A DNA stretch of 28,347 bases from Candidatus Wukongarchaeum yapensis (GTDB taxonomy: Archaea; Asgardarchaeota; Wukongarchaeia; Wukongarchaeales; Wukongarchaeaceae). Each line of letters starts with the position of its first letter. Within the stretch, counting starts at the first letter, position 1. Positions 1 to 28,347 of this stretch are shown here, one piece after another. The translations under genes were made by a program, and so were the position numbers. The notes beneath the pieces were generated by a model. It was not told the DNA's origin and did not search any database. It saw only the letters and a program-made list of their open reading frames with translations. The stretch is from contig JAEOSI010000001.1 in NCBI GenBank assembly GCA_016840425.1, forward strand, positions 1 to 28,347, read 5' to 3'.

Positions 1-76
1 CTATTTAGAGAAAAAGTCTGAAGAATCTACTTCAAACTCGGATTGATTTTTTTCAGAAGCTAATATATTGTTATTA

Positions 77-1264
77 TTAGATAATGCTTAATTTTCTTCC
101 GACTTTTTCTATGGCGCTTAACGCTATATTCAGATCGTCTCTAGTTAATAATGCATTCATTTGTACTCTAATTCTTGAAAGTTCTCTTGCGACCATTGGA
201 TAGACGATGGGAGTTGTGAAAATATTTTCTTCTTCAAATAGTATTCTTGCTAGTTCTTGGGCTTTTCCAGGATCTCCTACGATTAACGGGATTATGGGCG
301 TTTGCGAATTTCCGGTGTTATAACCCATGCTTTGAACTTCTTTCTTGAAATAGTTAGTATGGTCCCAAAGTCTTTGTACGTGTTCGGGTTCGCTTTCAAC
401 TACTTTAATAACGGCGATACATGCTGCAACGACGCTGGGAGGATGAGCAGTGCTTAATAGATAGGTTCTACTCTTGTTTAGACAAAACTCGATTAAATCT
501 TTTGAACCTGCTACAGTTCCCCCGAAAACGCCAAAACCCTTGCTCATTGAGCCGCCTTCTACATGAACTTTTCCTTGTAGATTATAATGTGCTACGATTC
601 CTCTACCCTCTCCTAAAACTCCTTCTCCATGGCAGTCATCTACAAAAACCATTGCTCCAAATTCTTCAGAGATTTTCACTATTTCGGGTAAGGGAGCCAT
701 GTCTCCATCCATACTAAAAACTCCATCAGTGATAATTAAAATTCTTCGGGCTCCCTCTTTTTCAGCTTCTTTTAACTGGTTTTCTAAGTCTGAAACATTG
801 GTATGTTTATAAATAATTCTTTTAGCCCTGGATAATCTTACTCCATCAATGATGGATCCATGATTTAATTCGTCGGAAACAACGATGTCTTGTTTTCCGA
901 CTAATTGAGGTATAAGTCCTGTGTTAACAGCAAAACCTGTTTGGCATAATAGAGATGCTTCTACTTCTTTAAATTTAGCAAACTTTTCTTGGAATTCTTT
1001 TGTCAAATCAAAAGAACCTGCAATAACTGGTACGGCTCCAGCGCCTGCTCCGTATTTTTTTATAGCATCAATTGTAGCTTGAACAACTTTTGGATGTGTG
1101 GCAAGACCAAGATAATTATTCGTGTTAAGCATTAGAACTTCTTTTTGATCTACGATTGAGTGTGGTTTAGAGCTATCTTCGAGATACCTTATGGTCCAAT
1201 CAAGATTATTCTTTTTTAATTCGTTAATTTCCTCCCTAAGAAAAGCAACAGGATCTCTTTTCAT
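77..1264 (-). CDS. kbl: Glycine C-acetyltransferase (2-amino-3-ketobutyrate CoA ligase), class II PLP aminotransferase
   Basis: Motifs NNYLGLA, SDELNHGSIIDG, DGVFSMDGD, VDDCHG and PLP-lysine SMSKG. Divergent from a threonine dehydrogenase. ATG at 1264 preferred because GGTGA lies 5 nt upstream; the ORF track starts at GTG 1273. BioF-like activity cannot be fully excluded. Confidence 0.85.
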   Translation of the reverse strand: MKRDPVAFLREEINELKKNNLDWTIRYLEDSSKPHSIVDQKEVLMLNTNNYLGLATHPKVVQATIDAIKKYGAGAGAVPVIAGSFDLTKEFQEKFAKFKEVEASLLCQTGFAVNTGLIPQLVGKQDIVVSDELNHGSIIDGVRLSRAKRIIYKHTNVSDLENQLKEAEKEGARRILIITDGVFSMDGDMAPLPEIVKISEEFGAMVFVDDCHGEGVLGEGRGIVAHYNLQGKVHVEGGSMSKGFGVFGGTVAGSKDLIEFCLNKSRTYLLSTAHPPSVVAACIAVIKVVESEPEHVQRLWDHTNYFKKEVQSMGYNTGNSQTPIIPLIVGDPGKAQELARILFEEENIFTTPIVYPMVARELSRIRVQMNALLTRDDLNIALSAIEKVGRKLSII

Positions 1265-1447
1265 GTAAATCACCTAAAAAGCGTTTTTAAAATTTAAGAG
1301 AAGATTTTTAATTTTAAAGTGATTTTGGAAAGTTTATAGTTTTCCCTTTGTTGATAAAAGGGGTTGAAAATGGGAAAATAGATAACTTTTTTTATTGATT
1401 ATATTATGAATAATACTATTGTTTATTAAGTAAAATGATTGATAAAA

Positions 1448-2392
1448 ATGAGGAGAATTCTTGTAACGGGTTCTAGTGGTCAAATTGGGAGTGAATTAGT
1501 ACTTGCACTCAGAGAAAAATATGACAATGATAATGTGATTGCATCTGATATACGACCACCACAATTTAAGATTCAAAAAAGATCTGGTCCTTTTATAGTT
1601 ATGGACGTGTTGGATAAAGATTCTATTCCTAAAATTTTTGACGAATACGAAATAGATACTATTTTTCATTTGGCTGCAATACTTTCAGCTAAGGGAGAAA
1701 ATATACCTCAAACTGCGTGGGAAGTAAACATTCATGGTTTATTTAATATTCTAGAATTTGGACGAAAACATGATATTGAAAGAATAATTTGGCCAAGTTC
1801 GATTGCTGCGTTTGGACCAACTTCGCCAAGAGAAAATACTCCCAATGATACGATTTTGCAGCCAAATACAATCTATGGCATATCAAAGGTAAGTGGTGAG
1901 CTACTTGTTTCTTATTATTTTAAGAAGTATGGTCTTGATGCGAGGTCGATGAGACTTCCTGGAATAATTAGTAGTGAAGTTCTCCCTGGAGGGGGTACAA
2001 CAGATTATGCTGTAGAAATGTTTTATGAGGCAATCAAGAAAAAATTCTATACATGTTTTCTTAAGGGAGATACAGTCCTACCAATGATGTACATGCCAGA
2101 TTGCATTAGATGTATGATTGATCTTTTAGAAGCAGAGCCTTCGAAACTTAAACGACATGTATATAATGTCACTGCAATGAGTTTTTCACCTGGAGAATTA
2201 GCTGTTGAAATTAAGAAGCATATTCCTGATTTTAAAATAGAATATAAGCCAGATTTTAGGCAAGAAATTGCTGATTCATGGCCAAAAACGATTGATGATT
2301 CTCTTGCGCGTGAGGAATGGGGGTGGAATCCTAGTTATGATATTGTATCCATGACAAAAGATATGGTTTTTAAACTAAGAAAAAAATTATAG
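1448..2392 (+). CDS. tdh: L-threonine 3-dehydrogenase, extended SDR/epimerase type
   Basis: Rossmann motif GSSGQIG, YGISK (YxxxK), PGGGTTDYA and LPMMYMPD, plus RQEIADSWP, typical of SDR-type TDH. Paired with kbl. Confidence 0.85.
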   Translation: MRRILVTGSSGQIGSELVLALREKYDNDNVIASDIRPPQFKIQKRSGPFIVMDVLDKDSIPKIFDEYEIDTIFHLAAILSAKGENIPQTAWEVNIHGLFNILEFGRKHDIERIIWPSSIAAFGPTSPRENTPNDTILQPNTIYGISKVSGELLVSYYFKKYGLDARSMRLPGIISSEVLPGGGTTDYAVEMFYEAIKKKFYTCFLKGDTVLPMMYMPDCIRCMIDLLEAEPSKLKRHVYNVTAMSFSPGELAVEIKKHIPDFKIEYKPDFRQEIADSWPKTIDDSLAREEWGWNPSYDIVSMTKDMVFKLRKKL

Positions 2393-2434
2393 AAATAATA
2401 AAATAGGATTAGTTTGGAGGAGTTGTTTAGAAAG

Positions 2435-2442
2435 TTTTAAAT
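2435..2442 (+). promoter_or_regulatory. TATA box (TTTTAAAT) with purine-rich BRE-like GAAAG upstream, hsp20 promoter
   Basis: Sequence gaaagTTTTAAAT about 67 nt upstream of the hsp20 ATG. The predicted TSS falls near 2465. Confidence 0.5.
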
Positions 2443-2453
2443 ACTCATATGTG

Positions 2454-2477
2454 CTTGTTCACTTTTAGGTGAACAAG
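2454..2477. promoter_or_regulatory. Perfect inverted repeat CTTGTTCAC-N6-GTGAACAAG, candidate repressor operator
   Basis: 9-bp arms read directly at 2454-2462 and 2469-2477, spanning the expected TSS of hsp20. Confidence 0.6.
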
Positions 2478-2508
2478 TAAAGATTTGTTTTTTAGGAGGG
2501 TATCCTTG

Positions 2509-3075
2509 ATGTCTGATAAAGATGAAAAAAGACGTTGGAAAAGAAAGAGACGTTGGGATCCTTTTGATTTTTTTGGAGAAAGTGACGAAATTTTTGAGAG
2601 TATAATGGAGCAGATGGAAGATTTTATAAGGAAATTCACAAGGTTGCCTTCGCTTTTTGGCGAAGAAGATATGGAGAAATGGGGTAAACCTTTTGTTTTC
2701 GGTTTCAGTCTAGATATTGGACCTGATGGCAAGCCTAGGTTCAGGGAGTTTGGGAATATTAAGTCTAGGGGTCGCAATGTCGTGCCTTCCCAAGAACGAG
2801 AGCCTTTGGTAGATGTCTTTGAAGAAGCTGAACATGTGAGGGTTATTGCTGAAATTCCTGGAGTACAAAAAGAAGCCGTAGATCTGAAAGGATCAGAATT
2901 CAGTTTAACTATCCATGCAACCAATACAGATAGGAGTTATTACAAAGAAGTGTCTTTGCCTGTAGCGGTTGATCCTGCTACGGCTAAAGCAACGTACAAT
3001 AACGGTGTCCTGGAAGTGATGATAAAGCGAAAAGAGCCGAAAAAGGAAGAAGGTCATGATATCAAGGTAGAATAA
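2509..3075 (+). CDS. hsp20: Archaeal small heat-shock protein (Hsp20 / alpha-crystallin domain)
   Basis: PLVDVFE, IAEIPGV, ATYNNGVLEV and a C-terminal IKVE (IxI/V-like) motif. GGAGG lies 9 nt before ATG 2509. Confidence 0.92.
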   Translation: MSDKDEKRRWKRKRRWDPFDFFGESDEIFESIMEQMEDFIRKFTRLPSLFGEEDMEKWGKPFVFGFSLDIGPDGKPRFREFGNIKSRGRNVVPSQEREPLVDVFEEAEHVRVIAEIPGVQKEAVDLKGSEFSLTIHATNTDRSYYKEVSLPVAVDPATAKATYNNGVLEVMIKRKEPKKEEGHDIKVE

Positions 3076-3209
3076 AAAATCGGTTCCCATTATTGATATA
3101 TATAGAGTAGGATAGTAGGTGTTTTTTCTAACTAAATTAGGTTTATCAGTCATTTGTTTTTGTGGGATTGACCAATTTTCGTCACCCTTTTTTTGAGGAG
3201 GTATGATTC

Positions 3210-5447
3210 ATGAGTGATAAAAGTAACAAAAGTGATACTAAAACTGTTTTGAGAGTAGCAGAAGCTAAGCATAGGGACGTTGGTAGGAGTATGGCTAGAC
3301 TTGATCCAAAAGTTATGGAAAAATTAGACCTTTCTACGGGTGATGTGATCGAGATTAGAGGTAAAACAAGCACTGCTGCAATAGCATGGCCTAGCTACCC
3401 TGAAGATGCTGGTTTAGGTCTTGTTCGTATTGATGGTATTTTAAGATCTAACGCTCAGGTGGGGCTAGGAGACTCTATCGAAATCCGGAAAATAACCGCT
3501 AAGCCTGCTACCCAAGTAAACATCGCTCCTACAGAGCCTTTAAGATTAATTGGGGGTGAAAGGTATCTTCTCAGACTATTGGAAGGCAGGCCCATCATGA
3601 AGGGGGATAACATCCGTATAGACGTTGTTGGGAGAAGCCTTGAACTCGTAATCTCCAGTATTAATCCCCCAGCAGATGCTGTAATAGTGGTTCCTACTAC
3701 TAGAATAGTTTTAAGTGAGAAACCGGTAGTTTCTGAAATCCCTCACGTATCCTATGAAGATATCGGCGGACTCAAAAAGGAGATTCAACGCATAAGGGAA
3801 ATGGTTGAACTTCCCTTGAGGCACCCTGAAGTTTTCCAGAGGCTAGGAGTAGAGCCGCCTAAGGGAGTTTTGCTTTATGGTCCTCCTGGCACGGGTAAAA
3901 CACTGCTTGCAAAGGCCGTTGCCAGTGAAACCAACGCACACTTTATACCAATAAGCGGCCCTGAGATAATGAGCAAGTTTTACGGAGAATCTGAAGCAAA
4001 CATCAGAGGGATCTTTAAAGAAGCTGAAGAACGTGCGCCAAGTATCATATTCATCGATGAAATAGATGCTATAGCGCCGAAAAGAGAAGAGGTTACAGGT
4101 GAGGTTGAAAGAAGGGTTGTATCCCAGCTTCTTGCCTTGATGGATGGCTTAGAATCAAGGGGCCAAGTGGTCGTTATAGGTGCAACAAACAGGCCTAACG
4201 CTGTCGATCCTGCCTTAAGACGGCCTGGTCGCTTCGACAGAGAGATAGAGATAGGTATACCTGATAGAAACGGTCGATTTGAAATACTCCAGATTCACAC
4301 AAGAGGTATGCCTCTTGCAGATGATGTCGACCTTGAAAAATTGGGAGCTGTAACTCATGGATATGTGGGTGCAGATATAGCGGCTTTATCCAAAGAGGCT
4401 GCTATGCATGCCTTACGACGAGTACTTCCAGAAATTAATATGGAAGAAGAAACCTTGAGTCCAGAAATTTTAGATAAGCTCGTAGTAACTGATGAAGATT
4501 TCAACTCAGCCTATAAAGAGATAACGCCAACAGCTATGAGAGAAGTATTTGTTGAAGTTCCAATGGTCAAGTGGGCCGATATAGGCGGGCTAGAAGAGGT
4601 AAAACAAGAACTTAAAGAAGCAGTAGAATGGCCTCTAAAATATCCAGAAGTTTTCAGACAAGTAAACGCTAAACCTCCTAAAGGAATACTTTTATTCGGG
4701 CCTCCTGGTACCGGTAAAACACTATTAGCTAAAGCAGTAGCCAGTGAAAGTGAATCAAACTTTATCTCAATCAAGGGTCCTGAACTGTTAAGTAAATGGG
4801 TTGGCGAATCGGAAAGAGCAGTAAGAGAAATATTTAGGAAGGCAAAAAGCGCGTCTCCAAGTGTTATATTTATGGATGAACTTGATTCTATTACACCTCA
4901 CAGAGGCAGTGGAATCGGTGATTCAAGGGTTACTGAACGGGTAATCAGTCAAATTTTAACAGAGCTAGACGGTCTTATAGAACTCAATGACGTAATTGTT
5001 ATCGGGGCAAGTAATAGACCTGATATAATCGATCGTGCCCTTTTGCGTCCTGGAAGATTTGATAAGCTTATTTATGTTCCTTTACCTGATCACGCTGCTA
5101 GGGTACAAATCTTTAAGATCCATACAAGGGACTATCCTCTAGCTGATGATGTGGATCTCGAGGTTTTTGTTGATCAAACTGAAGATTATTCAGGGGCAGA
5201 AATTGAGGCCATTTGTAATGAAGCCTCAATGCTAGCGATACGGGAGTTTATCGATCAGTATGGCGGTGAAGGAAAAGAACAAGAACACTTAGAAAAGATA
5301 AAAATAAGCCGTGAACATTTCGAAAAAGCTATGAAGAAAGTTCCTAAAACAATTAAAAAAGGCGTTGAGTCTTATGAACGTTTTATTGATGAATTTAGAC
5401 AACAGCCTATCACTATGGGAAGAAGCGTACCAGATATTTACGGTTGA
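3210..5447 (+). CDS. cdc48: CDC48/VCP (p97) double AAA+ ATPase with C-terminal HbYX motif (IYG)
   Basis: N-domain, two GPPGTGKT Walker A motifs, DEID/DELD Walker [10 protein letters not shown] and RPGRFD arginine fingers, strong SD GAGGAGGT. Confidence 0.97.
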
Positions 5448-5508
5448 GCCCTACAAACGATTTATTGAGGAACTTAAAGATGGAGATATATTCTCAAAAA
5501 AAGAGTGA
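5443..5508 (+). other. Paralogous alternative CDC48 C-terminal tail in +1 frame ([21 protein letters not shown])
   Basis: 5443-5478 matches cdc48 5364-5399 at 28/36 nt and is codon-aligned ([12 protein letters not shown] vs [12 protein letters not shown]). Confidence 0.7.
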
Positions 5509-5514
5509 TTAGAG

Positions 5515-6288
5515 ATGTTATCCGAATACGAAACTAAAAAATTAAAACCTATTGAGATAATCGAAGAAGAGGCAATAGACCTTGAAGACAAAATAGTGAT
5601 CCAGGGATTTCCAGGAATGGGGCTTGTAGGCACAATAGCGGCTCACCACCTTGTCACTTCCTTAAACTTAAAACAGGTAGGCTACTTAGTAGGCATAGAG
5701 ATGCCTCCAATAGTTGTAGTGCACCAGAGCAAACCGATGTCTCCTGTCCGTATTTATTCCAACGAAGATTTCGCTTTAGTAGTTTCTGAAATAGCTATCC
5801 CAAACTATACCGTTTATCCCTTAGTAAAAACGTTGCTTGAATGGTACAAAGAAAAAAACGTCAAAGAAGTAGTGGTAATAGGGGGGTTGGGAAACCCCGA
5901 TCGTTTAACCCTCGAAGAGTTAGAAGTTTTCGGCGTTTCTACGAATGAAGATACCCGCAAATTTTTAGAAAGTCATGATGTAAAAATCCTTGATGAAGGG
6001 GTTTTAGTAGGTCCATTAGCGGTAACTTTGAGGGAAAGTGTCGTATCAAATATCCCAGCTTACGGCCTGCTATCCCAGTGTTTTTCCAAATTTCCTGATC
6101 CTGATGCAGCTGCCCGAGTTTTGCAAGTTTTAGAAAGTCTTGTTGGAATAAAAGTAGATCTAAACACTCTTTTTGAAAAGGCTGAAGAGTTAAAGATAAG
6201 GATGCGAGATCTAGCAAAACGTACAGATCAAGAGGCAAAAATGGCGGAACAAGAAGCAGCTACAGCGCCAAAAAGCTACTACAGTTAG
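5515..6288 (+). CDS. PAC2-family proteasome assembly chaperone (PbaA/PbaB-like) with HbYX tail (YYS)
   Basis: GFPGMGLVGTIAAHHL, PxRIY, PDPDAAARVL, and a C-terminal coiled segment ending KSYYS. Confidence 0.9.
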   Translation: MLSEYETKKLKPIEIIEEEAIDLEDKIVIQGFPGMGLVGTIAAHHLVTSLNLKQVGYLVGIEMPPIVVVHQSKPMSPVRIYSNEDFALVVSEIAIPNYTVYPLVKTLLEWYKEKNVKEVVVIGGLGNPDRLTLEELEVFGVSTNEDTRKFLESHDVKILDEGVLVGPLAVTLRESVVSNIPAYGLLSQCFSKFPDPDAAARVLQVLESLVGIKVDLNTLFEKAEELKIRMRDLAKRTDQEAKMAEQEAATAPKSYYS

Positions 6289-6365
6289 AAAGCAAAGGGT
6301 AGTTCAAGATTTAAAATAGGTGGATTTTGTTGGCTAGAAATAAGGAAGGACAAGAAACAAAAAAA

Positions 6366-6878
6366 ATGGCTTCAAGCGATGAAAATATTGAAACCCTTTT
6401 TAGAGCGTTGAGTAATGAGGCTAGAAGACGTATAATTGGACTTCTAGCTAACGGTCCAATGTATCTACGCCAGATCCACAGAACTTTAGAAGAAGAAATA
6501 GGAATGCATATACAAGCAGTTGCTAAGCATCTCTCTCTTTTAGAAGAAAGCGGTATACTTTCAACATATTCTGAACGGTCGCCTAGAGGTCCTCATCGTA
6601 AATATTTTTGTTTGAATGAAGGAAAATTGCTTACTATATTCTTATCTCCTCTCTGTTTATCAGTTCCTTCCCTTCTATCTTTTAATGAAAAAAGAGCAGA
6701 GAAGATCTTTGATCGCGTACGCTTTCTATCAGATGAAGAAGCTGATAAACAATTAGCCGGGATAAAAACTTTAAAGGAACAGTTTGAAAAATCCATCTCA
6801 ATTTTAGAAGAGTTTTTAGAAATCTATCAAAGAGTTCTTAAAAAGTTAGAATCTATTGAAGAGAGTGAAGAACCCTAA
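6366..6878 (+). CDS. ArsR-like winged-HTH regulator with C-terminal coiled coil, Phr/HSR1-like heat-shock repressor
   Basis: LSNEARRRIIGLL, AVAKHLSLLEESG and wing ERSPRGPHRKYF resemble, from memory, Pyrococcus Phr. Adjacent to hsp20 and cdc48. ATG 6366 chosen over TTG 6327. Confidence 0.75.
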   Translation: MASSDENIETLFRALSNEARRRIIGLLANGPMYLRQIHRTLEEEIGMHIQAVAKHLSLLEESGILSTYSERSPRGPHRKYFCLNEGKLLTIFLSPLCLSVPSLLSFNEKRAEKIFDRVRFLSDEEADKQLAGIKTLKEQFEKSISILEEFLEIYQRVLKKLESIEESEEP

Positions 6879-6941
6879 AACTTAACCGTTTATTAAAATT
6901 AAAACGATAAATCCATAGTTACCTTGAGTAGGGGATAATCT

Positions 6942-7199
6942 TTGTCAGACTTTGAACGAAATAATCTTTTAAGACTTGTAAGAATGGGTATTCTATCCCC
7001 TTCATTTAAAGAAGAGGAAGTGGAGTTTACAATAGTTTTTGCTATTTGGAAAGAGTTCAGAGGCGCCTGTATACACGCCGAAGTCGAATCCCTCAAACCG
7101 CCTACTCTTCGTTGTAATAGTGTTCAAGGTCTTTGCGAGTTAGCGACATGCCCTATAATTCGAAAAGCTTTAGACCTCTTTGAAAGAAAAAGAAGATAA
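6942..7199 (+). CDS. Small hypothetical protein with four C-terminal Cys (possible metal binding)
   Basis: 85 aa ORF with TTG start after an AGGGGA SD-like motif. C-IH-x12-C-x6-C-x4-CP. Followed by a T-rich tract. Confidence 0.5.
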   Translation: MSDFERNNLLRLVRMGILSPSFKEEEVEFTIVFAIWKEFRGACIHAEVESLKPPTLRCNSVQGLCELATCPIIRKALDLFERKRR

Positions 7200-7273
7200 A
7201 ATAAAATGTTTCTTTTCGAGTTTTTATAGAAATATTTTTCTCATAAATTCGTATTTTTTGATCGAGTTTTTTT

Positions 7274-7879
7274 TCATTTTTTTCTTCTTTCAGGATGCCA
7301 AAATTCTGCATAAGTTCTTGCGAATTCCTCCTCTTCATCTAAGTCTTTAACCATATTTTTCCATTCTTCGTTGACAATTAAGTCATAATTCTTTTGGAAG
7401 AATTGTGTATAAAAGTGGTGTCCGACTTCGTGTCTTACGGTATTTTGAAGCATTTTCTTTATTTTCTCTTTCTCAAGCGTTATTTCAACAGTTAAAGAGG
7501 TGAAAGAATAAACTATTACCGTGGCAGTATCCTCATCATAGGCGCCTAAAACATCTCTTCCCAGAAAATATCCTTCATCTTCATGGGAAAAAATGTTTTT
7601 ACTTACGATCTTTAAAAGCTGTAGATTTTCTGTTTTAAGATGGGTTAAAGGTACGTATACTAGTGCTTTTTGAACATCTTCTGCTGAGAGTTGAACTCTT
7701 CTTTTTTTCGATTCTTTCTCTACAAAAACGTTAATACCTTCACAAATCTCATACTTTTCTGCGGCGGGGAATAGTCTTTCCTCTTCTTCTGTTTTCACAA
7801 GTTTTTTAGGTTTTGGCAAATTTTTGCCATACTTAAGAATAAGGGAGTGGGGATACTCTGACTCTAACAGTTCTTCTAT
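7274..7879 (-). CDS. Zincin-like HExxH metallopeptidase-family protein
   Basis: RHEVGHHF, a downstream EEFARTYA third-ligand-like helix, and an LGAYD edge strand. The frame is open 20 codons above TTG 7819 to ATA 7879, which follows GGAGG by 8 nt. Confidence 0.65.
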   Translation of the reverse strand: MEELLESEYPHSLILKYGKNLPKPKKLVKTEEEERLFPAAEKYEICEGINVFVEKESKKRRVQLSAEDVQKALVYVPLTHLKTENLQLLKIVSKNIFSHEDEGYFLGRDVLGAYDEDTATVIVYSFTSLTVEITLEKEKIKKMLQNTVRHEVGHHFYTQFFQKNYDLIVNEEWKNMVKDLDEEEEFARTYAEFWHPERRKK

Positions 7880-7914
7880 GTTTTTCGCCTCCTTTTTCTT
7901 TTAAAACTCCTTAA

Positions 7915-9132
7915 TTAAGGTTTTAACCCTGTTTTTAGGCGATTTATGAAATATCTCCAGACTACCCCTCTTAAAGCCTTTTTATAGCTTCCACCGCCAA
8001 AGAAAATTATTCGCAAATTTTGCCTTAATTTAGCGTCCTTTTTAGCATAACTTGCTATCCTACTACCCCTCTTCTTTTTATAGACCTGTTCAACAACTTT
8101 CTCACAAACTTCAAACTCATCTCCAAGCTCCTCTTTCCACGCCTCTTGATATTTTACCATTGTCTCTGATGAAAAATCGTCTTTCGCAAAAGCATAATCT
8201 AAGGTTTCTACAGCTAACTGGGCTGTTTTTGCAGCATGATACAAGCCTTCGCCAGTTAAAGGATTAATAAAACCTGCTGCGTCTCCTGTGAGAAGCAGTC
8301 TATTTCTAAACGTTTTTTCAACCCTTCTAGAAACCGGTATTAAACCGATCACAGGAGGTTTGAAATCGATATTTTTGAGAACCCCTCTTTTTTTAAGATC
8401 TTGAACAAACAGATTAAAAAATATTTTAAGAGTTCTCGACTCTAAAAGATTACCTCCGACCCCTACGTTTAAAGCTCTCTCTTTTGGGAAAACCCACCCG
8501 TATCCAAAACTCCCTATATCTAAGTGTATCTCTGCAAGTTCCTCTTCTAAAAAATCGTTTGAAGCTCCTTCCATTAAAGGGGATTCAGAAACATAACAAG
8601 CTCCGATTTCATGTGACTTCCATTTATTAAAAAGCCCTGCTTTGCGGGCAACAGTGCTTGGAAAGCCATCAGCCCCAATAACCGCTTTTCCAAAATAGTC
8701 TTTTCCGTCAAAAGTCTTAACTTCGACAACTCCTTCACTTACGTTTATACTAGTCACGTGATTCTTCGTTAAAGTCTTGGCTCCTGCTTCTTCTGCCATC
8801 TTGAACAGCTCATAGTCAAACTCCGCCCGGTTTACCCCATAAAAAAGTGGTTCATTTGAACTTTCACCTGAAATCTCAAAAGCATCATTTCGAGCATAAG
8901 TTAAAACACGCTTCACAGGTTTTACAGAAAATTGCGGGTTGATCTTATGGAAACCATAAATTTTCCAAGCCCTTAAAGTAACCCCTCCGCCACAAGGTTT
9001 TTCTCGAGGAAAACTTTTCTTATCGATCAATCCTACCTCATACCCTTTTTCCGCTAAAAGTCTCGAAGCGAAAGACCCTGAAGGCCCAGCCCCTACTACG
9101 ACAACATCAAACTTCTCGCTCATGTTTTTCAT
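7915..9132 (-). CDS. Geranylgeranyl reductase family FAD-dependent oxidoreductase (DGGGPL reductase-like)
   Basis: GAGPSG FAD motif, PREKPCGGG, GADG, YGWVFPK, GDAAGFINPLTGEG. Start may be ATG 9123. Confidence 0.88.
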   Translation of the reverse strand: MKNMSEKFDVVVVGAGPSGSFASRLLAEKGYEVGLIDKKSFPREKPCGGGVTLRAWKIYGFHKINPQFSVKPVKRVLTYARNDAFEISGESSNEPLFYGVNRAEFDYELFKMAEEAGAKTLTKNHVTSINVSEGVVEVKTFDGKDYFGKAVIGADGFPSTVARKAGLFNKWKSHEIGACYVSESPLMEGASNDFLEEELAEIHLDIGSFGYGWVFPKERALNVGVGGNLLESRTLKIFFNLFVQDLKKRGVLKNIDFKPPVIGLIPVSRRVEKTFRNRLLLTGDAAGFINPLTGEGLYHAAKTAQLAVETLDYAFAKDDFSSETMVKYQEAWKEELGDEFEVCEKVVEQVYKKKRGSRIASYAKKDAKLRQNLRIIFFGGGSYKKALRGVVWRYFINRLKTGLKP

Positions 9133-9282
9133 GACCTCTAAATCTTTTCTTTTTATAATCTTTGAGTGTTATGGTTTTTATGGGTGTTATACGACCATAA
9201 AATATTAAAGTATCCTTTACAACCACTTTAAGGGTTTAAAATAGAATGAATACTTATAAAATACGGTATAAGGATGATTTAA

Positions 9283-9897
9283 ATGAGTAATCGGCGGCTC
9301 AGAAGTTGGTATGAACTAAAATTTGCATCTTTTGGCCGTTTTCTGGCAAAGCGCGGATTTACTGCAAACTTTTTTTCTGCTTTAAGCATTCTAACAGCCC
9401 TTTTTGTAGCCTTAGCTTATTATTATCATTATCCTTGGCTTGCAGCTATCTTGATCCTTTTAACTGGTTTTTTTGATATGCTTGATGGCAGTGTTGCAAG
9501 AGCTGCTGGAACCGCTTCAGAATTTGGAACTGTTCTTGACCATTCTATCGACAGATATGCTGAATATTTTTTTCTTTTAGGTGTTATGATCGGAGATTAT
9601 GCCGAACCTTTCTGGGTTTTATTTGCTTTTTTTGGCATGATTATGGCAAGCTATGTGAGGGCAAAAGCAGAAAGCATGGGAGTAGAATCATGTAGTGTAG
9701 GAATAGCTGAAAGGAAGGAAAAACTTTCCCTTCTAATAATAGGTTCCCTCCTTGTGACATGGTTTGAAGACGTTAAAATCCCGATAATAAACGAAACTAT
9801 CGGCCTTCTTGAACTTACCGTAATCCTGATAGGCATCTTATCCCATATCTCTGCCATTCAAAGAATTGCATACGCAAAAAAACTCCTAGCAACCTAA
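9283..9897 (+). CDS. CDP-alcohol phosphatidyltransferase, probably archaetidylinositol-phosphate synthase
   Basis: Signature DMLDGSVARAAGTASEFGTVLDHSIDR, SYVRAKAE, G-x-AERKE, multiple TM segments. Confidence 0.85.
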   Translation: MSNRRLRSWYELKFASFGRFLAKRGFTANFFSALSILTALFVALAYYYHYPWLAAILILLTGFFDMLDGSVARAAGTASEFGTVLDHSIDRYAEYFFLLGVMIGDYAEPFWVLFAFFGMIMASYVRAKAESMGVESCSVGIAERKEKLSLLIIGSLLVTWFEDVKIPIINETIGLLELTVILIGILSHISAIQRIAYAKKLLAT

Positions 9898-9988
9898 AAC
9901 TCTCTATACCCTCCCTCAAAAACCAAAAAAAGGAATAACATAAAAAGGAAAAGATGATGAATTCTTTTCTTTTAAAATTGCTCTTTTT

Positions 9989-10537
9989 TCATATTTTTGC
10001 GTTTTCTCGGATCCTTTTTGCCAGAACCTTAAAAACATCCTCCACGTTTGTCCCATCTTTAGCCGAGGTTTCGAAGTACTCCATGCCTCTTTTCTTTGCG
10101 TATTCTTCTGCCTCTACTGTCGATACCTTTATCTGATCTTTAAGATCGCTTTTATTGCCTACCAAAAATGTTGGTATTCCGGGGGTTGTATAACTCTTCA
10201 GTTCATCCAACCACTTCTCAACGTTATAAAAGCTGTTCTTTTCACATAGAGAAAAAACTATAACTCCTCCAGTAGCACCCCGATACCAAAAAGAATGTAG
10301 TTGTCCCAACTTTTCTTGTCCGCCCGTGTCCCAAATAAGAAGCTTGATTTTTTGATCGCCGATGGTTAGGCTTTTAGAAAAAAGATCTAAGCCAAGGGTC
10401 GTATGATAACTTGTAGTGAATGAGCCCTCACAGTATCTTCTTGCGAGGGAAGTTTTCCCCACCCGACCTTGCCCGATTACCACTACTTTAAACAAAACCT
10501 CTTTGTGCTTTTTTTTAGTGGTTGTTTTTGTTGTCAT
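9989..10537 (-). CDS. Rab-like small GTPase, copy 1
   Basis: G1 GQGRVGKT, G2 T (YHTTLG), G3 WDTGGQE, G4 NKSD, G5 ETSAK, RabF-like LGLDL/KLLIW/WYRGA. No C-terminal Cys. Confidence 0.93.
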   Translation of the reverse strand: MTTKTTTKKKHKEVLFKVVVIGQGRVGKTSLARRYCEGSFTTSYHTTLGLDLFSKSLTIGDQKIKLLIWDTGGQEKLGQLHSFWYRGATGGVIVFSLCEKNSFYNVEKWLDELKSYTTPGIPTFLVGNKSDLKDQIKVSTVEAEEYAKKRGMEYFETSAKDGTNVEDVFKVLAKRIRENAKI

Positions 10538-10613
10538 GATTTGTCCTCATGAAAACAGTTAGTTTAGTACATTGATATATAGAACACGTTAATTATTTAC
10601 TTTGCGAAGGTTA

Positions 10614-10710
10614 ACAGAATATCAGTATTTTCTCTTTTTCTTTTAGGTATTATGATTGGAGATTATGCCGATCATGCCTATTAACCTATCAACTTAAAAC
10701 GCTCTATGCC
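10614..10710 (+). pseudogene. Decayed fragment of the CDP-alcohol phosphatidyltransferase gene (duplication relic)
   Basis: 10637-10671 matches 9571-9605 at 33/35 nt. It is joined to sequence resembling the gene's 3' end and trailer (about 9886-9920). Confidence 0.85.
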
Positions 10711-10792
10711 CCCCGCCAAAAAAACCCCAAAAAAAGGAATAACATAAAAAGGAAAAGATAATGAATTCTTTTCTTTTAAAATTGCTCTTTTT

Positions 10793-11341
10793 TCATATTT
10801 TTGCGTTTTCTCGGATCCTTTTTGCCAGAACCTTAAAAACATCCTCCACGTTTGTCCCATCTTTAGCCGAGGTTTCGAAGTACTCCATGCCTCTTTTCTT
10901 TACATATTCTTCTGCCTCTACTGTCGATACCTCTATCTGATCTTTAAGATCGCTTTTATTGCCTACCAAAAATGTTGGTATTCCGGGGGTTGTATAAATC
11001 TTCAGTTCATCCAACCACTTCTCAACGTTATAAAAGCTGTTCTTTTCACATAGAGAAAAAACTATAACTCCTCCAGTAGCACCCCGATACCAATATGGTC
11101 TGAGTTGTCCCAACTTTTCTTGTCCGCCCGTGTCCCAGATGAGAAGTTTGATTTTTTGATCGCCTATGGTTAAATTTTTAGAGAAAAGGTCTAAGCCAAG
11201 GGTCGGCTGATAACTAGTAGAGAACCTGCCCTCACAAAATCTTCTTGCGAGGGAAGTTTTTCCCACACCACCTTGCCCGACTACTACTACTTTGAACAAT
11301 AACACTGAACGCCTTGATTGGATGTTTGTTTTTGTTTCCAT
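10793..11341 (-). CDS. Rab-like small GTPase, copy 2
   Basis: G1 GQGGVGKT, YQPTLG, WDTGGQE, NKSD, ETSAK. Offset 804 bp from copy 1. Confidence 0.93.
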   Translation of the reverse strand: METKTNIQSRRSVLLFKVVVVGQGGVGKTSLARRFCEGRFSTSYQPTLGLDLFSKNLTIGDQKIKLLIWDTGGQEKLGQLRPYWYRGATGGVIVFSLCEKNSFYNVEKWLDELKIYTTPGIPTFLVGNKSDLKDQIEVSTVEAEEYVKKRGMEYFETSAKDGTNVEDVFKVLAKRIRENAKI

Positions 11342-11611
11342 GATTTGTCCTCATCGAAAAATTAGTTTACTATTAATTTAATTTATGGAACTCATTAATT
11401 ATTTGTTTTACTGTAGGGGGTTGTTCTTCTTTTTCCGTTTTGTTTTTCGTTTTTCTTTGTGGAAAACGGGTTTTTGATTTTTGTATCTTTCTTATAATGG
11501 GTTTATTTTTGTTTCTATTTTTTTGGGGTGTTTTCGTTTTACATGGTTTTTTGCGGGTGAATCATGGTTTTCTCTTATTTCTTGTTTTTTTCTAGAGTTT
11601 TTTGCTCTTTT

Positions 11612-12046
11612 TTAATCGATAACTATGATTTTATAGCCGTTGAAAAATTAGACGTAAACGGTTTGATAAGGATTAGTTATAATGCTCGAAATATAATGGA
11701 TTCCTCTTGGTACAAATTCGCTCAATTTCTGTCTTACAAGGCTGAGAGAGCTGGTAAGACGGTTGTAAAAGTGAATTCAAGAGTAACTACGCAAGAATGT
11801 TATAAATGCGGTAAAGAAGTGGAGAAAAGCTTGGCTGTAAGAACCCATAAATGTCCTTACTGTGGTTTAGAAATTGATAGAGACTACAACTCCGCTTTTG
11901 TAGTCTTGAAAAAAGGTTTAGAAGAAGTGTTAGGGCAAGGATTGTCCGAATTTACGCCTGTGGAGATAGAACCTTTACCGAGAGAGATCTTGGCATGTTC
12001 AGTCGTTGAATCAGGAAGCTCCTTCCAATAGGTAAGAGCAGTTCAC
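11612..12046 (+). mobile_element. tnpB: 5'-truncated IS200/IS605-family TnpB remnant with intact right end
   Basis: YDFIAVEKL (RuvC-II Glu), CxxC..CPxC zinc finger, DRDYNSA (RuvC-III Asp). RuvC-I and the N-terminal lobe are absent. The first about 16 codons of the called ORF are T-rich non-TnpB sequence. Confidence 0.88.
11933..12046 (+). ncRNA. Probable TnpB omegaRNA/reRNA scaffold and right-end hairpin
   Basis: Hairpin GGGCAA-GGA-TTGTCC (11933-11947), ACGCCTGTGGAGA, GAATCAGGAAGC, subterminal hairpin 12018-12039 and terminal GTTCAC. This is the usual layout of archaeal IS605 right ends. Confidence 0.6.
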
Positions 12047-12056
12047 TGTAGCAATT

Positions 12057-13169
12057 CTAACCATCTTTGAGTTTTATTACCTGATTTATAAGCCCCATCC
12101 TTATCGCTAAATCCGTCAACGCAAACGCTATCACTGATTCTATTACTGGGACAGCTCTTGGTACTATACAAGGATCATGCCTTCCTTTCCCTAAAATCTC
12201 AACAGTTTTCTTCGTCTTAAGGTCGACAGTTTTCTGAGGTTTTCCAATTGTAGCGGTAGGCTTTATCGCAACTCGTAAAACAAGGGGTTCCCCGTTAGTT
12301 ATGCCGCCAAGTATGCCTCCAGAATTATTATTAAATGTTTTTATATTCCCATCTTCTGCAACGTAAAACTGATCATTATGCTCTGAACCCCTCATGACAG
12401 CTGCTTTAAACCCAGCACCAAATTCCACGCCCTTTACTCCCGGTACTGCAAAAATCGCCTTAGCTAATTCGCCCTCTACCGTATCGAAAACAGGTTCTCC
12501 TAAGCCAGGAGGAACATTTAAAGCAATGCATTCTATAATGCCTCCCACACTATCCCCTTCTTCCTTTACCTTTTCAATCAGCTCAACCATCTTTTTTGCA
12601 GCTTCTGGATCTCCACATCTAACTAGATTATTCTCGATCTGACCTTTTATCTCCTCAATGCTCATATCTTTAGCTTTAATATCACCTATCTGCACAGTGT
12701 AGGCTAAAATTTCAACTCCTAAAACTTTTCTTAGCAATTTTTTTGCTATGGCTCCCGCTATAACAAAAGAAACAGTAATCCTACCAGAAAAACGCCCACC
12801 GCCCCTATAATCTGAAAATCCACCGTATTTTACAAAGGCTGTATAATCTGCATGACCGGGTCTTGGGGTAAATCTTATTCGAGTATAAAAACTCGAATCA
12901 ACATCCTTATTCCAAACAAGGGCACAAATAGGCGCGCCCGTGGTATAACCATTAAAAACTCCCGACAAAATTTGGACGAGATCACTTTCTTTTCGCGGCG
13001 TACTAATCCCTGACTGTCCAGGTCTCCTCTTATCCAACTCCTTCTGAATATCCTCCTCTTTTAAAGCCAAACCAGCAGGACATCCATCGACCACAACTCC
13101 TACACATTTCCCATGAGATTCTCCAAAAGTCGTAATCCTGAAAAATTTCCCAAAACTATTCCCATCCAT
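12057..13169 (-). CDS. aroC: Chorismate synthase
   Basis: TFGESHG, RPGHAD, GGGRFSGR, GGILGGI, GRHDPC. Start overlaps the aroA stop (TAATG). Confidence 0.96.
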   Translation of the reverse strand: MDGNSFGKFFRITTFGESHGKCVGVVVDGCPAGLALKEEDIQKELDKRRPGQSGISTPRKESDLVQILSGVFNGYTTGAPICALVWNKDVDSSFYTRIRFTPRPGHADYTAFVKYGGFSDYRGGGRFSGRITVSFVIAGAIAKKLLRKVLGVEILAYTVQIGDIKAKDMSIEEIKGQIENNLVRCGDPEAAKKMVELIEKVKEEGDSVGGIIECIALNVPPGLGEPVFDTVEGELAKAIFAVPGVKGVEFGAGFKAAVMRGSEHNDQFYVAEDGNIKTFNNNSGGILGGITNGEPLVLRVAIKPTATIGKPQKTVDLKTKKTVEILGKGRHDPCIVPRAVPVIESVIAFALTDLAIRMGLINQVIKLKDG

Positions 13170-14488
13170 TAACCAAAACCCCCATCATCTCTTCTTTCAA
13201 TCTTAACACCAAGCTTTTCGAAATCATTCCAAAACCCAGGATAAGAAACATCAACACACTCTGCATCCTTTATCTCCACAGGATAACGAGCTTTAAGGGC
13301 TGCAACGCTTAAAGCCATAGCCATCCTATGATCACCATACGATTCTACCTTAACACCTCCCTTAATCTCCTCCCCCCCACAGGTAACCATCCCATCTTTC
13401 TTTTCTTCCAGCTTTACTCCCATCTTAACCAACTCTACCGCAGGTCCATGTATCCGATCACTCTCCTTAACCCTCGCATGTTCTGCCCCCTCCAAAATCA
13501 TAACCCCTTTAGCACAAGCCCCGAGAGCCGCTAAAACCGGCACCAAGTCCGGTGTATCCCTACAATTAACCTCAACACCCTTAAGTTCACCCTTCCCCTC
13601 AACAATAATACCACTTTCACAATCTGAAACTTTGGCCCCCATCTCCCTAACAATATCAACTATCCTCGCATCCCCCTGAACACTATCCGTCTTAAGCCCT
13701 AAAAGCTTAACCTTTGACTCGGTTACCGCCGCCGCAGCAATCAAAAAAGCAGCAGAAGAAAAATCTCCTGGAATATAAAAATTTACAGGATTATACCTCT
13801 GAGTCGCAGGAATAAAAAACCCCCAGTCTTCCCTCTCAACCTTAACACCAAAAAGATCAAGCATCTCCAAAGTTATCTCAATGTAAGGACTACTGACAAG
13901 ATCTCCCAAAATCCTAATACTGCAATCACGCTCACCCAAAGGAGTGACCAAAAGCAAAGCCGTAATAAATTGAGAACTAACATCACCTCTAATAGTCACT
14001 TCCCCACCCCTAAAACCCCCTCCTTCAACCACTATAGGCGCCAAACCATTATCCCTCGTACTCCAAGCCTTTACCCCAAGCTGCTGAAGCGCATCCAAAA
14101 GCGGCTGCATTGGCCGTTTCCTAATAGAATCATCCCCCGTTAAAACAGTAACACCTGGAGATAAACCCGCAACAGCGGTAATAATCCTCAAAGTAGTCCC
14201 CGAATTCTCAACATTTATAACATCCTCTGGGGGCTCAATCTTCCCAAACCCACAAACCTCCAATAACTTTTCACCCTCCTCTCCCCTTTTTTCCATTATT
14301 GAAGCCCCAAAAGCTTTACAAGCCTTAACCGTAGCCAAAGTATCACGAGAAAAAAGAGGGTTAAAAATCCTAGAAACTCCCTCACTTAAACTAGCCAGAA
14401 TCACTGCCCGATGGGTATAACTTTTAGAAGAAGGTACCCTAACCTCCCCAAACAACCTATTAGCAGGATAAATTATCACACTACTCAT
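13169..14488 (-). CDS. aroA: 3-phosphoshikimate 1-carboxyvinyltransferase (EPSP synthase)
   Basis: PSSKSYTHRA, ENSGTTLR, SSQFITALL, RVKESDRI, DHRMAMA. ATG 14488 preferred. Confidence 0.96.
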   Translation of the reverse strand: MSSVIIYPANRLFGEVRVPSSKSYTHRAVILASLSEGVSRIFNPLFSRDTLATVKACKAFGASIMEKRGEEGEKLLEVCGFGKIEPPEDVINVENSGTTLRIITAVAGLSPGVTVLTGDDSIRKRPMQPLLDALQQLGVKAWSTRDNGLAPIVVEGGGFRGGEVTIRGDVSSQFITALLLVTPLGERDCSIRILGDLVSSPYIEITLEMLDLFGVKVEREDWGFFIPATQRYNPVNFYIPGDFSSAAFLIAAAAVTESKVKLLGLKTDSVQGDARIVDIVREMGAKVSDCESGIIVEGKGELKGVEVNCRDTPDLVPVLAALGACAKGVMILEGAEHARVKESDRIHGPAVELVKMGVKLEEKKDGMVTCGGEEIKGGVKVESYGDHRMAMALSVAALKARYPVEIKDAECVDVSYPGFWNDFEKLGVKIERRDDGGFG

Positions 14489-14584
14489 AAAAGGCACACA
14501 CCAACAATCCAAAAAACGGAAAATAAATAAAACCTACTCTCAACCAAAAACAGTTTAAATTTAATTTTAATATTTTTTACTTTT

Positions 14585-15445
14585 TTATAAAAATCGCCCA
14601 GCCTTTACATTATTTATCTTTACCCTTAAAGTCTCCCCAGAAAATCTCTCCAACACATCAATTATAGCGTCCCCTTCCCCTAAAGGAGTTACGGCAAACA
14701 TGGTAGGTCCAGTGCCACTAACTCCCGCTGCAAGGGCTCCTGCCGCTAAAGCATCAACAATAAACCTTGTATCTAACCCATAAACGACAGCGCATAATAA
14801 ACCGTTTAAAGTTATCGCTTCCCACACTCGTCCTTTTAAAGCAAACCCATGAGCTTGAAGAAAAAGATCTTTAAAAACCCACAAAGGCTTCTCTTTAGTG
14901 TCTACGGTTTTAACCTTTTTTGAAGGAATTTTTAATAAAACCTCAAAATCCTCGCTAAACATCTCCCTCAACAAAATTTCTCTCTCACGATTATCGGTAA
15001 CCACTAGTCCTCCAAAAAACGAGGTGCAAGCATCATCAAAAGCACCGGTAATCGTGACCCTTGCGTCAACACAAGCATCAACTCCCAAATTAACCGCTTC
15101 TAAATCATCGATTTCCTCGTCCAAAGCACCTGTAACAGCTAAAACCACAGCATTAGCTGCAGCACTCGAACTTTTCAGACCCCGAGCCACAGGAATATTA
15201 GACCTAGTAACAACCCTAACACCCACTTCCTCCATCAAATTAAATCTTTTCAAAACTATTAAAGCAGCTTTTTCGATCAAAATAGTGTCTACAGAAGGAT
15301 CCCCTAAAACCTCCCCCTCTATCCTAGGTTCACTCAAAACAACAGCCTCTGCCTCGGCCCACAAATCCACCCCCAAAGCAGCACCCCTCCAAGTAGCAAT
15401 CGCATTAACAACAGAGACAGCAGAATGACTCCTATAACCAACCAA
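14585..15445 (-). CDS. aroK: Archaeal shikimate kinase (GHMP family)
   Basis: VVNAIATWRGAA, PVARGLKSSSAAANA, TGAFDDA, GVSGTGP. Confidence 0.92.
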   Translation of the reverse strand: MVGYRSHSAVSVVNAIATWRGAALGVDLWAEAEAVVLSEPRIEGEVLGDPSVDTILIEKAALIVLKRFNLMEEVGVRVVTRSNIPVARGLKSSSAAANAVVLAVTGALDEEIDDLEAVNLGVDACVDARVTITGAFDDACTSFFGGLVVTDNREREILLREMFSEDFEVLLKIPSKKVKTVDTKEKPLWVFKDLFLQAHGFALKGRVWEAITLNGLLCAVVYGLDTRFIVDALAAGALAAGVSGTGPTMFAVTPLGEGDAIIDVLERFSGETLRVKINNVKAGRFL

Positions 15446-15641
15446 TCCTTAACACATCCCAAAAATCTATTCAACTTCATTCTCAAAAACAGTTACATAA
15501 AAACCTTCTCGCGACCAGGAACCGTTATCGCGTCCATCAGAGTGTGGTTAACCATTTTTCTACATTATTTTGTAGAGTTTAAAGTCTTCTATTATAAGAG
15601 ATGTACAGGCTTTACTATAACTGACATACTCTCCACTCTAA

Positions 15642-15923
15642 AGGGTTGGAGGTTCAGTTATAGTTACTAAAAAAGGAAAACTTTTAGGGATGTTCACGTT
15701 TCATGATTTAGTTGATAGAGTTTGGGGAATAGGGAAGGCGGAGGAAACCCTTATCGGGGAGGCAATGTCACCCTTGATAAAAGTTTCAAGCTTGTAAGAT
15801 ATAGTAGAAGCAACAAAATTGATGCTGAAAAACCGGTTAATATTTGTTGCTGTAATGTATGTGGAAGATGTGGTAGGTATTCTCTCAAGCCACAATCTAA
15901 TCAGATACCTGTCAAAATTATAA
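15642..15923 (+). pseudogene. CBS-domain-pair protein pseudogene (not in the ORF track)
   Basis: Frame from 15642 reads RVGGSVIVTKKGKLLGMFTFHDLVDRV...IGEAMSPLIKVSSL*DIVEATKLMLKNRLIFVAVMYVEDVVGILSSHNLIRYLSKL*. Internal TAA at 15795-15797 and a broken 5' end. Confidence 0.75.
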
Positions 15924-15998
15924 CCGAAAGGGAGACGTATCAACAAAAAACGAGTTCATTTTGTGTTCGTCTTCCGCCATTTTCCTATTTTTTGTGAA

Positions 15999-16856
15999 TT
16001 ATTCCTTTTTTAAGGATTTTAAAACTGTTTTTTTCATGATCTCTATTGGTGCCTTTTTGTCTGTCCATTTTTCAAAAGCTTCTGCCCCTTGATAAACCAA
16101 CATTTCTATTCCATCAATCGCTCTCAGTCCAACAGATTTTGCCTCCCGTAGAAGCCTTGTTTCTGGAGGATTGTATACGATGTCAAAAACGGTTAACTTT
16201 TCATGGAGTAGTTCTTGAGGAACGATGGTTTCTTCTGTGTGTGGATACATTCCTACAGACGTTGTGTTCACTAATAATTCTGCTTCTAAAATAGCTGCTT
16301 TTAAATCTTCATAAATCAATTTTTTTGCAATTATAGGTATTTTCACTGTTTTTAAAATGTCCTCTACTAACCTTTTCGCCCTTTGGAAAGTCCTATTAAG
16401 AACAGTTATCTTACCCGCAAACTTAGCGAAAGTAAACACAATAGCCCTTGCAGCCCCCCCTGCACCCAAAATAACGATCCTTTTTCCATCCAATTCAAAC
16501 CCTCCCTCCGTAACAGCCCTAAGTGCCCCCATACCATCGGTGTTATAACCTTTAAAGATTCCATCCTCATTTACCACGCAGTTTACAGCCCCTATTTTTA
16601 AAGCAGTTTCATCCACCTCATCAAGATACTTAATACACTCTTCCTTGTGCGGTATCGTCACATTAAAACCGCAAAAATTCAGCGCCTTAAACCCTGAAAT
16701 CGTCTCACTTAAATTTTCCTTTTGCACCCTAAAAGCCAAATAAACATAGTCTAGATCTAGGTGTTGAAAAGCGGCATTATGCATATCAGGTGAAAGGGAA
16801 TGATGTATCGGATCCCCTATTACTGCGCAAGCAACAGTTTTACTCGTTATGGGCAT
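15999..16856 (-). CDS. aroE: Shikimate dehydrogenase
   Basis: GDPIHHSLSP, NVTIPHK, NTDG, GAGGAARA, NTTSVGM, DIVYNP, MLVYQG. Confidence 0.96.
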   Translation of the reverse strand: MPITSKTVACAVIGDPIHHSLSPDMHNAAFQHLDLDYVYLAFRVQKENLSETISGFKALNFCGFNVTIPHKEECIKYLDEVDETALKIGAVNCVVNEDGIFKGYNTDGMGALRAVTEGGFELDGKRIVILGAGGAARAIVFTFAKFAGKITVLNRTFQRAKRLVEDILKTVKIPIIAKKLIYEDLKAAILEAELLVNTTSVGMYPHTEETIVPQELLHEKLTVFDIVYNPPETRLLREAKSVGLRAIDGIEMLVYQGAEAFEKWTDKKAPIEIMKKTVLKSLKKE

Positions 16857-16890
16857 ATAAGAACCTCTAAAAGGCGATAATTTTTAGCTA

Positions 16891-17607
16891 TTATTTACTT
16901 TCTACTATGTGGCTTAAACCGTCTAGTATCATGCGCAGGCTATCGACCATGAGTTGTCCTGAAGCTACGACTTTATTAACTCCTGCATAAGTAAATTCCG
17001 ATCCGAAAAAGGAGCAGAGCATTCTTGAAAGAACGCCGTATTTACCCATGCAAAAAGCGATAATTTTTATGCCGATATCCTTGGCGGAGCTATGGAGTTT
17101 TAATATTTCCAGATTATCTTCTAAGGTTTTTGCTGTGGGGATTATTTTTACTACATCAGCTTCTAACGCTTTTGCTTCTTTTAGATCACTGATAAGCTGT
17201 TTTAATGGGGGCATATTTTCGTAGTGTCGGGAAAGGATAACAGAAACATCGTTTTTTTTAGCCATTAAACAAAGTTTGGATATATCTTCTATATCTAGTG
17301 TAAGCTCTATATCGACATAAGCAGGGGCGGTATCAATACAAGTCTCAATGATGTTTAATCGTTCTTCTTCACTCCCCTCCCATACTCCCCCTTCCTTATT
17401 TGAACGAACAGTAAAAATAACAGGTAATTCAGCCTGTTCTTTTAGATTGCCGATAACTGAGACATCTTTTTCAAAATTTTTCCTTTCTAAAAAATCCAAT
17501 CTATACTCTATTAAGTCTGCGCCCATTTTTTGCCCTATTGATGCTAGTTTTAGTGCCTCTAAAGCGTTTGTTTCGGCGATAGTTGCGCAAATGCGATGCT
17601 TCATCAC
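16891..17607 (-). CDS. aroD: Type I 3-dehydroquinate dehydratase
   Basis: EYRLD, FTVR-x2-EGG, S-x-H (SRHY), ADVVKI, MGKYG-x-LSR, ASGQ. Confidence 0.9.
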   Translation of the reverse strand: MMKHRICATIAETNALEALKLASIGQKMGADLIEYRLDFLERKNFEKDVSVIGNLKEQAELPVIFTVRSNKEGGVWEGSEEERLNIIETCIDTAPAYVDIELTLDIEDISKLCLMAKKNDVSVILSRHYENMPPLKQLISDLKEAKALEADVVKIIPTAKTLEDNLEILKLHSSAKDIGIKIIAFCMGKYGVLSRMLCSFFGSEFTYAGVNKVVASGQLMVDSLRMILDGLSHIVESK

Positions 17608-17644
17608 TCGCGTACTCCGATAATCTTTCTCTTTAATGTTTCAT

Positions 17645-18751
17645 TCATTTTTCGATTATTGTTTCTTCTTCCACTGCCATTCCAAAATGCCGAGCACTTC
17701 CCGCCAGATGAACAAGTACTTCGTGCCCTTCCTTTAGCTCTGTTACGGCTATGGGTTCTTTGTCCTTTGTAACCAAACGGATAGTTTCGGCATTTTGACA
17801 AAGCGTGCTCATCTCAAAATCCCCTGCCCTCGCTTTGATTAATAGTAGTGGGCGCTTCTCTATTTTTGACCTTCCTACAATAGCGTTACGCGTGGCTCCG
17901 TCCGCATCAACTACAAGCACTTCATCTCCTGAACTGATCTCTGAGAGATATTTTGTTTTTCCATTAGCCATTAAAATATAAGCGTGTACAGGTCCGGCGT
18001 TAACCCTAAAAGGACGTGAAGCTACAAACTCTGTTTCAATGCTTTCGCTGTGAACTAAGAAAAAGGCAGCTGACTGAGAACCTATAAGCATGCCTTCACC
18101 TATCCTCAAAAGAGAACAGGTATCTATGCAAGCTCTATCACCGCTTCCAACCTGTTTAATCTCCACTATTCTTGCGGGAGTTAACTCTAAAAATTCCTCA
18201 GCTGGACGCAAAGCATTGAAAATTTCTTCTATATTCTCTTTTTCTGAAAGCTTCGTTACAACACCGTCTACTCCTAACTCCAAGGTTTCTGCCATAAGTT
18301 TTGCTTCTTGAGCGTCCTTAATCACAAAAAATAGCTCTGTGTCACTCTTATGAAGTTCTGCGATAAGATTTTCAATGGGGATAACTTTCCAATCAGTGGC
18401 AGAAACTACGATAACACTTGCACCCATTTTAGCAGCTTTTACAATATTTTCTTCATCTGCTTTTGATGCTATATTTATTCTTATTCCTACTCGCTGATCT
18501 TGTTTGACTGTTTCAATTTTATCCAGGTCAAACCCTTCCACGAGCCTTAAATCTGTATTTTCCCCTTCAACAGACCAAACTTCCACTCCTTTTCCTCCAA
18601 TTTCCTTGATATCTTTTGAAATTGTTGGATCTGGAGAAATAAACTTTTTAACTCCAATCCCCACAACATGCCTAACAAGCTCTTCATCTAATTTAGAAAC
18701 TCCTGTAACATCCACACAAATCTCTTTTTCTTTCAAATCTTTTCTCTCCAT
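17645..18751 (-). CDS. 3-dehydroquinate synthase II (archaeal AroB')
   Basis: DWKVIPIENLIA, LELGVDG, GDRACIDT, RPFRVNAG, GRSKIEKRPL, QNAETI, RHFG. Confidence 0.95.
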   Translation of the reverse strand: MERKDLKEKEICVDVTGVSKLDEELVRHVVGIGVKKFISPDPTISKDIKEIGGKGVEVWSVEGENTDLRLVEGFDLDKIETVKQDQRVGIRINIASKADEENIVKAAKMGASVIVVSATDWKVIPIENLIAELHKSDTELFFVIKDAQEAKLMAETLELGVDGVVTKLSEKENIEEIFNALRPAEEFLELTPARIVEIKQVGSGDRACIDTCSLLRIGEGMLIGSQSAAFFLVHSESIETEFVASRPFRVNAGPVHAYILMANGKTKYLSEISSGDEVLVVDADGATRNAIVGRSKIEKRPLLLIKARAGDFEMSTLCQNAETIRLVTKDKEPIAVTELKEGHEVLVHLAGSARHFGMAVEEETIIEK

Positions 18752-18762
18752 ATAATGTTTCT

Positions 18763-19548
18763 TTATTTTAAGAACTCCAAAGCCTCCTCTACAGTAGCAC
18801 CATCTACCACTATTGCTCTTACCGCTTTCACAATTGCTGTTGGATTTTCGTGCTGGAACGCATTTCTACCCATAGCCACGCCGATTGCACCCGCATCCAT
18901 AGCACCCTTAATCATTTCCAAGCATTCTCTGTCAGTCTTAGTTTTCGGACCGCCAGCCATCACTAGAGGAACAGGACAGCCTTTAATAACCTCTCTGAAG
19001 CTTTCAGGGGAACCCGTATAATGAGTTTTAACTATATCTGCTCCAAGCTCCGCTCCAATACGGGCAGCATGTGCTGTTATCTTAGGATCATGAGGGTCTT
19101 CAATATCATGTCCTCGTGGATAGAGCATTGCTAAAAGTGGCACTTGAAACTCCTCACATTCTCCCGCAACCTCTCCTAAGATTTCTAACATTTCATGCTC
19201 CATATCATTTCCAACATTAACATGGATAGAAACGGCGTCAACTCCAAGCTTCAAGGCTTCCTCCACAGTACCTACTTGGATCTTAAAATTTGGTTCTGGT
19301 CCAAGGTTTGTGCTGGCTGATAAATGCACAATAACGCCGCAGGAAGGCGCCTTATCTAGAGAGCGTAAAATCCCTTTGTGGAAAAGAACAGCGGTAGCGC
19401 CTCCAGCAACCACTTTATTAATAGTATCTTCAATATCCACTAAGCCTTTGACAGGTCCCACGGTTACACCGTGATCCATAGGGATAATAACAGTCTTACC
19501 ATTCTCTAAAATCCTACTAAGACGCAGTTGCTTACCCGAAAGTACCAA
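18763..19548 (-). CDS. 2-amino-3,7-dideoxy-D-threo-hept-6-ulosonate (ADH) synthase, DhnA-type class I aldolase (AroA')
   Basis: PMDHG, VHLSASTNL, AMLYPRG, ELGADIVKT, AGGPK, GRNAFQ. Directly upstream of DHQ synthase II. TTG 19548 follows GGTGA by 5 nt. Confidence 0.88.
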   Translation of the reverse strand: MVLSGKQLRLSRILENGKTVIIPMDHGVTVGPVKGLVDIEDTINKVVAGGATAVLFHKGILRSLDKAPSCGVIVHLSASTNLGPEPNFKIQVGTVEEALKLGVDAVSIHVNVGNDMEHEMLEILGEVAGECEEFQVPLLAMLYPRGHDIEDPHDPKITAHAARIGAELGADIVKTHYTGSPESFREVIKGCPVPLVMAGGPKTKTDRECLEMIKGAMDAGAIGVAMGRNAFQHENPTAIVKAVRAIVVDGATVEEALEFLK

Positions 19549-19659
19549 AATAATCACCCTAAAACTTTTCAACTATGGCGTTTTTCTAAAAGTTTCTATT
19601 TTTAAGCAATCCCATAGATAGGGAATATCCCTAATTATTATGTTTTTTGCTTTTATCAC

Positions 19660-20715
19660 TTAAACCATGCTTTTTGCCACAACAAGCTCTGCATTCAGCA
19701 AAGCTGCACCTGCTGCACCACGAATAGTATTATGGCCTAGCAAAACCAACCGGATACTTTTTTCGTCCACGCCTTTCCTAATCCTTCCAACTGAAACACT
19801 CATGCCTTTTCCAGCATCTCTGTCCATCCTTGTCTGAGGCCTATCAACCTCTTCTCGCACGATTATAGGATTTTCAGGAGCCATGGGCAACTTTAAATCT
19901 TGAGGTTCTCCCCTAAAATTCCTCAAAATTTTTCCCACTTCACTTAGATTTACTTCTCGTTCAAGCCTTACAAAGACACACTCCAAGTGTCCGTCTATTG
20001 TAGGAACCCTATTGCAAGAAGTAGCAATTTTAAACCCTGCTGGCTCAGCGCCTTCAGAACCAACTTTACCGAGAAGTTTTAGGGTTTCTTTTTCCACTTT
20101 TTCTTCTTCTCCAGAAATCCAAGGAATAACGTTATCAAAAATGTTTAAACTCGCAACACCTGGCAAGCCTGCGCCGGATACAGCTTGCATACTCGCTACA
20201 AAAACCTCAGCAACGCCAAACACATCATTAAGAGGTTTTAAAACCATGGCAAGAGGTATAGTCGTACAATTAGGGTTAGTAACCACAAATCCGTCCATAT
20301 CTCTTTTTTTCTTTTGAATATCGATCAATGAAAGGTGATCCGGGTTAACTTCGGGAATAACCAATGGCACATCAAGCTCCATTCTGTTAGCACTAGCGTT
20401 ACTCGAAACAACCATGCCCTTTGAAGCAAACTTCATCTCAACTTTCCTAGCAACATCAGAAGGCAATGCAGAAAAAAGAATATCTACTCCCTCAACAATC
20501 TCTGGATTGGTGGGCGAGATCTCCATCTTTTTCACATACTCCGGCACTTCCCCTGGTAAAATCCAATTAGCCGCCTCTTCATATCTCCTTCCAGCTGATC
20601 GCTCGCTCGCGGTGATCTCTACAACCTCGAACCAAGGATGATTTTCAAGCAAGCTCAAAAACCTCTGACCTACAGTACCCGTGGCACCCAAAACACAAAC
20701 CTTACGCTTAGCCAC
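19660..20715 (-). CDS. asd: Aspartate-semialdehyde dehydrogenase (archaeal type)
   Basis: GATGTVGQ, NPNCTT (catalytic Cys), QAVSGAG, CNRVPTIDGH, HNTIRGAAG. GTG 20715 after GAGGAG. Confidence 0.96.
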   Translation of the reverse strand: MAKRKVCVLGATGTVGQRFLSLLENHPWFEVVEITASERSAGRRYEEAANWILPGEVPEYVKKMEISPTNPEIVEGVDILFSALPSDVARKVEMKFASKGMVVSSNASANRMELDVPLVIPEVNPDHLSLIDIQKKKRDMDGFVVTNPNCTTIPLAMVLKPLNDVFGVAEVFVASMQAVSGAGLPGVASLNIFDNVIPWISGEEEKVEKETLKLLGKVGSEGAEPAGFKIATSCNRVPTIDGHLECVFVRLEREVNLSEVGKILRNFRGEPQDLKLPMAPENPIIVREEVDRPQTRMDRDAGKGMSVSVGRIRKGVDEKSIRLVLLGHNTIRGAAGAALLNAELVVAKSMV

Positions 20716-20802
20716 AAAAAACTCCTCGCAAACTAAGAGATCTCTCTTTAAAACTGGTCTCCTATAAAACAAAAACACACTAAAAAAATTATCCGTTAAA
20801 CT

Positions 20803-21780
20803 TTATGGTCTTATACCGGCTACCAACCCTAGGTAAATTGCTGCTGTGACAAGGTCTGCCGTTGTCCCTGGATTATGATTGTTACTCCATAAATAGTCGT
20901 CAAATTTTGATATTTTTTGAAAATTTTTTGGTTCAAATATTCCCCCAGCTCTCACTATCTCTGATGCTTTTTCTGAAACTTGTTCAGCAACTTCTATACC
21001 AAACTTTCGTGCAATAAGGGAGTCTGGATAAACCGCTAATAATTCCAAAAAACACTGTAAAATTGCCTTTTCAACATCTCCCTCTGATGAATTATAGGCT
21101 TCTATAAAAACCGGATAACTGTAACTAAACGTTATATCAAAGGCGGAAACGTATTCTTGGGAAATATTGTCCCAAGAAGCGCTCACTTGAAACAGCTCAA
21201 GCAAAGAAACGTTTTTCTCACGTAACTCCCAAAGAGTTTTTTCTTCATCACAAACATCAAATTCAGGAACAGATCCAAGACCTCCACAAGAAGCAACATT
21301 AATCGCCTTGACAACATACACTGAATCTTTTACTGTTGTAGCCCTCAAAACCTCCTCCAATCCCCGCCTTATACCTACAATACCCTCCCTTCTAATCAAG
21401 CTTATCCCAGAAGCTACACATAAGGGTATAAGAAGTAATATAATGCCCAGATTAGTGTTTCCTCCCCTATGCCACTTCTTTGTGGAAGAAACCGCGTCAA
21501 ATATAAGGGATCCCATCTTTATCCTGCTTGGATCTTGCTTATTTCTAACCGTTTCCACTCCCTTTATCGCCGCCTCCGTAACTGCTGAATCAATGGCTAC
21601 TGAACTTGCTAAAAAGTGCGAATACCGTGTATCATGAGAGTTATGGAAAGGCGATATGTTTCCAGGTTTCGGCATACTAGCCTCTAACAAACAGGCAAGG
21701 ACTGCGCATTTACGTACGTATTCAACTATTTCTCCGCCTGAAACAGGATAATCCGCTTGGAAAAACATGAAAAACAACAT
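20803..21780 (-). CDS. citG: CitG/MdcB-family triphosphoribosyl-dephospho-CoA synthase-like protein (archaeal type)
   Basis: LEA-x2-PKPGN, GGNTNLG, PDSLIARK, NPGTTADL. Exact start uncertain. Confidence 0.8.
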   Translation of the reverse strand: MLFFMFFQADYPVSGGEIVEYVRKCAVLACLLEASMPKPGNISPFHNSHDTRYSHFLASSVAIDSAVTEAAIKGVETVRNKQDPSRIKMGSLIFDAVSSTKKWHRGGNTNLGIILLLIPLCVASGISLIRREGIVGIRRGLEEVLRATTVKDSVYVVKAINVASCGGLGSVPEFDVCDEEKTLWELREKNVSLLELFQVSASWDNISQEYVSAFDITFSYSYPVFIEAYNSSEGDVEKAILQCFLELLAVYPDSLIARKFGIEVAEQVSEKASEIVRAGGIFEPKNFQKISKFDDYLWSNNHNPGTTADLVTAAIYLGLVAGIRP

Positions 21781-21877
21781 CCTAATCTCTTAACTATCTG
21801 CAAAGGTTTAAAATTGTGCCTATTAAAAATTATACTGTTTTATTCATAAAACGCATATTTCAAGGGGATTTTTTGCT

Positions 21878-23866
21878 TTGAGCAACCCAAAAAATAGTAG
21901 GAAGTATTTTTTAGAAACAATCAGTATTGAAGAGGCAAAAAACCGTTTTTTATCACATTTTTCACCATCAAAAACCGTCGAATCCGTTCCAATTTTTGAA
22001 GCTTACAGCCGTGTTTTAGCAGAAAATATAAGATCAAAAATAGATGTTCCTCCCTTTGATAGGGCTGCAATGGACGGCTACGGCGTAATATCAAGGGACA
22101 CATGGGGAGCAGATGAAGAAAACCCTGTGGTCCTCGAAATTATAGGAGAAATAGGTGCTGGGGAAATCCCAAAAATCGAAGTGGAAGCAGGGAAATGTTT
22201 AGGCATTGCTACAGGAGCTGTAATGCCACGAGGAGCCAACGCTGTAGTCATGGTCGAATATACCGATAGAAAAGAGGATAAAATTTTTATCTACAAACCA
22301 GTCTCCCCTGGAGAAAACGTTTATCCTGCAGGAAAAGATATCATGGCAGGAGAGCTTCTAATCCGCAAAGGCACTGTTCTCTCTGCGAGGGAGATAGGGG
22401 TTTTGTCCGCCATAGGACTTTGCGAAGTCCCCGTTTATAAGAAACCAAAAGTCGCCGTAATCTCTACGGGAAACGAAATAGTTGAACCAGGAAAACCACT
22501 ATCTCCGGGAAAAATTTATGATATTAACGCTGGAACAATAATCGCTTCCGTTGAAGAGTGCGGAGGTGACCCTGTTTTTCTCGGAATTATTAAGGATGAT
22601 CCAGAACAACTTCGAGAAAAAATTGAAAAAGCTTTGACTTTTTCCGACATAATAATTTTCTCCGGGGGAACTTCAAAGGGTCTAGGTGACTTTTCTTACA
22701 GGGTTTTAGACGAGATTGGCGAGCCAGGAATCCTTGTCCACGGCATCTCCGTCCAGCCAGGGAAACCAACTATTATTGCCATAATCAGTGGAAAACCCGT
22801 TTTTGGACTACCGGGTTATCCCACCTCAGCTTTAACAGTTTTCACCCTTCTTGTAGCCCCCATAATCCGTCAAATATCCGGAAAAATGGAAACCCCCCAA
22901 GCCACCCTTAAAGCCAAGATGGCCATAAAAATTAATACCGAAAGCGGCCGAACCCTCCTCCAACCAGTACACCTGATAAACAGGCATGAAAAACTTCAAG
23001 CTTACCCCATCCTTAAAGGAAGCGGCGCTATAAGCACATTAGCAGAAGCTGACGGTTATATAAAAATCCCCCCAGAAAAACAGTTCATCGAAGAGGGAGA
23101 GAAGGTAAACGTTCAACTATTTAGCGAACTTTCCCTCCCAGACCTCATCTTCATCGGAAGCAACGACTTCTGTGTTAACACCATCTTTGAATCCATGCTT
23201 GAAAAAGATCCTAACTTAAAAATTAAGGCAATTAACGTCGGTTCCGAAGGCGGAATCCGCGCAATAGCCGCAGGACAGACAGATATCTCGGGAATTCACC
23301 TCCTCGACCTAAAAACAGGGGAATACAATAAACCCTTCCTAGAAACCTATTCTCTAAAAGAGAAAGCTACCTTGATACGGGGCTATTCACGTCTTCAAGG
23401 CCTTATTATCAGAAAAGATAATCCTCTAAATATCAAAAGCTTAGAAGACGCTATCGAAAAAGGAGTCTTTTTCATAAACCGAAACCCTGGATCAGGAACC
23501 CGTATTCTCTTTGACATGCTCTTAGAAAAAATAGCCGAAAAAAGAAACACCCAACTAAAAGAACTCACAAAAGAAATAAAAGGTTACGAAGTCGAAGCAA
23601 AAACCCACAGCGCCGTGGCCTCCGCTGTATCCATGGGTAAAGCAGACATAGGCATAGCTATTAAAACCGCCTTGATGTTTTACGAAAACTTAGAATTTAT
23701 ACCCCTAAAAGAAGAAAAATACGACTTTCTCATACTCAATGACAGCATGGACAAACCCGGTGTAAATTTATTCATAAAAACTCTAAAGTCAGAAGATTTT
23801 CAGAAAACCGCCGAAAAACTTGAAGGCATAAAAACAGATGAAAATACAGGAAAACCAATCCAATAA
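21878..23866 (+). CDS. moeA: Molybdopterin molybdenum/tungsten transferase MoeA fused to a C-terminal periplasmic-binding-protein domain
   Basis: PPFDRAAMDG, ATGAVMP, STGNE, SGGTS, QPGKP, GLPGYP, then GSND, GSEGG, QGL, NRNPGSGTR and THSAVA. Confidence 0.94.
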   Translation: MSNPKNSRKYFLETISIEEAKNRFLSHFSPSKTVESVPIFEAYSRVLAENIRSKIDVPPFDRAAMDGYGVISRDTWGADEENPVVLEIIGEIGAGEIPKIEVEAGKCLGIATGAVMPRGANAVVMVEYTDRKEDKIFIYKPVSPGENVYPAGKDIMAGELLIRKGTVLSAREIGVLSAIGLCEVPVYKKPKVAVISTGNEIVEPGKPLSPGKIYDINAGTIIASVEECGGDPVFLGIIKDDPEQLREKIEKALTFSDIIIFSGGTSKGLGDFSYRVLDEIGEPGILVHGISVQPGKPTIIAIISGKPVFGLPGYPTSALTVFTLLVAPIIRQISGKMETPQATLKAKMAIKINTESGRTLLQPVHLINRHEKLQAYPILKGSGAISTLAEADGYIKIPPEKQFIEEGEKVNVQLFSELSLPDLIFIGSNDFCVNTIFESMLEKDPNLKIKAINVGSEGGIRAIAAGQTDISGIHLLDLKTGEYNKPFLETYSLKEKATLIRGYSRLQGLIIRKDNPLNIKSLEDAIEKGVFFINRNPGSGTRILFDMLLEKIAEKRNTQLKELTKEIKGYEVEAKTHSAVASAVSMGKADIGIAIKTALMFYENLEFIPLKEEKYDFLILNDSMDKPGVNLFIKTLKSEDFQKTAEKLEGIKTDENTGKPIQ

Positions 23867-24060
23867 AAATAATATAACCACGTTAACCGGTTTTATCTCA
23901 CTTGTGACCAAAAATATGGAAAATACCCCATTATGATTGCGGGTTTTGTACTATCCTTCCTGTAAAACATTTGCCCGTAGAGTCCTTATAAGTCTACAAT
24001 CCCCAACAGACTACGAGTTTCTCTCAAAAGAAAACCTAGAAAAAATTACCGGTCCACTAA

Positions 24061-24273
24061 ATGAAAGAAGATGTTAAAAAAGCAACTTTTAAGGAAGAAA
24101 AGGAGGGAGAAACTAAATTTTTAAAAATTGGGCCGTATACAGAATATGACAGAGTAACGCTGGAAGGACAACTTCCTAAGCCCCGAGGATCTCCCTTTGG
24201 GGACCTATTTGATATGATTGATCTTGGTTCCTCCTGTAAAACATTTTTTATCCAAAAATGTTTTGGTATATAA
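24061..24273 (+). CDS. Hypothetical 70-aa ORF, possibly the distal part of a frameshifted gene starting near 23937
   Basis: Protein-like charged composition. No SD. TAA immediately precedes the ATG. An overlapping upstream 46-codon frame exists. Confidence 0.3.
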   Translation: MKEDVKKATFKEEKEGETKFLKIGPYTEYDRVTLEGQLPKPRGSPFGDLFDMIDLGSSCKTFFIQKCFGI

Positions 24274-24276
24274 CCC

Positions 24277-24855
24277 TCACCAAAATGATCCCCTATAATG
24301 ACCTGTTACCGGACACCCCAGACAACGATCAAGGTCGTAATATGAACATTCACCACAGTTAGCATCACAAGGTGCTTTATCAGCTTTTTCTACCTCCAAT
24401 TTAATAGGTAAAATTTGATCCTTATTACTTGTGATAACGATTCCAAAGTCAACCGTTTGAATATCTGGGTTACACCTAAAATGTCCGTCTACAATCGCTT
24501 CTAAAGTCGCTATATCCTCGCTTACAAAAAACAAGCATAGATTGTTTTTTCCCGCTATAACAAATCCGTTAAGGAAATAGGGACATTTTTCAAATTGCCG
24601 CAAAATGTTTATCGTGTTGGTTGCAGTACAGTCCACCTTTGCCAAATAAAGCCCCGATTTTTTGAAGTTTATCCCCAAAGAGGTAGAAACTATTCCCATC
24701 TTTTTGAGCTTCCGTATCCTTACACCCACCGAAGGCTGCGAAATCCCTACCTGTTGAGCTATGGCATTTTGTGATATTTCAGGGTCTTTCTCAAGGATAG
24801 AAACTATTTTTCGATCGATTTCGTCCATTTCAAGCTTAGCTTTACTCAAAACCAC
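24277..24855 (-). CDS. Lrp/AsnC-family transcription regulator with a C-terminal five-Cys extension
   Basis: DEIDRKIVSIL..ISQNAIAQQVGISQPSVGVRIRKL HTH, RAM-like domain, and tail CDANCGECSYYDLDRCLGCP. Start may be ATG 24828. Confidence 0.88.
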   Translation of the reverse strand: MVLSKAKLEMDEIDRKIVSILEKDPEISQNAIAQQVGISQPSVGVRIRKLKKMGIVSTSLGINFKKSGLYLAKVDCTATNTINILRQFEKCPYFLNGFVIAGKNNLCLFFVSEDIATLEAIVDGHFRCNPDIQTVDFGIVITSNKDQILPIKLEVEKADKAPCDANCGECSYYDLDRCLGCPVTGHYRGSFW

Positions 24856-25069
24856 CGCTTCCAGTACTTTTTAATTACTTTTTATTGATTTCTTTTATTT
24901 ATTAACTCGTTTATAAACTATTTGCGAGATTCGTATATAAAAAATTATATGTACTCAATTTCTTTTAAAATAAAGGTTATCACTTAAAAGATAACACCAT
25001 TTAAAACATTTACGCTAAAATATTATCCCAGATTTTTCCAGTACATTCATCCCAGACCTCTTTACTTTC

Positions 25070-25443
25070 TTACATTCTTTTCTTTTCCATTTCGCTTGGT
25101 AGTGATTTTTTCACTACCCGGTAAACGTGGAGTTCATCCTTATCCATAGGTATCCACACAGGCTCTCCCTCTCCTGTCAAAGATTTCCTATACCATCCGA
25201 ACCCGGTAGGCTTTGGGTGGGATTTTCTATACGCTTCTTTTTCCTCCTCAGACCAGTCCTTTATCCAAAACTCAACATGCAATACCACCCCGGTCATGTA
25301 CCCTTGAGCCGAGTTAGATCCACAGGGGTTAATAGTGAGCTCGTGATCGAAAATTTTTCTTGCTTCCCATCACCATATCATAACATGACAAACCTGATAA
25401 GCTATATCTAATAAATTTCGCCACAAAAGCAAAAAATTAACAT
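25070..25443 (-). pseudogene. Probable disrupted gene of unknown function; the 75-aa ORF is its 3' part
   Basis: The frame stays open 24 codons above ATG 25297 to TGA 25372-25370 and stays open beyond it. An SD-supported ATG at 25443 is in another frame (MLIFCFCGEIY*). Confidence 0.45.
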
Positions 25444-25574
25444 TTTTGACCTCTTAATTGTAAAGATGAGATCCCTTATGAAATTCTGAGACTCTTTAGA
25501 GATAGTTTAATCAAATAACAATTTTAATAAACTCTAATAATAAACTACTTTCTCAACGGATCTGGTGTTCAAAA

Positions 25575-26729
25575 ATGTCCCATTCAAAGAGTAACGGTAA
25601 ATATCTGAGAACCACTTTAGAAATACTCCTAATAATAGGGCTTGCAGTGGGGACAACTTACCTCGTCACCGTCGCCCTAGAAAACCACTACGGATCAAAA
25701 AATCCTTTGGTAGTTATAAGCAACCGTGATCAATTCGGAAAATGTAGCATGTCGGAGACTTATGAGTTCGGCGATCTTCTTGTAATAAAAAAGGTTCCAG
25801 CTGATGAAATTAAAGTAGGCGACGTTATTGTTTTTAATAATCCTGATAGTTCAGAACCGATAATACATCGCGTTGTATACGTAAATAACACGGATTCTGA
25901 GAATTACTACTATCTGACAAAGGGTGATAACAATAGACAAATTGACCTTTATTGGATAGCCGAAGGTTATCCGGGCGTACCTTATGAAGAAGTTCACGGT
26001 GTGGTAGTTCACAGAGTTCCATGGGTGGGGAGAATCTCTTTAGCCCTTCAAGGAACTGCTGGGATAATACTCTTAATCAGTATTATTTTTGTAATTCTCT
26101 TATTTTTGATAGTGTTGGAAGGAATAGAAGATCTAGAAACAGAAAATGAAAACTCTGAGAGTAATAAAAATAATAAACAAGGACAAAAAACGGAGGGAAA
26201 AAGCTTTTTAGACATTTTCAGAAAACGTTCCTTCAATCAAAAATTAGCAATAATAGGCTTGATAGCCCTATTTGCTCTCTCGCCCATCGCTCTTCGAAAT
26301 ATGGCTGCAGATTCAGATGATGCCCCAAGCGTAGAAATCTTAGATATTACACCTGAAATCATCGGTGGAACGAACACTTTATCCCCTGAGAATGTACCTC
26401 TTGTTTTTTATGTGGTTGTAAAGCTGCATAATGATGGATTATGGCAACATTCGATGAAAAAAGCCCATCTATTTCCAACATTTGAAGACAAAAATCCCGG
26501 ATACACCTACGAATGGAACGTAGTTTACACCTTCCACGGTGACAAAACAATAAAGGCAGCCGTTATATTCGACAAAAATACTTGGACTTATTTCACCACA
26601 AACTACGGACTTGGAAACTATAATATATCAGTAACGCTAAAAGCATTCATCCATGACCGCATCTCAGGAACAACATGGACGATAAGCAACACGATATCCA
26701 ACGCATTTACAATAAAAGTAGAAAGCTAG
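25575..26729 (+). CDS. Archaeal/Sec11-type signal peptidase I (S26B) with two extra TM helices and a C-terminal extracytoplasmic domain
   Basis: N-terminal TM, Ser (CSMSE), GDLLVI, GDVIVF, His (PIIHRV), TKGDNN..D, VPWVG. About 200 extra residues follow. Confidence 0.85.
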   Translation: MSHSKSNGKYLRTTLEILLIIGLAVGTTYLVTVALENHYGSKNPLVVISNRDQFGKCSMSETYEFGDLLVIKKVPADEIKVGDVIVFNNPDSSEPIIHRVVYVNNTDSENYYYLTKGDNNRQIDLYWIAEGYPGVPYEEVHGVVVHRVPWVGRISLALQGTAGIILLISIIFVILLFLIVLEGIEDLETENENSESNKNNKQGQKTEGKSFLDIFRKRSFNQKLAIIGLIALFALSPIALRNMAADSDDAPSVEILDITPEIIGGTNTLSPENVPLVFYVVVKLHNDGLWQHSMKKAHLFPTFEDKNPGYTYEWNVVYTFHGDKTIKAAVIFDKNTWTYFTTNYGLGNYNISVTLKAFIHDRISGTTWTISNTISNAFTIKVES

Positions 26730-26826
26730 CAAAATAACTAAAACAATAAATAAAAAATAAATCAGCAAAAGAAGTTTGATAATTCTGTATCTTTTACTAT
26801 CTGGTCAATTCTCCCTCCTTTATTTG

Positions 26827-28119
26827 TCAATGAACTAATTTTGTTACTACTTCCCTTTTCTTCAAAGTTGCCAAGGAGTCATTGCCATAAGGGAAAATGC
26901 TTATTTTCGCTTCAGGGTTTTCATTGAGAAGTTTTTGGAGAAGAGACTGAACATCGTCCACAGGTTTTAACATAAAAGTTTCCTCTAACTCCTTTGGATC
27001 CATACTACTCTTAACATAAATCTGTGCCTTTGATAGGGCCTTTTGAAGATAGAACGCTTTATGTCCTCCAAGACAAAAACCGTCGTTAATCGCTTTCATA
27101 GCCTCGTTATAAGTACGATATTTCAATGTCCAGTCCAAAAAAACATTGTTTCCAACCCCCTCCTTGCACTCTGCTAAGAAAATAATTGTTTCTCCTTCTT
27201 TTACCGCAGCTAACCCTTGATCCACTGCTTTCAATGCCTGATACAAGTTTATGTCTTTTGGAAAACCGCCACTACTAATAACCAATATGTCCACAGCTTC
27301 TTTTGTCGGTATCTTCGCCATTTTATCCACAATTTTAACACCTTCCAAAAGAACCGTTTCCATGTCTCCAGCGAAAGAAGCTACAATCTCCTTTTTAGTG
27401 TTCAATACAACGTTAAGCGTAAAATCTGGTCCCACAAGCTTCGCAGCTTCTATCATATCATCCGAAAGAGGGTTATCCCCAAGATTCCCGGTGATCGCAT
27501 AGCAATCAGTCATCATCGCATGATTCGCAGAAATAGTCTCTCTTGCAGAAATCCCTGGCAGTAGACTCTTCCGGCCCCCGCCGTATCCGGCGTAATAGTG
27601 GAGATTTACATCTCCTGTCAATATTTTAACATCTGCACTAGTAAAAATTTTGTTAACTTTTACAGGGGTTCCTCGACTTGTTGTACCTACAAACTCAAAC
27701 TCCGCGTTATCACAATCATGGCTAACTATATTAAATCTATTCACAACCTCTTCCCCTAAAAGTTTCATAATCCCTTCCTCATCCCTCATAGGTGAATGAG
27801 TACCTGTAGCAATCAATATGGTAATATCCTTGTCCGAAACTCCTAGCTCGTTCAAGTAGTTTGCCAGAATGGGCACCATCAAATAACTGGGTGATGACCT
27901 CGTTTTATCATCTACGACCATAACCCCCGTATCCCCAGCGGAAACAATTTCCTCCAAAGGCTTAGAGTTCAAAGGATTTTTAATCGATTCCTCGATTAAT
28001 TTCTGGGGATTTTCAACTCCAGGGATGAATCCTGGCTTTAGGATCTCTGCAAAATTTTCTTCAGGTATATCTAAAGATACTTTAGAACTTCCATAGGGAA
28101 TTTTAACTTTAACAGTCAA
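26827..28119 (-). CDS. larA: Nickel-pincer-dependent lactate racemase / 2-hydroxyacid epimerase (LarA family)
   Basis: DDKTR, ATGTH, HYYAGYGGGRKSLLPG, GGFPKDINLYQALKA, LAECKEG, GGHKA. Confidence 0.9.
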   Translation of the reverse strand: MTVKVKIPYGSSKVSLDIPEENFAEILKPGFIPGVENPQKLIEESIKNPLNSKPLEEIVSAGDTGVMVVDDKTRSSPSYLMVPILANYLNELGVSDKDITILIATGTHSPMRDEEGIMKLLGEEVVNRFNIVSHDCDNAEFEFVGTTSRGTPVKVNKIFTSADVKILTGDVNLHYYAGYGGGRKSLLPGISARETISANHAMMTDCYAITGNLGDNPLSDDMIEAAKLVGPDFTLNVVLNTKKEIVASFAGDMETVLLEGVKIVDKMAKIPTKEAVDILVISSGGFPKDINLYQALKAVDQGLAAVKEGETIIFLAECKEGVGNNVFLDWTLKYRTYNEAMKAINDGFCLGGHKAFYLQKALSKAQIYVKSSMDPKELEETFMLKPVDDVQSLLQKLLNENPEAKISIFPYGNDSLATLKKREVVTKLVH

Positions 28120-28294
28120 AGAACCAACTCCAAAAACAAGCTTTTATCATAATTTTCCCAATTATTTAAAAAACTATCTCATTTTTTTATTTTTAACATG
28201 TTAGTTTTAGCGAAAAGGGTACTTTTATAAATCTTTGCTTTTAAATAGTTTATAAACCCCCTTTAAAAATCACATGTAATGGTAGGCATGTAAA

Positions 28295-28347
28295 ATGGAA
28301 GGAGAATCGGAACTAGAACCAAAAAAATATAACGCGAAAATTCAAAA
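28295..28347 (+). CDS. 5' end of a gene running off the window (MEGESELEPKKYNAKIQ...)
   Basis: ATG after an AT-rich divergent promoter region, open to the window edge. Too short to identify. Confidence 0.3.
   Translation, partial: MEGESELEPKKYNAKIQ

Follow-up and report, generated by a model that had tools for sequence, protein, structure and literature searches.

Barthelme and Sauer are said to have reported in 2012 that archaeal Cdc48/VAT docks on the 20S proteasome via a C-terminal HbYX motif. A heat-shock module with the gene order hsp20-cdc48-phr is known from Euryarchaeota, with Phr in Pyrococcus and HSR1 in Archaeoglobus as examples. The known archaeal forms of Cdc48 that lack HbYX are paralogs encoded separately, such as CDC48-C of M. 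mazei, rather than different ends of a single gene. Programmed +1 frameshifting at a stop codon of the 0 frame occurs in prfB/RF2 (CUU-UGA-C), antizyme (UCC-UGA), and Euplotes (AAA-UAA); in prfB and antizyme, the +1 frame is under strict conservation and contains the codons for most of the protein, including its essential part. The study of Forouzan et al. (2012; PMC3493965) showed that the 20S proteasome is activated by archaeal CDC48 proteins only when HbYX is present, and described the motif by the pattern [LVIMGAPFYW][FY]x. PbaB, an archaeal PAC2 homologue, also has an HbYX motif of its own, with which it binds to the 20S proteasome and activates it (PMC3605417).

The window analysed here, a stretch of 28,347 nucleotides from Candidatus Wukongarchaeum yapensis, carries a cdc48 gene whose stop codon is followed by a second version of the C-terminal tail in the +1 frame. 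The segment at 5443-5478 is likely a non-coding and slowly decaying relic, left when the 3' end of cdc48 itself underwent a short direct duplication mediated by microhomology. It is part of the spacer between cdc48 and the PAC2 gene and, on this reading, has neither a coding nor a switching role.

Gene order and the C-terminal end of Cdc48

Four co-directional genes, all on the plus strand to which every coordinate below refers, follow each other in the order hsp20 (2485..3075), cdc48 (3210..5447), a PAC2-family (PbaB-like) gene (5515..6288), and an HTH_20/PadR-like regulator (6327..6878). The PAC2 product of 257 aa was recognised by Pfam PF09754 (1.3e-43) and ends in Y-Y-S, an HbYX-like end. 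The order of hsp20, cdc48, and HTH regulator in one direction resembles the module of Euryarchaeota, as does the perfect palindrome downstream of the hsp20 TATA box. Unlike that module, however, this clade has PAC2 between cdc48 and the regulator. The HTH gene lies directly after cdc48 in distant relatives (55-62% identity), and PAC2 is a clade-specific gain at this position. It was lost secondarily in one related locus (L164), which has kept the second copy of the tail codons. The idea that an inserted PAC2 gene carried this copy along is unsupported, since both copies are located upstream of PAC2 and L164 has the second copy without PAC2.

From the open reading frame listing and the Pfam domains, cdc48 encodes 745 aa with CDC48_N (1.3e-30), CDC48_2 (2.5e-13), two stretches of AAA (2.6e-96), and two stretches of AAA_lid_3. 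The protein is a Cdc48/VAT-type ATPase, composed of CDC48_N, CDC48_2, and two AAA-plus-lid modules, and the N-domain and the two AAA modules are those expected of a proteasome-docking archaeal Cdc48. The I-Y-G codons and the TGA stop occupy 5436..5447, and the stop itself (5445-5447) lies inside G-GTTGAG at the junction with the second copy, as had been read from the letters alone in the original prediction. That prediction had also invoked HbYX docking and the IYG end, correctly so, as I-Y-G matches the pattern of PMC3493965. Cdc48 of this locus thereby fits the description of a predicted 20S-proteasome-docking ATPase, and it has CDC48_N, CDC48_2, the two AAA modules, and an HbYX-type end in common with the published docking system.

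Close Cdc48 proteins, with at least 85% identity, were taken from a collection of 5.8 billion proteins. PDIYG is the C-terminus in all eighteen that are complete and distinct (18/18), and a nineteenth stops at PDI, where it is cut by the end of its contig. Their lengths vary from 740 to 745 aa, with the differences located in the N-terminal and internal regions. More distant orthologues (55-62% identity) show the helix, a linker of approximately 10-18 residues, and then FYG, FYR, or RYA. Since these orthologues share the architecture of helix, linker, and HbYX, the tail that ends in IYG (tail 1) is the ancestral end of Cdc48, which answers the question of which of the two tails came first. The functional protein appears to retain this ancestral tail, namely the helix, a 10-residue linker, and then PDIYG with HbYX. 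Its conservation in all close relatives is consistent with the archaeal Cdc48/VAT docking system, and, unlike the case of CDC48-C in M. mazei, nothing at this locus points to a second tail in use.

The second copy and its fate in related loci

Copy 1 (5364..5399) comprises the codons of the conserved terminal helix of Cdc48. It is the parent of the duplicate and is nearly invariant in eleven relatives. Copy 2 (5443..5478), its diverged, non-coding duplicate, is adjacent and in the same orientation and starts 1 nt out of the cdc48 phase. Direct comparison of the sequence returned the values given in the original prediction, 28 of 36 nt identical at an offset of 79 nt, and a repeat search of the window reports the same pair as 27/34. 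The predicted divergence of the two tails past the helix codons was likewise borne out, with the similarity stopping abruptly after about 38 nt. From GTT at 5443, the +1 frame is open over 21 codons up to a stop at 5506-5508, as had been stated; this frame (tail 2, 5443..5508) lacks a separate start codon and is not preserved as a reading frame among the relatives. Its first 12 codons began as real codons, and the chance of an open stretch of 21 codons is about 0.23 by arithmetic with base frequencies assumed near 39% G+C. Tail 2 ends in K-K-E, which does not fit the HbYX pattern, and close to its end there is a weak echo of tail 1, GDIF(S) versus PDIY(G).

The binomial tail for a match of 28/36 is 1.7e-10 per pair, from which approximately 1e-3 such pairs would be expected in the window. 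The two copies are the sole pair with at least 28/36 at a distance of 36-300 nt within these 28 kb. When the whole genome (2.16 Mb, both strands) was scanned with a 38-nt core of copy 2, the best non-self match was copy 1 with 29/38, and the background maximum was 25/38. A genome search for copy 2 as a dispersed or mobile element gave only low-complexity chance matches.

Eleven related loci (L067-L072 and L160-L164) were found through PAC2 and Cdc48 homologues at 82-99% identity. Their contigs represent one genus-level clade and come from independent NCBI, ENA, JGI, and Logan assemblies of different samples. A scan of metagenome contigs contributed one of the close loci (L072), all other matches being at most 57% identical, and a PAC2 scan of genome contigs yielded no confirmed relatives. 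One database source labels a close homologue of this clade as Candidatus Hodarchaeota. Copy 2 is present in all eleven related loci; therefore the duplication predates the whole clade. Beyond the clade, the picture is different. Among 84 distinct cdc48 3' ends from relatives and metagenomes, a tail repeat rises above background only in L069, L067, and L072, and none of the other 81 exceeds 21/30. The tail repeat is thus, as far as these 3' ends indicate, a one-off event and not a feature of the family.

In the Cdc48 protein tree, the window groups at the species level with L160, L161, L162, and L067, and the sister group (support 92/92) consists of L069, the L068/L163/G001 type, and the L071/L072/L164 type. 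Only in the species-level group of the window is the +1 frame open. It is intact in four of the five sequences, and the same stop is reached in the window genome and in three of its four closest strains. The exception is L067, a close strain with 96% PAC2 identity, in which A8 instead of A7 leads to a different end of tail 2. In L161, the conserved Tyr of copy 2 has become Gln and a Lys has become Glu.

All seven sister sequences (L068, L163, L069, L070, L071, L072, and L164) have an insertion of 1 nt after GAG(C/T)CC in copy 2, and all seven show further indels and stops. Since copy 1 lacks the additional nucleotide, the insertion is derived. Their +1 frames read VEPLRTFY-stop, VESLRTFY-stop, VKFFRIVYLGI-stop, VELLKTSIEKFKLRGIF-stop and similar, and the helix-like codons of copy 2 are found in another frame, behind a TAA. 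The lineages with the insertion form a single clade in the tree, the sister group above; therefore it appears that one insertion broke the tail 2 frame and was tolerated. The expectation that tail 2 would stay open and conserved in relatives thus fails, the frame being broken or interrupted by stops in 7/7 sequences of the sister lineage.

Origin and present state of the second copy

A slipped-strand or template-switch event probably made the duplicate, before the last common ancestor of the genus-level clade. The trigger would have been the microhomology GTTGA(G), which occurs both in the Val-Glu codons at 5364 and where the Gly codon meets the stop, at 5443. In the simplest model, about 38 nt were re-copied from a primer provided by this shared GTTGA(G). 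It is also possible that a full tandem duplication of 79 nt was followed by an internal deletion, for which the weak GDIF/PDIY echo may be a hint. The open +1 frame in the window would then be a remnant of former codons that has so far escaped an indel in this lineage.

The sequence of a paralog tail (contig C100) matches copy 2 at 17/30, which equals background, and the two copies in L069 are identical at 27 of 30 positions; therefore the source was the 3' end of cdc48 itself. An origin of tail 2 from a paralog or xenolog was rejected on DNA identity and on the tails of the outgroups. The original prediction had offered, as a simpler explanation, a scar left by a paralog, a xenolog, or a short duplication; the short duplication stands, with copy 1 as the genome-wide best match, and the paralog source does not. 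Like other short duplications mediated by microhomology, the copies here are co-oriented and adjacent, with a junction at 5-6 nt of microhomology. Like pseudo-3'-end relics, copy 2 is out of phase, drifts neutrally, and has collected indels and stops in relatives. Unlike ordinary relics, it starts inside a stop codon, its open frame in one lineage mimics an alternative tail, and part of it was possibly co-opted as an AT-rich promoter box.

The spacer between cdc48 and PAC2 measures 67 nt. Pairwise identity over the whole spacer is 0.68-0.83, compared with 0.70-0.80 at four-fold degenerate sites of the flanking genes and 0.87-0.93 at codon positions 1+2. Since spacer identity is close to that of four-fold sites, the drift of the entire spacer is approximately neutral, as expected of a duplication relic, although one 20-nt island is conserved at 0.81. 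This island is the AT-rich core of copy 2 (TTTATTGAGGAACTTAAA, 5460..5479), which may be a TATA/BRE-like element. A second island is formed by an A-run followed by the SD-like GAGTGAT (5497..5509), in which the block 5499-5506 reaches an identity of 0.89; the remaining blocks of the spacer are at 0.57-0.63. The A-run is A7 in the window, A8 in L067, and A6 or interrupted in the others. The GAGTGAT motif starts 12 nt before the PAC2 ATG, and SD motifs peak genome-wide at -15 to -11 upstream of starts. The second island is the predicted Shine-Dalgarno site of PAC2, placed at this genome-wide peak. A leaderless PAC2 mRNA with a TATA element at -27 was also considered and was dropped in favour of a weaker proposal, a box at -40 to -55, since the genome-wide upstream profile has a clear SD peak and no TATA peak at -27.

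The better conservation of the AT-rich core may mean that this part of the relic is under constraint, or that it was homogenised with copy 1. According to the first of these readings, the core (TTTATT...TTAAA) now serves as a TATA/BRE-like or other regulatory site for the downstream gene, which is PAC2, or phr in the relative without PAC2. Such a reuse would concern only what the sequence does now and is compatible with its origin as a scar. In its favour, conservation within the spacer is concentrated in the core (0.81) and the SD block (0.89), compared with about 0.6 elsewhere, and the core in relatives reads GAATTTAAAT, near the box of the hsp20 promoter in the same locus (AAAGTTTTAAATA, ~2431-2443). 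The core also lies 36-54 nt ahead of the PAC2 ATG, with a leader long enough for an SD site, and TATA-like words upstream of genes in this genome spread broadly from -40 to -60 and do not concentrate at -27. However, the identity of the spacer overall equals that of synonymous sites, the island is just 20 nt long, and the window has CTTAAA instead of TTTAAA. Moreover, four co-directional genes with short spacers are just as likely to be co-transcribed with no promoter between them, and the palindrome of the hsp20 promoter, a Phr-type operator, occurs once in the window and is absent from the cdc48-PAC2 spacer. On balance, this reuse is possible but somewhat doubtful.

Replacement of the 3' end of the gene would reverse the roles of the two tails. 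Tail 2 would be the original C-terminus of the resident gene, stranded when recombination brought in tail 1 and its stop from another cdc48 allele or a xenolog that was joined illegitimately at GTTGAG. The junction, which coincides with the first of the helix codons and overlaps the stop, would suit such an exchange, as would the abrupt end of similarity past the helix and the weak echo of PDIY(G) in the last part of tail 2. But the layout of tail 1, with its long linker and HbYX, is shared by distant orthologues and is ancestral. In their DNA, synonymous sites included, the helix cores reach 90% identity (L069), which a self-copy would explain better than a diverged allele with another linker, and the DNA of the genome's single paralog is unrelated. 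Replacement is therefore an unlikely origin, and duplication of the gene's own 3' end remains the preferred one.

The most consequential part of the original prediction was that tail 2 is a standby tail without HbYX, by which proteasome coupling could be switched. Such a Cdc48, uncoupled from the proteasome, would result from programmed frameshifting into +1 at GGT-TGA or from recurrent deletion of 79 nt between the GTTGAG copies. Its arithmetic is sound: 5364 is the start of a codon, and removal of 5364-5442 would stay in frame, as had been predicted. In the window genome and three of the four closest strains, this arithmetic works with a +1 frame that is open to a common stop. Known +1 frameshift sites of the prfB, antizyme, and Euplotes kind likewise have a 0-frame stop with an open +1 frame behind it, through which the protein would be lengthened. 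Unlike the prfB-type sites, the locus has no slippery P-site codon, no SD-like stimulator, and no conserved +1 frame. At the candidate site UAC-GGU-UGA-G, the step from GGU to GUU creates a mismatch at the middle position, so that, judged from established rules, a tRNA-Gly reading GGU would be unable to re-pair with GUU, and the 10 nt upstream of the site contain no SD-like run. A search for Rfam frameshift elements in the region found none, a permissive E-value giving only a meaningless match to a viral packaging signal (E 0.75), and RNAalifold on six spacers gave no conserved structure (consensus energy -0.14 kcal/mol).

Comparison with the relatives is also against a switch. The tail 2 frame is broken in the seven sister sequences and ends differently in L067, and the spacer has the rate of synonymous sites. 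The repeats that would flank a deletable segment are variable, with GTGGAG in copy 1 of L068, GTTAAG in copy 2 of L071, L072, and L164, and GTTGAA in L161. Both forms would be expected in natural populations if the deletion recurred; however, all twelve loci and all eighteen complete close Cdc48 proteins are undeleted, and none of these proteins carries tail 2. A programmed or recurrent switch is accordingly highly improbable. A narrower version, in which the relic acts as a standby C-terminus in the species-level group of the window only and rare 79-nt deletions or +1 shifts give a subpopulation of Cdc48 without HbYX, is very unlikely as well.

Chance similarity or an assembly artefact, for which one might cite the shortness of the repeat, its AT-rich surroundings, and the 100-N scaffold gap in a genome of the same genus (G001) that begins exactly at ...CCAGATATTTA and takes the place of the sequence between the final codons of cdc48 and roughly codon 96 of PAC2, can be dismissed, given that chance would so rarely create a pair of this kind in the window, the genome-wide best match of copy 2 to copy 1, and a two-copy layout that recurs in eleven independently assembled contigs and excludes the chimera that had been allowed for.

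Meaning for the heat-shock and proteasome locus

If the standby reading were true, a subpopulation of Cdc48 without HbYX would unfold substrates without feeding the 20S proteasome, and this would be the first archaeal cdc48 gene to toggle its own proteasome coupling; the evidence is against it. In a milder version, the promoter box of the downstream PAC2 or phr genes may derive from duplicated coding sequence that was put to this new use.

The HbYX-bearing tail is the sole conserved end of Cdc48 at this locus. A canonical SD site within the spacer would serve the translation of PAC2, which fixes a second point for the heat-shock/proteasome locus of these Asgard archaea as far as it can be read from sequence. 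The case is mainly cautionary, since an open frame that mirrors the tail of a gene past its stop codon resembles an alternative C-terminus or a recoding site, and comparison with a dozen close relatives reveals such a look-alike as a neutral duplication scar.

The cdc48-PAC2 spacer and loss of PAC2

The PAC2-family gene (5515..6288), which follows cdc48 (3210..5447), is missing from one close relative, the sister-lineage locus L164 (JGI 3300068093). When L164:2620-2770 is compared with L072:1640-1700 and L072:2440-2530 of a second sister-lineage locus, cdc48 and copy 2, the decayed non-coding duplicate of the cdc48 terminal-helix codons, lead in L164 directly into the region upstream of the HTH regulator, and the junction falls within an A-run common to both spacers (GAAAA / GGAAAAAAAACG). 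Since L164 groups with the PAC2-bearing L072 as its sister in the Cdc48 tree (support 100/98), the absence of PAC2 from L164 is a secondary, precise deletion.

The poly-A run directly 5' of the PAC2 Shine-Dalgarno site (5497-5503) differs in length among relatives, being A7 in the window, A8 in L067 from the same species-level group, and A6 or CGAAAA in other relatives. In G001, the sole same-genus genome in the species set, the locus carries a 100-N scaffold gap (L008:2130-2240). The left edge of the gap falls precisely at ...CCAGATATTTA, 1 nt short of the Gly-stop junction, and sequence resumes near PAC2 codon 96; the gap may be due to heterogeneity among strains or to low local coverage.

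Variation between the two copies among close strains

The codons at an Asp/Glu wobble site in copy 1, the terminal-helix codons themselves, and in copy 2 (5388-5390 and 5467-5469) are reciprocal between the closely related strains of the window (GAT in copy 1, GAG in copy 2) and L067 (GAG and GAT, respectively). The pattern may be a hint that sequence now and then passes from one copy to the other, or that the site mutates readily; near-identical Cdc48 proteins are often polymorphic for D/E in copy 1. Four substitutions separate the window from L161, another member of the species-level group, within 11 nt of copy 2 (5448-5458; GAGCCCTACAAACG vs GAACCCCAAGAACG), while the Cdc48 proteins of these two strains are >99% identical. 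The cluster is a local hypervariable patch or a small conversion tract.

The hsp20 promoter and other possible proteasome-docking paralogs

In the promoter region of hsp20 (2431-2477), the canonical box AAAGTTTTAAATA lies upstream of a perfect palindrome, TTGTTCAC-N6-GTGAACAA, a likely operator at which the HTH regulator encoded by 6327-6878 would act. The palindrome occurs once in the window, where no second copy was found before cdc48 or PAC2.

Elsewhere in the same genome, at least five additional PAC2-family paralogs are present (27-36% identity; contigs C268, C123, C179, C79, and C261), as well as a second full-length cdc48 on contig C100, the C-terminal end of which, K-S-Y-I, also resembles HbYX, the motif for docking on the 20S proteasome. 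The PAC2-family paralogs and the HbYX-like second cdc48 together suggest a multi-member network of proteasome-docking proteins.

Follow-up and report, generated by a model that had tools for sequence, protein, structure and literature searches.

Two adjacent genes encoding Rab-like small GTPases in Candidatus Wukongarchaeum yapensis, designated here A and B, very probably evolve in concert, and the comparison of their sequences across five lineages points to recurrent intrachromosomal gene conversion following an old tandem duplication. The pair is located in a 28,347-nt stretch of contig JAEOSI010000001.1 (hereafter the window). A homogenised tract with mapped breakpoints occupies the 3' half of both genes, concerted site patterns are visible at the strain, the genus and a deeper level, and both copies are present in independent assemblies. 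Gene conversion between duplicated genes is a textbook mechanism, and the A/B pair is a well-documented new example of this known process. Rab-, Rag- and Arf-like GTPases form large families in Asgard archaea, and the expansion and gain of specificity of these families bear on the origin of eukaryotic membrane traffic. An Asgard-like host had been proposed for this DNA in a first-pass annotation made from the letters alone, in agreement with the labels that close relatives bear at NCBI (Candidatus Hodarchaeota and Candidatus Wukongarchaeota).

Organization and identity of the tandem gene pair

Gene A (A0, 9989..10537) and gene B (B0, 10793..11341) are both intact and co-oriented on the minus strand, B being the upstream and A the downstream copy of the tandem pair, and they form direct repeats at an offset of 804 nt. 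Each ORF encodes a Rab-like small GTPase of 182 aa, and the two proteins are 87% identical at the amino acid level. By BLAST, homology between the copies is detectable over 9885-10598 vs 10685-11404 (89%). The region upstream of A (10538..10598, minus strand) is homologous to that upstream of B (11342-11404), as evidenced by BLAST and by an alignment of ten upstream sequences; both regions carry an A/T-rich promoter-like box and a GAGG Shine-Dalgarno-like motif, and in the same alignment the upstream variants are paralog-specific and conserved across lineages. A scan for sigma-70 and terminator consensus sequences produced nothing useful, the host being an archaeon.

At the other end, the distal trailer of A (9885..9922, minus strand), which according to the trailer alignment has undergone no recent conversion in the window genome, overlaps the final codons of a convergent gene for a CDP-alcohol phosphatidyltransferase, and a diverged copy lies behind B at 10685-10726. 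A relic of the middle of this same gene is found on the plus strand in the A-B spacer (10635..10671) and matches 9569-9605 at 35 of 37 positions, showing that the original duplicated unit was larger. The pair is flanked on one side by the CDP-alcohol phosphatidyltransferase gene and a geranylgeranyl-reductase-like gene, and on the other by a shikimate-pathway operon; genes for longin, roadblock or TBC regulators were absent among the ORFs scanned in the window between 77 and 16856.

The window genome is a short-read MAG of 2.16 Mb in 277 contigs, 92% complete, with 18 Ras-like matches. It holds two A/B copies, the next paralog being 44% identical, and a third copy that might serve as donor was sought in this 92%-complete genome and was not found. 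Outside the orthogroup of A and B, which is clade-specific, the nearest proteins are at most 50% identical. No homogenised tract is present in the genome's other tandem GTPase pair (contig C127).

Both proteins score well above the cut-off of 21.6 bits of the Pfam Ras profile (PF00071), with 174.8 and 175.9 bits over profile positions 1-161/162 (E 1.4e-51 for A0 and 6e-52 for B0), and the G motifs are in place in both copies: GQG(R/G)VGKT at 22-29, T47, DTGGQ at 70-74, NKSD at 128-131 and SAK at 158-160. In an alignment of 25 sequences, G22, G27, K28, T29, T47, D70, G73, Q74, K129, D131 and S158-K160 are invariant, and T71 and G72 are nearly so. The AlphaFold (AF2) model of A built from this alignment (mean pLDDT 87.9, pTM 0.85) has the element order beta1-alpha1-beta2-beta3-alpha2-beta4-alpha3-beta5-alpha4-beta6-alpha5, that is, the six-stranded G-domain fold, preceded by a disordered N-terminal decapeptide. 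The best 50 Foldseek matches were all Rab/Ypt proteins (TM 0.86-0.89), as were the best 60 of a PDB sequence search, led by Rab21/23/1/11 with E 1e-39 and about 40% identity over the G domain; the nearest relatives of known structure belong to the Rabs and not to Ras, Rho, Arf or Ran. A and B are Ras-superfamily small GTPases.

A and B share with eukaryotic Rabs (Rab1/Ypt1, Rab8, Rab11, Rab21 and Rab23) this degree of sequence and structural similarity, the catalytic Gln in DTGGQ, and the NKSD and SAK motifs, but differ from them in having neither a hypervariable tail nor a C-terminal Cys lipidation motif. Both A0 and B0 end in ...RIRENAKI and contain no C-terminal cysteine prenylation motif (CC, CXC or CAAX-like), C36 and C98 being their only cysteines, and in the AF2 model helix alpha5 spans residues 165-179 of 182, with no hypervariable tail behind it. 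The RabF1-F5 signature motifs were reportedly defined by Pereira-Leal and Seabra in 2000; by eye, they seem to be matched in part only, KLLIW being similar to RabF2 and WYRGA to RabF4, with a loose similarity of LGLDL, KLGQLH and IVFSLC to RabF1, F3 and F5. Since both the C-terminal cysteine and the tail behind alpha5 are absent, A and B are Rab-like as this term is applied to Asgard GTPases (PMC10933270) and not Rabs in the strict sense.

The Asgard Rab-like small GTPases described on the basis of the Thor-Rab structure and a survey of MK-D1 (PMC10933270) resemble A and B in their Ras/Rab G domain with all G motifs, in a truncated C-terminus without prenylatable cysteines, in having eukaryotic Rabs as the closest solved structures and in the many paralogs per genome (18 matches in the present case). 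In contrast to them, the A/B pair constitutes a clade-specific orthogroup with a disordered N-terminal tail, counted as 13 residues, that differs between the paralogs. The evolutionary dynamics of paralogs are not described in that work (PMC10933270).

The homogenised tract and its phylogenetic conflict

The homogenised tract comprises codons 84-182 and 66 nt of non-coding trailer in both copies (A, 9923..10289; B, 10727..11093; both on the minus strand). At the fixed offset of 804 nt, the copies mismatch at 5 of 367 positions (9956, 10098, 10100, 10129 and 10194), one of them in the trailer (9923-9988, 65/66 alike), which reproduces exactly the count of the first-pass annotation, where the trailer had been put at about 65 nt. 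In the adjoining 205 nt (10290-10494), for which about 31 differences, many of them synonymous, had been estimated, 31 mismatches were counted, and over codons 15-83 there are 23 differing codons, of which 12 differ in a purely synonymous manner (Nei-Gojobori Sd 17.5, Nd 13.5). Synonymous differences amount to about 17 of 48 sites in the 5' part vs 1 of 63 in the 3' part (Fisher p = 1.2e-6), and the A-B dS is 0.50 for codons 15-83 vs 0.016 for codons 84-182, meaning that divergence along the formal alignment is not uniform. The gene-conversion test that had been suggested for this pair gave a positive outcome: the max-chi-square method placed a breakpoint at codon 83.7, which was matched in 0 of 2000 permutations, and the longest identical A-B run was significant (p = 0.007). 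Directly adjoining the identical tract, 7 of the 9 positions in 10290-10298 differ (codons 80-83, LHSF vs LRPY).

The diverged 5' part of A (10290..10537, minus strand) includes the N-terminal tail, beta1, the P-loop, switch I, beta2-3 and switch II, and its counterpart in B occupies 11094..11341 on the same strand. Mapped on the AlphaFold model, the amino acid differences between A and B are located, as previously described, in the P-loop (I21V, R25G), at the end of helix 1 and in switch I (Y35F, S39R, T41S, H45Q, T46P) and in the switch II helix (H81R/S82P/F83Y), with S56N as a further difference. The N-termini had been regarded as unrelated; this view has to be corrected, as they are alignable at the nucleotide level (29 of 45 nt over codons 1-15) and are strongly diverged instead.

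Four further assemblies carry this tandem pair with its gene neighbourhood conserved, so that together with the window (lineage 0) five lineages were compared, and informative sites were tabulated for all ten quartets that these lineages form. Lineage 3 (JAUQYV020000079.1; L125) is conspecific with the window, with 99% nt identity over 6.5 kb. The remaining three are at about 87% nt identity, namely lineage 1 (G001, JBHLKN010000010.1), which is a same-genus genome, lineage 2 (SMTZ1_10003634) and lineage 4, an ENA scaffold that was reproduced in three samples at 99.7%. Across these lineages, the 5' parts cluster by paralog, and the 3' parts and trailers cluster by genome. Between the window and G001, the coding 5' part contains 13 informative sites of the orthologous type (A0=A1, B0=B1) and 1 of the concerted type (A0=B0, A1=B1), vs 0 orthologous and 24 concerted sites from 10289 to 9917 (Fisher p 2.6e-9). 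The dS between orthologs is 0.25-0.27 in both halves; in the tract, values of 0.24-0.27 between orthologs compare with 0.069 between A1 and B1. Since silent and non-coding sites are alike within genomes yet diverged between genomes, plain constraint is excluded and the pattern is that of concerted evolution. The dN/dS between orthologs (0.07-0.33) indicates that both A and B are under purifying selection.

Phylogenetic reconstruction (IQ-TREE with ultrafast bootstrap and AU tests) evidenced the same conflict. The orthology tree was rejected for the 3' part (delta lnL 64, AU p 6e-7) and was preferred, not significantly, for the 5' part (AU 0.12 for the concerted tree). In the ten-sequence 5' tree all five B copies, including that of the window, form a clade with 72% support, and in the ten-sequence 3' tree the copies join by genome in lineages 0/3, 1 and 2 (82-90%). 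The moderate support for orthology in the 5' tree indicates that the 5' part was also exchanged in the past. The separate trees recommended for the two halves with orthologs are in conflict, then, with orthology rejected for the 3' part only, and this agrees with an older duplication followed by recent conversion of the C-terminal half, as the first-pass annotation had put forward.

Tract ends, direction and competing explanations

The extent of the tract depends on the lineage. In the window genome it runs from codon 84 to 66 nt past the stop codon. In G001 it begins at codon 120 and continues until the duplicated trailer ends, with about 300 nt without mismatch and the trailer homogenised over its whole length of about 112 nt; the max-chi-square breakpoint of this genome is at codon 120.7, significant by permutation, and elsewhere in the gene divergence is uniformly lower (A-B dS 0.2). 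In lineage 2 only the last ~40 codons are more alike between the copies. As the tract ends vary between lineages, the switch II boundary is not fixed: the sharp boundary that had been described at the end of switch II exists in the window genome but is specific to this species. In addition, switch I and II of the G001 A copy contain B-like residues (F35, R39, Q45, P82 and Y83), which indicates that the 5' part, including the switch regions, was exchanged in the past too.

Lineages 2 and 4 have experienced little recent conversion. Their 3' halves differ by 14-25% between the copies (A2-B2 dS 0.76), and ten 3' sites support A2=A4 vs B2=B4, from which it follows that the duplication predates all five lineages and that an ancestral B-type 3' half existed. 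The direction of transfer was judged by counting diagnostic sites, namely the ten at which lineages 2 and 4 both distinguish A from B. In the window genome both copies are A-type at 8 of them and B-type at 2, pointing to a recent flow mostly from A into B; G001 has 6 A-type and 4 B-type sites, and the nodes that bear on direction in the ten-sequence 3' tree have supports of 35-50%. Judging from these sites, the 3' half of B has mostly been overwritten by A, on top of older patches copied from B to A.

The comparison of the window with the conspecific strain shows that conversion continued since the two strains split, as positions 10282, 10261, 10247 and 10181 carry derived alleles that a single strain has in both of its copies. 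At codon 100, the B-type allele is kept by copy B of the conspecific strain, where the window genome has the A-type allele, and the tracts that differ between the strains are short and patchy, including single sites and one patch of 36 nt. The A/B differences S/I115, K/E137 and A/V147 are non-synonymous and common to both strains.

Tandem direct repeats are a substrate for unequal crossing-over as well as for gene conversion, and the copies might also have been homogenised by rounds of the former, in which the pair is reduced to a single hybrid gene, or enlarged to three genes, and afterwards restored to two. A JGI contig of 1.8 kb (L059), in which the B 5' part is followed by the tract and by the A downstream flank, has the exact structure of a deletion product; it is either the product expected from crossing-over between the copies or an assembler shortcut. 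However, deletion and re-duplication would erase the paralog-specific promoters, the N-termini and the spacer relic, which persist together with two copies in five lineages, and the short patchy tracts seen between strains suit conversion better, so that this scenario is unlikely. The copy number of two, the same synteny and the paralog-specific promoters of all five lineages fit the non-reciprocal transfer that gene conversion entails.

Less probable still is an assembly artefact in which a collapsed or consensus repeat was written twice and the true copies differ throughout. The source is a short-read MAG of 277 contigs, the repeat exceeds the typical read length, different strain variants of the tract occur together in single samples and L059 shortcuts the repeat; but an assembler that may merge near-identical sequence cannot overwrite a diverged half. 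Moreover, the assemblies of lineages 2 and 4, the latter in its three samples, do resolve 3' halves that are clearly different, and five independent assemblies give lineage-specific tract ends and substitutions common to both copies.

Further evidence on this point was provided by Logan per-run contigs from four studies, which were compared with 9300-10726 (one copy and its flanks, avoiding the internal repeat). A long contig extends from the A flank to 30 nt inside the tract, others bridge 10289/10290 into the A 5' part, and others lead from inside A (10464) through the spacer and the B trailer to 30 nt inside the second tract; loose ends past the tract read B-specific sequence. As these independent per-run contigs bridge the repeat junctions, collapse of the assembly is unlikely. 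One contig spans exactly 9923-10289, and in two runs its depth is about 1.5 times that of the flanks, close to the value of 1.6 that two copies should give when five SNP bubbles are popped; this is a weak hint, contig depth not being copy number. Minor haplotypes equal copy B of the conspecific strain, and strain variants of the tract are found side by side in the same samples. The A allele at 9956 is absent from the contigs of four runs (such contigs drop variants) and is present in L059. The main pattern of two copies with a shared tract is very probably real; individual alleles inside the 367-nt tract are unphased, the contigs bridging the junctions only, and a short-read assembler can erase a few true differences.

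Finally, the idea that no recombination took place and that the 3' half is under stronger nucleotide-level constraint, for instance by an antisense ORF or RNA structure, has practically no probability. Antisense ORFs of 59-60 aa do exist in both tracts (9954-10136 and 10761-10940), but this segment is no less diverged between orthologs than the 5' part, as many as 24 substitutions are common to both copies of one genome only, the non-coding trailer behaves alike, and the 3' halves of lineages 2 and 4 have diverged.

Proposed mechanism, paralog identity and known systems

Based on the available evidence, recurrent gene conversion can be envisaged as follows. One Rab-like GTPase gene would have been duplicated in tandem before the five sampled lineages diverged, in a unit that probably comprised a promoter of ~60-75 nt, the gene, a trailer of ~105-110 nt and part of the neighbouring lipid-synthase gene. 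Between the resulting direct repeats, 804 nt apart, homologous recombination would repeatedly copy sequence one way, in a non-reciprocal manner, leaving both copies intact, with their own promoters and under purifying selection. Recent tracts are anchored in the most similar segment, i.e., the 3' end and trailer, and run 5'-ward over variable distances, and in the window species conversion halts at the cluster of 7 mismatches in 9 nt. The 5' part (disordered N-terminal tail, beta1/P-loop, switch I and beta2) retains paralog-specific residues, and the promoters are paralog-specific as well. What holds the 5' limit in place may be counter-selection of convertants, a block to heteroduplex extension at the mismatch cluster, or a combination of the two.

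Over the five lineages, the alignment columns in which A and B have no residue in common are 7, 8, 13 and 14 in the N-terminal tail, and 21, 41, 46 and 56, with the A/B states I/V21, T(F)/S41, T/P46 and K or S/N56; position 46 directly precedes the Mg-binding Thr47. The earlier proposal that the effector surfaces stayed distinct needs qualifying, as the A copy of G001 has B-like residues there and the switch II difference HSF vs RPY is a derived state of the A copy of the window species rather than a conserved paralog difference. Selection may have kept the effector surfaces distinct; sequence divergence acting as a neutral barrier would produce an identical 5' pattern. Both proteins may have in common an interchangeable C-terminal lobe (beta4 to alpha5, including G4 and G5), and their partner or membrane specificity would differ through the N-terminal tail and switch I (T/P46). 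A tentative reading, possible but rather doubtful as a whole, is that selection sets the limit of conversion, that the C-terminal lobe is a freely interchangeable module, that paralog identity lies in the N-terminal tail and a small number of positions at or near switch I, including T/P46 beside Thr47, and that converted and unconverted states still segregate within natural populations.

Among prokaryotic paralogs that have diverged in function, partial gene conversion has been reported for domain 3 of the release factors RF1 and RF2 (Ishikawa et al. 2015, PMC4530459) and for archaeal chaperonin subunits (Archibald and Roger 2002, as cited in PMC4530459). As in these systems, the part of A and B that would determine specificity stays distinct and conversion is confined to the part whose function is presumably shared; the direction may vary between events, and the process is detected by conflicting phylogenetic signal along the gene. 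Unlike them, A and B are Asgard small GTPases encoded by adjacent direct repeats, the tract enters the non-coding trailer, its end moves between lineages and is not tied to a domain boundary, and repeated conversion can be traced at three depths (strain, genus and deeper).

Long-lasting recurrent concerted evolution in prokaryotes has been described for tuf, mtrA, mtmB/C and archaeal histones, with fla and mtrA as tandem pairs (PMC6053082). In these cases, as in A/B, recurrent conversion has left the paralogs of one genome more similar to each other than orthologs of different genomes are. In contrast, the seven archaeal cases of that catalogue are all from methanogens and concern whole genes, whereas in A/B only the 3' half is homogenised and the clade is shallow; the catalogue includes no GTPase and no Asgard case (PMC6053082). 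A literature search retrieved no specific report of gene conversion in Asgard GTPases.

The locus represents a clean natural experiment in which recombination erases divergence in one half of the gene and the tail and a few residues stay paralog-specific. Trees of full-length Asgard GTPases may misplace such pairs as recent lineage-specific duplicates, although the duplication is older. If 3'-biased homogenisation of tandem GTPase pairs recurs across Asgard genomes, it would act as a general brake and filter on the diversification of the family. The N-terminal tail and positions 21, 41, 46 and 56 are candidate specificity residues for testing, and the pair shows that short direct repeats do undergo homologous recombination in these uncultured organisms.

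Remnants flanking the GTPase genes

The spacer between the tandem Rab-like GTPase genes A (9989-10537, minus strand) and B (10793-11341, minus strand) holds two decayed pieces of the neighbouring CDP-alcohol phosphatidyltransferase gene, one from its middle (10635-10671), which matches 9569-9605 at 35 of 37 positions, and the other corresponding to its last codons (10685-10726). The unit originally duplicated was therefore larger, with about 270 nt lost later.

Of a TnpB/Cas12f-like protein, a 155-aa ORF upstream of gene B (11564-12031, plus strand) retains only the C-terminal TNB/zinc-ribbon domain (PF07282, E 3e-22); it is a truncated remnant of the IS200/IS605 type. This remnant is also present in the conspecific assembly L125 (GCA_030587555.2) and is missing at the corresponding site in the three relatives compared: the same-genus genome G001 (JBHLKN010000010.1), L058, and L126. 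By inserting here, the element replaced what lay immediately upstream of the gene B promoter region.

Possible exchange of alleles between the copies

The 945-nt contig of the protein-cluster representative P0001 encodes an A-type protein in which residue 115 is the B allele (I115), whereas K137 and A147 are A alleles. Paralog-specific sites within the shared tract (9923-10289 in copy A, 10727-11093 in copy B) are shuffled in some populations or assemblies. Codon 2 of copy A in L125 (L125 3804-3812, corresponding to window positions 10533-10534) is of the B type, reading ME and not MT. The Shine-Dalgarno-like and start region at this site is identical in both copies, and the change may reflect conversion over a very short 5'-terminal stretch.

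The JGI contig Ga0209635_10166325 (1801 nt), aligned to 11798-9194, leads from the TnpB remnant into the 5' part of B, across the shared tract and on into the downstream flank of A, skipping the 5' part of A and the A-B spacer, and switches from B alleles to the A allele between 10098 and 9956. Either the assembler took a shortcut here, or the contig is a genuine deletion allele that retains one copy.

Antisense frames and taxon labels

Plus-strand ORFs lie antisense within the converted tracts of copy A (9954-10136, 60 aa) and copy B (10761-10940, 59 aa). Since silent sites there diverge freely among orthologs, both are probably reading frames that occur by chance in AT-rich DNA. Within the same genus or species, the NCBI taxon labels conflict, Candidatus Hodarchaeota vs Candidatus Wukongarchaeota (G001, L125).
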